Assembly (NCBI GenBank): GCA_918797485.1
Contig: CAKKNE010000006.1
Coordinates: forward strand, 2,542,001-2,606,000
Length of the DNA: 64,000 bases
Reading direction: 5' to 3'
Source of the DNA: Pelagomonas calceolata
Lineage: Eukaryota
Shown in pieces: positions 1-64,000 of this stretch. A model generated the notes under the pieces. The model saw only the letters and a list, made by a program, of their open reading frames with translations, ran no database searches and was not told the origin of the DNA. The stretch's first letter is position 1. Each line of letters begins with the position of its first letter. A program made the position numbers and the translations under genes.

Positions 1-218
1 GTCGGCGTCGCCGTGGGCGTCATCGTGGGCGTGGGCGTCGTGGGCTTCGGCGTCGGCTCGGGCGTCGGCGTCGCCGTCGGGCCGATCGTGGGACCCGTCG
101 TGGGCGACGGCGTCGGCTTCGGCGTGGGCTTCGGCGTCGGCGCGTACATGTAGTACGGCGTCTTCGCCTCGGCGAGCGGCGCGAAGGCCGCCAGCATGGC
201 GAGTCGCCTCAGGATCAT
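1..218 (-). CDS. Secreted Pro/Thr-repeat (mucin-like) protein, 5' part; runs off window start
   Basis: ATG at 218 gives MILRRLAMLAAFAPLAEAKTPYYMYAPTPKPTPKPTPSPTT...: signal-peptide-like start followed by PT repeats, open to position 1. Confidence 0.75.
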   Translation of the reverse strand, partial: MILRRLAMLAAFAPLAEAKTPYYMYAPTPKPTPKPTPSPTTGPTIGPTATPTPEPTPKPTTPTPTMTPTATP

Positions 219-1115
219 GGTCGCCTGCGAAAACGGAGGGCGGTTAACCATCATGTCAAAAAATTCGTGTGTGAGCGGCCGCGCGCGGGGCCCGTGGGCG
301 CACGACCGGCGGGCTTGCGTTGGAGCCAGGGGCGCGCCGCGGGCGCGCCGCGGCGGCCGGTAGACCAAGCCGCGGACGCCGCCCGGCGGGAACGGAAGGG
401 CCGCTGGCCCGCCCGCCGGAGCGCCGCGCCGCGCTCCGGGGCCACGCCGCCGTCGGTGCAGCCCCGCCCCAGCACCCGCGCGTCGCGTGCCGCGCCGCTT
501 CCACGTTACGCGCCATGTGATATCGGACTCGGGGCAGGACGTTGTTACGGCGCGAGCTGCCCTTTCAGGCGCGTCAAGCAGCCGTGAGCGACTTATAGAA
601 CCACAACAGGCTCGGCGTGTTGTGTGGGCAGCCAGCAGGGTGCGGCAGGGCCAAATATTGGTCGATCGGGCTGGGCGAGCTGAAAAAAGCTGGCCTGCAC
701 TTTTGGCTTAAGCGGTAACGCCACTAGCATACACGCGCGCCTCGGGGCAAAGGACGCCTCCGGAGCGAGCCGCCCGGCGACGACTCCCCCGGCGCCGCGC
801 ACAACAACACCTCGGACGCCTCACCCCCAAATACCCTTTTCCCCCGCCTGTCGTCGCACCGACCGCCGGGCAGCTTCAACAACTCTCGAAACAAGGGTCC
901 GCCGCGCGGGGACCGCTCGGCGCGGCCCGCGCGCCCCGACGGCAAACGATTTTGTTTTGCCGCCGCGCACCGTATAGGCCGCCGAGCGCTAGCTCGTGGT
1001 CCGGCAGCCGCGAGGCATCACTGTAAGAGGCCGCCGCGCCGTACGGTTGCTCCACCGCGTCGTCGGACGCCCGAGCGGCTGGGGAGTCCAACCGGTGGGC
1101 AGCCACAGGGCAGCC

Positions 1116-4100
1116 ATGCCGCCGCGCAGCCCGAGCGGTGACGACGACGAGCGGTCGCCGCGCACGCCGCGCGAGGACGACGCCCGCAGCACGGCCTCGT
1201 CGCAACGGTCCGCGCACAAGGACGACGACGACGCCCGCAGCACGACGTCGAGCCGGCGGTCCGCGCGCAAGACGCCACGTGATGAAGAGGACGACGACCT
1301 CGCGTCGGTCCAGTCCGAGCAGGACGCCGCCGTCGCGAAGGCTCGGGCCTTGCGCCTATTACTAGCCTTCGAGGACTCGGGACACAAACTGAACGACGTC
1401 CTGAAAAGCAAAGACTACGACGCCGAGGCTTTGTTGGATGCCTTCGTGGGCCGGGAACATTTGAAGGAGCTTGGTAATGATGAATGCGATGCATTGATAG
1501 CGAAAGCCGGCGACGGCGTCAATGTCACGAGAGACCAACTCGGCCACTGGCTCAAGCTGGAACGGTCGCGGCTCTGCGAGGAGCTCATGCAGCGCCTCGC
1601 GCCGGCGCCCGCGCCGGCGCCGGCGCCGGCCGTGCCCGAAGGTGAAGCGGTACCCATGTCGCCGCTGTCGCCGGCGCGCTCCGATATATCAAACGGGAGC
1701 GACCTCGGTGATTTATTATTTTCGCGCCTCGACACGCTGCCGCGCGAGGCCGGCGCGGCGGCGGCCGCCGCCGAGGCTGCGGCGCGGCAGCGGGCGCGGG
1801 ATCGAGCAAGAGCTTTGGCAAGGCGCCACCGGCGCGCGGCACGCGAGGGCCGCATCCAGAAGGGCGACTGGGCCCGGTCCTCTTTTAGACTACAGCCCGT
1901 CGTCGAGCGGGCGCCGCTGACGATGGACACGGCGCCCGTTTTTTGCAGTGTTGTGAATGACCTTGAACGTGGCTCGCGGCGATGGCGTCTTTGTGAGCCC
2001 ACGATGCCGTCGACGTGACCGTCAGAGAGTCTACGTGAACGTGGCGTGGTCGCGTCGATGGCGTCGAGCGGTGCCACGTCGCCCCGACGCCGTCGAGGCG
2101 GCCGCACGAGAGTCCAAGCGCCTCGCGAACGATCACGACGGTATCAACACGCAGGTCAAGGTCCAGGCGGCCTACCGCGGCTTCAAGAGCCGCGTCGGTA
2201 GACGTAGAGACCGGCGCGCGGCGCGGGACATCCAGACGGCTTATAGAGCGTCGAAAGCGCGCTTCGCCGCCAAAGTCATGAGAAGGCGACGAAAAAGATT
2301 GGAGAGAGACAGCAACGAGCGCCACGAGCGTTCGAAACGCTTGCAGCAGTTGCGGGGCGAGTTGGAGCGCTTGAAAGCCTCACCGGCCGAACTCGCCTCA
2401 GCATATGCCACGGTCCATGCTAAAAGAAGGGAAGAGCGCTTGAAGAGGTGGCGCGACGAGGAGGCGGAGATCATGAAGGACCTTCCGGGAGACGACTACG
2501 TCAATGAAAATGATATTGTTTGTGACTACTCCGTCGCATCGTCGACGCCGACGAAGAGTAGCAAGGAGGGCGACTCCGTCGAACAAGCCATGAATCCGGA
2601 GGAGAACAAGGAGAACATATCTCTAGAAGACGCGGACGCTGTTGAAAGGCACACGATCAAGATGTACCGCCAGTCACTGAACGATGAGACCTTTGCGGAG
2701 AAGGTCGCGGCAGGCTTGGCTGTGGAGCTGCCTCCGACACTCGTAGGACCGGACCCTGATAGTAAAGAGGAGAAAGACCTCCGATTGAAGGATCTGCGGG
2801 AGCGCGTGGAGAGGAAAGCACATGAAAGGCAAGCGAAATCAGAAGCGAAAGGGCTGGAGAGTGTAGTAGATCCGAGAGGCACGCCGGTCATGAATTTCGG
2901 GGAGCCCCTCAAGTGGATTCCGTCCAAGAAGTTCAAGCGACGGCCCATGGTCGCGTCGCTACCCGCGTGGAAATCAACCAGTGCGTCGGGCGCACTGGCC
3001 CTGTCGAGCAGTGAGGAACCAGCATGAACGCACCGTAAACTTTTGATTTCCACGCAGGTCGCTGCTGAAGAAGGCCCAGGAGGCCGAGGAGCAGGGGCGA
3101 GATGGCGACGAAGCCATCCAGGCGGAGATGAAGCCGTTCATGGATCAAGCGAGGGAGGAGCTCGGCAAGTCAAAAGAGGAGCCTCCGAAGCAGAAGAAGG
3201 ACAAGGGTTACACGCCTGGCTTTGTGAACAACAAGGGCGAGCATGTCGGCGTTACTCTCGATAGTTCCGGCACGACGGGTGCGCAGAAGACCTACGTCGA
3301 GTACTTCCAGGCCCGAGCTCGAGCAAGGGAATTGATGGTGGCCAAAAAAGCGACTGATGGCGAACGGGAGAAGATGCGTGCTGAAAGAGCCAAGATTCTG
3401 AAGCGGGCCCAGGGCTTGGTCGAACGGTTACAAAACCCGCCCAAGATCGAGTTGTCGGAGTCGTTAGGCGAGCCCGCGGACTTGGACCTCAACGATCCCG
3501 AGGAAGGTAGTGACGATCCCCGGGGCTGGTGGCGATTACCACCGGCAGGCGAGGATCGCGAGCGAGCCCAACAAGCCCATAAAAACGCGGTGGAAGCCCA
3601 TGAAAATAGGGACAAGTGGTTCTACGCGTCCGTGCCGGAAGATGCCTCGACGGTCGGTATTGATATACGCAAGGCGGGCCAGCCGAACGTGCCCTGGCCT
3701 TTTCCTTCGAAGCACCTGAAAAACGTTCCGGGTCCGGAACCGATGGATCCCGACACGGCGTCGCTCTACTGGTGGAACTGGGCGCGGAAGGGTCTTGACG
3801 ACGACATCGACAAGCGGACCGAGAAGCTCCTGGAGCACGCCGAGAAGCAGGCTCGAGCGTTGGATTTATCTGATGAGGGGACGGAGGCGGCGGTCGTCGC
3901 CGCGAGGTGTAGAGTGGTACTAGCTGCGAACGCGTCGAAGGCTACATTGAGGGAGCACTCCGAGGCGCTGCTGGAGCGAGTACGATTAGGTCCTGCTGGA
4001 AGGTTATTACAAGCTCGGGAACATGTGAAAGAAAGAAGGAAACACGTCGACCGCCTCGCGGAGCAGTACAAACTTTACTTGCTCGGCCAGAAATTACTCG

Positions 4101-4759
4101 GTAAAAAAGCGGGGCCGTCACCTTGGGCCGAAAAGAAGGATACGTCTTCAGACAAACTGCGCGAGCGGTATCTGATCCAACTCCAGGCCTGGTGGCGGGG
4201 CCAGGGCTATCGAAGGAGGACCTTCCGGGAGAAGCGCGACCGGCGGGTCGTGAACGCTTTAGCTACGCTAGTCGCGGAGTTGGGGGGAGACGCGTCGGGC
4301 GTCGCCGCCGCGGCCTCGGGCCTGTCCGACGTCTTCTCGCAGCGCAAGAAGGCCGCGCCGCCGCCGCGGGTGCCGCCGTCGGCCGCGCGCGTCTCGCGCG
4401 CCACCTCCGCCGTGCGCTTCTCTTCTGATGAAGCGCCTCCATTATCACGGCCGCCGTCCGTCGCCTCGTCGCGGCGGCCGTCTGTTGAATCAGTGCCCGA
4501 GGCCGCGCCGCCGTCGCCGTCGCCGCGGCCCTCCGTCTCTGAGGTCGCCGACGAGCCGCCGGCGTCACAAGAGTCGAGCGCGCGCCCGACGCCGCGGCAG
4601 CAGCTCTTTGTCGCAGAAACGCCAGCCGTCGTCCAGGAGCGGTCCGCGAAGGTGCGCGCGGCCGAGGCGTCCGCGCAAGCGTCCGAGGAGCGGCGGCGGA
4701 ACGCGACGGGGGCGAAGCGGCTCGCCGACCCCTCCGCGACGGGGCCGCCGCGGCTCTAA
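1116..4759 (+). CDS. Large coiled-coil protein with IQ calmodulin-binding motifs (multi-exon)
   Basis: ORFs 996-2018, 1957-3027 and 3128-4759 join. Removing intron 2955-3057 puts ...RPMVA in frame with SLLKKAQE...MKPFM. A further intron probably ends at CACGCAG 2154, donor unresolved. IQ-like motifs VQAAYRGF, IQTAYR, LQAWWRG. Confidence 0.7.
2963..3057. mobile_element. Introner element forming GT-AG intron 2955-3057
   Basis: TIRs CCGCGTGGAAATCAA (2963-2977) and TTGATTTCCACGCAG (3043-3057); TSD GTCGCTAC (2955-2962) / GTCGCTGC (3058-3065); removal restores the frame. Confidence 0.9.
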
Positions 4760-4947
4760 TTTTATAGTTTGGATCATATATTTGCTGTTCCGGTGCTGCA
4801 CAGATCCAGAAGATCGTGATTGTGTCTTGGCGGCGACGGCGTGGAGGGGATTGGGTCTAGCAGCCTTCGCACGACTCCCTACAGACGCCCTTGCAGGCGA
4901 TGGGAGGCGCGCGCTTCCCGGCCCGCGGCTACTAGTGCTTTTTACAG

Positions 4948-5073
4948 AGTGAGATTGCAGAAGTGATTGCAGTGCCAAGGGCTCATGGTGCAGCACCACC
5001 GATATTGCGAAGTGAGATTGCGGAAGTGATTGCAGTGCCAAGGGCTCAGCGTGCAGCCCCACCGACATAGCGT
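4948..5073. repeat. Two tandem copies of a 63-bp unit upstream of a secreted-protein gene
   Basis: AGTGAGATTGCRGAAGTGATTGCAGTGCCAAGGGCTCA at 4948 and 5011. Confidence 0.85.
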
Positions 5074-5093
5074 GCACCACAGGGCTGCCTAAG

Positions 5094-5951
5094 ATGAACA
5101 AGCTCCTTCTGCTGGCGTTCGCCGCTGCCGGTACCCCCCTGGATTATCATCCTGACGCTGGTTGGTGTGACGGCCCCAACCATCCAGATGACTGCCAAAT
5201 GGATGATGGTATTGCGTGTCCGAGCGGCGAGAACGCAGAGATCGCGGCGGCTTGCTGGGCCGTCTGCGAAGCAAAGTACCCAAACCTGGTGGCGGTAGAT
5301 ATCACAGCAGTAGACGAAGACGACGACGTCTATGAAGGCATGTGTCAATGCTGCTGCTCATCTGAGTGTACTTGCCTTAGCGATATCGAAAGCTCTTCCT
5401 TAGCGGTGCAATCGGGCTTGGCCTTGCCGGGCCCCTGCAGCCCAATACCGTGGCTCGCCTGCACCGACGAAGTGAGGACGTGCACGATGTCTGAGACCAA
5501 TTATATGTCTCGCGGCTCCAACTGTAACAGCGGCAACTACCGTCGCGTGCCGGGGGCGATAGCTCCTAGCGATTTCTCCTTCGAGGTTTGCAGCGCCGCC
5601 TGCATCGCGGACGTGTACTGCATCGGCATAGAGACCCACGCGGACCATGCCAGCGACATTGGGACATACTTATATTGGGACAATTGCCTGATGATCTTCG
5701 AGGACAGTTTTGAGGACTGTCCGGACGGAGATAATACTTTCTACCCGAAGGATTGCCAGTGCCCGCCGGCGCCGACGCCGCGGCCCTCATGTTTTTCAAT
5801 TCTTGGTCGAAAAGAATGCGAATCTAACGACGACGACGACGACGATGATCGTATGAGGCGCGACGAGGAATGGTTCGGGTCCGACGCGGCGGCGCGCGGC
5901 CCGCTCCTCGTGGTCTTCATCGGCGCTGTCGCCGCGGCGCTCGCGCACTAG
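5094..5951 (+). CDS. Cys-rich secreted, possibly GPI-anchored surface protein
   Basis: Signal peptide MNKLLLLAFAAAG, many Cys, hydrophobic C-terminus GPLLVVFIGAVAAALAH. Confidence 0.75.
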   Translation: MNKLLLLAFAAAGTPLDYHPDAGWCDGPNHPDDCQMDDGIACPSGENAEIAAACWAVCEAKYPNLVAVDITAVDEDDDVYEGMCQCCCSSECTCLSDIESSSLAVQSGLALPGPCSPIPWLACTDEVRTCTMSETNYMSRGSNCNSGNYRRVPGAIAPSDFSFEVCSAACIADVYCIGIETHADHASDIGTYLYWDNCLMIFEDSFEDCPDGDNTFYPKDCQCPPAPTPRPSCFSILGRKECESNDDDDDDDRMRRDEEWFGSDAAARGPLLVVFIGAVAAALAH

Positions 5952-6109
5952 AATTCACTACAAATGTTCCCCCAATCAACATCAACAACGTCATCGCGAG
6001 TCGCCCGGGCCGGACCTACTCCGCCCGCGGCCGCCGGCTCCTCTCCTCTTTGAATCGCTCGGGCGCCTCGACCGCTGGTTTTCGCACTAAGACGCCATTA
6101 TTCATAGTC

Positions 6110-7336
6110 TTAAACGCGGGCGGCCTCCGCCGCGGCGGCCTCGGGCGCCGGCGAGGCGTCGGCCGGCGCGGCCGGACAAGACGGGGGGAGCGACGCCGGC
6201 GGGGGGAGCGGCGCCGGCGGCGGGAGCGAAAGGATCTTCTCGCGGAGCTGGTAGGCCTGGAGGAAGAGCCTGGCCCGGTTCTGGCGCAGGTACTTGAGCA
6301 GGTCCTCGATCTTCCGCTTCAGCCGGGGGATCTCGCCCTTGGTGAGATTGGTCTGCGCGAGGAGCTTCGGCAGCTTGATGATGAGGCGGACGAGGTGCTC
6401 GGCGCCTGTGTGGAAAGTAAAACCAGTGAGTCGGGTGCACCCGACAATTCTTCACTAAGTCATTTCTCGGCGATGACGCGACCGTCCTGGCTCCGTCGAG
6501 CGGTGAGGAACCGGCATCGCCACGCCATCGAGCAGGCGTCGCGTCGATGGCGTGGAGGACGACGCGATGATTCAGCACGATCGCGCCGTAAAATTTTGAT
6601 TTCCACACAGCTCGGCGCCGTAGAGGCGGCTCGGCGCGCCGCGGCCGCGCGCGCGGAGGTCGTACTGCTGGCGCTCCTGGCGGTAGAGGAGCAGGCGCGG
6701 CAGCGCGGCGTCGAAGTAGCTGATCAGGGCGCCGGCGAAGTCGCGCCACGCCTGGCCGTGGGCGCCGCCCTGGCGCTTCGTCGCGGCGTAGGTCTGGAGC
6801 AGGTCGGCGACGCACGGCTTCCGGGGCAGCGGCGCCCAGTGGATCGGCTTCCCGACGATCTGCTCCCAGTCGTGCGCGACGACGAGCCGGATGTCGCGCG
6901 ACAGCGGCGGCAGCTTGAGCTGGTCGTCGCCGCCGTCGGCGGCGACGCCGTCGGCGGCTCCCGTCTCGAGCGCGGCGCGCGCCGACGTGCCGGGCGGGGG
7001 GGCGCCCTCCTCGGCCGCGGCCGCGGCCGCGGCCGCGCGCCGGCCCTCTTTCGTCCGGCGGTCCAGCTTCTTCGCCGGCTTCTTCGCCAGCTTCCTCGCC
7101 GCCGGCTTCTTCGGCTTCGCGGCGGCGGCTTTCTTCCGGCGCGGCGGCGGCGGCGGCGCGGGATCGACCACAAGCGCCGGCGCCGGAGGCGGCGGCGCCG
7201 CCGCCGGCTTCGACGGTGCAGGCACGGGCGGCGCCGCGCGCGGCTGCATGCCTGCTGCAGGCACGGGCGGCGGCGGCGCGCGCGGAGGTGCTGCAGATGC
7301 ATCTTGAATCGCCCATGGATAGGGGCCGTGATCCAT
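6110..7336 (-). CDS. MRG-domain chromatin protein (MRG15/Eaf3-like) with one introner intron
   Basis: After splicing 6406-6618 (GC-AG, 213 nt): ...YFDAALPRLLLYRQERQQY...PSRLYGAEHLVRLIIKLPKLL..., the MRG-domain signature; stop TAA at 6110-6112. Confidence 0.85.
6406..6610. mobile_element. Introner element (205 bp), best-preserved copy; GC-AG intron on - strand
   Basis: TIRs CTGTGTGGAAA / TTTCCACACAG; perfect TSD CTCGGCGC at 6398-6405 and 6611-6618. Confidence 0.95.
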
Positions 7337-7701
7337 GGTTGCTGGACGTCAGTTTTAGAATGCCCAAGGCCCTAGCCTAGCCTGATTTTACCCCCGGTTT
7401 TGATTTGGCCTTGCTCTTGCTAGTGCCTTTCCGCCGCTAGCCCTACTTTTGCGGCTTGCCGCGCTCTGAACTATTTGAGCAGGCTCCTGCTACCTGCATA
7501 GCCAGCCCCGAGAGGCCAAGCTCTGTGCTCAAGAGTCACGCACTTTTCCTGTGCTGTGGGACGCTCCAGGATTTCGAGCTGACTGCCTCCGCACTGTTTC
7601 GCCTCGGAGCTCGTTCACGCGGCGTCACAAGAAGTCTCGAAAGAAGCCACGGCAGCCAAGGGCCATAGGTGCTACAAACTAGCTATAGGAGAAAGCCAAA
7701 A

Positions 7702-8670
7702 ATGGAGGCGGCCCGCCGCGTCGTCGAACGAGTCCTACGAGCCACCTACCCCTTCGCCACGTATCTGCCCCAGTACTACCTGCTCCAAAAAACGAGCAAG
7801 GAAGGCTTCGCGCCGGCGACGTGTCTGGCAGCTCTACTCGCGCGGACGCTGAGCATAGCTGCCTGGGCGAACGGCGCCCAGCCCAGGGACGCGTCCGCGC
7901 CGGCCGGCGGCGCGCTCGGTATTTTGGTGCAGCTGCTGCTCTTGGACGCCGTCGTGCAGGCGAAGCGCAAGAAGGCCGGCCGGCTCGCGCAGAAGAAGCG
8001 CTACGGCGCGACGACGCGGCAATTGGGACGGGAGGTCCGTGCGGTCATACGCGCGGCGTGCCGCGACCGCGACCGGGAGCTCGCGACGGAGCGGTTCCGG
8101 AAACTATGGAAGGCGTTCTGGGCCTGGGACGAGCTCGGGCCCTACGTCGAGGTCGTCGTCGTCTTCGCGCTTTACTTAATTGCGGCGTCGTGTTTGCTGC
8201 GGTTCCGGTGGTGGCGAACTTTATTAGTGACGGCCGCGGCGGCGGCGGACGCCGCCGCGCCAGTTCCACAAATCGTGCGTATAATACGACGGCGCGACGC
8301 GGCGGGGGTCTCCGCTTTCACCATATTGCTGCGGCTCGCGGGCGGCGTGGTCGGTGCGCGGCTCGGCGCGCGGCCGCGGTTCAGTGTGCTACAGGCGGGC
8401 CTCGACGCGTGCCTGTGCGTGCAGCTCGCGTGGTACTCGCCGCCGTTGACGCGCGTCCGCGGCGTGATAAGCGCGGCGCTCGAGCCGCTCGCCGCGCTCG
8501 CGCGGCGCGGCGCTCAGCGGCTCCGCGCGTACCGGCGGCGGTCGTACGCCCGCGTGCCGACGGGCGAGGCGCCGCCGGCGGCGCCTTCACAACGGCTCGA
8601 GGAGGGCTCCGCGTCGCCGCGGCGCGAGAGCCCGGCCAAGGAGGCGGCGGCCGCCGGAGCGGGTGAGTAG
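7702..8670 (+). CDS. PQ-loop repeat membrane protein (SLC66/PQLC1-like)
   Basis: Two PQ motifs (YLPQY...EGFA; PVPQIVRIIRRRDAAGVS) and hydrophobic helices. Confidence 0.75.
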   Translation: MEAARRVVERVLRATYPFATYLPQYYLLQKTSKEGFAPATCLAALLARTLSIAAWANGAQPRDASAPAGGALGILVQLLLLDAVVQAKRKKAGRLAQKKRYGATTRQLGREVRAVIRAACRDRDRELATERFRKLWKAFWAWDELGPYVEVVVVFALYLIAASCLLRFRWWRTLLVTAAAAADAAAPVPQIVRIIRRRDAAGVSAFTILLRLAGGVVGARLGARPRFSVLQAGLDACLCVQLAWYSPPLTRVRGVISAALEPLAALARRGAQRLRAYRRRSYARVPTGEAPPAAPSQRLEEGSASPRRESPAKEAAAAGAGE

Positions 8671-8989
8671 GGATTGGTTTTGTGGTTTCTACTCCTGCCA
8701 CTGCCGGTCCCCAAATCTTGCAGCAAATTCTTGCTAGTGTCTTACAGGCCGCTCTAGAGATTGCCTACTAGCGACTACTATGAGGCTCGACGGCGTCGAG
8801 GGCGTAGTACGAGGTCTTAGGGCGGTCGGGGGCGGAGCCCGAGCGGTTCAAGGAGGAGGGGAGCCAGCGGTCAAGGGCGGAGTAGGTCCGCGCCGAGCGA
8901 CTCGGAGAGCGATCGTGATGATGGGGGGAATCTGCAGAGGAATTGGGCGACGTGGCCTAGAGCGCCGCGGCGGCGGTGGCGAGGATGCG

Positions 8990-10060
8990 CTAGAAGGCGG
9001 GGGGCACGCCCGCGTCGTCAAGGAACGCCATGGTGACCTCCTTCATGGACGCCCACTTGTTGAACGCGTCTGGATTCGCGGGGAGCGGCCCGTGCTTCGC
9101 GCGCAGCGCGGCGCCCTTCCCGGTCGTGTTGTACCACGTCGCGAGCGGCGCGTAAACCATGTTCACACGGCGCGGCGAGCACACTCCCTCCTGAGAGACA
9201 TCGACCTCCACGCCGCCCAGGGTGATTGGGGCCGGCGGCGGCGCCTCGCCCTTTGGTATTCCGCTCTGCGTTGTTTTGTGCCGGGCCTTGTACGCGGGGC
9301 AGCCCGTACACGTGAAGCAGCACAGCGCGACGCAGCACAAGATGAAGACGAGGCCGCCGCACGCGAGGCCGGCGACGAGGCCGACGTTCAGCTCGCAGCA
9401 GTCGTCCTCGTCCTCGGCGCAGCACACGTCCTTCATGCACTCGAAGTCCGAGTCGGTCGAGAAGGTGCTTCCGGTGATATAGTCGTCGTCGTCGATCGGG
9501 TTGTCGCACGAAGACCGCTCGCCGCAATCCGTGCAGTCCGTGCCACAGGCGCACAAGGACGTCGTAGCCCCAGTCTGTCCGTCGTCGCACTCCCCGTCGA
9601 CGAAATGAATGCACGAGTTCGAGCAGCCTGAATAGGTGTCGGTCACGGTGTAGTCGCACGAAGCCCGCTCGCCGCAGTCGGAGCAGTCCGTGCCACACGC
9701 GCAGTACCAGTTCACACTTCCAGCCTCCCCGTCGCCACATGCCCCGTTGTTGGCATATATGCACGAGTCGTCGCAGACCGAGAGGCGGCGACTCGTCTGG
9801 TCAGCCGCTTCTGTCTTGTCGCCCGCGTCGATGCGACCCTGGCGCTGTATGGCTTGGAACTTGTTGAGGTCCGCCTTGTCTCCCGCCTCGAGGCGGCGAC
9901 GGAACAAAGTCGGCGTCCAGTCGGCAATTTTGCTGGACTCCTCGTAAAAAGCGCCGCACTGTACATCCCACATGCCATTTTTGGCGATGTTGCAATCCTT
10001 GCATGCGGCGGAGGCGCCGACCGCGAGGGCGAGGATCGCAAGGAGGTGCTTCGTAAACAT
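8990..10060 (-). CDS. Type I membrane protein with two Cys-rich CxxSC...CACGTDCxDCG repeats
   Basis: Signal peptide, two CACGTDCxDCGER repeats, TM segment followed by a Cys-rich juxtamembrane stretch. Confidence 0.8.
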   Translation of the reverse strand: MFTKHLLAILALAVGASAACKDCNIAKNGMWDVQCGAFYEESSKIADWTPTLFRRRLEAGDKADLNKFQAIQRQGRIDAGDKTEAADQTSRRLSVCDDSCIYANNGACGDGEAGSVNWYCACGTDCSDCGERASCDYTVTDTYSGCSNSCIHFVDGECDDGQTGATTSLCACGTDCTDCGERSSCDNPIDDDDYITGSTFSTDSDFECMKDVCCAEDEDDCCELNVGLVAGLACGGLVFILCCVALCCFTCTGCPAYKARHKTTQSGIPKGEAPPPAPITLGGVEVDVSQEGVCSPRRVNMVYAPLATWYNTTGKGAALRAKHGPLPANPDAFNKWASMKEVTMAFLDDAGVPPAF

Positions 10061-10248
10061 AGTTGTGTCTAGTGCGTGGGCAGCCTTAAAATGGCTGTCG
10101 ACGTAGAAACCCGCGAGCTCAGGAGGCCCGGGGCTCGATCGTGGGCAGCCTTAAGCGAGCTTGTTGCCTAGCCTAGCATCAGATTCTGGCGGCGCTAGTA
10201 TCTTACTACGCTAGCTGGGTTACAGGGCTGGCTCAGTGCAGCGCTGCC

Positions 10249-11046
10249 ATGCGAGCCCTCGCATCTTTCCTCGCCCTGCGCTGCGCCGCGCCGCCGCGCA
10301 GGGTGCTCCTGCGAGCGCTGACGAGTGACGGCGAGAACGTGCACGCGGCCTGGACGAAGGAGGACGACTGGAAGCTCTGGCAGCATCGCGACGACGCTGA
10401 CGTCGCGGAGCTCCTGGGCCGCAAGGCCGGTGGCGTCGCGGCGCGGCTGAAAAAGCTCGAGGACCCGGCGTCGACGGCGGCGAAGCGGCTCTTCGGGGAA
10501 GTGGAGGCGGAGGAGACGATCGACATGGAAGACTACCTCGCGCTGGACGACGACGCGCTGCTGCGCCAGTGCCGAATTGATTACAGGCGAGACTCCGGGC
10601 CCGGCGGCCAGAAACGCAATAAAGTGGAGTCCGCCGTGCGGCTGACGCACACGACGAGCGGCGTCGTGGCGAACGCCATGGAAGACCGGTCGCAGCACGT
10701 CAACAAGCGCCGGGCGCTGCGGCGGCTGCGGACGAACATCGCACATAATGTAAGGAGGCCCGTCGATCTGGATGAGCCCTTCGATAATGATGATGCGTGC
10801 GCGGGCCTGCTGCCGTGGACGTCCGCTCAAAGAATAGGCGCAAAGAGCGCGCTGCGGCCGAGAGCCGAGCAGGCGCTGCTCGACGTCCTCGAGGCTTGTA
10901 ACGGTTCGATCGGCGACGCCGCTACTTATCTGGGCGGCTCGACGGGGCAGCTGTCGAAAGTCCTTACAAAAGACACGCGTCTCAAGGACGCGGCGAACGC
11001 GATCAGAAGAAACTTCGACCTCGGGCCGCTACGCTCACGAAAATAA
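10249..11046 (+). CDS. Class I peptide release factor (RF-1/GGQ) domain protein, probably organellar
   Basis: SGPGGQKRNKVESAVRLTH...EDRSQHVNKRRALRRLR; transit-like N-terminus. Confidence 0.85.
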   Translation: MRALASFLALRCAAPPRRVLLRALTSDGENVHAAWTKEDDWKLWQHRDDADVAELLGRKAGGVAARLKKLEDPASTAAKRLFGEVEAEETIDMEDYLALDDDALLRQCRIDYRRDSGPGGQKRNKVESAVRLTHTTSGVVANAMEDRSQHVNKRRALRRLRTNIAHNVRRPVDLDEPFDNDDACAGLLPWTSAQRIGAKSALRPRAEQALLDVLEACNGSIGDAATYLGGSTGQLSKVLTKDTRLKDAANAIRRNFDLGPLRSRK

Positions 11047-11069
11047 ATAGTATGTGTAATTAACAGGTG

Positions 11070-13071
11070 TCATAACATGGTCTTCTCGACCACTGGCGGC
11101 TCGTCGGGGTCCTCGACCATCTCGAGCTCCGTCTGCCGCGGCTCCTCAGTCACTACTGGCGACGGCGACCGCCGCACCAAAAGCGGGTAGAGGTGCCGGT
11201 CCAAGCCCTGGAGCATGCGCAAAGGTAACGGCGCGTTCGGCACGCCCGTCGACATAGACGCCGACCGCCGCAGCCGCAAGACGGGCGAGTCGGCCGGCGG
11301 CGGCATCGGCGAGCCGTCCTCCTTCAGTTCGCAGTCGCGCGGAATACCTAAAGCGGTCAGCACGGGCACGGTCAGAGCACCGAGCACGTACATGGACACG
11401 ATGATCAGCACGATCGTGGTCGTCGCGAAGAGCGTGCGATGGTCGTGCGCGTTGGGAAACGTGTGCGCGCAGGAGAAGGCGACGGCGCCCCGCAATCCAG
11501 AAAACCAGAGCATGTGCTGCATCGCCGGCGGGATCTCGCCCGCCGTCGCCGGCTGCTGCTCCTCACGAGCTTCGGCGCGCGGCGACAGCCGCGCGCGGTC
11601 TTCCCGTTTTTCTTCGCCCAGCGGATCGCCCAGCGCGTCCTCGGTGGCCAGCGACTGGGAGAAGGAGTTCGACCGCCGCCGGGCTTGCTCCTTGCGCAGG
11701 CGCTTGTTTATTTGTCTAGATAGCGGGTAGACGTGCGCCGCCCGCCCCACGAGGCAGGCGAGGATGGCCCAGAAGGTCAGGGAGTGCGAGTAGTCGTTGG
11801 TCCAGTCGCGCGTCTTTGCTGGTACCTGTGTGGAAATCAACCAGTGTGTCGCGTGCACGCGGCCGTCCTGGCTCAGTCGAGTGGTGAGGAATCGACACCG
11901 CCACGCCGTCGAGCAGGCGTCGCGTCGATGGCGTGGAGGTCATGATTTCCACACAGGCCGGCACGCTCAATCCGAGGTACAAAAAGATGATCGTGTCCGC
12001 CAAATGAGCCAATGTAGATAAAACGGCATTAGCTACCGGTTTCGCATCGACCGTCGACGAGGATTGTAAGTTCGGCGTCGCCCAGTGCCTGACACCTATA
12101 GCCGCGAACAAGGTCGCCACAATACCTGAAAGCTCGACCAGTTCGGCCAAGAAGGTAGGGGCCCAGATGGCCGCGCAGAGCGTCACGAGTTGTAGAGTTC
12201 GAGACGTGGCAGCAGCGCCCTCGTCGGCGTCGGAATCCGCCCGCAGCATCCTCAGCGTCAACGCCGTGAACGCGGCACAAACACCACCAACTATGGCTGA
12301 ACCAGAGAAAATGACGATAAAATCAGCCACCGCTAAAGCTAAGTTCTTCGCCGTAAACGAATACCCGACGAACTTGCTGAATGTTTTGAACAATACAATC
12401 CCAACAGCGTCATTGAGGACAGATTCGCCGAAGACGAGGTAGAACATTTTTGGATCCACTCTAAGTTCGGTGAAGACGGCGATGACCGACACGGGGTCCG
12501 TTGCTGACACTAGTGCACCGAACGTTAACGTCTCCGCGAAGGTGATGTCCAGCGGAGCTAAATGGCAGACCGAGGCTATTTTGAGCACAATACCTACTAT
12601 CACGGCAGATACGAAGGTTCCTACTACGGCGAACCCTACTATTTGGTAGAACAAGCCAAATAACCACTGCGGATGGAGCTCGTAGCCACTGTAGAAGATG
12701 ACTGGTGGGAGTAGTCCTAGGAAGAACAACGCGTTGTCAAAACCTAATAGCGCACCGCTAAAGAAGCCTCTTTTACCCCTCTTGACGAAGAGTTCCTTGC
12801 ACAAAAAACCAGCCACCATGCCCACTGTTAAAACAACACAAGCCTCCGGTAGCACCTTGCACTTCCACCGATGGGCCAGCACCCAAGATAAAGCTAAAGA
12901 CACCACGATCAGCAAGATAAACGCCAGTAAAAAAGTAGCGTCCTTCTTGCTGTCCTCGTGGTAGCCCCAGGCGTGGTTCGCCAGGTCGTAGATGGGCGTG
13001 CCGCTCTCGTGCCTATCTGTGGCAGCAGCGGCAGTGAGTAGAAGCAGTGCGAAATTGGTGCGCGAGCCCAT
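11070..13071 (-). CDS. Na+(K+)/H+ antiporter, CPA1/NHE-NHX family, with one introner intron
   Basis: FFLGLLPPVIFYSGY, SATDPVSVIAVF, LVFGESVLNDAVGIVLF, WFSGLRGAVAF; splicing 11826-11964 joins LGLS|VPAKTRDW. Confidence 0.92.
11826..11956. mobile_element. Introner element (131 bp); GT-AG intron 11826-11964 on - strand
   Basis: TIRs CTGTGTGGAAATCA / TGATTTCCACACAG; TSD GCTGGTAC (11818-11825) / GCCGGCAC (11957-11964). Confidence 0.93.
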
Positions 13072-13689
13072 CGTCCGTTGCTGCGCGGCGCTTTCTCAAG
13101 CGGCGCGCTGGCTCTTGTGCGCTTTTTCAAGCGCGCGCTGTGATGTTTGCGCCGGCTGGGGCCGGCGGGCGGCGCTTTGCAAGCGAGGCGCAGGCGCTGC
13201 AGTAGAGGCTGCAGCTAAGGGTCTGGAGTTTCGCCTGAGCACCGCGGTTCGCCGTCCACGCAGGCGCGGCGTGAAAACACGTCTCTCTAGCGGTGAAACG
13301 CGATGAACGGTGCGTATGTCACGACACTCGTCGTCCGAGTCTCGAGCCGTCGTTTTGCTTGCTTCAGGCGGGTTTTGTTGCCTTTTGCAGAAGTAAGCCC
13401 GACGCTTCTTCCGAGCGTCGACGAGTGATCGGGAGGGATCCTAGAGGGCGCGTGTGGCTGCCCGACATACAGCCAGCCCCACTTAACTCAAAAATGTCTG
13501 GCACAGCAGCTTGGCCATTTTTCGCCCGTGGTACCCGTTCAGGGGCCGGAGACGCTTGATATTTGCGCGTGGGCGTCTGCCGTACCATAGCGGTCGGCGC
13601 GGTCGCTGCCCAACCGCGCGGGCGCGCGTCCACGCTCCCGGCGTTGGGCTAGCGGCTGCCGCAGACAGGAGTACAAAATGCGACATAGG

Positions 13690-15615
13690 ATGGGGGCGGC
13701 CTCGGGCGCGAGGCCGCTCCTCATAGCCCTCGTGCTGGGCGCCGTCGCCGCGCAGACGCCGGCGCCGACGGAGCTCCCGACGTTGGGTCCCTCGTCCGTG
13801 CCGTCCGCGGTCCCGAGCTCGCTGCCCTCGTCGGTGCCGTCCTCTCTACCGACCGCGGTCCCCAGCTCTACGCCAACTTCGGTACCGACCGCGACGCCCA
13901 CGGGGCACCCGTCAGAAGCACCCACATTCGAGACCTGGCCACCAACGAATGTGCCGACGACTGCGACATGGGTCCCCTCAGAAGCGCCGACATACGAGAC
14001 CTGGCCACCGTCGGGCCTCCCCACGACGGTCCCTTCTTCCATACCCACAACGGTCCCGACTGCCGTGCCATCATCAACGCCGACGACAGAGCCGTCGGCG
14101 GCCCCCACCGTCTCGCCGTACCCGACGGGCGCACCGAGCGAATTGCCGACGTCGCTCCCCTCGTCGCTCCCCTCGTCGGTTCCAACGGTCGTGCCGAGCG
14201 CTGTGCCCACACCAGTGCCGACGTCGCCGCCGTCGGCCGAGCCCACATCCGTCCCGACGGGCACGCCCACGGCCGCTCCGACCGAAGTGCCGTCGCCGCT
14301 GCCTACGATCTCGTTCCCGCCGACGCCTGTGCCCACTGTGCCGCCGACGCCGGAGCCGTCGCCGGGGCCGTCTCCGTTGCCGTCTTCGCTCCCGACGGGT
14401 TTGCCAACAGCTGTGCCCACGACGCCACCGAGTTCCGTCCCGACGGCGTCGCCCACATCGGAGCCCAGTGGTCATCCCTCGGTACCGCCGACAGCCGTGC
14501 CCACCGTACCCCCGACGGGTGTCCCGACCTCGACACCCACGTCGCCGCCGAGCAAGCCTCCGAGCATGCCGCCGACGCCCGAGCCCTCTGCATTACCTAC
14601 CGCGGCCCCGACGTCGACGCCGACCACTGAGCCGTCTTCGCTCCCTACGGCGGCGCCGACGTCGTCGCCCTCCTCGCTTCCAACGACGGAGCCCACGGCC
14701 CTTCCGACGACGCCGCCGACGTCCGCACCGACGTCGACACCATCGTCGACGCCGACGCATTCACCGTCGGGCTGGCCGACGACGGCAATGCCGAGCCCTG
14801 CTCCCAGTCCACTACCAAGTGGCGTCCCGAGCGCTGTGCCGACCTCGACGCCAACCGCAGTACCCTCGCCCGCGCCCACGCCGACCCCCACACCCGCGCC
14901 CACCATCACAAAATACCCCACGTCGCTGTCGGTGGAAGTGAGCGTCTCGACGGGCGTGTCCTTCACCAATTTATGCCACGAGGCGTTCAACATGGACCCC
15001 GATGCCTTACGAGCGTTCCGCCTGGCCATCGTCGACGAAGTGCGAGTGGCGGACTCCGAGGACGACGTCGAGAACGTCTTCGCGTACCACGTCGCGACGA
15101 CGCCCGCGCCGACGGCGACGCCGTCCTACGCGCCCACACGAGAAAAGGATAAAGAGGACCGACGACGGTTGTCCTTGGTGCCGCCCTGCCAGGGCGGCCT
15201 CGTGGAGTTCGACGTGCGGTGTCGCTGGCTCGCGCCCGTCGACAACGTGAACGTCACGCGTGCGGAGACGTGGTGTCGGCGGACAGTACGAAAACAATTG
15301 CACTATTCATTGAACAACGGGACCCTCGCGACGGCCTTTGAAACGAGAGGCAACAACACGGCGCTCGCGGGCGCGATCATAAACGTGAACGCGACGCTGG
15401 CGGAGTTCGAGGACCATTCATCAATAGAGGAGGTCCTCACGGACGCGCCGACGCCGGCGACGTGGAGCGACAACTGCGAGTGCGTGCCCGCGGCGCCCAC
15501 GAAAATCCTGACGCTGCAGACCGCCGCCGCGTCGCCGGAGTACGGGTGTCCGCGCGTCTGCACGGTGCAGACGGGTCGCGTGAGCCCGCCTCCCTCGCCG
15601 GCGAGTAGGAGGTAA
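13690..15615 (+). CDS. Secreted PT/PS-repeat mucin-like protein
   Basis: Signal peptide LLIALVLGAVAA, about 400 aa of P-[T/S]-x-x repeats, globular C-terminal region. Confidence 0.8.
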   Translation: MGAASGARPLLIALVLGAVAAQTPAPTELPTLGPSSVPSAVPSSLPSSVPSSLPTAVPSSTPTSVPTATPTGHPSEAPTFETWPPTNVPTTATWVPSEAPTYETWPPSGLPTTVPSSIPTTVPTAVPSSTPTTEPSAAPTVSPYPTGAPSELPTSLPSSLPSSVPTVVPSAVPTPVPTSPPSAEPTSVPTGTPTAAPTEVPSPLPTISFPPTPVPTVPPTPEPSPGPSPLPSSLPTGLPTAVPTTPPSSVPTASPTSEPSGHPSVPPTAVPTVPPTGVPTSTPTSPPSKPPSMPPTPEPSALPTAAPTSTPTTEPSSLPTAAPTSSPSSLPTTEPTALPTTPPTSAPTSTPSSTPTHSPSGWPTTAMPSPAPSPLPSGVPSAVPTSTPTAVPSPAPTPTPTPAPTITKYPTSLSVEVSVSTGVSFTNLCHEAFNMDPDALRAFRLAIVDEVRVADSEDDVENVFAYHVATTPAPTATPSYAPTREKDKEDRRRLSLVPPCQGGLVEFDVRCRWLAPVDNVNVTRAETWCRRTVRKQLHYSLNNGTLATAFETRGNNTALAGAIINVNATLAEFEDHSSIEEVLTDAPTPATWSDNCECVPAAPTKILTLQTAAASPEYGCPRVCTVQTGRVSPPPSPASRR

Positions 15616-15644
15616 AGTGAAATTCATCAATTCTAACAAACTAA

Positions 15645-18600
15645 TTAGACTATCCGCGGAAGCCCCACATCAGTCACCGGCGGCACCCTTAACCCGCGCG
15701 CCGGCGCGCGCTCGGCCGTCAGCACGTCGGCCGTCGGCGGCGGCTCGGGCGCCCGCGCCTGGAGCGAGAAGACGTCCTGCTTCGCATTCAAGTAGGTCGC
15801 GAGCGTCCGGTCCACGGTCTGCACGACGTCCTCGTCTGAAACGAGTTCATCGTCAAAGTCGCCGTCCACAATACGTGTCGCCGGCGACCGCGCTGCGATG
15901 CGGGGCCGCAGCGGCGCCCGCGGCCGCGGCAATAAATCCTGGGCCTCGCGTCTCGCTCTCTCTCGGGAATCGGGCTCGAGGGCCCAGACCTGATCATGTA
16001 AAGGAGGCAACCCGCGCTCGTTCCGTCTAGCTTTCTCCGCGGCCCGCTTCGCCAGCTTGCCGACGGACGGCCTTAATGGATTCATCATCGCGCGGTCGCC
16101 GGACAGCGCGAGGGCCAGCTTCGCCCTAGCTTTCTCCAACGACCGCCGCTTCCGCCGCGCCGGCTCCTCTATTGCTTTCTTCTGGTCGGCGAGCTTCTTC
16201 TTGCGTAATCTTTCAGCCTTCTCGGCCTTCTGGGCGGCCGCCTCGGCCTCGGCCTTCTCCAACGCCCGTTTCTTCAGCTGCCGTCTTTTATCCCTTTTTT
16301 CAGTCGCCTTGGCCGCGAGCCGCGCGGCCCGCGCTGCTCGTTTGAGGGCTTTCAAACCCTTCTTGTCCTCCTCGCCCTTCACGGTGGCCGCCGCGAGAGC
16401 CGCGCGTCTACGAGTCACCTCCAACTGTAAAGCGTTCGTCGACTCGGGGTCGTCGTCGGCCGACGGATCACTATCACTCCCAGAGTCGCCGCCCACCCGC
16501 GCCGTGTGTCTCCCGTCCTCCTCATCCGAGTCTGATGAAGGCGGCCTTAACACGGACGCGAGGCCGCTCAGCTTCGACTTCTGTAATTTCGCCACAACTT
16601 TCTCGGCGGCCTTCTGCTCCTTCTTCTCCTTACTTTCCAGGGCTTTCTGCTTCGCGGCCTGCCACTTGGCCCGGGTCATTTTTTTACCCTTGGGCTTCTT
16701 CGCGGCCCTCTTGACCACTGGCTTGGGCTTCGGCTCGACCGGCTTCTCGGAGGCGTTCGACGCGTCGGACTGGGCGCCCGGGTCGACGTCGCTCGGTAAG
16801 AATTCATTTAAACCGTCCTCGTCGTCCTCGTCGACGGGCAGTGGTGGAGGCGCGTCCTCGTCGTCTGAGAGCGTCGGGACGACCTTGGGCGTTCCTAATG
16901 ATGAGATGCCGCGCTTCTGCACCCGCAACACCTGCGTGGCAAGCACCCGTGAGTTGCGGAGACCTTCGTCGACCTCCACGCCATTCAGCAGACGCAGTAA
17001 TGGAAACATCGTCGCGTCGATGGCGTGGAGCCTCCACGCCATCGAGCAGACGCAGTTACGTGGACAATATCGCGTCGATGGCGTGAGACGCCCGAAATTT
17101 GATTTCCACGCGGCGTCACACGGCCCGCAGCTCCAGCTCCGCCCGCGACCGCACGGCGGCCGACCGGAGACTTCGGGATAGACCTATGTGCTTGTCCGCG
17201 CGCTTGTCCCGCCGAGCTTGCGCCTTCACGGCACTCCGGGCCGCCTCCGTCTCCAAGACGCCATAATCTAGCAGAGGCGCGCCGAAGGACTCGAAGAGCC
17301 GCGGCTGCACCAAGAACCCGGCCGCGGCGCCGGACCGCGCGGCGCCCTCCTCGGCGTCGTACATGCCACTCCCGTCCAAGTTACAGTAATGATACAACGC
17401 GACCATCAATTGACTCCCAACTAACTGCAGGTCTTCGACCGTGTAGTGGCCGTCCCGCATCCACGATTCCACACATTTATTTCTCAGCTCGACCTCGTCT
17501 CTCGGAACACTGGGCGCCCTTGCTCTATCCTCGACAGCTGCCATGGCTTGTTTTCTAGCGTCTTGTAGGTTTATACCGCTCTTCCTGAAGGCTTCGGCCA
17601 ACCTCTCAGTAACATCGGGCACGGGAGAAGAAGGGTCACTTCTACCTTGATAGCTATCCAGAGGCTCCGTGTCGAGCGACAGAGGTATGTCCGTCAAGTC
17701 CACACTGCGACCATCATTCAATCTACGATCGGCAGCCGCTAAGAGTTGCTGCTCTTCATTATACCCAGGAGAACAGAAGGAGGCTTCCAGTGTAAAGGAA
17801 TTGGCAATGCCAAGTTCCCGCCACGCGACGACCCGACCAGTAGCCTTCTTCGCCGCTTGGACACTAAACGAATTGTCCCTAAATGAATACAACGCACCGC
17901 CAGAAGCCCCAGAACAGGGCGCGGCGCCCGCGGCCCAGGCGCTTCGAGCTCTCTTGCGAGCCGCGCGTCGCTCTGATCTTCTTTCACTCGCCGTCAGGCC
18001 ATCATCGGAGTCATCCGACGACGACGCACAGTCATAGACGGGCCCGCCGTCGCACATTCCATTTAAATTGTTGGCGATGCGAGGGAGCACTCGAGCCAGT
18101 ACCTTGTGGTCATCGGAAAAAGTCCCGTCGCAATGCCCCGCCTCGGCCAAGGGTGGCGGTTCGCCTTCGCCCGACGCGGCCCGCTGCAACGCCTCCGTCA
18201 ACTCTCGGGGCGGTGGTGGTGCCATCTTGGGCTCGGAACAGCCGTAGAAAAAGACGTTCTTCTTTCGCGAGTGGCCGTGCATGTCGCAATAAAACAGGAC
18301 GCCTCGCGTCTCGTGCGTCGTTTTCAACAATTGCTTGATGGCGTAGACTGTGGGCTGCAGTGTGGGAGATGGGGACGCGTACCTCCGATTCAGGTCTTCT
18401 CCGGCCAATGAGCTGCGGTAGTTGCCGTTGATCACACCATCAGGATTTAACATCGGCACGACCTTGAAGACGAAGTGGTCCCGCAGCTTGATCGCGCGCG
18501 GATCTTGCGAGCAGAGGAACTCGATGCAGCCGCGCATCATAAATGATGCATTAGACTCGCCCGGGTGCACGCGCGCCGTCAACACGACGCCCGCCCGCTT

Positions 18601-20021
18601 CCGCACCGCCGCCGGGTCCCGCGTCAAAAAGTTCGTTATTGTAAGTAAATCACAATCATTTCCAGCTAGAGTAGAACAGAGCCGCCGCCGTCTTACCACC
18701 GCGGGCCCGGGGCAGTCGTCCAGGGCGACTAACTCATTCCTCAGATCCGAATACGTATAGGGAAAGCAGTGCGCTAGAAATAAGCGGTCGTCCTTCTTCC
18801 TCCTTCGCTTTCTTAGTTGCGGCGAGCGTGTTTTCGGAGATCTAGACAATAAAACCACGTCGGAGTCCGTCTCCGAACCCGTGTCATCACCACCATCGAG
18901 CGGATGGGGCAAGGCCACGAGAAAAGTTAACGTGTAGTGGTGCCGGTCGTGCTTGCGGTACGGGGCTGCATCTAACGAAGTTCTATTGTCAGTGGTAGTA
19001 GATGTTTTCCGTCGCGGGTACGTTCTACAATTCTTGAAATACGCGACGTCACTCCCGACGCGCGTCCAGCCCCTCCCTGACGAATCACTCTTCTCGCAGA
19101 ACCCCACCGGCAGCATGCCCACGTCGTACAAGCTCGACTTTTTCATCATGTTCACGATGTTGAGGCGCACTCTCAACTTTTCCGGTATGCGAGGAGATGA
19201 ATTCGCTCGACGAACGGAGAAGTAGAACCACTGGACGTGGCCGTTCGTGTGCGTGTCCTTGTTGCACAACAAATCATATTCTTGTTGGGCCCAGCTAGGC
19301 GTGTTCAGGGGCGCTCGTCCATGATTTTTTGGAGCGCCGTCGGCCTGCCTGCGATTTTCTACTCTCCACGCAGCTCGTAAGTTACCACTCTCGAACCAGC
19401 TGTCGAACTCCAAGTCGTCGAGTCTCCTATCCAAATTCTTGCCTTCTGAATCGGCGGAGTCGTAGACTAATCGACGAGTGGGCGGTTCTTGGACTTCTTC
19501 CACGGAATCCGGCCTACTCCCGGCCTTCTCACGCTCTTTTTTGTCCTTCAGAAAAGCCGCCACAGAACTCAGTGCGGTTTCACCCTTCACAGCCAAGTCT
19601 GAGTCCTCGGACGTCTCCTGAACACGTTCCTTGGCCGCCAGGGCCGCGGCCAGCGCCGCGTCGCGCCGTTTCTTCGTTTCTCTCTCTTTTTTGGCTTGGG
19701 AGGCCTCGAATTCATTTCTGTCGCGCTCGTGGAACCACCGCGCCAGGTGCAAGCCTCTTCTCGGATCTTGCAACGGTTCGCGTAGAGGCGTGCCTCTTCT
19801 TAGTGAGCTTCTGGCCACTCGATGCTTGATGATCGGTAAGGAATGCGCAAAGCCCGTCAGCGGTGGGGCGGCGTTCTGCTGCTCGTGGGACCGCGGGAAG
19901 TTGTACCTGCGCGCGAGGAGTGACGCCGGCTCGAACGACCGACGGAACGGACGCCGCGTCCCCACAAAGGCAGCGGCGGCGGGATGTTCTTCGCGAGCTG
20001 CTCGTCCTCGTCGTCGGCCAT
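15645..20021 (-). CDS. Cytosolic carboxypeptidase (M14, CCP/AGBL tubulin deglutamylase family) with Lys-rich C-terminal extension
   Basis: FESGNL, QWFYF, ARVHPGESNAS, PMLNPDG, DMHGHS, FTLEASF. Exon 1 20021-19966 (MADDEDEQLAKNIPPPLP), intron 19907-19965; introner intron 16932-17121 joins ELRA|VLRVQKRG. Confidence 0.88.
16932..17113. mobile_element. Introner element (182 bp) with internal duplication; GT-AG intron 16932-17121 on - strand
   Basis: Ends CTGCGTGG / GATTTCCACGCGG; TSD CGCAACAC (16924-16931) / CGTCACAC (17114-17121); two CGCGTCGATGGCGT motifs at 17013 and 17071. Confidence 0.88.
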
Positions 20022-20375
20022 CGCGGCCGCCGGCGTGCAGCGCCCCTGGCCAGCAGTCGATTATTTGCAGCCGAGGGCCGCTATCAATCGTGTTTCGGGT
20101 GCCGCCCGGCTGTTTATTGTTCACAGTTCATTTATGAGCACGAATGGGGCTGCCCCTGCGCTCGGACCCAGCGCTTTTTGCAAAAGTGCGATGGCACTGG
20201 TCGGTCCAAACCCGAACCGGTTTGTGGGTGAGGTCTGCGCCGGGAGAGGCCATGGGGCAGCGGTCCCAGGACGCCTCGGAGCGGGCGGGCGGCTCCCGCT
20301 CGGCCGGTGAATTTTTGCCGGTTAGGAATCGGCCATCGGCGCGAAGTGCGTACAGTCGCGTACAGTCGCACCACC

Positions 20376-22244
20376 ATGTACGCGGCGCTCACGTGGCTGC
20401 TCTCCCTCGCGGCGGCGCGGCGGGCGCCGCTCGAGGTGCCGACGGCGGCGCCGCTGCCCTTCCGCGCGCCCGGCGTGCTGCCCGTAGATGCGGAGCCGCA
20501 CACCGCGGCCGCGGCCGTCGGCGACCTCCGGCACCGGCTGACTGCGTTGAAAATGGGGGCGGCGCCGCAGCCGTCCAACCTCGCGGCGCCGGCTCCTCCG
20601 CGAGCGAACTTCTACGAGAGCGCGGGCTTCTGTCCCGCGCCGGCCGACGAGCCCGCTGCGGCGACTGCGCCTTCGCCGGCCGTGCCGCCCGTGCCGCCCG
20701 CGGCGGCCGCGCCGGCGGAGACCGCGGAGGCGCCATCCAAGGACCCGCTCGACGCCGTCCGCGCGTCCCTGGCCCGCACCGCGGCGCTGACCAAGGAAAC
20801 GACAACGGAGCCGCCGGATCCGGTACAGGAAGTACAAAGAAAGGCCGCGCTCAAGGCGATGCGCGAGCGCGAGGCGAAGGTCGCGCAGTTCTTTGACTTC
20901 GCGCCGCCGGTGCCCGGCTCGAAGCGGCCCGCAATCCGTCCGCGCGAGCCGTCCTTCGCGGCGCGGCAAACGCGGCGCGCCGAGGCGCTGCGCCGCCAGC
21001 GGTCCGCCGTCGTCGACGTTTCCAAGTCGCCGAGCGCGGCGCCCGCGGCCTTCGACGGCGCCTTCGAGTGGTCCGACGTCCCGGCCTTCGACGGCGCCCA
21101 CGGCAGCTGGTCCGACGCGGAGGAGACGGCGACCGAGGCCACCGTCCCGGCCGCCGAGACCGCGCCGGCGCCGGCCAGGCCTGTCCCGGCTGATTTCACC
21201 GAGACCGCGCGAATCCTCTATGATCCAACTGCTTCTGCGACCGCGGAGACCGCACCGGCACCGGCCGAAGCCGTCCTGACCGAGCCGGCCGCCCCATCCA
21301 CGCCTCAAGTGTCCTTCGCGGGCCTGCTGCTCGCCCTCGCCCTCGCGCTGTCGCTGCCCCTCTGCGTCGTGGCGCTCGCGGCGTCCGCGTTCTGGCGCCG
21401 GCGCGCGCCTCCGGTCATTGAGACCCGCGAGACGCCCATCAACGAGCGCTACGCCACGAGAACTGAACCGGCGTCGGAGCTCGTGGAGATGGACGCGGCG
21501 ACGCGCCGCGTGCACCGCGAGGCGCGAGCGGCGAGCCTCGAGGCCGAGAAATTACGTAAAATCCTCCACCGCTGGCGCGACTCACCGCGGCGCCCCTCCG
21601 TGGCGTCGCTGCTCAAGGCGCGCCGGGACCTGCGCGCTTCCAAATTCCAGGAGCGGCAGAACCGCTTCGACAGAGACGACGCGGTCGTCGCCGAGACGCC
21701 GCTGGTCAAGGAGGTGCGCTTCGACGCGCGGACGCCGGCGTCGGCGATCGTGTCGGAGAGCGACGGCGACTCGCCGGTCGTCGCGTCGCCGCCGCGGAAG
21801 TTGTACATGGAAGCGCCGCCTGTGAGGAACCGGTCCGCAATACTAGCGTGGGTGTTGCTCGCGGCCTTTGTCGCGCGCGACCTCGCGCCGCGTCGCCAGG
21901 CGCCGGCGCCGACGCCGAGGCCGAGCATGGAGCCGACGTACGTGCGCGCGCCGCCGGATCTTGTCGACGACGTCGCGATGGTCCCGGCTATCGCGATGGC
22001 GGCACCGAAGGGCCTTCGGCCGCTCGCGATCGCCAAGGCGGCGCTCGCGCCGATGGCGATCTCGGCCACAGTCCTCGCAGTCCTGCCGCCCCGGCTCCAG
22101 GCCGCGCTCGGCCTCCACGCGCTCCACGCGCTCGACCGCCTCCGACGCCTAGCTGTCGCGGCCGTCGCTTTCGTGGCACGGAAGCGGCGACGCGCTCCAA
22201 CGGGCGCGCAGCTGAGATCGGCCATGCACTTCTCGGCGCCCTAG
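20376..22244 (+). CDS. Hypothetical Ala/Pro-rich membrane protein
   Basis: Long ORF with GC-rich third positions, signal-like N-terminus and hydrophobic segments. Confidence 0.6.
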   Translation: MYAALTWLLSLAAARRAPLEVPTAAPLPFRAPGVLPVDAEPHTAAAAVGDLRHRLTALKMGAAPQPSNLAAPAPPRANFYESAGFCPAPADEPAAATAPSPAVPPVPPAAAAPAETAEAPSKDPLDAVRASLARTAALTKETTTEPPDPVQEVQRKAALKAMREREAKVAQFFDFAPPVPGSKRPAIRPREPSFAARQTRRAEALRRQRSAVVDVSKSPSAAPAAFDGAFEWSDVPAFDGAHGSWSDAEETATEATVPAAETAPAPARPVPADFTETARILYDPTASATAETAPAPAEAVLTEPAAPSTPQVSFAGLLLALALALSLPLCVVALAASAFWRRRAPPVIETRETPINERYATRTEPASELVEMDAATRRVHREARAASLEAEKLRKILHRWRDSPRRPSVASLLKARRDLRASKFQERQNRFDRDDAVVAETPLVKEVRFDARTPASAIVSESDGDSPVVASPPRKLYMEAPPVRNRSAILAWVLLAAFVARDLAPRRQAPAPTPRPSMEPTYVRAPPDLVDDVAMVPAIAMAAPKGLRPLAIAKAALAPMAISATVLAVLPPRLQAALGLHALHALDRLRRLAVAAVAFVARKRRRAPTGAQLRSAMHFSAP

Positions 22245-22370
22245 AGTCTAGGCGCCAACCTCCCGGGAACAAGTCCCTGTGTAACCCGTTTTTCCCCACA
22301 CTCTGGGAGCTTTCTTATCTTAGAACACATTATCACGGTGGATGCGAGCGGCGATGCGCGGATCGGCCGG

Positions 22371-23453
22371 TTAGGTCATGATGGTCAGCTCGACGATTCG
22401 TTGCTTCTTTTTGCGCGGCGACGTCACGTCCTGTTCCGAAGCTTGCAACGCAGCGGCGTAGGTCTTCGTCAGCGCGTCCACGGCCGCCGCGTCGCCGGGG
22501 CCGACCGCGGGCTGCCCGGGGTCGTCGTCGTCGTCCGGCCCCGCGGCGGGGAGCGTATCGGAGCTCCTACAACCGTCCGGCCCCTCGGGGATTGGCTCGC
22601 AGCTGCCACAGCCGGCGACGAGCAATAGCCCCGCCGCCGCCGCCGCCGCGTCCGGCCCCGGCTCGAGCGCTGGCGTCCGCGCGGCCCGCCGGACGTGGCG
22701 CTCGAGGCGCGATACGTAGCTCGCCACGCGGTCGCGGCGCTCGAGCGCCAGCCGGAGACTCCGCACGAACTCGTCCCCCTTGTACTCGAGGAAGCGCTTC
22801 CGTTCATCGGCCGGCACGGCCCGGGCGAGCAGTCTCAAGCCCTCGTCCGTGACACCCTCGACGGCCACGTGCTTCGCCTCCCTGACAGGTTGATGACCGA
22901 GGAAGTCCCGGAGCAGCTCGGTCCCGATGCCCTGCCCGCGGAACTCCGGCCGCACATATAGTGCAATTAGTTTAGGCATATCCATCGCCACGGCGTCGTC
23001 GCGCTCGTCAAATTGGTCTCCAGGGTACTGATACGCATAAAACCCAGCGGCCTCGCTGCGCCCGTCATTCGCTCTTCTCCAAAAAATCGTCGCGCGCTGC
23101 GTCGGCGCCAGCCCCGGCTGTAACAGTTCCAGGGCGACACGATCCAAATTCGCATAAAAAGGCACCTCGCACAGCCCCGCCCGGTCAGACCGCGCCATAA
23201 TTGATGTATATGTCGCCCACTGGCCGTGAACGCGCGCCGCTATCACTGTCCCATCGTTGCAATGCTGGCACCGTAATACCCTCAAGTCGTTCACGCTCGT
23301 CCGCTCGATGTATTTTTTGCCGACGGGCTGCGACGCCCAGCATTTATGGCACGTGAAGCTCCCCGACGTTTGGGTGGGGCTCTTGGGGAAGCGCTCGTGG
23401 TAGTCCGCCTCGCAGAAGAGGCCGTGGCCGTCCCAGTAGGCGCGCCGGTGCAT
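22371..23453 (-). CDS. GNAT-fold acetyltransferase with N-terminal Cys/His zinc-binding region
   Basis: Motif A LYVRPEFRGQGIGTELL; CHKC...CQHC pairs. Confidence 0.75.
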   Translation of the reverse strand: MHRRAYWDGHGLFCEADYHERFPKSPTQTSGSFTCHKCWASQPVGKKYIERTSVNDLRVLRCQHCNDGTVIAARVHGQWATYTSIMARSDRAGLCEVPFYANLDRVALELLQPGLAPTQRATIFWRRANDGRSEAAGFYAYQYPGDQFDERDDAVAMDMPKLIALYVRPEFRGQGIGTELLRDFLGHQPVREAKHVAVEGVTDEGLRLLARAVPADERKRFLEYKGDEFVRSLRLALERRDRVASYVSRLERHVRRAARTPALEPGPDAAAAAAGLLLVAGCGSCEPIPEGPDGCRSSDTLPAAGPDDDDDPGQPAVGPGDAAAVDALTKTYAAALQASEQDVTSPRKKKQRIVELTIMT

Positions 23454-23722
23454 TATGTCTTCGTCTGGAGCTGCTGGAGCGCAATTATTCGCTGCCCAAT
23501 TATTTTAGCCCCAAGCACATCTCTCAAATTACTGATGTGAGGCGACCCCTCGACCGGGCCGGCCAACGTTCTTTTCTGTCCTGGTGAAGCCTCGGACGAG
23601 TGCGCCGTACGAGGCTAGCGCAGTAAGGCACTAGCAAGCCACCAAGCTGAAGAGCTGAGCCAGCAAGCATCAACCAGACGCTGGACACACTCCCTGCATA
23701 ATCCAGCACACGCATCGCAGCG

Positions 23723-24607
23723 ATGCACCCGCGACGGGTCGCGCTCCTGGCATTGGCGTCCACCGCTGCGGCCCTCCAGGCGCCACGCCAGCCGACGACA
23801 GCGCAGCAGCGCCAGCCAACCACGACAAGACGCGTCGCCACGCTCGAGCCGCCGACCACAAAGAAGCCGCTCCGCCTCAAGCTCACAAGTCCAGAGCCAA
23901 CTAACGACTTCGTGAAGCCCGACGGCACGCTCGACGTCATTCCCTTCTCCGCGCAAGCCGAGTACGAGCTCAAGCCAAGGCAGAGAGTTATTGGATTGGC
24001 CTACATTTCTACACTGTGCACAATAGTAGCATCGTCGAGGATCCCGGCCTTTTTTCGTTTACTAGGCCTACAGTACGCCGCTTTTTCGGCGTTCGAGTAC
24101 TGCTTCCACCGGTGGTGCATGCACTCGACGTACGGGACCTGGCGCGACAAGATCTTTTCGCGGTGGAATCGACTCCATGTCCAACATCATTTGGATACGA
24201 ATCCGGACATGACGATGGTCGAGGGCTACAACTGGAAAGGCATTAGGTTTAACTATTTAACCTCAAGGTTGTCTGTTGTGATTGGATCATCGGTATCATA
24301 CTTACTCGTGAAGGCTCTACGATTAGATCTCCCGTTCTGGCCCACTCCCATCGTAAGTTGGTTGCTGGCCATGTACCACGGGGTGCTGTGGAACAAGCTT
24401 CATACGGACAGTCACGATTTACAAGAGACGTTGACATGGTTTGACGGTGTCAAATATGTTCGGAATATACCGACGGGCAACCGCTACGCTAGATGGTTGT
24501 TGACGAACCACATCGGCCACCACGCTATTGATGGGAAAGGCAACTACAACATCGTCTTCCCGGGGCCGGACCACCTCGCGGGGACGTTCTACCAGCTTAA
24601 GACATGA
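23723..24607 (+). CDS. Fatty acid hydroxylase/sterol desaturase superfamily di-iron membrane enzyme, probably plastid-targeted
   Basis: His boxes EYCFHRWCMH, HVQHH, LHTDSH, NHIGHH; signal plus transit-like N-terminus. Confidence 0.8.
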   Translation: MHPRRVALLALASTAAALQAPRQPTTAQQRQPTTTRRVATLEPPTTKKPLRLKLTSPEPTNDFVKPDGTLDVIPFSAQAEYELKPRQRVIGLAYISTLCTIVASSRIPAFFRLLGLQYAAFSAFEYCFHRWCMHSTYGTWRDKIFSRWNRLHVQHHLDTNPDMTMVEGYNWKGIRFNYLTSRLSVVIGSSVSYLLVKALRLDLPFWPTPIVSWLLAMYHGVLWNKLHTDSHDLQETLTWFDGVKYVRNIPTGNRYARWLLTNHIGHHAIDGKGNYNIVFPGPDHLAGTFYQLKT

Positions 24608-24775
24608 TTGTTTCTTCGGGGTGTCCCCTTCATGCGCCGTCGCCCCGCGTTCGTCGCGGCGATGGCGTGACAGCGGGGTTAGACGCCATCGCCGCGACGG
24701 CGTGCTGGTGGGGTAGAACTCCCACCACCGACGCCATCGCCGCCGCGATATACGGGTGGGGCACAGTTGAGAGAA

Positions 24776-25438
24776 CTAGCTATCGTCCTTACTCGCCTCG
24801 GAAACAGCGGAGGTGCCGGCCTCGACGGCCTTCCCCAATGCCGAGCCCGCCAGCTTCCCCACGTTTTGCAGCCCGATGAAGGCGACGCCTCCAAGAGTAC
24901 CTAAAGCGTTGCCCACGGCCTCCGCGGACGCCTTCCGGTCGACGTCGGACCGCGACTTTTCATTGGACAGCACGTCATGGGCGTCGACGATCGTCTGCCA
25001 CGCCTTCGTCGCGGCGTTTCGCCGCGCTTCGCGCGCTTCGAGTTCCGCCCTGCGATCGTCTCCTAGAGTAGCGAGTGTCGCCGCGGCCGCACAGAGGTCC
25101 TTCTCCAGGTCCTCCCTTGTAGATTCGGCGTCCAACTCATCCAAGAACTTCCGGATTTCATTGGCTGCCTTCGCCGCGGCGTCTCCTGCTTTTGTGTCGG
25201 GCGTCCCGCTCTTCGCCAGAACCACATCCGGATGTAATGATTTGGCCTTCTCCCGGAAGGCCTTGCGGATCTCGTCGGGTTTGGCCGACGTGCGCACGCC
25301 CAGGACCTCGTATGGGGATAACTCGGTTTCTGCTTTGAGGTGGGTCCGCCGCCGGTGGGTCCGCCGCCGCGCCGTGCTCGGTTTTGTTTGGAAGCCGGCG
25401 CTCGTCAAGACGACGGACAGCAGTATGTAGAGACGCAT
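24776..25438 (-). CDS. DnaJ-domain protein, probably plastid-targeted
   Basis: SPYEVLGV...IRKAFREKAKSLHPD; signal peptide ending SAG-F. Confidence 0.85.
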   Translation of the reverse strand: MRLYILLSVVLTSAGFQTKPSTARRRTHRRRTHLKAETELSPYEVLGVRTSAKPDEIRKAFREKAKSLHPDVVLAKSGTPDTKAGDAAAKAANEIRKFLDELDAESTREDLEKDLCAAAATLATLGDDRRAELEAREARRNAATKAWQTIVDAHDVLSNEKSRSDVDRKASAEAVGNALGTLGGVAFIGLQNVGKLAGSALGKAVEAGTSAVSEASKDDS

Positions 25439-25849
25439 TGTGATTGCTCGACGGCGTGTGACGAGCACGTTCGTGATCCTTCGGCGCCAGAGAGCTGCTT
25501 GTACGGCGGATTTGGAGGCTCCTATGCTGGATTTTTGCACGGAAGCTAGACTGCGCAGTGCAAACGGATGTAACAGACACCTCGAATCGGTCTGTGGAGC
25601 CGAGAGCGCTGCGATATCCGCTCCCGAAACGCGGCAAATCCGCGCTAGCGTGCTGGTAAGCCACTAGAGAGCACTTTTGAAGGTGCCAGGCAGCAGGCCT
25701 TTAAACTGCACACACCTGTGGCTCTTGTGTTAACAAGACGTTGCTCCGCAATTTATCTCGGCCACGCGCACTGCTGTGCGAAGGCTGGCGGCCCGCGAGA
25801 CGCCACCGCCGCAGATCGAGATTGAGCTCGAGACACTGCACAGCCACAG

Positions 25850-28162
25850 ATGCGTCCGCCCGCGGCGCTCGCGCGGGCGCAGCGTGAAACCGATGATGCC
25901 AGGCAAAGGGTCGCGGTGCTCTCGCGCGCGCGGCCGCAAAACAATGACGCCACGCCGAGCGTCGCCGCGGCCCTCCGACAAAAACTACAAGGCATCCAGA
26001 CCTCCTACGCCACGACCGCGGCGGACATCGCGTCGAGGGCGCCGCGGCGCCCGGCCGAGAATGTGATAAGGATCCTCGAACGCCACGAGCGCTCGCGGGA
26101 CGTGCGCGGCGCCTTCCACAAGATCAAGACCCGCATGTTCCAGGAGCGCGCCGTCGAGAAGGAGGCCGCGAGGCGGGCGACGCGCGACGCGCAGCTCGCC
26201 CTCGAGCGCAAGCGCGTGCTCGCGCGGGCCCGGGAGCTCGATTCCATGAGCGACGGCCTTGAAGCGCTACGGGACCTCGCGCACCGGAAGCGAAGGGAGC
26301 GCTTTGCAGAAATAGCGTGCGACACGCGGCGCGCTTTCAGTTTCTTCGCGGCGATGCGGCCGCGCCTCGCGCGGAGAAAGCTCGAGCGCCGCGCTTCTGG
26401 CATAGCCGCGCTCCTCCGCGTCCGGTCGTGCTTCCGGACACTCCGCGCCCAGGCGCGCCGCGGGAAGCTCGTGCGCGAGATCTCGCGGAGCGCGAATCGC
26501 CGGCATGCCCGGCGCGCTCTGAGAGCGCTGCAGCTGCTGAAACTGCGCGGCGTCGAGCGGCGCGTCGCGCTTTTGCGAGCGAACCGCGTCGCGAAGGCGT
26601 CCGCGGCGCGGCGCTCCGTACGAGCCTTTGTGGAAGGAGCGGCCTTCAACCGGACCTCGCGGCAGGCCGCGCTGCTCGCCGACGCGGCGGCGCGACGGCG
26701 CGGCCTCACGTGCTTCGCTTTGCATGCGACGGCGCGCGAGGCCGCCCGCTGCGCGCGGCACCGCGGCGGCGTCTTTTGCCGACGGAAAAGGCTGCGAGCT
26801 GCGTTCCGGCATCTGGCGGCGCTTACGTCCGCGCGGGCGGCGCGGCGCGATCGAAGGCGAAGCGCGGCGCTTGAAGCGGTGGGCGCCGCGCGTGGCCGCG
26901 GCCTCGCGGCGCTGAAGGCGCTCGTGGAGCGCGGGCGGACGCGGAGCGCCCGCGACGCTCTCTCTGACGCGGCCTTTGCAGTCAGCTGCAAGAGCCGCGG
27001 CCTCGCTTCACTAGTGGAGGCAGTCGCGCGCGCCGGCCGGCGGCGACGACTAGAAACGGCGGCCTGCGTCGGCGAGCGGGCCGTGGCGCTGCGTTCAATC
27101 GCGCGCTGGCGCCGCCGCGTCGGCGCGATCACGCACCTCAAACGGTTAATGCGCAAGGCCGCGCTGTCGAAGAAACCGTCAAAGCCGAAGCTGCGCGCCG
27201 CGTTGGATGCGTGGTGGGCGCTGCGGCGCGACAGAGCGGTCAGTAAGGCGCGCTTGGAGCTCGCGGAGGTCTGGCGGAATCGGAGGAGAGGGCGCGCGGC
27301 GCTCGCCGCTTTATTTGCGATGCGGCGCGACCGTCTTCGACAGCGCCGGGCGCAGCGCGTCGTCGAGGAGTTTCAGAGACGAAACGACAATTCCCAGAAA
27401 CAGCGCGTCTTGATTCAGCTCGCGCGGAAGTGTCAGGCACGGCGGCGGGACCGCGCGGCCTTTGCGGCCGCCCTCAAGCGCCGCCAGCGGCGGGCCTTCC
27501 CGCTGCTACAAGCGCGCGTCGCGGCGGCGAGCGCCCGCGAGGCGCGGCGCGTCGCGCGGCAGCGATTACGAAGGGGCGTCGCGCTCCTGCGCGGCCGCGT
27601 GCGTGCTCAACATCTACGCCGGGCGCGGACGCGCCTCGCGGCGCTCCACCGCCGTTCAATAGTGGGCCGCCCTGCCTTATTACGGTTGCAGGAGAGTAGC
27701 GCGCGGCGGCGGCAGAATCGCGTTTTGAGAAGGGCGCAGCACTACGAGGCCCTCGACGTCGCGTCGGCGCGCGCGCTGCGGCGGTGGCGGTTGATAGCGG
27801 CGAGCCGGAAATCGACGCGCGAGCGGCACGCCCCGCTCGTCGACGCGGCTCTTGTGTCTCTTGCATTGCGGCGAGCTAGACGTTTCCTGACGGAGTGGCG
27901 CTCGCACGTGGCGCACGCGCGCGCAACGCGGCGCGCCGAGCTACCGCGGCTCGTCGACAAGTTCCGCGCGTGGCGGCACCTGACGGAGCGCCGGCGTCAA
28001 CCGCCGCCGCCGCCGCCGCTCCCGCGTCCGCCGGTGTTGCGCCGCCTCGCGGACGACGCGCCCGTCGCCGCGCCCGTGTCGTTGTCGCCGCCGGCCTGCG
28101 TGGATTTGGTGCACCTGAAGCATCTTGGGGCGGGGCCTCATCCTTCTGGTGGTGCGTTTTAA
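25850..28162 (+). CDS. Arg/Ala-rich helical protein, possibly Sfi1-like centrin-binding repeats
   Basis: 770-aa ORF with recurring LxxW/F+R helices (ALDAWW, ALRRWR, FLTEWR, FRAWR). Confidence 0.55.
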   Translation: MRPPAALARAQRETDDARQRVAVLSRARPQNNDATPSVAAALRQKLQGIQTSYATTAADIASRAPRRPAENVIRILERHERSRDVRGAFHKIKTRMFQERAVEKEAARRATRDAQLALERKRVLARARELDSMSDGLEALRDLAHRKRRERFAEIACDTRRAFSFFAAMRPRLARRKLERRASGIAALLRVRSCFRTLRAQARRGKLVREISRSANRRHARRALRALQLLKLRGVERRVALLRANRVAKASAARRSVRAFVEGAAFNRTSRQAALLADAAARRRGLTCFALHATAREAARCARHRGGVFCRRKRLRAAFRHLAALTSARAARRDRRRSAALEAVGAARGRGLAALKALVERGRTRSARDALSDAAFAVSCKSRGLASLVEAVARAGRRRRLETAACVGERAVALRSIARWRRRVGAITHLKRLMRKAALSKKPSKPKLRAALDAWWALRRDRAVSKARLELAEVWRNRRRGRAALAALFAMRRDRLRQRRAQRVVEEFQRRNDNSQKQRVLIQLARKCQARRRDRAAFAAALKRRQRRAFPLLQARVAAASAREARRVARQRLRRGVALLRGRVRAQHLRRARTRLAALHRRSIVGRPALLRLQESSARRRQNRVLRRAQHYEALDVASARALRRWRLIAASRKSTRERHAPLVDAALVSLALRRARRFLTEWRSHVAHARATRRAELPRLVDKFRAWRHLTERRRQPPPPPPLPRPPVLRRLADDAPVAAPVSLSPPACVDLVHLKHLGAGPHPSGGAF

Positions 28163-28257
28163 TTTTACAGTATACATGTCTGCCCCGTCGGCACCGGCAA
28201 GTGTCTCTACTAGTACGTAACTGAACTTATGAACAACATATCCTGGGAGCGGGTCTT

Positions 28258-29307
28258 CTACACATAGCCTAGCGGCACGGCGTCCGCGTCCAAGTCGGTG
28301 ATCGTCTCGTAATCCCAGATCGCGACGGACACAGGTAGAGGAGCGGTGTCGACGTCGAGGACGACGCGGAAGCCGGGCGGAAAGGCCTCTGGACCGAAGG
28401 TGAGGGAGACGCCCGGCGGCGTTCGGTAGCATATGATGCGCTCGTCATCGTGGCACGTCGAGCACGCGTAGAAGACGACCGACGCGACGCGCGCGACGTG
28501 GCACGATTCGAGCGAGGGTAGGTCGGTCATCAGTTGATTGAGGGTTCGCGGCGTCAGCGCCCCGAAGATCGAGGGATCGTAGAGCCGGTCGCCGCACTGG
28601 TCGTCGATTGTGAGTTTCTTGAGGGAGGGGCAGAAGGGCAGCGCGGAGTCCCAGTTGAATTGGGTTCGCGGTCCTACGGCGATCGTCATGGTCTCGAGGT
28701 TCGGGAGGCTCTCCGGCAGCTCCGGAGCGACGTCGGCCTCGAATCGCAAGGACAGATGTTTGAGCGTCGGGTGACCTTCCAAAGGAGAGAACGCGTCGGG
28801 GACGCTCGCATAGTCAATCGTCAGCGAGAGCGTTGTCAGCGGTGCCGCGGCGACGATGGCGCAGATGGACGACAGAAATCCATGGTACTGGTGGAATGCC
28901 ACGAGCGAAGTTGACTCGACGAGGGCCTCCACGCCACGCAGCGTTCTGGGAGCCAACAAGTGGGTCACGATGCTGAGGTCGACGGCGCGCAGGCGCGGCA
29001 TCACTTTGTGAAGCGATGACAGAACATCGTCCCTGACCCATGGCGCGTCTCCCTCGAAAAGTTCGGCGTGCCGATGCGTCTGCGCCGCGAACTCGGCCCA
29101 GGAGCGGTAGTTGCTGGCTCTGACTACGCGCGCGGTGCGGGTCATGTGTCCCCGGAAGCCGCGCGACACCACTTTTACGGCCGCCGCGGGTCGATGAGAA
29201 GCGTGGCGCGATAAGTCGTAGTCCCGTGCCAGGACGGCGTCGTCTTCATACCGCGCCGGTTGCAGGTGCTCGCAGATCGCGAGCAGAAGCTCCTCCGGTA
29301 GCTCCAT
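28258..29307 (-). CDS. F-box/LRR (RNI-like) protein
   Basis: MELPEELLLAICEHL F-box start; LxxLxL repeats (PRLRAVDLS, PTLKHLSL, PNLETMTI, PSLKKLTI). Confidence 0.75.
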   Translation of the reverse strand: MELPEELLLAICEHLQPARYEDDAVLARDYDLSRHASHRPAAAVKVVSRGFRGHMTRTARVVRASNYRSWAEFAAQTHRHAELFEGDAPWVRDDVLSSLHKVMPRLRAVDLSIVTHLLAPRTLRGVEALVESTSLVAFHQYHGFLSSICAIVAAAPLTTLSLTIDYASVPDAFSPLEGHPTLKHLSLRFEADVAPELPESLPNLETMTIAVGPRTQFNWDSALPFCPSLKKLTIDDQCGDRLYDPSIFGALTPRTLNQLMTDLPSLESCHVARVASVVFYACSTCHDDERIICYRTPPGVSLTFGPEAFPPGFRVVLDVDTAPLPVSVAIWDYETITDLDADAVPLGYV

Positions 29308-29486
29308 TGTGCGATTGCAGGGGAGCCTCAAAAAGGAAGGTGACCTGAGTCACCTTAATTAAGAAAAATAGGCCCCTCCCCCCCTCCTACTAGTGTCTTA
29401 CAAGGCCGCTAGCCCATCGCGATTATCCAGATCCACGCGCCGCCGCGGCGCAAACCGATACAAATCGGCGCGTTACGCAGCCAGCG

Positions 29487-31556
29487 ATGAGCTTCGAGCC
29501 GCGCGACGAGCTGGCCGATTACCTCGCTAGCCTCGACCTGCAGCACTACGCGCCGCAATTGCACCAGGAGGACATCCACACCATAGCCGATTTACGGATC
29601 CTGACGGCCGTCGACCTGGTCGCGTGCGGCATCGAGCACGCCGACGCGGCGACGATCCTCGAACCCGACCTGTACCCCTACCCGGACCCGAGCGAGGCGC
29701 CGACGCCGCAGCGGGCCTTCGGAGCATTACAAGCCCAGGCGCCGGCCTGGGAGCCGCCTCGACAATACGAGGCGCCCTACAAGCAGCGCGCGCGCGAGTT
29801 CCAGAACTGCCGCGGCGGCAAGACGTCGTCAGGGAGAAGTAGAGCGAGAACGAAGGCCGCGATGGCCGACGCGACGGCGAGCGCGCCGGCCCTAGCGAAC
29901 GCGCTCCGAGGCTACATCGCCATGCGCGGCGGCAGCATCCAGGCCCAGCAGCTCGCGGAGTTCTACAAGAGCCCCGCGTGCGCGGGCCTCGAGGTCCCGA
30001 AGGGTGGGGCCCTGAAATTGCTGCGAAACGTCGAGAACTCGGGGTTGAGATTCACGCACATGGCGCATCTCAACAAGTGGATCATCGCCCTCGATCACGA
30101 CGCGCCGCCGCCGCCGCCGGCCTCGGACCTTGGCGCGTCCGCGCCGGCGTTCGTGCCCGGGGCGCCGTTCGGCTACGCGCCCGAGGCCGATCTGCGGTTC
30201 GCGTCGGCGGATGTGAGCGGCCGCGATGCACCCACCGACGGCATGACCGCCAAGCAGCGCCGTCTGGCCAAACGAGCCGCAGCGCGCGAGGCCGACGCGC
30301 CGGTGCCGCGCGGCGCGGCGACGTCAGCCGAGCCCGACCCTAGATTGAGGCAGCTGCGCATGGAGTCCCTCGAGGCCCTGTCCGCCGTCCAACGCCGCGC
30401 CGACAATGCCGCCGGCGCGCCGCGCCCGCTAGGCGTCCGGGGCGCGGCGCCAGGCATCCGCGCCACAGCGTCGGGGGGAACGACGACGACGGGATATGTT
30501 AAGGCGCGCCACCCGTCCGGGGCGAAGAAGAAGATCTTCGTTCCGACCGCGCGGCCGTGGACGCGCCTGGGCCACAACCAGCCCAAGCACGCCTTCACGG
30601 TCGTCTCCTACAATGTTTTATCTCAAAAATTGTTGGATTCGCATAGATACCTCTACCACACTACTTTGAGACCGAGGATGCGCCTCGCGAACCTGCAAAA
30701 AGAGATTGGTAGATATGGCGCCCAGATCGTCTGCCTCCAAGAAATCGAACCTGAAAACTTAGAAGCGTTTACAGGCTGCGTCCGGACGTTCAAGAATGAT
30801 GATAAAGATATCAAGAGGGGTGCTGAAGTGGCCTTTGCTCCCTGCGGTGAACCGAGGACGGACGGCGTCGCCGTTCTGGTCGATGCGGGGCGGTTCAGCA
30901 TCGTTCATAGCCACGAACTCACGTTGGACGCCGACGAGGGCAAGAAGAACGCGGGCTTGGTCGTGACGTTGTCAGATCGAGAGGCCTCGGGTTCTCTGAT
31001 CGTCGCGTGCGCGCACCTGCTCTTCAATCCAAAAAGAGGAGACGCTCGCCTGAGGCAGTGCGTCGCGTTTTTAAGAGCTGTCGAGGAGGCTAAACAGCAA
31101 GCGGTGCAACCTGTCAGAGTTGTTGTCTGTGGTGATTTCAACAGCTATCCCGACTCCGCGGTCTACTCTTTTCTGAGTACTGGAAGCGTCGCTTCGATAG
31201 CTCTGGAGGAACGGACGGCCCACGATGATTGCAAGGAGCATCCGTTCAAGATTGAGAAAGGACGGTGCGTGACTGCTCATGAGCCGTACCAAGACGTCTC
31301 CATCAACAAAGTTTCTCATGCATTAGCTCTGGAGTCGGTCTATTCTTTGGGAGGTGGCGAGCCCGGCTTCACGACGTACCTACCCAAGGGCACGAAGGCC
31401 TGCGTCGACTACGTCTGGTCGAGTGACCTGGTGCCGGTCGGTAGACTCGAGCCGCCGCCGCTCGAGGAGCTGCGCGACGGGCTGCCGTCCCAAAAATTCC
31501 CGTCCGACCACGTCGCGCTGGTCGCGCGGTTCGCGCCGCCTCGTCAGCAGGCCTAG
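29487..31556 (+). CDS. SAM-like domain plus CCR4/Nocturnin/Angel-family EEP phosphatase/nuclease
   Basis: N-terminal LADYLASLDLQHYAPQLHQEDI; EEP motifs SYNVL, CLQE, HLLFNPKRGD, CGDFNS, VDYVW, PSDH. Confidence 0.85.
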   Translation: MSFEPRDELADYLASLDLQHYAPQLHQEDIHTIADLRILTAVDLVACGIEHADAATILEPDLYPYPDPSEAPTPQRAFGALQAQAPAWEPPRQYEAPYKQRAREFQNCRGGKTSSGRSRARTKAAMADATASAPALANALRGYIAMRGGSIQAQQLAEFYKSPACAGLEVPKGGALKLLRNVENSGLRFTHMAHLNKWIIALDHDAPPPPPASDLGASAPAFVPGAPFGYAPEADLRFASADVSGRDAPTDGMTAKQRRLAKRAAAREADAPVPRGAATSAEPDPRLRQLRMESLEALSAVQRRADNAAGAPRPLGVRGAAPGIRATASGGTTTTGYVKARHPSGAKKKIFVPTARPWTRLGHNQPKHAFTVVSYNVLSQKLLDSHRYLYHTTLRPRMRLANLQKEIGRYGAQIVCLQEIEPENLEAFTGCVRTFKNDDKDIKRGAEVAFAPCGEPRTDGVAVLVDAGRFSIVHSHELTLDADEGKKNAGLVVTLSDREASGSLIVACAHLLFNPKRGDARLRQCVAFLRAVEEAKQQAVQPVRVVVCGDFNSYPDSAVYSFLSTGSVASIALEERTAHDDCKEHPFKIEKGRCVTAHEPYQDVSINKVSHALALESVYSLGGGEPGFTTYLPKGTKACVDYVWSSDLVPVGRLEPPPLEELRDGLPSQKFPSDHVALVARFAPPRQQA

Positions 31557-31629
31557 TTTGTGATAAGTATGCTTCTCTGTGTGTTCGAGTAGCGATCCCG
31601 CGCGGTGTTTTTTTTTCACGTCGGTTTCC

Positions 31630-32118
31630 CGGCTACCACAAGAGGTCATTCTCACCTCGCAGGGCAATCTTGCGATCACGTATCAAGAGCTCGGACGGCA
31701 TGAACCATCCCTACAGATGAAGCGAGACGTCCACTCCGGATTTTTGAAGCTCAACGGCGAGGAACATGAAACGACTCTCATAGCAGCCAACAACTACGCG
31801 AATTCCCTTGGTCGTCTAGGGCGCTTCGAAGAAGCCAAGGATTTGCTGCGCAAAACGACGCCCGCAGCGCGACGCGCCCTCGGCGAGAGTAATTTAACCA
31901 CGCTCAGGATGAGGCGGAAGTACGCGGAGACGCTCTACAAGGACCCCGGCGCCACACTAGACGATCTCCGCGAGGCCGTGACGACGTTCGAGGACACGGA
32001 ACGGATCGCGCGGCGCGTGCTCGGCGGCGCGCACCCGATCACAAAGGGGATTGAGGGCGAATTGCGAGACGCGCGAGCCGCGCTCGACGCCCGCGAGACG
32101 CCGTCGGGGAGCAAGTAA
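31630..32118 (+). pseudogene. 5'-truncated TPR (kinesin-light-chain-like) repeat gene fragment
   Basis: QGNLAITYQELGR...GEEHETTLIAANNYANSL...RRVLGGAHP; begins about 75 bp after the upstream stop, with no ATG before the first repeat. Confidence 0.6.
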
Positions 32119-32123
32119 GGCAC

Positions 32124-33380
32124 TTAGGAATGAGTACTTAGCGTATAACTCCCGACCGATGGATCGGGCGCCCCCACGAATCGCGGTTGATTCGGATTCA
32201 CGACTACCGCCGTGCCACCGATCGTCTCGATCTTCTTCGTGATGACGCCACTCCTGATAATTTTCTGGCCCGCGACCTCGTCTTGGACGGGCACCTCGAC
32301 ACTCCGCGAGTAGCCGGAGGCATAGGAGCCCTCGCGGCCGTCGCGCCGACTGTCCTCCAAGTTCGCCTTTGCATTGACCACGCGCAGCGGCACGGTGCCC
32401 AGATCGCCGTATTCGCGCACCTTCGACTTCCGTGTCCGTTGTGATGAGGTGAGGGAAATCACCGACACGTCCAGTAATGCTTTGCCCCGCTGCCGTAACC
32501 GACAGGGCCCGTCGCGGAACGCGAACGAACCATCGGATAAAAAGCATCGCCCCTTGTACAACCGCGGCTGGGGCGACGGCGGCGCCTCCTCTTCCACTGG
32601 TTCCGCCTCGACCTCGTCGTCCTCCCTTCGGATGGCGAGCTTGGCGCCGATATCAGTATGGTGGAGCCCGCCGTTCCAGCACCGCACGCAGTACGGTCTT
32701 TTTTCAAGCGGGCTCCATAAAGTCGCCTCGTGGGGACAATTCAACGAGCAGCAGGGCACGAACGGATTTAAGTCCTCGCGCGGCTTCGACTGGTAGATCG
32801 ACGAGGACCGGCGGAGCGCGTCGACGTGCTCTTGCGGCGACATCGGTGCCGCGACGCGCTGGGGCGGCGGTTCGACATAGTTATCAGGCGGCGCCTCCCA
32901 GCCGTCCGGCCGCCAGGCCCAGCCCCGCATCGGCTCGTGGCGCTTTTTGCCGGGTCCATCATCTATAGTAGAGATGATTTCTTGGGTAGGTGCGGCCCTC
33001 CCCAACTTGTAGGGCGCGCCACGCGGCCTTCGGGATAGGTCCTGCAGCGCCCGCACGGAAATGCAGGCGAATGGCGCCTCCGTCGTCACTCCTCTCGCCG
33101 GATCAGCATAATTCTCGAGCTGCTCCAACAGGTCCGGTCGTAATCGAAACGTCGAGAGTCCCGACTTCGCCAACGGTCGATGCCGGCCTTGAGAGGCCTT
33201 CAAGCCGGGCGTTGCCGCGCCGGAACTACAACGCGGCGACGGCTCGGCGCCCAGCAGAGCCGTTCCCCGAAATTCCACGGCCTCGACGGCCTGCAGGCGC
33301 ATCCTCAGCAGCTCGTCGGCGGGCGTCGGCGCGCGGCTCCGTTGCTGCGAGGCCGGCGGGCTGCCGATGGCGAAGGCCAT
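32124..33380 (-). CDS. Hypothetical protein with a B-box-like Cys/His cluster
   Basis: ATG at 33380 (MAFAIGSPP...); CCSLNC...YCVRCWNGGLHH. Confidence 0.6.
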   Translation of the reverse strand: MAFAIGSPPASQQRSRAPTPADELLRMRLQAVEAVEFRGTALLGAEPSPRCSSGAATPGLKASQGRHRPLAKSGLSTFRLRPDLLEQLENYADPARGVTTEAPFACISVRALQDLSRRPRGAPYKLGRAAPTQEIISTIDDGPGKKRHEPMRGWAWRPDGWEAPPDNYVEPPPQRVAAPMSPQEHVDALRRSSSIYQSKPREDLNPFVPCCSLNCPHEATLWSPLEKRPYCVRCWNGGLHHTDIGAKLAIRREDDEVEAEPVEEEAPPSPQPRLYKGRCFLSDGSFAFRDGPCRLRQRGKALLDVSVISLTSSQRTRKSKVREYGDLGTVPLRVVNAKANLEDSRRDGREGSYASGYSRSVEVPVQDEVAGQKIIRSGVITKKIETIGGTAVVVNPNQPRFVGAPDPSVGSYTLSTHS

Positions 33381-33914
33381 CCTTTCGGCGTCCTTCTTGA
33401 TATTAGTGGCGCGTCGATGGCGTGGGGATCCGTCGGCGGCGTCGGGCTGGCCGGGTGCAGCTGCCACAGTAGAGCTCACCACGGCAGGGCGTCGGGGGCC
33501 TGGGGCAGCCCCGGAAGCGACCGTTTCCTGCGCTCGTGCTGGTGGAGAGCTCGCCCGGCCCTGTGGGATCCCGCTCCCGGCGCTCCGCGGCCGACACGAG
33601 CTGCAGCGCCGGAGCTTGTGTTGAGAGAGAGCCCCGCACTTTGCCAAGTTTTGAAGCGTGAATCCTCCATGGATTTCTGAGACGAGCGAGAGGCGTCGCC
33701 GGCGCGGGGCAGTTCCTCTCCTTCGCCGCGGCCAATCAGATTTACCTGTGGCAAACCAGGCCTGGCAAGGCCACCAGGAATTGGAGCTTAAAACTACACG
33801 AACAGGTGCGCACACGCAGCCCGCGCAAGTCAGCGCAACGCCACCGAGCTCCGCGCACCACGCGCCGCCTCTGGGGCAGCCGCGCACCGCCGCGCAGGCC
33901 CACAAACAATGGTT

Positions 33915-34807
33915 ATGATCGCACCAAGCTCCTTTATCGGCTTCGGCGACCTCACGACGGACCGCAAGGCCGACGCGGTCCCGGCCAACTGGCGCGACGG
34001 CATCCCGAGCGGCGACGAGCGGTTGAGAGGAGGCCCCTTCCACCGTGACCCGCGGCCGCGCTCGTACACCGCGCCGCGGCCCGACTTCACTCCATCTCAA
34101 CAGATCAAGGGCGGGCCGCCGGCCTACGCGCACCTCATGGGCAATCCTTGTGAGTGGAGTCTGATGAGTTGCGACCGCGGGCCGTCGCAAGCCTCGAAGG
34201 GCTTCCGGTCCCCGGTCGGGTGGCAGCGCGGCCTTCATCCCGATCTAGCGGACAAGCTCTACGACGCGTCTCTGTCGAACAATCAAGCCGTCTACGAGCG
34301 CTTCGCGAAGAACGTCCGCTATTTATTCAAGGACGGCGCCCCGCAGTGTACCGCTCTGGTCTAAGGGGAGGACTCGCGGCTTTAGCCCGCGCGGTGGGGG
34401 TTCGATTCCCTCGGGCGGTTGATGGGGCGCCGCGCGCAGGTTTGTTGGCGACGACACGCGTCGGATCGCGCCACCACGACCGCCTCGTCAAGGGCTCGTC
34501 GCTCCCGGAGCCGCGAGACGTCGTCTCCAAGACGGGTGTCAGCATCGGCGTCATGGTGGGCTATGATTCTGGAGAGCCTCTGTTCGACGATTCGACGTCT
34601 CAACTAGTCGAGCCGCCCTTCGGCGACAAGCACGGCAAGTCCCTCGCGCGCGTCGAGCGGGGCGCGGGCGACGGCCTCGTCGTCTACGTCTGCCTCGACC
34701 CCGCCCATGGGACGCACCGCCTCTACGCGTGGCTCCGCCAGCGGTACTCCGCGCGCCAGCAGGCGGCGATCTTCGGCCGGCTCGTCGACGCGGACCTCCT
34801 CGCCTAA
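33915..34807 (+). CDS. Hypothetical protein split into two reading frames around a tRNA-like element; splice sites unresolved
   Basis: Coding-like ORF from 33915 stops at the TAA inside the tRNA D-arm (34362-34364); a coding-like frame resumes downstream to 34807. Candidate introns 34150-34439 or 34314-34492 restore the frame. Confidence 0.5.
34350..34420 (+). tRNA. tRNA or tRNA-like gene with anticodon UUA (ochre suppressor type), tRNA-Glu-like body
   Basis: Acceptor ACCGCTC/GGGCGGT; D-stem GTCT/GGAC; anticodon stem CGCGG/CCGCG with loop CT-TTA-GC; variable CGGT; T-arm GGGGG-TTCGATT-CCCTC; A-box TGGTCTAAGGG and B-box GGTTCGATTCC. Confidence 0.8.
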
Positions 34808-34833
34808 GGGTCATTTAGCACATCTTAGTCGTT

Positions 34834-35498
34834 CTAGTCGCCGCGCTTGCGTTTGGCGGCGGGCTGTTCGAGGGACGCGGAGAAGAGCGCCTCCTCGACG
34901 GCGCGCGGCGTCCACAAGCCCCCGAGCTTCTTCGCTTTCGCCGAGCAGGCCTCCAGCAGCCTCTGATAAGAATCGAGGTCGTACTTCTTCGAGTGCTCCG
35001 GCTCGCCGAGGACCGCTTCTAGAGCTTCATCACTCATAACGGGGAGGCGGTCGTCGACGGCCGCGAGGCAGACCGACGCCGTCGCCACCCCAATTCCCGT
35101 CAGCGCCGTGAGCGCGTCGCAGGCTTTTCTCGCGTCGGGGATCGCGGCGATGGCGGCCTTGCTCGCTTTGCGCACCTCGTTGTCATGCATAGCTTCGGCG
35201 AAGCGCATGAGCGGCCGCATCTTGCCGCGCGTCAGCTTGTAGCCGACGACCTGTACTAGATCTTCCTTGCTGAGCTCGGACTGGCCTTGTAAATTGGTCC
35301 ACTTCTTGTGCAGGGCCTGCGTGGTGCGTGCGTTTCTTGGCGGCGGCGGCGCGACGGAAAGTTTTTGCCGCGCTGCAATTTTGCCTTCAGGCTCCCATAC
35401 TTCGTCGTCTTGCCGCTGGCCCTCATGCGCTGCTCGATCGCGTCGAGATGGCTTTCCCACACGGCTTCGTCCTCGCTTGCCCACAATGTGGCGGCCAT
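34834..35498 (-). CDS. Conserved uncharacterised helix-hairpin-helix-like protein, one GC-AG intron (35317-35384)
   Basis: Spliced product ...KYGSLK|ALHKKW...LSKEDLVQVVGYKLTRGKMRP...LTALTGIGVATAS...PVMSDE. Confidence 0.75.
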
Positions 35499-35824
35499 GG
35501 CTCAAGATCAAGAGATCGCGTATTGCGTGCGCAAGTGAGCGCGCAGCGGTTGACGCGCGCAGAAATTGAAAAAGACAGTGAACGCGACGCAACGAAGGCC
35601 GTTGCGCAAGCGATTTGCAGCAATATGAGAGAGCTAATTGCGCAGAGCGGCGTCGGTCTGGCCGCGATCGGGTTCGACGCATTGCTCCGTCGTGGTGCTT
35701 AGGGATCGCCAGGGGTCTGACAAAGACCGGTGGCGTGGCATGCGAGCGGCGGCGTGAATTTTTTCTCGGCGCGGGACGACTCCCGCGCTGGCCGAACAGC
35801 AGGAAAGGTACACAACGACAAAAA

Positions 35825-36703
35825 TTACTTCACAGAAGCAGAAGCAGCCGCCGCGACGACGACCTCGTACGTCCAGAACGTCAGCGCCGCCGACGGCGCG
35901 ACGCGCAGCGCGTTCGGCCAGCACCCCTTGAAGAAGCCTCGAATACCCTCCACGCGGAACGTGTCGCCCACGCATTTCAGAGTTCGCGCTATTTCGCCAG
36001 CGGGTAAATTGCCCTTGAAATTCGAGTTCGTGTTGGGATACCGCTGCTGGACCCGCGTTTTCACGACTTGGTACGGGTAGGTCGCGGTCGCGGCGGCCAA
36101 TTTCGACACGCCACCATAAACTAGAGCCTCGGACCGGCCCGCGTCCGTGGACGGCGGCCTCAGTTCCTTCAGTTTCTCATAAACGACAAATTGCACTGCG
36201 CCGTGCGACGTCAGAAATAACGCCGGTAAAATACCTCGGTAGAGAGCCAACCAGCCCTCTTCTTTTATGATTCTTGAGAACGCATCTAAGATGCCCTTGT
36301 AGCGTTGGTCCTTCTGCAGTTGCAATCTCGTTTTCACGAGCCAGACGGGATTGGTCAACAGAACCATACAAGCACCACTTTGAATCGAAGCGACGGCGTG
36401 GTTCATCGCGCTGGCATTTTGTGGTTTGAAGCGCTCGTAGAAGTAGAAAAAGCCCCCCCAAGATAGTGCGCTTCCAAGTAATGCGGGCGAGAGGCCGTTG
36501 AAGAGCGAACGTAAGCCTTCCCTCCTGATAACGGAAGATGCCGCTGCTACGACGCCGGGCATCCGTTCCACCCTCGTGTCGGCCTGGAAGCGCACTTTCA
36601 CGAGGTCGAGCGGGTACAATAGTGTAGTGGAGCAGGCGCCGGCGGCGATGCCCGCGACGGCGTGGATGTGCGGCGGCGGGCGCTTATTTTGTGGTGGTGC
36701 CAT
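35825..36703 (-). CDS. Mitochondrial carrier, folate/FAD transporter (SLC25A32/FLX1-like)
   Basis: Three carrier motifs YPLDLVKVRFQ, NPVWLVKTRLQ, YPYQVVKTRVQ; SWGGFFYFYE; SHGAVQFVVYE. Confidence 0.9.
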   Translation of the reverse strand: MAPPQNKRPPPHIHAVAGIAAGACSTTLLYPLDLVKVRFQADTRVERMPGVVAAASSVIRREGLRSLFNGLSPALLGSALSWGGFFYFYERFKPQNASAMNHAVASIQSGACMVLLTNPVWLVKTRLQLQKDQRYKGILDAFSRIIKEEGWLALYRGILPALFLTSHGAVQFVVYEKLKELRPPSTDAGRSEALVYGGVSKLAAATATYPYQVVKTRVQQRYPNTNSNFKGNLPAGEIARTLKCVGDTFRVEGIRGFFKGCWPNALRVAPSAALTFWTYEVVVAAAASASVK

Positions 36704-37240
36704 GGCGCTGGCGCGGCGCCGGCCTCAGGGAGGCGAAACGCGCGCTGTGATTGCACAGCTCTGCAGGCCTCCGGCCTCTGGCGTGCGCGCGGCGCCGGCG
36801 TCAGGTGAGGCAGGCTGCAGGCAGTGCAATGCTGCTGCGTGTCAGACGGCTACGAATCGATGCGTTTTTTGCCTCAGCCTTGTAGTGGCTTCACGCAGCG
36901 GTCGTATCGACACGAAGATGTGATCTGTTTGTAGAGTTTCCCCTGCAGCCAACCCAGGACAAGTTTGACCAAAGGCCAAAAGCTAGTGCCTCTTAGCTAG
37001 CTCAGGCAAACAGATCGAAGGCCCAGCGTCTCCGAGTCGTCAAGAAGCAGTGGAAGAGATACGAGAACGGTGCTCCGCGAAGCCGCACCCCGACAGACAG
37101 GCCAAGAGAGCCGGCAAAAGCGCTGTCTGGCAGCGAGGATGGCCGCCCACGAGCCGAGGTGACACCTCGCGCTTTCGAATAGCTCCACCGATCCCTCCCG
37201 GGACGCATAGTACGCGAGGCGGGCAGCTAAGGCGGGCAGC

Positions 37241-40200
37241 ATGGTGGGGCTGCCTCTCTGGCTGCTGCTGGCCGCCTGTGGAGCCGTCGACCTCGACACG
37301 GTCTTCTTCGATGGTGTGGAAGCGGAGCGCTCCTACGACTACGACCTCGGAAGAGATATTCTTGATGTTGCGTCGACCGGACTGCCTCATCATAAATTCG
37401 ACGTGAGCTTCGAGCCCGGCGTGCCTGTAGCGTTCACAGCGACGTTGCCACTTCCAGAAGACTACGTCCAGCGCGGCGTGGCCTTCGGCGGGCGGCCCTT
37501 GCCTGAAGGTCCTATTGGCGTCGCGGTTAATGGCGTCGCGATATATGCCTATAATACGAATCTTACGAAAAGAGACGGCTGCTTCGGCCACAAGATTGGT
37601 GGAGCCTATGTTTATGTGGAGGCCTTCCCCTGCCTTTTTGGAGACGACCGTAATGAGTATCACACGGTGAGAGAAGCTGCCTATATAGGCTTCGGCACGT
37701 CCGTGCGGCCCGACGGCACGGCCGCCGCGGATCCCCGCAGTAGGTTTTTTCGAAGCGGCGTCATTGGGGTGATGAACGACGGCTTTCCGCTGTACGGGCC
37801 GGTCGACGAGCACGGCAACATCCATCAAGGTTTAGATGAATGCGGCGGCAAATATGACAATGAAGGAGAGTACGCCTACTACGCGTCCCTGGAACCGCCC
37901 TACACGATCGCCTGCTTCGGTCCGGGCTACGCGGCGACGCCTCCGAGTCCCATCAAGGACGCCGTGCCGCGTACGGCGAACGACGACGCCGCGCCGGCCT
38001 GCCCCGCGGGCGCAATCGCAACGTCGAAAGGGTGCACAAACTGCCCGGCCGGGCGGTACGCCAAAGATGACGGGTGTACTGGCACGTGCCCGCCCGGCCA
38101 CTACTGCCTCGAGGGAAGCGCGGGTCCCGAGGCGGCGGTCGAGTGCCCCGGCGGTGTGTTTGGCGACGTGCGCGGTTTGAGAGATGCGACATGCGCGGGA
38201 CCGTGCCCGCCCGGGTCGTTCTGCCCCCGCGGGTCCCTAGAACCGCGGCCGTGCGGCAGTGAAGATAGGTACTGCCCGGCCGGGAGCAGTGCGCCCATCC
38301 TGGCGGACGCCGGCGCCTACACGACGCCTCAAATGGCTTCCGCGTGGGCGCATCCTGAAGCGCCGTACTGCATGGCCTCGGAGGGAGCCAACTGCACCGC
38401 CGCCGCGATCGCGTCCCGACCCCTCGCGCCGCGCCAGACCGGGATTCAACAATGCGAGCCGGGCCACTTCTGTACCCAGGGAATCAAATTCCGCTGTCCG
38501 GGTGGACGGTACGGGTCCGAGCATCATTTGAAGACGCCCAACTGCACCGCGGCGTGCCCCGCGGGGACGTACTGCCCCGAGGGATCCCTCGAACCTTCGC
38601 TATTGCCGGCGGGGCGCTACTCGCCGCGCAAGGAACTTCGGTCGTTTGATGACGCGTCGCTGTGTCCGGCCGGCTCCTACTGCCCGCCCGGCAGCAGTGC
38701 ATCAATACATTGCCCGGCGGGCCGCTTCGGCGACCGCGTTGGCTTAAAATCGGCGGCGTGCCCCTCTACCAATTCGGATGGCGACGCGCCGTCGCAGTGC
38801 CCCGCGGGCTACGTCTGCCCGAGCGGCACGGCCGTTTCTACGTCCATTAAATGCGGCAGCCCCAAGGCCCTGGATTTGTTGGAGGCGCTCGAGCGCAACG
38901 CACCATTACCAGAAAGGGGGGAGACGACGCGTGGAGGCGGCCTCGGCGCGGCGGCCTTCTGTCCGCGCGGGTCGGCGGCAGCACGACGCGTGCGCCGTGG
39001 GTATTATTCTATCGGTCCCTCCACAAAACCGCGGTCAGTTAGCGAAGACACGGATCTCAATATTCGGAGGGACGAGGTCCGATGCGAGGCGGGCCACTAC
39101 TGCGTTCAGGGCATTAGAAAACCTTGCCCCGCGGGCAGATTTGGTGATGTAGAAGGCTTAGATAACGCGCGGTGCTCGGGCCCCTGCGCGCCGGGCTACT
39201 ACTGCCCGACCGGCTCCTCGTCAAAAAATGAACACGCCTGCGGTGGGCCGGAGGTCTACTGCCCCGTCGGGAGTCCAGCACCATACCCCGTTGGGGCGGG
39301 CAACTACTCCTCCGTCGATATAGACGAGTACGAAAATGAAGATGGCACACTCGTCCCCGCCTCCACCAACATGGCATCGACAGTGGCAGCAGATGCGCGC
39401 GCGTCGCAGCGCATCTGCGAGCCGGGCTACTTTTGCGAGGGCGGCGTGCGACGACCTTGTCCGGCGGGCCACTACGGTTCCGATAGAGGTCTTTCGGCGA
39501 GGACATGCAACGGGAAATGTCCCCCGGGCATGTGGTGTCCTGAACGAGCAACAGCCGCATTACCGACGCGCAACGGCAGCTACTGCGCGACGGGGGGCTG
39601 CACGACGGAGGAGGGCGACGGGCCCTGCGAACCCGGCTACTACTGCCCCCGCGGGTCGTCTAGCAGTACCCAACGGCCGTGCTGCGACGCTAGGAGGGAC
39701 GACTTCACGGGATTATGGTATACATTTAATGGGAGAGGCTTCGGGACGTCGAATGACGTCGATGTTATTTTGCTGGTGGACAACGAAGCCGAGTGGGGCC
39801 ACTCGTTCCACCCGCCGCCGGGCGAAGTTTATGACTACGACGGGTTCCACCAGCACGCGCCCGCGCGGTTAGCTAGGACTTGTGAAACGCTCTTCTGTCC
39901 GCGCGGTTCGGCCGCGCCAAGAAACGTCTCGGAGGGCTACTACAGTACAGGTGGGAATCGAACGACGCGCCATGGCCAGGCGAAGTGCGACGGCCTCGAG
40001 AACCGGCGCCAGACGCACCGCATCGGATTAGATCGAGCTCCTTATTGTGCCACGACGGTGCAGGGTGGTTCACATGCCCCAGGCGTGGACGACGAGACTT
40101 ATGGCCAGGGGACGGCCGACGGCTTGCATGATTCCGCGCGCGCCTGGCAGCCGCCCCTGTTCTTAGGGTTGAAGGGCAAGGCGCACATCGTCGGAAACGA

Positions 40201-40387
40201 CCAGACGGAGTACGAGTGGGCGCCGCTACCGGAGGACGCGCCCTCCGAAGCGTGCTGCACGTGTTTGAATAGGGGCGCGTTCAATTTATGTCATGAGTGC
40301 CAGAGCGTGTGTCGGACGGCGTGCGACGTCGAGGCTGCGACTTGTGCTTCGCTTTTTCCGCGACTGCTCATTGACGTCGCGTCGTAA
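37241..40387 (+). CDS. Secreted YHYH-like domain protein with many GCC2/GCC3 (ephrin-receptor-like) Cys repeats
   Basis: GPIGVAVNGVAIY, DGCFGH, IGVMNDGFPLYGP, LDECGG, YAYYAS...PYTIACF, then repeated CPAGxYCPxGS. Confidence 0.8.
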   Translation: MVGLPLWLLLAACGAVDLDTVFFDGVEAERSYDYDLGRDILDVASTGLPHHKFDVSFEPGVPVAFTATLPLPEDYVQRGVAFGGRPLPEGPIGVAVNGVAIYAYNTNLTKRDGCFGHKIGGAYVYVEAFPCLFGDDRNEYHTVREAAYIGFGTSVRPDGTAAADPRSRFFRSGVIGVMNDGFPLYGPVDEHGNIHQGLDECGGKYDNEGEYAYYASLEPPYTIACFGPGYAATPPSPIKDAVPRTANDDAAPACPAGAIATSKGCTNCPAGRYAKDDGCTGTCPPGHYCLEGSAGPEAAVECPGGVFGDVRGLRDATCAGPCPPGSFCPRGSLEPRPCGSEDRYCPAGSSAPILADAGAYTTPQMASAWAHPEAPYCMASEGANCTAAAIASRPLAPRQTGIQQCEPGHFCTQGIKFRCPGGRYGSEHHLKTPNCTAACPAGTYCPEGSLEPSLLPAGRYSPRKELRSFDDASLCPAGSYCPPGSSASIHCPAGRFGDRVGLKSAACPSTNSDGDAPSQCPAGYVCPSGTAVSTSIKCGSPKALDLLEALERNAPLPERGETTRGGGLGAAAFCPRGSAAARRVRRGYYSIGPSTKPRSVSEDTDLNIRRDEVRCEAGHYCVQGIRKPCPAGRFGDVEGLDNARCSGPCAPGYYCPTGSSSKNEHACGGPEVYCPVGSPAPYPVGAGNYSSVDIDEYENEDGTLVPASTNMASTVAADARASQRICEPGYFCEGGVRRPCPAGHYGSDRGLSARTCNGKCPPGMWCPERATAALPTRNGSYCATGGCTTEEGDGPCEPGYYCPRGSSSSTQRPCCDARRDDFTGLWYTFNGRGFGTSNDVDVILLVDNEAEWGHSFHPPPGEVYDYDGFHQHAPARLARTCETLFCPRGSAAPRNVSEGYYSTGGNRTTRHGQAKCDGLENRRQTHRIGLDRAPYCATTVQGGSHAPGVDDETYGQGTADGLHDSARAWQPPLFLGLKGKAHIVGNDQTEYEWAPLPEDAPSEACCTCLNRGAFNLCHECQSVCRTACDVEAATCASLFPRLLIDVAS

Positions 40388-40470
40388 ATTTCCTCAGTAT
40401 ATTTACTACCCCGCGTCGATCGCCTTCTGGGCGTCCGCGATTGATGTGGCGTCGTAGATTTCCAGGAAAA

Positions 40471-41871
40471 TTACTCCCCCGCGCCCAGCGCGAGGCCCTC
40501 GAGCGCCTTCGCCGCGTCCGCGACGGCCGCCGCCACGTTGTTCACGGCCGCGCACTTCCCTTGCGCCCGGCCGCCCTTGCCGCCGCCTCGGCCTTCTAGC
40601 GCTGATAAAATAGACCCCTTGGCCGCCTCGACGAGCGCCGGCGTCGCCGACGAGATCAAGAACGCCCCGTCATTTTTTGAACCGAACGTCTGCACGAGGA
40701 CGGCGTCCGGCCGCCTTTGGTCAAAGGCGCCCGCGAGGATCTTCCCGATCTCGCCCATGTCCCTTGTAGAATCCCGCTTCGGCGCGGCGACGACGCGCCC
40801 GGGCATTGACGCGAGCTTGTCCGCCAGCAAGTCCACGACCTCCTTCTGGAGCCGCTTTTCCCGCTGCAAGGCCTCCTTGGACTTGTCCACGACGTCCCGC
40901 ACGCGATCGGGCACGGTCTCGGCGGCGGTGCACAGCGTCTCGACGCACTGCCGCTCTCTTTCAATACACGCGCCGAGTCGCTCGAGCAGGCGCGGGCCCG
41001 CCACGAAGTAGACTAGCGTGTTTCCGCCGCGCTTCGCCTCCGTCCGTATTACTTTAAACGCCTGGAGGTGGGCCAGATTCCTCACGTGCGTGCCGCAGCA
41101 GGGGTTCACGTCGACATCATTTGAAATGCGAACGAGGCGCACGGGCCCCGTCACGCTCGCTGGTAATGAACAAGACGACGCGCGCAGGCCCGGCACTTTA
41201 CAGTCCTTGACGTCGCTCGCCGAATGCCACTCCGTCTCTACTTGTATATCGTCTCTGATCAGGGCATTGACGCGGTCCTCGAGCTCCGGGACGTGAGCTG
41301 GGGTGAAGGGGCTGCCCAATTCCACGGTCGCGTCGGTCTCGCCCAGGTGCCAGGATAAAGTAGGCGCGCCGAGCCAGTCCTCGCAGACGGCCGACGCGAC
41401 GTGCTGCGCCGTGTGCTGCGTGGCGTGGGCCCACCTCCTCTCCCAGTCGAGTGCGACGTCTACTTCGTCGCCGACGGCGACTGGCTTTGATACACGGTGC
41501 ACGGCGACGCCGTCGTCGTTCGTCACTTGCGTGACCGCGGCGTCTCCAATGACGCCGAGGTCGAAGGGCTGGCCGCCGCCCTCCGGGAACAGCACCGTGT
41601 CGCTCAGGACGACGTCGTACGCGTCCTTGGGTTTCGATTTGGATTTTTTTTTGGAGGGTGGGGGTTGGACCTTCTCGCATCGCAGGACTGTGGCTTTGCA
41701 ACTCTTCGCGTAGGTGTCCTTCTGGCACATTAATTCTCCGCATCTCACACAGCTCATTTTCCAGTCGTTCGACGCGACGGCGGCTGCCATGGTGCTGTGA
41801 GTCGCTGGCCGTCGTTGAGTCCGCACGAATGCGGCGGCCTGTGTTGCACAGATGAGCCAATTTACGCGCAT
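40471..41871 (-). CDS. Alanyl-tRNA editing protein (AlaX/AARSD1 family)
   Basis: DTVLFPEGGGQP, QHTAQH, NPCCGTH, C-terminal GRGGGKG. Confidence 0.9.
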   Translation of the reverse strand: MRVNWLICATQAAAFVRTQRRPATHSTMAAAVASNDWKMSCVRCGELMCQKDTYAKSCKATVLRCEKVQPPPSKKKSKSKPKDAYDVVLSDTVLFPEGGGQPFDLGVIGDAAVTQVTNDDGVAVHRVSKPVAVGDEVDVALDWERRWAHATQHTAQHVASAVCEDWLGAPTLSWHLGETDATVELGSPFTPAHVPELEDRVNALIRDDIQVETEWHSASDVKDCKVPGLRASSCSLPASVTGPVRLVRISNDVDVNPCCGTHVRNLAHLQAFKVIRTEAKRGGNTLVYFVAGPRLLERLGACIERERQCVETLCTAAETVPDRVRDVVDKSKEALQREKRLQKEVVDLLADKLASMPGRVVAAPKRDSTRDMGEIGKILAGAFDQRRPDAVLVQTFGSKNDGAFLISSATPALVEAAKGSILSALEGRGGGKGGRAQGKCAAVNNVAAAVADAAKALEGLALGAGE

Positions 41872-42149
41872 CTGCGCGTGATTCCACTTTCTATAATCCT
41901 CTAGCGTAGTAAGACACTAGCATTACGGCCTCGAGAGCTTAAGCTCGCAGTACGAAGTCACACTGCACCCAAATTGGCCAAACACTGCTCCACAATACTC
42001 TCCACAATACGGTGGCCGCTGCGCGGCTGTGCAATCCATCGCTGCGGCTGCAAGCACGGCACCACTGGTACAGTGCCGCGGCAGTGCGCGACAGCGCGAC
42101 GTAGCGAGCAATATATTTTCAAAAGCAGAACGCCATCGACTAGACAGCA

Positions 42150-43109
42150 ATGCTCCTCCGAAATCTCACCATAACACGCTGCAACTGGAAGGCACCAATA
42201 GCGCTACCGGAAAAACTAGCCGAACGACGCGCCGCCTTCCTCGCCCGCGCGACGGGCCCGCAGCTCAAGCGGCTCTGCCAGAAGCCCCAGCTTTCAGATA
42301 GAGACGCAGCCTTACTGGACGTCTGGCGGCGCCTCGCGCCGCGCCACGCCGTCGCGCGGCGCGTGATTACCGATATTGGTATCGAACCAGCGAACGCCTT
42401 GGTCGTGGGAGCCGGCGCGGCGACGGTCGCGGCGCTGCCTTCATTTACGAAGTGTACGATGGTGGAGGCCACGCCGGAAAGGGAGGCCGCTGCTCAACAG
42501 CTGCTCGACGACCCGGGGATCGAGTATCTCTCAAATCTAGCCGCGGTCGCCACGCGCGAGCCCTCGCCCGAACAGGTCTTTGATTTCGTGATCGCGACGG
42601 ACCACTTCGTCAACTGTGATGACCCGGAGACGCACCTGGCCGTGCTCTGGGGCTGCGTGGCCGAAAATGGTCTGCTGGCCCTGATCGAACGGGAGTCTAC
42701 ACCAATACGTGAGGCGCGCTCCAGACTCATGAGCGAAGGCACGCCCCTCGAGCCGAGCACGTCGGAGCTATTGCCCCAATGCTTCGCGGAGCCGCTGGCG
42801 GGCCCGCCGCCGCGGTCGACGCGGAAAGCCGACGCCGGGACGGCCCTCAAGCGGCGGGCCCAGCGCGTCGAGAAGTTCGCGAGCTGCGTCGTAAGGCGCG
42901 GCGGCGGCGTCGAAGGCGGGCGCCGCCGCCGCGCGATCGTCACGGCGACGCCGCTGAAGCGCGCCGGCCACGTCGTCGTCGACGCGCGCGACGACCTGGG
43001 CGCGGAACGGCGCCTGACGCTGTCGCGCGCGCGGCTGCGCGAGGCGGGGACGCCGTTCAAGGACGCGCGGCGCCTGACCATCGGTTCAGTGTTGTCTTGG
43101 GACGAGTAA
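42150..43109 (+). CDS. Rsm22/METTL17-like mitoribosomal methyltransferase-fold protein
   Basis: VVGAGAAT, LWGCVAENGLLALIE, EKFASCVVRRG, PLKRAGHVVVD. Confidence 0.65.
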   Translation: MLLRNLTITRCNWKAPIALPEKLAERRAAFLARATGPQLKRLCQKPQLSDRDAALLDVWRRLAPRHAVARRVITDIGIEPANALVVGAGAATVAALPSFTKCTMVEATPEREAAAQQLLDDPGIEYLSNLAAVATREPSPEQVFDFVIATDHFVNCDDPETHLAVLWGCVAENGLLALIERESTPIREARSRLMSEGTPLEPSTSELLPQCFAEPLAGPPPRSTRKADAGTALKRRAQRVEKFASCVVRRGGGVEGGRRRRAIVTATPLKRAGHVVVDARDDLGAERRLTLSRARLREAGTPFKDARRLTIGSVLSWDE

Positions 43110-43429
43110 TTTTTGTGTTGTGCTGTGCCTTCCACCATCGGCATCTGCGTTCTCCCCGTCATGGATGACTTCACACATGTCTGAGCCTGCGTGTGCGGGT
43201 TTTCTCGGCAGCTCGAGCTCTGAGCCTGAAGTGCTGGCCTGTGCGCGCGCGCCGTCCGTTAGACACAGCGCACCGTCCATTTCAATTACGACGCATCGGC
43301 CAGGGCGCGAATTTGGGTCGTTTGCGACGCCAAGGCCAAATTTACTAAAATTCGAAAGTTCTACATATCTTGATTACACAGCTCGTGTGCTCGCGCCCGC
43401 CAGCCACCGTCACGCAGGCACACAACGAA

Positions 43430-43780
43430 ATGGCTCGCCTCCTCCTCGCCCTCGCCCTCGCCCTCCTCGGCTCCGCCAACGGCCTCGGGTCGTCCACCAC
43501 GCCCGAGCCCGAGCTCGTCGCGTGCCAGGTACAGGGCAGTCCCTCCGTTTTTGGGGGCAAGACTTGCACCACGCCAGGTGAGATTTGCACAATGGGAGGA
43601 CCAGCAACGGCCTATATTGGGAGCCCTGGAGCCTGTATCCTCCTCCCGAATACTTTTTTTTTATGCGGCTGCTGCTTGAATGATGTCGGTGAGGAAGGTG
43701 GTGCGATCCCTGAGGAGGGTGTGAACTACAACACGGAAGAGAACGACGGAGTTATTATTCCCAAGTGCCAGGCGCCCTAG
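43430..43780 (+). CDS. Small secreted Cys-rich protein
   Basis: Signal peptide MARLLLALALALLGSANG; 8 Cys in the mature part. Confidence 0.7.
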   Translation: MARLLLALALALLGSANGLGSSTTPEPELVACQVQGSPSVFGGKTCTTPGEICTMGGPATAYIGSPGACILLPNTFFLCGCCLNDVGEEGGAIPEEGVNYNTEENDGVIIPKCQAP

Positions 43781-44016
43781 GCTCCCCCGGCGGCCACGCG
43801 AGGACCTGCAGTGTCTCGTCCTCTTGAAACCCTCCGCGAAGTTACCTGGGGCCCGCGACCGAGTAACTTACCCCCCACACACACCAGACTCGTATATCTA
43901 GCACAATCTATATTTTAATCGGGGAGGAGACGAGAGAGCGGAGTCTGAGACGCCTCGCGCGTACGCCGCCGACGCCTGCTCCCGAGCAGGACGGGTGACT
44001 CACACATATGACCTAC

Positions 44017-45192
44017 TTAGAGCGCCCCCCGCGAAAAGACGGAGGCGCCGTGCTCGTCGTACTCGCTCCGCAGGACCCACATCGACTTGAACGTCGCCAG
44101 CGAGGCTAAAATAGATCCGCCAATCCAGCACGACAGGGCGCGCTCCGGCGGCGCCCGGACCCGGATCGTCGTATCCGGCAGCTTCGACCGTAGATCCTTC
44201 ACGAGCCGCTCGCCGAAGCCCGGGAACAGCGTCGAGCCACCAGCTAAAACAACGGACTCGTACATCGTAGCACGCAGGTCCAGGTCCGCCCTTCTGCAAG
44301 CCAGGGCGACGAGGTCTGCCGCGCCCGGCTCCTCGCTACCCAGCACGGAAGGGTCAAATAGCGCCTCCGACGCGCGGAACCTTTCGCCCTCCAGCCTGAC
44401 ATGAGACCCGTCCGGCAGTTTAAATGAGCGCGGCTGCGCATCTGCTAAGTTTGTGGAAGGCAGTGTCCCCTTCCGTGCCAACGCCGCGCTCATGGCATGT
44501 TCGTCGCGCGACGCGTCGGCAGATACGTAGCAGCACTGTTCCTTGATCTCGCGCACGACCTCCTTTTCAGCAGACGTCTGGGCGTGGAAGCCCGCCCTCC
44601 TTAGTAATAACTCAAGGCGCTTCGAGATGGCCCGTCCACCAACTTCGCTCCTGACGACCGCCGAGCGCACGGCCAAACCTTCGTAGACGGGCACCGCCTG
44701 GGCGACGCCGTCCCCAATATCTAGGACGAGACCTGTGGTTCTGCCGCCGGCGTACAACGACAAAGCCGCTTGCGGCGCGATATGGAGAGCAGGAACACCT
44801 AAATGCTCAAACAACACCTCCGCACATTTCTCCCTATTGGAGTCGGGATTCAGCGGCGCCTCCGTCATCAGCAGGGGATGGCCGTCGTAACTCGCCTCGA
44901 TCATGTTATAGGCGTGACTCCACACTCTTTCTGCATCCGCCCAGTCCGTCACGCGGCCGCTCTCCATCGGTCTTGATAGTACTAACGCCCCTCTGTGCTT
45001 TCTACAAGCATCTCCAATCACAACGTCCACACCTTCCAGCGCGCCGCCGGGCATGACGCGCTCATGCTTGACCCTCCCACAGATACTGTCAAACACGACC
45101 GTCGGCCGGTCGCCGCCCGCGAAGCCGGCCTTTAGGATTGCGGTGCCGTTGTCTATTACGACGGGCTGGCTGAGGAGGACGGCGCTGCTCAT
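44017..45192 (-). CDS. ARP1: Actin-related protein 1 (centractin, dynactin)
   Basis: QPVVIDNGTAILKAGFAG, GRVKHERVMPGGALEG, TEAPLNP, SLYAGGRTTG, WIGGSILASLATFK. Confidence 0.88.
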   Translation of the reverse strand: MSSAVLLSQPVVIDNGTAILKAGFAGGDRPTVVFDSICGRVKHERVMPGGALEGVDVVIGDACRKHRGALVLSRPMESGRVTDWADAERVWSHAYNMIEASYDGHPLLMTEAPLNPDSNREKCAEVLFEHLGVPALHIAPQAALSLYAGGRTTGLVLDIGDGVAQAVPVYEGLAVRSAVVRSEVGGRAISKRLELLLRRAGFHAQTSAEKEVVREIKEQCCYVSADASRDEHAMSAALARKGTLPSTNLADAQPRSFKLPDGSHVRLEGERFRASEALFDPSVLGSEEPGAADLVALACRRADLDLRATMYESVVLAGGSTLFPGFGERLVKDLRSKLPDTTIRVRAPPERALSCWIGGSILASLATFKSMWVLRSEYDEHGASVFSRGAL

Positions 45193-45478
45193 CGTTGGCT
45201 GCTTTTTGCGCTCGTTTGCTGCTTTTGCGCGCGCGGCGCTCGTTTGTGTGTGCTCCTTTTTTTGGCGGCTCTGCGGGCGCGCAAGTTGCAGGAATGCGCT
45301 GCTGCTGGGAGATTCGATCGATGCGAAACTGACGAACGTCTCGCGCGCCGCAAGCACTGCAGTGGCTCCTCTCAGCTTGCGCGCGACGGATGCGCTTTTG
45401 GCTTCCTAGTGTGTCTCGAGACGCTAGCTCGTAACTTGGCGGCGTTGTAAAAATACTCGCAAAAACTCCCGCCGCCCC

Positions 45479-45838
45479 ATGGTCTACTACTCTCGCAGAC
45501 AGTGCTCCAATCCAGACGACTGCGCCGACGCGCGGACTCCGAGTCCCACCGTGGAGAGAGTATTTAACGCCATTGCGAGCTCGTCTGCTCCTGATGATCA
45601 TAAAATCTTGCGCGCATATATTGTGCTCGCCCTGAATCTCATACTATTCGCCGTGTTGGCCCGCGCTGGCTATCGCGCGCTGACGCGGCCGCGCGCGCCG
45701 CCCGCGGGGCGGCACCATCGCCGTAACTCGAGCCTGACCATGGAAAAAATGATGGACGGCATCGAAGGGTCGGACCGAGGCTCGCGAGACTCGCGAGACT
45801 CGGACGTCCGACGACGGAGCGTGACGAAGCCGGAGTAA
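45479..45838 (+). CDS. Small single-TM hypothetical protein
   Basis: 119-aa ORF with TM segment AYIVLALNLILFAVLA. Confidence 0.55.
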   Translation: MVYYSRRQCSNPDDCADARTPSPTVERVFNAIASSSAPDDHKILRAYIVLALNLILFAVLARAGYRALTRPRAPPAGRHHRRNSSLTMEKMMDGIEGSDRGSRDSRDSDVRRRSVTKPE

Positions 45839-45927
45839 ATTTATAAATTTATACAAGCCTCGACGCCGCCGCGTCGATGGCGTGAACGAAACGGATCCCC
45901 GTCCGATGCCAGAGCAAGGAAAATTTA

Positions 45928-46374
45928 CTACACTAATGTACCGCATGGATGAAGATCTTTGGGGGATCGCTTCTTCTTGAGCCAGCACCAGAATCGTTTC
46001 TTGGGCTTGCTTTCGCGCCGCGAATCGCGCGGCACCGGCATCGAGGAAGCGCTGTCGAGGCTATCGAGTGTGGATGCTTCCGCTAGCGAGGCGCCGCCGA
46101 GGCTATAGTCCGCGCCCAACCTCGGGTACTGAAGCGCTGCCAGGCTCCCGTACGGTGGTCGCGAGTTTCGGGGCGTCTCTTGCCCGTTGGCCTCGGTGAA
46201 GAGGGCGTCCGTCAAACCGGAGAGGACACTTGGCGAGATGGAGCCTTGACCTGCGCGCGGACGAGCGGTGATGCACTCCGGCCCGCCGCGACGGCGAGCA
46301 GACGTCACGTCGCGTAGCTTCGGGCGCGGGCTTCTACTCTCATCGTTGGCTTTGGTGCGCTTAATCTCATTCAT
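45928..46374 (-). CDS. Hypothetical low-complexity protein
   Basis: ORF from ATG 46374 (MNEIKRTK...), Ser-rich, basic C-terminus; no recognisable domain. Confidence 0.4.
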   Translation of the reverse strand: MNEIKRTKANDESRSPRPKLRDVTSARRRGGPECITARPRAGQGSISPSVLSGLTDALFTEANGQETPRNSRPPYGSLAALQYPRLGADYSLGGASLAEASTLDSLDSASSMPVPRDSRRESKPKKRFWCWLKKKRSPKDLHPCGTLV

Positions 46375-46860
46375 TTCTATTAACGTTGCTAGCGCAACAG
46401 GCCACGGCGGAGAGAGAGAGAGAGTACTTAAGCGGTCACGAACGAGAGAGAGAGAGAGCGGTAACTTGATCCAATGCACTGATGCAGCTGCTTGTTTTCG
46501 ACTTCGTTTACACGTTAAATTGATCGCGGGCGTAAAAAAAGTCCTACCGCTTTGCTCCCTGCTTTGCAGTCTGTATCGGCGCTCGTTTGGGCGCCGATGG
46601 CCCGATGAAGAGCCTACATAGGTGGTCGTGGACCTTCGCACGAATCCGCACGGCGAAGGTAAATAGCGCTCCGCAGCCAGTGGAGGCCCCTCGAGTCCAT
46701 TGGTTAGCGCGATAGGCGTCCCGAGATCGGCGGGAGACATGGGGTCTGCGGCGGCGGTTCCCGAGCGTACAGAGCGGCTTTAAGCTCTAAACTTCACTAT
46801 TCGGGGGTTCAGTCGGAGAGGTCTGTTTTCAAAAGCCATCCGCCTAGGCCTGTACACATG

Positions 46861-46897
46861 TATACATATAGTATATATCCATATATATATATATATA
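46861..46897. repeat. Imperfect (TA)n microsatellite
   Basis: TATACATATAGTATATATCCATATATATATATATATA. Confidence 0.85.
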
Positions 46898-46982
46898 CGG
46901 ATTCCTAGTGTGTCGATACGCTAGATCGCTAGTTCTTGCGGCTCGCCAAAATACACCAGCGATTGACGGTGCCTTCTACCGT

Positions 46983-47625
46983 CCAAATGGTCCATCATAT
47001 CAACTCCAGCCCAGTTTTCATACACAATCGACGGAACCGGAGCCGACGGCCCGCGCTCGGAGGGCGGGAAAAGAATTCTACTAGACAACTCCCGAGTTTA
47101 TGTTCGTTTCCTTCCGTTTGTTGGGGGTAGAGTCCATCCATATCGATTGAACACGTACTCATCTATTTTAGGTGCTCCGTTAGAGCCGCGCGAAACGTCG
47201 AATCCGCGACCCCACGTTTAGACGTAGCCGGTCTCAGATCCTAACCCTGCGAGTATCAGCGACGCCACTACCCAAATGGACCACAACGCCGTTGTTCTAT
47301 TCACAATCGACCGACTTGCCCGTTCTCCGCGGACGACGGTGCGGAGACGGAGCACCAGAATGGCCCCAGACCAGTGGTTTATAAAATAAATTTGCTTTTC
47401 AGGCGCTTCGGTTGTGGGACGGGCCAGAAAACCGGCCTGAGCAAGTACTACATTTGATTACTGTTCCCCAATCCTCCGCGCGGATCTTCGGTCTCGGGAC
47501 CCCACGATCTTGCTTAGACGGCGCTTCTACCCAGACCTGCGACCATCAGCCCGTGTACCATCACCATGGACCATAACGCGATCATTTGTTTCATGAACGA
47601 CGGACTTACGCGAGGTCCAGATCAA
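46983..47625. repeat. Degenerate tandem repeat, period about 290 bp, a little over two units
   Basis: ATGGWCCA at about 46987, 47276 and 47566; GACCCCACG at 47208 and 47498; CCTGCGA..ATCAGC at 47246 and 47536. Confidence 0.7.
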
Positions 47626-48473
47626 GATGTTCACGTCCCGAGCGTGGGCAATCCAAAGTACCCTTCTCGTGGTGTAGATGTCATATACTTGTAATTGACT
47701 ATCGCTGGGGTAGTATGGGGTCCAACGAGACCGCTACGGCGACTACTGGGGGCCCTCGGGTACTTGCCGTATTTGACGGGAACGGGGCGCCATCGGGTCC
47801 AAATTGCCCACTTTTTTCGGGGGCAGATCGGCTCTCGGGCGCCCTCTGGGATAGGTCTGGGGTCAGGTAGTCGCCGACACCGCATGCGTCGATTCTTGGG
47901 GCTCTCCAGAGAGCTCTGGATCCAAAACTTTGGGGGCTTGGGCTCCGGCCCGATGTCTGGCTGAGGACCTGTACTGATATGTATCTACCGATGGAAGTGC
48001 CCACGCATGCGGCGTAGGCGATTGCACGTGTCTAATACCGACCTCAAAGCGACCCCAGGGAGACCTCCGGACTGCAAATCGACAGGATTCCATCGACGCG
48101 CCCGCCCTGGTGGCGTCGTCAATATCGCGAATTAAAAAAAATATTTTTTTTAGGCCCCGGTACGTGTCCCATTGATCTCTTTGGGCCAGTAGCGAACCAA
48201 ACGACACTCGAACGACTCCGTGGCGCAGCTCTTCGGATCCCCGACGCCGTCGACAGCTGCGCGCCCGACCACTCTACACGCAGAGCCAGCCGAGCACGTC
48301 AGCTCCGTCGGAGTGAGCGCCGCGCGGCGATGGCGTCCGCGAGGGGACTCCTACCCGCCGGCACGCCATCGCCGCGACGCTGGTACCTTGGAATCAAGGC
48401 GTCGACTCGACGCGGTCAAGATGGAGACAGACCTTTTCTTATTGTCTGGACAGGGAGGAATGAATGCACAGGC

Positions 48474-49367
48474 CTACTTCGCCGGCGACTCGTCCTCCTT
48501 GTTCTTCTTCACCTTCTTGTGGTAGCCCTCCCTACCTCTCTTCCGGCACGCGTCGCACTTCGCGGTGTGCCGCTTGTTCGCGAAGGCCGGGATCGACCGG
48601 AACTTCTTGCAGCCCTGGCACCACTTGAAGTAGACGTCGGTCGCGCGGTGGCGCCAGGTCGACTTCGTGCAGGCGTCGCAGACGTCCTTGCATTGTTTGG
48701 GGATGACGCAGCACTGCGGCTCGCAGCCCGCCCGTCGCCGGTCCTCGGCCTCCGCTTCCCTCCCGCACATGACGCAGCGCTTCCGCTCACCTCTCCCGAC
48801 CTTCTCGAAGTTCAGCAATGTTCTAAACTCAAGGTTGTCCTCGTTGTTCTCCTCGCCCTCGACGTGCGCTGGTAACCTTTCATCGGTCACCGTCTCACTT
48901 ACAACTCCGGCGTAGTCCGTCAAGATGGACATGCGGAACCTGGGAGCGGCGCCCTTGTGGGCTTCGCTACGCTTCGAGTCGAGCTTCGGAGGCGTCGGCG
49001 GCGGCGGCGGCGCCGCGGGCTGCGAGGGCATGCCCGCTAATGTCGAAGCTACGGCTTCCGCCGAGATGGGCGGCAGGGGTTCATAATATTCATCGGGGGC
49101 GCCCTCGGGTTTTCTACCTTGCTCGATCGCCGTTCGCGCTTCATTTACCGCGTCCAAAAAAATTGAACGGACGCGGGGGTCCCAGGCTTCCGTGAGCCAG
49201 TCCATGTCCTCGGGCGGGGCGGTCGCGAGCTCGTCTATGGTCGAGGCATACAGACAAGCCTCGCGTAATGCCTCGGGCTCGTCGACGCCCCTCCCTTTGA
49301 GCCAGGTCTCGAGGGTCTTCGTTCGTCTGGCGCGCTTCGAGCGGGGGGGCTGGACGATGTCGGTCAT
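48474..49367 (-). CDS. Cys-rich zinc-finger protein with an SBP-like C-terminal motif; probable DNA-binding protein
   Basis: CVMCG...CVIPKQCKDVCDAC...FKWCQGCKKFRSIPAF...KCDACRKRGR followed by a basic tail. Confidence 0.7.
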   Translation of the reverse strand: MTDIVQPPRSKRARRTKTLETWLKGRGVDEPEALREACLYASTIDELATAPPEDMDWLTEAWDPRVRSIFLDAVNEARTAIEQGRKPEGAPDEYYEPLPPISAEAVASTLAGMPSQPAAPPPPPTPPKLDSKRSEAHKGAAPRFRMSILTDYAGVVSETVTDERLPAHVEGEENNEDNLEFRTLLNFEKVGRGERKRCVMCGREAEAEDRRRAGCEPQCCVIPKQCKDVCDACTKSTWRHRATDVYFKWCQGCKKFRSIPAFANKRHTAKCDACRKRGREGYHKKVKKNKEDESPAK

Positions 49368-49950
49368 CTTGTTGTTTTGCGCTGCTGTGCTTCCTGGAGA
49401 ACGCGCGAGAAGCGACGGCGCGTTCTCGCGGCTTTGGCAGGAGGTGAGCGGCTTGTCCTAGGGCTGGCAGGTGCCCGGAAGGTGTTGGGTGGCCCGACGG
49501 TCGTTTCTGTCGCGTCGGCACGAAGTCGCAGCGCTCCGAACACCACAGCGCTGCAGCTGGTTCGTGTGACCCCGTGTGATCTCGGGGCTGTCTCGAGAGC
49601 TCCGGAAATCGCCTCGACGATAGCACTGATGTATTCCCAGCGGCTGGACTGTTTCCTGGATAATCACAAGGCTTTAACTGTGCCAAAACAAGGCATTTAG
49701 CACATCCTCAATCGCTCAATGTGCCATTGGAGCTCCCGGCCCGGCCTCTCTCCAAATGCGACAAGACGCCTGGAGGCGACACGTGGACGTGTCCGTCGAC
49801 TTCTATATCGCAACCACAGTCGCATCCGAGCTCCGATTTGGTAGGCAGATTTGCTCTGGCGCCGCGGCAAAAAAAAGCAGCGCGGCGCGCGGATATGGCC
49901 GTCAATTTGAATGTACAGCGCGCTGACAACATATAGTATCCTCTCGTGAC

Positions 49951-51333
49951 ATGGGCATTTTCGACAAGTGGCGCCACGTCGAGAGCGATGACGACAACGA
50001 CGCTGTCATGCGCTCTCAGTCTTCAGACGAAGGCGCGGCGCCGCCGCCGAGCCCCAAAACGCCGCCGCGCCGCCGCCCGCTGACACCGCGCAACGCCCGC
50101 GCGCCGCCGCGGCCCAGCCGCTCGTCGCCGCTCAGCGACGCGCGCGCGCCGCCGCGGCCCTCCACGAGCAGCCGCGCGTCGCCGCACTTCGCGACGCCGG
50201 CGAGACCGGCAAGACCGGCTCAACAATCGCCGGCGCACGACTGGCCCGTCGAGCCGCCGCCGTCGCCGCCGTCGCCCTTCCTGCGCACGGCGGCGCCGTG
50301 GCGGCCCGTGCCCCCGACGCCGCCGCCGTCGCCCTTCCGGCCGGAGCCGGCGCGGGCGCCGCGGGCCTGGTCGCCGGCCCAGCCGCCGCTGCCGGAGGCC
50401 GCGTGGTCGCCCGCGCCACCCGCACCGGCGGCGGCGCCGTCGCCCTTCCGGCCGGCCGCGGCGACGGCGCCGGCTCCCGAGTGGCCCGCCCTTGACGACT
50501 CGTCGAACGGCATGAACGCGGGCGCCGCGGCGTGGGAGCCCGCGCCTCTCGCCGCGCCGGTTCCCGCGCGGCCCGCGCCACCGCCGCCGCCGCCGGCTCC
50601 CGTCGCACCGCAACCGGTGGCGTGGTCGCCTGCGCCGCCCGCACCGGCGCCGGCGTGGTCGCCCGCGCCGCCCGCACCGGCGGCGCCGTCGCCCTTCCGG
50701 CCGCCGCCGTCAGTCCCGGCCGCGCCGCCGACCGCGCCGCAACCGCCGGCATGGCCGGCGACGCAGCCAGCGCCGCAGCCATCCGCGTGGCCGGCCGCGC
50801 CCTGCGCCCCACCGGCGCGGGAGTGGCCCGCGGCCCCGGCGCCCGCGGCGTGGCCCGCTTCGCCGCCGGTCGCGCCGCGGCCCCAGCCGGCTCCCGCATG
50901 GCCGGCCGCGGCGCCGTTCGCCCCGCCGGCGCCGGCGCCGACGCGACCGGTCGCGCCGCCGCCGCCAGCGCCGGCGTGGCCGCCGTTCGCGCCGGAGGAG
51001 GCGCCCGCCGCGCCGCCGACGCCGCCGCGCGAGCGCGCGGAACGGAACCGGAGAGCCGCGCTCGCGCGCCGCGCGGCGAAGCGAGCGCAGCAGCGGTCCG
51101 ATCTCGACGTGGACCGCCTGCTCGCCGAGCCGTCGCCCTACGTAGCGATGCCGCCGCCCGAGGCGCCGCTCGCGCGCCGCGCGCGGCCGCGGCCCCGGCC
51201 CCGCGCGCGGCGCTTCACGCCGCCGCCGCCCGCCGCGGCGCAGACCGAGGACGAGTACTTCGTCGACGAGCTGCTCGACGCGATTGGCTGCCTCCCGTTC
51301 TCGAAGGCCCCGCTCGCGAAGCCGTCCTTCTGA
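49951..51333 (+). CDS. Pro/Ala-rich low-complexity protein with repeated AW[PS]xA and PSPFR motifs
   Basis: 460-aa ORF from ATG 49951; recurring Trp-centred short repeats. Confidence 0.65.
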   Translation: MGIFDKWRHVESDDDNDAVMRSQSSDEGAAPPPSPKTPPRRRPLTPRNARAPPRPSRSSPLSDARAPPRPSTSSRASPHFATPARPARPAQQSPAHDWPVEPPPSPPSPFLRTAAPWRPVPPTPPPSPFRPEPARAPRAWSPAQPPLPEAAWSPAPPAPAAAPSPFRPAAATAPAPEWPALDDSSNGMNAGAAAWEPAPLAAPVPARPAPPPPPPAPVAPQPVAWSPAPPAPAPAWSPAPPAPAAPSPFRPPPSVPAAPPTAPQPPAWPATQPAPQPSAWPAAPCAPPAREWPAAPAPAAWPASPPVAPRPQPAPAWPAAAPFAPPAPAPTRPVAPPPPAPAWPPFAPEEAPAAPPTPPRERAERNRRAALARRAAKRAQQRSDLDVDRLLAEPSPYVAMPPPEAPLARRARPRPRPRARRFTPPPPAAAQTEDEYFVDELLDAIGCLPFSKAPLAKPSF

Positions 51334-51440
51334 GCGACTTATGGACCCTCAAGACCCAAGCCAAGACCGAAGAGTAACCTACATTCCCCCAATCACGGTG
51401 ACAGACTAGTACACTCTCCGCGTATTAATAACTAGCCGCA

Positions 51441-51521
51441 CCGACCCGCCTTCGCCGCGACTCCGCGCCGACACGCCGTCGACGCGACTCCGCGCCGACC
51501 CGCCGTCGCCGCGACTCTGCG
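51441..51521. repeat. Three tandem 27-bp units in the eIF4E 3' region
   Basis: CCGACMCGCCKTCGMCGCGACTCYGCG at 51441, 51468 and 51495. Confidence 0.85.
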
Positions 51522-51537
51522 CCCGCCGCCGCGCCAA

Positions 51538-52254
51538 CTAGACCCCGTGCATCTTCCACTGGAAGTCGTCCGCGCCCAGCCCGCGCCCCTTCGGCTGCTT
51601 CCCGTCCAACATCACCTCGATCATCTTGTCGAGTATCTTTTTGATGACTTTGGAATCTTTCGTGCGCAGCCAGAGCTCGATGCGAAAGACCTGGTTCGAC
51701 CCCTTATTTCCAGACTTGTCGACGATGCGCGCGCCGCAGATCTCGTCCTTGTCCTCGATCGTATGTCCGACCAACCCCAGGACGATGTTCTGCCACCAGT
51801 CGTCGATCATCGGCGAGTCCCTTCCATCTCTACTACTTTTCCGCAGATTCCACTCGCCTCCACTCATGTTCGCCGAATCCTCCCATTCCGGCGAGATGCC
51901 GTCCTTAAAGAGCGAGAAGGACTCGATCTGGCGGTCGTCCGGCGGCTTGCCCACTCGCTTCCTAGCTTTCCCGTCGTAGAACACGGCACTCGGCGTCGGG
52001 ATATGCGCGTAATATTTCCAAAACTCCTCAACAGTATCAAAGGTAAAGAGCTTCCGCTGCAGCTCGCCCCACTCCTTCTTCGACATGGTCTTCTTCTCGG
52101 CGGCCTTGTGCTCCCAGAAGGTCCACTTGTGCTCGAGCGGGTGCGGGCCCGCGTCGGCGGCGGTCGCCGGCTCCGCGTTGGCCTCAGCTACCTCGCCGTC
52201 CTCCTTATCGGGCGGCGGCGGCGGCGCATCAGCCGCCTTGGCCTCCTCCGCCAT
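51538..52254 (-). CDS. eIF4E: Translation initiation factor eIF4E family
   Basis: HPLEHKWTFW, FDTVEEFW, SLFKDGISPEWED, GGEW, ICGARIVDK, RIELW. Confidence 0.93.
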   Translation of the reverse strand: MAEEAKAADAPPPPPDKEDGEVAEANAEPATAADAGPHPLEHKWTFWEHKAAEKKTMSKKEWGELQRKLFTFDTVEEFWKYYAHIPTPSAVFYDGKARKRVGKPPDDRQIESFSLFKDGISPEWEDSANMSGGEWNLRKSSRDGRDSPMIDDWWQNIVLGLVGHTIEDKDEICGARIVDKSGNKGSNQVFRIELWLRTKDSKVIKKILDKMIEVMLDGKQPKGRGLGADDFQWKMHGV

Positions 52255-52575
52255 AACTTTGGGGTGCGCCCGCTCGGCAGCCGCGCGCGCGGTCTCCCGC
52301 GCGTCCGGCGCCGCTGCGGACGCTGGTCGTCGCTGGCGCCTAGCTCTGGTGAGCTACGCGTCGGCGGCGACCGGAGCTGGACCTGCGCGCTGGCAGGTCC
52401 AAAGAGATCACTCAGGCACCCTTCCCTAGCTTGTGTTGCTAGGCGGGAAGGGGCCACACTGCCCACACAGGGCCGCAAAAGCGAATCGCGGACAAAGGGT
52501 GCGGGGGACGGGTTTTGCCGCGTTTTTTAAAGCCTCGAAAAATACGCCGTCGGCGCGAAACTCTCATAAATAAAC

Positions 52576-53625
52576 TTACGTCGACGAGAACGCCTCCCGC
52601 AGCGCCAAATCCAGAGGCACCAAGGGCACGCCCAGCGCCTCCACGAAGCTCGACGAATCCAACGCGACCGAAAGGGGCGCGGTCCCCGCCGGCCGCAACG
52701 CCCCGCGCACCAAATCCGCATCTAAAGCCGCGGCCGAGGCGACGGCCCGGCCGAACTGCACTCGCGAGAGAGCCATTGGCCCGCCGAGATTCAAATGTAA
52801 AAAAACAGCCGGCCGCAAGGCGCGCGCTCGATGGTGGAAGCGCGCCGTTTCGGACGGAGACAAGGCCGCGGCCTCCAACGCGCGGGCCTCGTGGTCGTCG
52901 GCGGGCTCGTGGCGGACGCCATACTTCTGAATGGCCGCTTTCACCCCGTCGCGGACCTGGCGCATCGCCACAAAACTCCTAACTTCGTCGCGCCACAGCT
53001 CGACCGTCCCCTTGTCCCTCAATGTATTTGAGACCCACTGCGCGAACTTGCCCGATTTGTCATATGGTGCGAGTGGTCCAGCGACGTTAGACATGCGGAA
53101 AATGATACAGCGGTCCCAGCCCTCGACTAAAGCCTTCTCGAAGGCCAACTTCGACCGGCCGTAGGCGTTGGTCGGGACTGGTGTCTCACAAATGCACCGC
53201 GATGCACTCTTGGCGCCGACGCCGCCATCACTAACAGGTTTTTCGTCGTCGGGCAGCACCAGATCCGTCGAGAAGTGGATCAGTAGAACATCAGGAACGC
53301 AGGCGTGTAAGGCCTCGAGGAAGTTCCGGGGGCAGTTCGCGCTCATTGCGCGTGCTTCGTCCTGCTCGCACTTTGCTGGGCTCGATATCGCGGCGCAATT
53401 GACGACGACGTCGGGGAGCGTCTCATGTAGAGTTGTTGCGATGCTGTCGTCATCACTTAGGTCTAGATAGACCGACTTCACATTTGGTATATCGAATGGT
53501 GGATTACTTCGTCGGTGCGAGTAGGCGACCTCAAAATCGTCCTTGAGGTGCGCGATCAAGTGCTGCGCGACGTAGCCGGCTCCTACAATAAGGACGCGTA
53601 GCTTTGTTGTGGGGGTGTCGAGCAT
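52576..53625 (-). CDS. RmlD-like (dTDP-4-dehydrorhamnose reductase/MAT2B) extended SDR
   Basis: VLIVGAGYVAQH, PDVVVNCAAISSP, IHFSTDLV, YGRSK. Confidence 0.82.
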   Translation of the reverse strand: MLDTPTTKLRVLIVGAGYVAQHLIAHLKDDFEVAYSHRRSNPPFDIPNVKSVYLDLSDDDSIATTLHETLPDVVVNCAAISSPAKCEQDEARAMSANCPRNFLEALHACVPDVLLIHFSTDLVLPDDEKPVSDGGVGAKSASRCICETPVPTNAYGRSKLAFEKALVEGWDRCIIFRMSNVAGPLAPYDKSGKFAQWVSNTLRDKGTVELWRDEVRSFVAMRQVRDGVKAAIQKYGVRHEPADDHEARALEAAALSPSETARFHHRARALRPAVFLHLNLGGPMALSRVQFGRAVASAAALDADLVRGALRPAGTAPLSVALDSSSFVEALGVPLVPLDLALREAFSST

Positions 53626-54038
53626 GGCTCGCGTCGACGGCGTCGGGCGCTGCCGAGGGGCTGCAGCTGTCGATAGGTGGATTAGCCACCGAAACGCTTG
53701 CCGAAGCCGTGCGCCACGCGTCGACCTGGCTGGGAACTTAAAGTTTGAGCACCACTCGTGTCTGTAACGGCTACTTTGGCACAGCCGGACTTTTTTGCTT
53801 TTTGGGGGCATGCTAGTGTCTTACGTGCCGCTAGCTTTTGCCGACCGCGGCAGTTTTTTGACCTCCTTGTCCAGCATACGTGCCGTCGCCTCACCACTAG
53901 AGCCTCGGGACGTCCAAAAAGCTGGGGCTGGGCCGCCGGTGCCCACGCGAGAGGGTGTGAGCAGCAAATACAAATCAGCACAAAACCGGCAGCAAGAGGC
54001 CGCAGCGGTCGCGCGGGCGCACCGCAGACGCTCAGACC

Positions 54039-55055
54039 ATGGCCGAGTGCGTCTTCTGCAAAGAAGAATTCGCCGACAACCCGGACCTGGAGCCCGTCGT
54101 CTACGCCCCATGCCAACAGTGCGACGTGCTCTACTGTCGACCGTGCCTCGAGGAGTACGTCTCGAAGTACGAGAGCCAGTGCTCCGTCTGCAAGACGAAA
54201 GTGAAGGTGCGACGGAGCATCACCATGATCGCCGACGGTGAAGAAAGGCGCAGAGCCCACGACCGAAGGGCCGCCAACGAAGCGTCGCAAGTATCAGATA
54301 CTGTAAGGAGGGTCGCGCCCGTCGCCGGTGAGCTGCTCGAGCAGGCCGTGGACCCCGCGTTCCTGCTCCAAAGGAGACAGGCGGACGACGACGCCGCGAG
54401 TCGTAGAGAGGCGGAGCGCTTGCAGCGCGAGTTCAATCAGGCACCTAGTAGAGGCCCGGAGGAGCCGGACGCCGCGACGCGCGCCCTCATGGAGCAGCTG
54501 CAGCGGGAGGACGCCGAGGCGCGGCGGCGCGCGGCGGCGGAGCCGCGGCCCCAGCCGCCGCCCGCGAAGCGCCGAAAGTCGTCGGACGGCCTCGTCCAGA
54601 CGACGATCAGCCTCCAGCCGCGGGCCGTGATTGACGTGGACGACCCGGGCGACGAGACGCAGCTGTCCGGGGACCCGCCGCCTCCAGTCGACGAGACGCA
54701 GTCTCCTGATGCGGACTGGTCCGCGCCGCCGGCCGTGCCGCTGGGTGAGGCATCGAGATCGCCACCGGCCCGGCCGCCGGCGCCGGCCATGGATTTGACG
54801 CAGGACTCGTCCGGCGACGACGAGGCCGCGCCGCCGCGACGGTCGCCGCCGGCCCAAACGATGCCGGCCGTGAGGTCGCCGCCGCCGCGACCGCGCGCCG
54901 ACGACGACGAGCTGGCCTACTTCCGGAGCCAGGGCGCGCGCAACGCGTCGCTCCACGAGTCGTCGAGCAGCGACGACGACGACTCCCTGCCGCGGCGGTC
55001 GCGGTCCCGGGAGCGCCCGGCGCCGCGACCGAGCGAGGTCATTGTTATCGACTAG
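54039..55055 (+). CDS. RING-finger protein with candidate SUMO-interacting and ubiquitin-binding motifs
   Basis: CVFC...CQQC...YCRPC...CSVC; VIDVDD, MDLTQDSS, C-terminal EVIVID. Confidence 0.7.
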   Translation: MAECVFCKEEFADNPDLEPVVYAPCQQCDVLYCRPCLEEYVSKYESQCSVCKTKVKVRRSITMIADGEERRRAHDRRAANEASQVSDTVRRVAPVAGELLEQAVDPAFLLQRRQADDDAASRREAERLQREFNQAPSRGPEEPDAATRALMEQLQREDAEARRRAAAEPRPQPPPAKRRKSSDGLVQTTISLQPRAVIDVDDPGDETQLSGDPPPPVDETQSPDADWSAPPAVPLGEASRSPPARPPAPAMDLTQDSSGDDEAAPPRRSPPAQTMPAVRSPPPRPRADDDELAYFRSQGARNASLHESSSSDDDDSLPRRSRSRERPAPRPSEVIVID

Positions 55056-55070
55056 TAACACATGTTTTGA

Positions 55071-56929
55071 TTACCGCACGCCCCGCGCCTCGAGGACGGC
55101 GCACACAACTCTATCGCCGAGCGTCGCCAGGTCCGCGGCGATGTCGTTCGCCGCCTGCTCCAAAACGTCCGCCGCGCCGGCGCCCCAGGCGTCCTCCGGG
55201 TAGAGCACTCTCACTAAATCTTGATCCTGGAGGAACGCCTCGCGCTTGGGCATGCGTCTAAAGGAAGACACGATCCACGCGTGCACGTCCGCGTCGCAGG
55301 GCGCCTCCACGGTCCAGGGCGGGGCGCCGTCCGCCGCTCTCTCGGGAGGCGGCCGCGGCGCCGCGGGCCGCGACCGCGCGTAGGGCACGCGCGGGCGGCA
55401 CATCATTCTATTAGCGATGGACCGCGGCTGCATGTACTGCCAGGCGATCTCCGCGCTGTTCGCTTCCGAGGCCTCGACGCCGCGGCTCGGTCTCGAATTA
55501 ACAGCCAGATCGGCGTGCGGGCCGCCGACCTTCAATAAAGCACGCCAGAGCAACGAGGCGACGGCTCTTGCATTCTTCGCGGCTCTTTCCCGTTCTGATT
55601 TCACCGCAGGGGGATCACTCACCAGGAACGGCCTTAACACGACCCACGGAATTAAAACCCTCCCGACCACAAAGTTCAGCAGCAACGCCCTCAGAACGAC
55701 GGGATCTATAGGTGGTGGTGGATCATCAGGCCTTCTCTCAAAGCACCTTCCCAGAATGCGCGGCCACGGCTGCGGACAGCACGGAAACCCGTCGACGTCG
55801 TCCACCACACCGGCGTCGACGCACGCCGGCGTCGCGTCCGTGAAGTTGTCGCCCACGTACCTGTAGTCTTGGACAGTAGGCGCCGCGACGTTCAACCTAG
55901 CGCGTGCACTTTTGGCCGCGAGCGCCGCCGTCTCGTCGTCCTCGAGCTCCCACAAAGTTTGTCTAGTAGCTCCGAGCTCGTCGAACTGGAGTACTTTTCT
56001 TTCGCAGCGCCACAGGTACCAGGCCGGGGCATAGAATCTATCAATAGCCCACAATCCTGTCAGTTTGATTAATTCCGGTGGAATGTCCTCGATATTTTCT
56101 AAGACCTCCTCCACCAAGTTGTCGGCTCTCGAAGCTAACTCCAGCGCGCGCTTCCGCTGCTTATGTGCCTTTTGTGTATCATTGGGAGCCAGGTCCGTGG
56201 CTTTCTGCAGGTCGCTCACATATGCATGAGTAACGGAGCCGAGCCACTCGTGGGAGGCTTGGAAGGCGTCCAGGATAGCTGATAAGTGGGCCTCGCGGTC
56301 CTTGTCCCGCGTCGCCTGCCGTTTCCGCCGCACGGCGACGCGCGGCGCCGCCACGAAGATGAGCACGGCCCGCGCCGCCGCGCGCAGTAACCGCAGGCCC
56401 GTCGGCGGTCCTTTTTCAACGGGCACCACGTCGACTAACGTCTCCTGGAGTTCCTTGATGCGCTCTTCCAGTTCGGAGTCCACGCTGCCATCATCAGCGA
56501 GGTCCTCGGCCGCTTCTTTTTTGAGCTCTTCCAGCTTTTCCTCTAATCTCTCGAATTCCTCCTTGGGCACTTCCTTGGGGGGGTCTGTGCCTGTGCGAAA
56601 TCAACCGGTGAGTCGGGTGCAGCCGCCACGCCGTCGCGCGCGCGTCGATGGCGTCGAGGCCACGATTTGATTTATGCGCTGTCCGTGCCGATCGCGACTG
56701 AACGGGTTCTTGCCTTCTCTGCAGCGATTCTCGCATGCGTGAAGAGCGGCACTACATCCTTCTCGTCGTCGTCGTCCGAGGCGTATTTGGCCTCGGCGCG
56801 TCTTCCTCTGGGGCTGCGCAGGACCCAGTTGTAGTCCTTGTCAGTACTCTGCAGGGCCGCCTCGAAGGGGTCATGGTCGAGGAACGAGGCGAAGGGGTCG
56901 TCGTCGAGGCGGAGGCTGCCCCCTGGCAT
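55071..56929 (-). CDS. Hypothetical protein with one introner GC-AG intron (56591-56688)
   Basis: Splicing joins ORF 56672-56929 (...SVAIG) to TDPPKEVPKEEF of ORF 55071-56570. Confidence 0.7.
56591..56680. mobile_element. Introner element (90 bp), partly decayed
   Basis: Left TIR CTGTGCGAAATCAA; decayed right TIR TTGATTTATGCGCT; TSD GTCTGTGC (56583-56590) / GTCCGTGC (56681-56688). Confidence 0.88.
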
Positions 56930-57240
56930 GGTCCTTGGTTATTTATGTGGCATCTTGGGCTGCCCAAACGCGCGTGCCAGCGCTGTTGCCGGTCAAGGGC
57001 CGTCGAGGTAGTAACCACTGGGTTCTTAGGACCCAGGGCGATGTCTGGGGCCCAAAACGGCCAGTTTGTGGCGTTGGTACGAAATGCTAGAGCTCGAGTA
57101 CGCTAGCTCGAGTTCCTGCCCCGTGCGTGATATTGATGGCTTTCCAAGCCGCATGGATTGAAACTGAGCACGAGCATACTATCTGAGGCTGGTGCTGCGT
57201 GCGAAACGCTGCCCCGAGACCCTCACATAGGCATAACAAA

Positions 57241-58326
57241 ATGGCACTGCGCATGGTGCGCAGCGCAACGCAGCATGCGAGCAAGACAATGCGTGCAGGA
57301 GTCTACCACGAATTTGGCGGACCCATCACTGTCGAGGACGTGCCACGACCAATCGCACCTCCAGGCGGCGTAGTGCTCGAAGTGCGCGCCACCGGTGTGT
57401 GCAGAAGCGACTGGCACGGCTGGAAGGGCCACGACGGAGATGTGATTGCGCACGGGCTGCCGTTCACGCCAGGACACGAGGTGAGTGGCGTCGTCGTCGA
57501 GCGCGGCGCGGGAGTAGACCTACCAATCGGCGCACGCTGCGCCGCACCATTCATCCTCTCGTGTGGCTGCTGCCGCGAGTGCGACCGAGGGCGCGCCACC
57601 ATATGCGAGCGGCAGCAGCAGCCCGGATTTACACAGCCTGGTAGCTTTGCACAATACGTCGCGCTGCCGCGCGCGGACCGGAACCTGCGCGTGCTCCCGG
57701 ACAACGTCTCGTTCGAAAGCGCCGCAGCTCTCGGCTGTCGCTTCACGACCGCCTTCCGCGCCGTCGTCCAGCAGGGTCGTCTGCAGGCCGGCGAGACGCT
57801 CGCGGTTTTTGGTTGCGGCGGTCTAGGCCTTAGCGCGGTCATGGTCGGCGCGGCGACGGGCGCGCGCGTCGTGGCCGTCGACCCCTCACGAGCGGCGAGA
57901 GAGAGAGCTCTAGAGCTCGGCGCGAGCTCGGCCGTCGACGCGTCGGAGGGCTGCCGCGAGGCCGTCTGGGCGGCGACGGGCTACGGCGCGGACGTGTGCG
58001 TGGAGTGCTCCGGGGCGGCGCGGGCCGTCGAGGACGCGTGCTATTCTGCGCGGAGGGGTGGCCGCGTCGTGCAGGCCGGATTGCCGTTAGGGGACGAGCG
58101 ACCCGAGGTCCCGATGGCGCGCGTCGCGGGCTGGGAGCTGGAAATCTACGGCTCGCACGGCCTCGCGAGCCACGACCTGCCGGCGATTCTAGACTTAGTT
58201 GCAACGGGAAGACTACAACCCGACGCATCAATCCAGAGACGCGTCACGCTGCAGGAGGGCTGCGACGCGATTGTAGAGATGGACTCCGAATCCAAGCCAG
58301 GCATCACCATGATAGATAAATTATGA
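57241..58326 (+). CDS. Zinc-dependent alcohol dehydrogenase (MDR family)
   Basis: GVCRSDWHGW, PGHE, CGCCREC...C, LGCRFTTAFRA, GCGGLG. Confidence 0.92.
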   Translation: MALRMVRSATQHASKTMRAGVYHEFGGPITVEDVPRPIAPPGGVVLEVRATGVCRSDWHGWKGHDGDVIAHGLPFTPGHEVSGVVVERGAGVDLPIGARCAAPFILSCGCCRECDRGRATICERQQQPGFTQPGSFAQYVALPRADRNLRVLPDNVSFESAAALGCRFTTAFRAVVQQGRLQAGETLAVFGCGGLGLSAVMVGAATGARVVAVDPSRAARERALELGASSAVDASEGCREAVWAATGYGADVCVECSGAARAVEDACYSARRGGRVVQAGLPLGDERPEVPMARVAGWELEIYGSHGLASHDLPAILDLVATGRLQPDASIQRRVTLQEGCDAIVEMDSESKPGITMIDKL

Positions 58327-58343
58327 GAACATTACCGTCGAGC

Positions 58344-59162
58344 CTAGGGCTTCTCCTTGTCCGCGCCCGCCGACAGCCCCGCCAGCGCGTCGGCCGCCGC
58401 GTCCGCTTCAGCATTTGCCTCCCCATCAGCACCATCTTTAAGGGCTTTCATATGGCTCTTGGCCTTCTCAAACGCCGCCTTGTACTCCTTGGCCCCATCA
58501 GAATTGCCGAAGCGAATCGCGAAGATCGTGTCCTCCAATTCGCCCGACGAGAAGTCCCAGGCGCTCCAGACCCAGGATCTATCAGAACCGACGTTCGGCT
58601 CCAATTCGATGCGCGGGTCCACCACATGGTTGCAGATGATCTTCATCGTCTTCTCCTGGCGCATCAAGACGCGGACCATGCTGTTCTCCCGGTGCTTGAG
58701 GATTTTGACCTCGCCGACACCTCTTTCAATCCACTCCTTCTTGCCACTACCTTTATTGAGGAGCGTCTCGGAAAATCTAAATAATTTAGCGCGGATCTTG
58801 AAATCGACGTCCTCGTCCTCTTCATGTGTTTTGACCTCGACCTCGTCGAGCTGGACCACAGGCGTGAACTCCGCGGTGGACTCCTGGGCCTCGGGGTTCG
58901 CCTGTGCGGAAATCAAATTTCGGGCGTCTGCTCGACGGCGTGACGTTTCCACACGGCGCTCGACCTCGTCCTCCTTCTTGTCGCCCTCCTTTTTGTCCGT
59001 CTCTCCGAACTTCGTAGGGGCGCCGAACAAACCCTGATTACCGGTGTTGAACTCGGGGGCCTTGAAGTTGAAGCCGCCCGACGGCGACGCGACCTTGTCG
59101 GCGAAGTTGCCGAAGGACAGGGCGGGCGCGGGCGCGTCCGCGGCCTTGACCTGCTCGGCCAT
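58344..59162 (-). CDS. RANBP1: Ran-binding protein 1 (RanBD) with an in-frame introner-like intron 58902-58964
   Basis: KTHEEDE, RAKLFRF, WIERGVG, RVLMRQEKTMKIICNH, GSDRSWVW, FAIRF. Confidence 0.9.
   Translation of the reverse strand: MAEQVKAADAPAPALSFGNFADKVASPSGGFNFKAPEFNTGNQGLFGAPTKFGETDKKEGDKKEDEVERRVETSRRRADARNLISAQANPEAQESTAEFTPVVQLDEVEVKTHEEDEDVDFKIRAKLFRFSETLLNKGSGKKEWIERGVGEVKILKHRENSMVRVLMRQEKTMKIICNHVVDPRIELEPNVGSDRSWVWSAWDFSSGELEDTIFAIRFGNSDGAKEYKAAFEKAKSHMKALKDGADGEANAEADAAADALAGLSAGADKEKP
58902..58956. mobile_element. Minimal introner (55 bp); 63-nt stop-free intron on - strand
   Basis: CTGTGCGGAAATCAAATTTCGGGCGTC...TTTCCACACGG; GT donor 8 nt outside the element at 58964; TSD decayed. 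Confidence 0.8.
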
Positions 59163-59313
59163 GGTGCTCGCTGTGTCGTCGCTGCGCGTCGCGCGGAGCC
59201 GCAGCGATGGAAGCTGGTTGAAGGAGCGCTCTTCGCGCTCGTTTGCTAGGTCCGCGGTGCCTCTCAGGGAGCACGCCGCGCCAGCGATTTGTGAATCGAG
59301 GCCCGCCGGTCGG

Positions 59314-59335
59314 CTAGTGTCTTACAAACCGCTAG
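59314..59335 (+). promoter_or_regulatory. CTAG-TGTCTTAC-N-GCTAG intergenic motif (representative copy)
   Basis: CTAGTGTCTTACAAACCGCTAG; related copies at 7420, 8734, 10195, 23615(-), 25645(-), 29390, 36983, 41901(-), 45406, 46905, 53813, 63497. Confidence 0.65.
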
Positions 59336-59708
59336 CCCAGGCCTCGCATGGAACGGCGGAGGAGCTCTACCGCCGACGGCTCGCGAGAGGTGGGGCACCG
59401 GCGGCGCGCCCAGGTCGAGCGCCTGGCAAAGCCTGGCAGCGCCTGCCAAACTGGCCGTGCGTCCCGGGCCTCCGAGCGCGGAACGGGCGCGAGGCAGCCG
59501 CCACGAGACGCCGTCGAGCGCGCGAGACGAGCAATCGCAGAGACGCGTATCGGTGAGACCATCATAGAGCTGGGGGCAGCCAGTTGGGCAGCCCAGGCAA
59601 GCTCCAGGCGCGCAGCCGACGCGTAGCGGTAGTTGACCCCCGTCACGCCGTCGCCGCGACACGCGTTGCCGACGCGCCACAACCACCAGAGGCACCGGAT
59701 AGACAAGC

Positions 59709-62678
59709 ATGCCCCGCAAGGGCGCCCAGGCCAAGGCCTTCGCGGCGCAACAAGCCAAGAAGCGCGAAGCAGAGAAGCAAGAGGCAAGAGCGAAGGTCGA
59801 CGCCGAAAAGAACAACGCGAAAGGCATTTCCGAGTGCCGAGATGTAGGGCAATTGATGCGCATGCACCGCGCCAACAGTGAAAGAATAGAACACATGGAA
59901 GAAGCGCAAGAAAAAGAAGCTAAAAGGAAAGAAGCGGAACGCGCCGCGAAGGAAAAGGAGCTCGAGGAGAACCAGGGCAAGTCCTGGTGGGACCGCTTCC
60001 TGCCCAAGCCCAAAGGCCCTCGGGAAGCCACGTCTCCCAACAAGGTGCAGCAGCAGCGCGACAACATCGAGCAATTCTACGACCTGCTGAAGTGCTCGAA
60101 ACATGTGAAACGGGAGATCCAGGCGGTCTTCAAGGCCTTTGACGCGAACAAAGACGGGTCCCTCAACATTAATGAATTCCGGACTTATTTGAAAGAACCG
60201 AAGGAGCGGATGCCCTTCCTCAACAGGATCTTTTTAACGATGGACAACGACGCCATGGACGGCGCCGAGCGCGTCAATACCTATGGTATTGGCGAGCTCG
60301 ACATGTTCGAGTTTTTTGTGATTAACAGCGTCCTTTGCGTCGATGGCGTCATGATCCACACGCAGGTCGGCTACTACTCCATCTGCTCCCTACCGAGGGG
60401 CGACTACGCTATCAGATTTATTTGGGACTTGTACGATCCAAGACGCACAGGTGAAATAGACAGCGAGACGTTCCGGTGCATGATCCGCGAAGGCATGTCC
60501 GCCATGTTACCTGATTATTTATTGCGAGGGGACGAGCCGCTCCCACCGGCCGTCACGGAGCAACTCGAAAAAATAAGAAAGGAGCAGGGCGAGGAGCTCT
60601 GGACAAAATTAAGATATGGGGATGTCGCTGTTCGCACAGATGGCAATGGGGAACGGCATCTAGCGATCGTCAAGGACCACACGGACTACAGTGTCACGGT
60701 CCAAGATATATATAGTCTGGAGAACGCGATGGGCTGGACGCAGTCAGATGACAACACCTTTACCTACCACATGAATCGACACGTCGTCCATGAGCGGGTG
60801 GCGCCGCCGCTGCCCGGTGACGACTTATTCGATGAAGCTTTGGAAAAGTTCATGTTTCTGTCGGCGGACAACGACGGCGACGGGTCGATTACGTTGAAGG
60901 AATTTCGACACTTCATCCGACGACGCGTGGCTTGCGGCGAGCCGTCGCCGTATGCGGCCTTCCTAGCGTTCCAGAAGAAGCTGCGGAGTGTTGGGGGTTT
61001 GGGTGATTCGTTCTGGGACGCGCGGACTTTGGATTTAGCCGTGACGCTGGAGAAGCATGGGTTATGGAGTGCGTGGGAGCTGCATCGGCACTTCAACCTC
61101 GGTAAAATATGTAAACGGCCGCCGCCGAAAAAAGGCGGGGAGCCGCCCTTGCTACCGCCGGAGAAAGGTAAAAATGACGGTCCCGTCGACACGCTCAACG
61201 TCAAGCCGCCGCCGTTGCCCAAGAAGCCGCGGAAGAAGGCCTTGAAGGGCGAGGATCTGATCGACCAGGCGCAAGAAATCGACTTCGCCGCGATGGTCGC
61301 GGCGTCGGGTCCGAACGTCGAACAATTAGTTGCGGAGAACGCCCGTAGGGTCGTCCGAGACAAGCAGGCGCAGGGTGCCACCTTGACGGTAGTGCTACAA
61401 AAAGCGAAGGGTCTCCAACGAGTCAATGGACTACTGGAAGGTCCTAGACCAGATGTTTTTGTGACGGTCGAAGTGGAAAACGAGGAATTATTTACGTCGC
61501 CTTTGCGCTATGAGACCATAAACCCGAACTGGACGACGGAAGAAAATGGAGTTATCGAGGGCCACGCCTTCGACCCGTGCGGCGTGCCCGAAAAGTTGCA
61601 GTTTCGGCTCTGGGATCGTATAAGTGACAAGGAGCGGCAGGCGCTCGGCTTTGCGTTAATAAGGAGAAAGAGGTTGTGGGACGTCTGTACGACGAAGAAC
61701 CGCACGGTTGGCTTGCAGGTGATTGGGCGGATCGGCGGCACGGAGATCCAAGCTACTGGTGAATTGTGGGTGGAGTTGCGGTGGGAGCCGCGACCGTTTG
61801 ATCCCGCCCTCAATATTGACCAATCACCAGATAAATGGCGCCCCCCCACACCGGAGGAGGTAAGGCCAGAAACTCCCATTACCGACGACGAATCTGAGAC
61901 CTCGGAGATGCGGGCGATGCGCGAACTCGAGGAGCAGCTAGCGGAACAGGAGCGGCTCCTGACGCCCGTCCTGAAGCTGAAGAAGCCGGACTTCGAGTAC
62001 AAGCCTTTACCTCCAATAAATGATAATATGATAAGGAAGCCTCAACAAATATGTGCGTGCGGCTTCTCTTGTGGGCTGGAGGTGGACTTTCTACGGCATT
62101 GTCTTGAATGTGAATCGAGGGAAGGCGACACGGTCGACCTGCTGCTGCTGATGCGGACCTTGGATCCTGACGTTCATCGTAAGGAGGCCGCGATCCGCTC
62201 TATGTCAACCGCGCCCGCGCCGTCTCCCATAAACGTCTTGACGCTCGAGGCGGCGACGCCGTCGAAGAAGAAGAAACGCAAGAAGCGGCAAGCTGAGGCG
62301 CCGGCACCAGCAGCTAGAATGGGCCGCGAGTCCTACGACGCCTACCCGGCCGAGATTTTGACCCTGGAAGATATTCCGGGACGGCCCGAGTCCGCGGGCT
62401 TGAGGTTGGACGGGAGCGCGCTGCGGTCGCCCTTCCTCAACGCGCGCCCGGGGTCCTCGCGGCCCGGCACGGCATCGCGGCCCGGCACGGCGAACTCGGA
62501 CAAGTCCGTGACCTGGAAGCTGCCGTCCCTGCCGGCCGTGAAGCAGTCGGAGTTGGGGGAGGTCGAGGACCCGACGGCGTTCCCGGCGCCGCTCGTCGCC
62601 AAGGACGACGGCGTCAAGCCGAAGAAGAAGGGGTGGTTCGGGCGTCGTTCCCGGACGCCACCACGTACGCCACCCTAG
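59709..62678 (+). CDS. EF-hand plus C2 domain Ca2+-binding protein
   Basis: EF loops DANKDGSLNINEF, DPRRTGEIDSETF, DNDGDGSITLKEF; C2-like LTVVLQKAKGL...PDVFVTV...TINPNW...LQFRLWD. Confidence 0.82.
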   Translation: MPRKGAQAKAFAAQQAKKREAEKQEARAKVDAEKNNAKGISECRDVGQLMRMHRANSERIEHMEEAQEKEAKRKEAERAAKEKELEENQGKSWWDRFLPKPKGPREATSPNKVQQQRDNIEQFYDLLKCSKHVKREIQAVFKAFDANKDGSLNINEFRTYLKEPKERMPFLNRIFLTMDNDAMDGAERVNTYGIGELDMFEFFVINSVLCVDGVMIHTQVGYYSICSLPRGDYAIRFIWDLYDPRRTGEIDSETFRCMIREGMSAMLPDYLLRGDEPLPPAVTEQLEKIRKEQGEELWTKLRYGDVAVRTDGNGERHLAIVKDHTDYSVTVQDIYSLENAMGWTQSDDNTFTYHMNRHVVHERVAPPLPGDDLFDEALEKFMFLSADNDGDGSITLKEFRHFIRRRVACGEPSPYAAFLAFQKKLRSVGGLGDSFWDARTLDLAVTLEKHGLWSAWELHRHFNLGKICKRPPPKKGGEPPLLPPEKGKNDGPVDTLNVKPPPLPKKPRKKALKGEDLIDQAQEIDFAAMVAASGPNVEQLVAENARRVVRDKQAQGATLTVVLQKAKGLQRVNGLLEGPRPDVFVTVEVENEELFTSPLRYETINPNWTTEENGVIEGHAFDPCGVPEKLQFRLWDRISDKERQALGFALIRRKRLWDVCTTKNRTVGLQVIGRIGGTEIQATGELWVELRWEPRPFDPALNIDQSPDKWRPPTPEEVRPETPITDDESETSEMRAMRELEEQLAEQERLLTPVLKLKKPDFEYKPLPPINDNMIRKPQQICACGFSCGLEVDFLRHCLECESREGDTVDLLLLMRTLDPDVHRKEAAIRSMSTAPAPSPINVLTLEAATPSKKKKRKKRQAEAPAPAARMGRESYDAYPAEILTLEDIPGRPESAGLRLDGSALRSPFLNARPGSSRPGTASRPGTANSDKSVTWKLPSLPAVKQSELGEVEDPTAFPAPLVAKDDGVKPKKKGWFGRRSRTPPRTPP
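60318..60365 (+). mobile_element. Highly decayed introner-like 48-nt in-frame intron
   Basis: GT...GCGTCGATGGCGTCATGATCCACACGCAG; resembles the 3' end of the 11826 copy; removal gives FEFF|VGYYSIC. Confidence 0.6.
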
Positions 62679-62792
62679 GTCGAGTTCGGGTGAGGGTTGT
62701 GACTAAGATATGTCTTTGTGTATTTGCCTAACTTACGAGAGAGAACTTAGGAAAGTGGAAACGGCATCTGCGTGCCACGAGACGCGGGCATA

Positions 62793-63386
62793 TCACCGGC
62801 TGCGAAACATATGCGGACATAAATTATTGCCATAGCAAGCCTCAGTGCCGGTACCTCCGAGCCTACGGCCTTGCGCTGTACCGCAGCCCGGTAGTGGGGT
62901 GCCGTCAGCGGCAATCGGTTCACCCGAAGAGTCGTAATTGACGCAGCACGACTGCATAGGCGAAATTGTGCACGCTTCACATATTTGGTCGTAAGCCCTG
63001 GAACCGACGGGGAGGGGTTTGGCGTAGTCTGCGGGCACAGAGACTCCTTCGTCGCTGGCAGATCGCCGCCACATGTTCGAGCAGTTCTGCTGCTCCTCGG
63101 GGCAGGCAGTGCACGTGTCCGAGCAAAAATCCGAAATCTCCGGCACGTCTGGGCTCGCGCACGCGCCAAAGTGGTAGGCATGCTGACACTTTGGGACGTA
63201 AACGCCCCGTTCGCACAGCCCCGGGCCATCCTTCAATTTTGATGGCAATGAAGCGATGGCGTCACTAGAGATTAGAACCAGGACGACGGCCGCGCAGAGA
63301 GCAAATAAGGCGGCCGCCCCTACGATGACGGCGCGCGTCAACGACTTGGGGGCAGGCTCGGCCTCGGGAATTGTTGATTGCTCCAT
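62793..63386 (-). CDS. Type II membrane protein with an ShK-like Cys domain
   Basis: N-terminal TM helix; C...C...C...FCSDTCTAC spacing. Confidence 0.6.
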   Translation of the reverse strand: MEQSTIPEAEPAPKSLTRAVIVGAAALFALCAAVVLVLISSDAIASLPSKLKDGPGLCERGVYVPKCQHAYHFGACASPDVPEISDFCSDTCTACPEEQQNCSNMWRRSASDEGVSVPADYAKPLPVGSRAYDQICEACTISPMQSCCVNYDSSGEPIAADGTPLPGCGTAQGRRLGGTGTEACYGNNLCPHMFRSR

Positions 63387-63587
63387 GGCACCGCGTTCCT
63401 TGTGTGGTGGATAATCTGAATGACGATAATGGTAATGGCCTCGCGCTTTCACGAGCGCGCAATGAGCTCGCGCCGGAACTTGCTAAAAAATCCTTCCTAG
63501 TGTCTTACAGGGCTAGCTAACAGCAGCTCGGTTCTCACTTGCCATACGAGCCCATGAATGGAGTTGATGCATGCGTGACAGGCGCGC

Positions 63588-64000
63588 ATGGCTATACCAC
63601 TGGTGCTAGACGTGCGGAGCCAGCCAACTTATGAAGCGGGGCACGCCATCGATGCGTACAACATCCCTTTTGATGAACTACGCGATAGAGGCTTCGAGAT
63701 GCCAAGCCACAAAATGCCATTGGTGGTCGAGTGCGACGCAGCCGACGTCGAGACAGTCCGGGAGTGGTTCGCCACCAGAGACGAGCGGTGCCGCTGGAAC
63801 GTCGTCGACGTGCGCGCCGCCAGCGCGGAGAAATCGGGCCCCGGCGCGCCCGGCCGATTTCTCTTCTCCGGATCACCGCTCCTGGCAGCAATGGAGCAGC
63901 ACGTGCAGGCTGCTGCCGCGGCGCCGGGGTCGCGAGCGCTCGACGTGGGAAGCGGCTCCGGCCGCGACGCGGCGCTGCTGTGCTGTCGGTACGGCTTCGA
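63588..64000 (+). CDS. Rhodanese plus class I SAM-methyltransferase fusion, 5' part; runs off window end
   Basis: MAIPLVLDVRSQPTYEAGHAIDAYNIPFDEL (rhodanese) then ALDVGSGSGRDA (SAM motif I); absent from the ORF track because it has no stop in the window. Confidence 0.8.
   Translation, partial: MAIPLVLDVRSQPTYEAGHAIDAYNIPFDELRDRGFEMPSHKMPLVVECDAADVETVREWFATRDERCRWNVVDVRAASAEKSGPGAPGRFLFSGSPLLAAMEQHVQAAAAAPGSRALDVGSGSGRDAALLCCRYGF

Follow-up and report, generated by a model that had tools for sequence, protein, structure and literature searches.

The window that we analysed is a 64-kb stretch of the Pelagomonas calceolata genome, in which a gene of two exons on the forward strand (33909..34335 and 34440..34807) is interrupted by a GC-AG spliceosomal intron of 104 nt (34336..34439, forward strand) that holds a tRNA gene with a stop-codon anticodon. 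Here, we describe this locus and its relatives, and discuss what such a tRNA might do.

An intronic tRNA gene with a UUA anticodon

The tRNA gene (copy A; 34350..34420, forward strand) is 71 nt long, and its anticodon, TTA (UUA in the RNA; 34382..34384, forward strand), is cognate to UAA and can read UAG by wobble. The cloverleaf with paired stems that had been recognized from the sequence is confirmed, with one additional G-U pair each in the D stem and the T stem, and the gene has an A1-U72 pair, U73, A15 together with U48, and a 4-nt variable loop. The Rfam tRNA model RF00005 aligns over its full length (model positions 1-71 of 71) with 51.4 bits (gathering threshold 29; E 3.2e-9) and no non-standard pairs marked, and ARAGORN labels the gene tRNA-Stop(tta), the sole tRNA of the window. 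Thermodynamic folding by itself gives no preference for the cloverleaf (z 0.21; 111 of 200 shuffled sequences are equally stable), and because the folding energy is uninformative, support for a tRNA comes from the covariance model and from comparison. A Leu reading by a one-base shift of the loop (to UAG, or UAA in the CUA-type copy described below) is rejected: as the sequence-only reading had stated, the shift breaks the stem, and it also places a C at position 37 in a tRNA that lacks a long variable arm. An assembly error, a concern also raised there, is countered by a DNA contig (X2) that crosses the stretch with 0 differences, though it is flagged as a possible source of the stretch itself, and by four orthologous contigs (L001, L009, L013 and L019) that have TTA too. 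All sampled words of the region are present in four DNA runs, each likewise flagged as a possible source. The tRNA is real, and not a lone oddity.

Within the intron, a leader of 14 nt (34336..34349, forward strand) separates the 5′ splice site from the tRNA, and a trailer of 19 nt (34421..34439, forward strand) separates the tRNA from the 3′ splice site. Leader and trailer can pair, in a duplex that does not exceed shuffled sequences in the window copy (0.136), and no run of four T occurs within 200 nt downstream. The junction is seen in one contig from a run that we guess to be RNA (X5), which skips 104 nt with a cut movable by 2, and is placed by frame conservation: setting the GC..AG ends at 34336-34439 restores the frame and joins the exons into 265 codons ending in TAA, for a product of 265 aa. 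Both exons are conserved in relatives, with 95 of the 121 residues of exon 2 kept in the most distant one, and neither exon matches a Pfam family above the cut-off. Raw poly(A) reads covering the host exons were not found in the roughly 6% of two runs that was examined. The earlier placement of the tRNA inside a protein-coding locus was therefore correct and can now be made precise, given the splice in X5 and the restored frame. A GT-AG intron at 34348-34439 was discarded in favour of the GC-AG junction, as was an open frame reading through the tRNA (34154-34807), since the upstream exon lies in a different frame and the RNA contig splices the tRNA region out.

Searches with patterns of the tRNA family returned no match in viral contigs or prokaryote genomes, a pattern combining the intron end and the T arm returned none in viral contigs, and the protein of the neighbouring gene has no relative in viral contigs or prokaryote genomes; the locus thus gives no sign of a viral or bacterial origin. 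The accessible part of a paper on recoding in giant viruses (PMC13524828) does not mention pelagophytes.

A family of four loci

Metagenome contigs were scanned with a pattern of the 5′ half of the tRNA in which the anticodon was left open. This resulted in 20 loci, of which 18 have TTA, one has CTA (contig L002) and one is cut before the anticodon, so that a sense anticodon occurs in 0 of the 19 informative copies. Variation of the anticodon is confined to position 34 (U or C), while U35-A36 is fixed, which reads as the pattern of an isoacceptor pair serving a split codon box. The relatives thus contain both a UUA and a CUA form, the latter on one contig; a UUA and CUA pair serves UAR codons in Blastocrithidia (PMC12153298). 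Flanking sequence groups the 20 contigs into four loci, A (five contigs), B (four), C (ten) and D (L002). The locus A contigs are orthologous to the window; two of them, L009 and L019, with 1 difference in 3023 bases, were counted as a single lineage.

At least four copies occur in a single DNA run (X4): the copy of the window, which differs from the core of L014 at 3 positions, a copy without differences, one that retains the 7-nt insert described below, and one that differs at 7 positions. For the CUA copy L002 the count against the same core is 8, and the 7-difference copy suggests that the cultured strain probably also has a CUA copy. ARAGORN labels L002 as tRNA-Pyl, a label that we reject: L002 has a 5-bp anticodon stem, a 4-nt variable loop and normal D and T loops, whereas tRNA-Pyl has a 6-bp anticodon stem, a 3-nt variable loop, a reduced D loop and no GG or TPsiC.

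All four loci are intronic or intron-like. The locus B tRNA lies immediately upstream of an open frame, the locus C tRNA lies one base past a TGA stop, and the motif CAG-G follows 18-54 nt past the tRNA end in every copy with enough flank. The GC-AG intron of locus C is spliced in 79, 47 and 14 raw reads and retained in about 24, 8 and 5 (three runs of one sample). Splicing is shown at loci A and C, and loci B and D appear intronic by their sequence.

In seven of the ten locus C contigs, a 7-nt insert begins one base past the 3′ end of the anticodon. The tRNA cores of these seven do not differ from one another, whereas identity across their flanks is about 79-93%. Pyrimidine 32 of a tRNA pairs with the third-last base of a tRNA intron, and the third-last base of this insert can indeed pair with C32. 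Canonical eukaryotic tRNA introns are 6-133 nt long and occupy the same site (PMC4090602), so that site, length and pairing of the insert are those of a canonical tRNA intron; the insert also looks like a duplicate of neighbouring bases made by slippage. It is retained in all of the 41 poly(A) reads, which are pre-mRNA. A Lys(ttt) label that ARAGORN gives to the insert-bearing copies presupposes an intron at a non-canonical site and was set aside, as removal at the canonical site yields TTA, as in the insert-free copies.

Several further features of loci B and C were observed. The bases preceding the locus B intron resemble the final codons of the locus C gene (L004:1525-1580 against L020:340-400), and locus B was probably copied from a piece of locus C. 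The leader of the locus C intron is 165 nt long in L008 (800-963), with the same type present in reads of the cultured strain, and 19-23 nt long in other contigs. In L018, L006 and L015, the stretch preceding locus C matches the window at 47302-48226, 13 kb from locus A. A short, high-copy repeat lies inside a 280-nt intron of the locus C gene (L014:564-615) and recurs in the window at about 17005-17092 and near 6520, 11900 and 58900; one of its variants is shared by 51 contigs of a DNA run, reads of it fall on both strands, and it is probably an introner or MITE.

Conservation of sequence and structure

Comparison of the tRNA with the 4-fold degenerate sites of the two flanking genes points to purifying selection. 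Between L001 and the window, 0 of 71 tRNA positions differ against 26 of 138 silent positions (p 1e-5), and for the most distant lineage, L009, the counts are 5 of 71 against 52 of 122 (p 4e-8). Structure is kept as well. In an alignment of the 10 distinct sequences among 21 (8 identical and 3 truncated ones were left out), 209 of 210 pair cells hold standard pairs. The anticodon-stem pair 29-41 (columns 28/47) occurs as C-G, U-G, U-A and G-C, and two anticodon-stem pairs are changed on both sides, both double changes coming from L002. The pairing score of the alignment is reached by 3 of 500 shuffles, and in slid controls the share of standard pairs drops to 38-61%, a control that is inflated by the relatedness of the sequences. 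Taken together, these comparisons indicate that the tRNA is under purifying selection with its structure kept. Orthologues in related pelagophytes had been named as a check, and the locus A relatives do keep UUA, with stem changes that preserve pairing.

The same data bear on the idea that the family is functionless, as a decayed tRNA, a SINE or cargo of an introner. The setting has something to offer this idea: P. calceolata has 956 putative introners with GT or GC donors and terminal inverted repeats (PMC9481584), about 14% of its introns are GC-AG (bioRxiv 2024.10.30.620910), and the family itself has GC or GT donors, AG acceptors and complementary ends. Locus B, moreover, seems to be copied from locus C, and two locus C copies (L006 and L018) are damaged, with a T-stem mismatch and T-loop changes. 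Nevertheless, many recent copies decaying neutrally are not what is found: there are four loci (only about four copies in the one DNA run), the tRNA changes far more slowly than silent sites and in ways that preserve pairing, and orthologous loci persist across lineages whose flanks match at 65-75%. For locus A, the comparison with silent sites already refutes functionless cargo to a large extent, and for the family as a whole we consider a lack of function very improbable.

Stop codons in the window and in a neighbouring gene

The genetic code of the window looks mostly standard, as had been concluded from TAA gene ends at 4759, 11046 and 40387, all of which are present. For 19 window genes, chosen for being clear or for having Pfam support, the terminal codon is TAA in 9, TAG in 7 and TGA in 3. 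Since UAA and UAG thus end 16 of the 19, a strong suppressor should be costly. A codon-usage scan of the 64-kb window found no in-frame TAA or TAG with coding-like sequence on both sides, and the same scan did detect a TAG in the relative lineage L009/L019. For a window protein with 49 Tyr residues, 115 shorter homologues were collected, of which 26 have a stretch of at least 60% identity; 0 of these 26 end before a Tyr, in what is a weak test, as in just 2 cases did the sequence end lie within three residues of the alignment. The frequent in-frame UAA and UAG in conserved genes that mark a reassigned code are therefore lacking: the window has none, and one relative lineage has one site.

This site lies in the gene that converges on the host gene (34834..35498, reverse strand) and ends in TAG. 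The protein of this neighbour falls into a 90% cluster with a named P. calceolata protein, which marks the organism as P. calceolata-like. The stops of the two genes are only 26 nt apart (window 34807-34836), and transcripts of the neighbour in the cultured strain end at 34818 and 34828, 6-16 nt past its stop, an observation on this one gene. The neighbour also has a short GC-AG intron at about 35316-35384 (reverse strand) that is absent in L009/L019. A Tyr codon of the gene, TAT in the window (34966..34968, reverse strand), is TAG in L009/L019 (L009:2163-2165, reverse strand). The Tyr is near-invariant and kept in distant homologues, and the TAG is followed by 43 conserved codons before the terminal TAG. 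This TAG is where four database proteins, found on 13 contigs of a single lineage, stop, and a further protein of that lineage (P0037) has the Tyr allele; between the two alleles, 0 of 130 upstream residues and 2 of 43 downstream residues changed (p 0.06). This pattern is expected if the TAG is simply a nonsense allele whose tail is relaxing; just as well, leaky suppression may allow the allele to be tolerated. Two TAG matches in L006, and most other stop matches, seem to come from antisense or wrong frames and were left out.

Could the organism hide a context-dependent code, in which internal UAG and UAA are sense codons (with Tyr at the one site seen), rare because the genome is GC-rich, while termination is limited to stops close to the poly(A) tail? 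The in-frame TAG just described is what such a code would produce, and in the 1931 codons aligned for the divergent lineage, which include some antisense frames, the Tyr columns hold 28 TAC and 1 TAG. The very short 3′ UTR of the neighbour is as in Condylostoma (21-23 nt; PMC4967479), and the CUA copy and L019 come from one metagenome. However, the site is single and polymorphic with signs of a relaxed tail, the window and the (weak) test of the Tyr-rich protein gave no second example, and neither C1-G72 nor A73, which determine Tyr identity in eukaryotes, is present in the tRNA. Furthermore, the MMETSP screen reports no new code in 265 non-ciliates (PMC4967479), with the qualification that two of its supplements do not carry the name Pelagomonas. 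We therefore hold a code of this kind to be improbable.

Isotype and acceptor end

The T loop of the family, its second to fourth acceptor pairs and the loop of the CUA copy are, as we take them, Glu-like, while its D arm and U73 are also compatible with Gln. The U11-A24 and U13-G22 pairs and the 4-nt variable loop, from which a Glu-type identity had been proposed, also occur in eukaryotic tRNA-Gln. These features are present as the sequence-only reading described them, but they do not establish Glu: the identity table of PMC9976931, in the part accessible to us, gives no eukaryotic Glu or Gln determinants. It does give C1-G72 and A73 for Tyr, which are absent here, and the A1-U72 pair and U73 or C73 of the family match none of its eukaryotic sets. 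The published probe for the Blastocrithidia tRNA-Glu(UUA) implies an anticodon loop similar to that of the family (PMC12153298). The tRNA pair is probably of Glu or Gln origin. Import into mitochondria does not fit, as the mtDNA of P. calceolata lacks only tRNA-Thr (PMC7936722).

Supplement 4 of PMC9481584 has, among the entries listed, at least two genes labelled glutaminyl-tRNA synthetase, one of which matches a bacterial sequence best and has an additional tRNA-binding domain, along with one eRF1, one TyrRS and one GluRS of bacterial type. The two GlnRS-labelled genes may be the ordinary cytosolic and organellar set, or a mislabelled GluRS.

An anticodon seen in the gene may also not be the anticodon that is used. 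Editing after transcription, for example of A36 to I or G, would turn the UUA/CUA pair into the Gln pair UUG/CUG, and the family would then be ordinary sense tRNAs. The UUA and CUA anticodons differ from the Gln or Glu pairs at position 36 only, U73 is typical of eukaryotic tRNA-Gln, and strong conservation would require no target stop codons. We know of no editing at tRNA position 36, and the anticodon is unchanged in pre-mRNA reads, which do not bear on the mature tRNA; altogether this explanation strikes us as distinctly improbable.

Proposed release and decoding role

In the reading that we prefer, and to which we give a probability of about one half, UUA and CUA tRNAs in introns of ordinary Pelagomonas genes are likely matured and charged, and would decode a minority of UAA and UAG codons as an amino acid (probably Glu or Gln), while termination at normal gene ends would continue. 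This reading takes in at least three UUA loci, plus the CUA sister locus in a relative. The tRNA would be released from the spliced Pol II intron by RNase P and RNase Z; we infer this route because 9 of 13 copies, the window copy included, have no four-T Pol III terminator within 200 nt, though Pol III may instead use the internal A and B boxes. At locus C, the 7-nt insert would be removed by the tRNA splicing endonuclease. Among poly(A) reads, which are pre-mRNA, no mature, CCA-ended or spliced tRNA was found. The charged suppressor would then compete with eRF1, with true stops presumably guarded by very short 3′ UTRs or proximity to poly(A), and premature or programmed stops read through. 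Suppression would be low-level or conditional.

What favours a suppressor pair is that U35-A36 is conserved with U or C at the wobble position, the look of a decoder of UAA and UAG. The main competitor is a tRNA-shaped RNA with a non-decoding job, such as an element of splicing or intron structure, a precursor from which RNase P and RNase Z cut a regulatory RNA, or a donor of amino acids to reactions away from the ribosome; its stop anticodon would exclude it from decoding. The intronic or intron-like position of all four loci speaks for this, as do leader-trailer pairing that exceeds shuffled sequences in 6 of 13 copies (0.05 or less), the atypical acceptor end, and the lack of target codons in the window scan and the test of the 49-Tyr protein; intronic tRNA-like RNAs with such roles have been reported (PMC7722341, PMC6152437). 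Yet a non-decoding RNA need not hold U35-A36 at every locus while only the wobble base varies, and the intact T and D loops and an insert at the canonical site point to the normal tRNA pathway. Nor is a stop anticodon enough to exclude a charged tRNA from the ribosome. We judge a non-decoding job to be unlikely. The sequence-only reading had left the choice between a natural suppressor and a non-decoding RNA open; the CUA sister L002 tips it towards decoding, and the multi-locus, intron-hosted family had escaped that reading.

A bolder version of the decoding role is a hidden second code, in which the intron-released UUA/CUA pair, with its unusual acceptor end, reads internal UAA and UAG in a few genes while poly(A)-proximal stops terminate, possibly with its own synthetase and possibly with a non-standard residue; this we think rather improbable.

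Comparison with known systems

Fully cognate tRNAs for UAA and UAG are known from genomes in which these codons are recoded. Blastocrithidia is similar to Pelagomonas in having a UUA and CUA pair in a eukaryote, a similar anticodon loop and UAA still serving as a stop (PMC12153298), but its genome is AT-rich and commonly uses UAR as sense codons, whereas Pelagomonas has about 65% GC, ends genes with UAA and UAG, and shows no internal use in the window; the stop-anticodon tRNA genes described here are, in addition, intronic and start with A1-U72. In Condylostoma and Parduczia, UAA- and UAG-cognate tRNA-Gln likewise coexist with termination and very short 3′ UTRs (PMC4967479), whereas no frequent internal UAR is seen here. 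Predicted suppressor tRNA genes of standard-code plants also have UUA and CUA anticodons, and their authors link them to readthrough; these genes are scattered and of many isotypes, unlike the one family at orthologous loci under selection in Pelagomonas (bioRxiv 2023.03.20.533458).

The hosting of the tRNA has its own parallels. Human nimtRNAs (PMC7722341) and Arabidopsis GUT15 (PMC6152437) also place a tRNA shape inside a Pol II intron, whereas in the Pelagomonas family the cloverleaf is complete and canonical, the stop anticodon is fixed, and a sister differs at the wobble base. Pelagophyte introner elements share a GC or GT donor, an AG acceptor and complementary ends (PMC9481584), whereas this family has about four copies that are old, conserved and tRNA-carrying.

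Searches of openly available full-text articles gave no prior report of these tRNA genes, and the word 'tRNA' is absent from the main text of two Pelagomonas genome papers (PMC9481584, bioRxiv 2024.10.30.620910). If the preferred reading is true, a conserved pair alongside gene ends in UAA and UAG would be a living ambiguous-intermediate state of code change or a dedicated natural suppression, and some Pelagomonas proteins would be mis-annotated. The host alga is culturable and globally abundant. Such a pair would allow tests of how termination is shielded from cognate tRNAs, which is at the same time a safety question for therapeutic suppressor tRNAs. The family further suggests that tRNAs can be released from spliceosomal introns. 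Finally, the window contains several other translation-related genes near the tRNA: a protein with an RF-1 domain (10177-11046, forward strand), an AlaX-like tRNA editing protein (40471-41916, reverse strand) and eIF4E (51538-52353, reverse strand).
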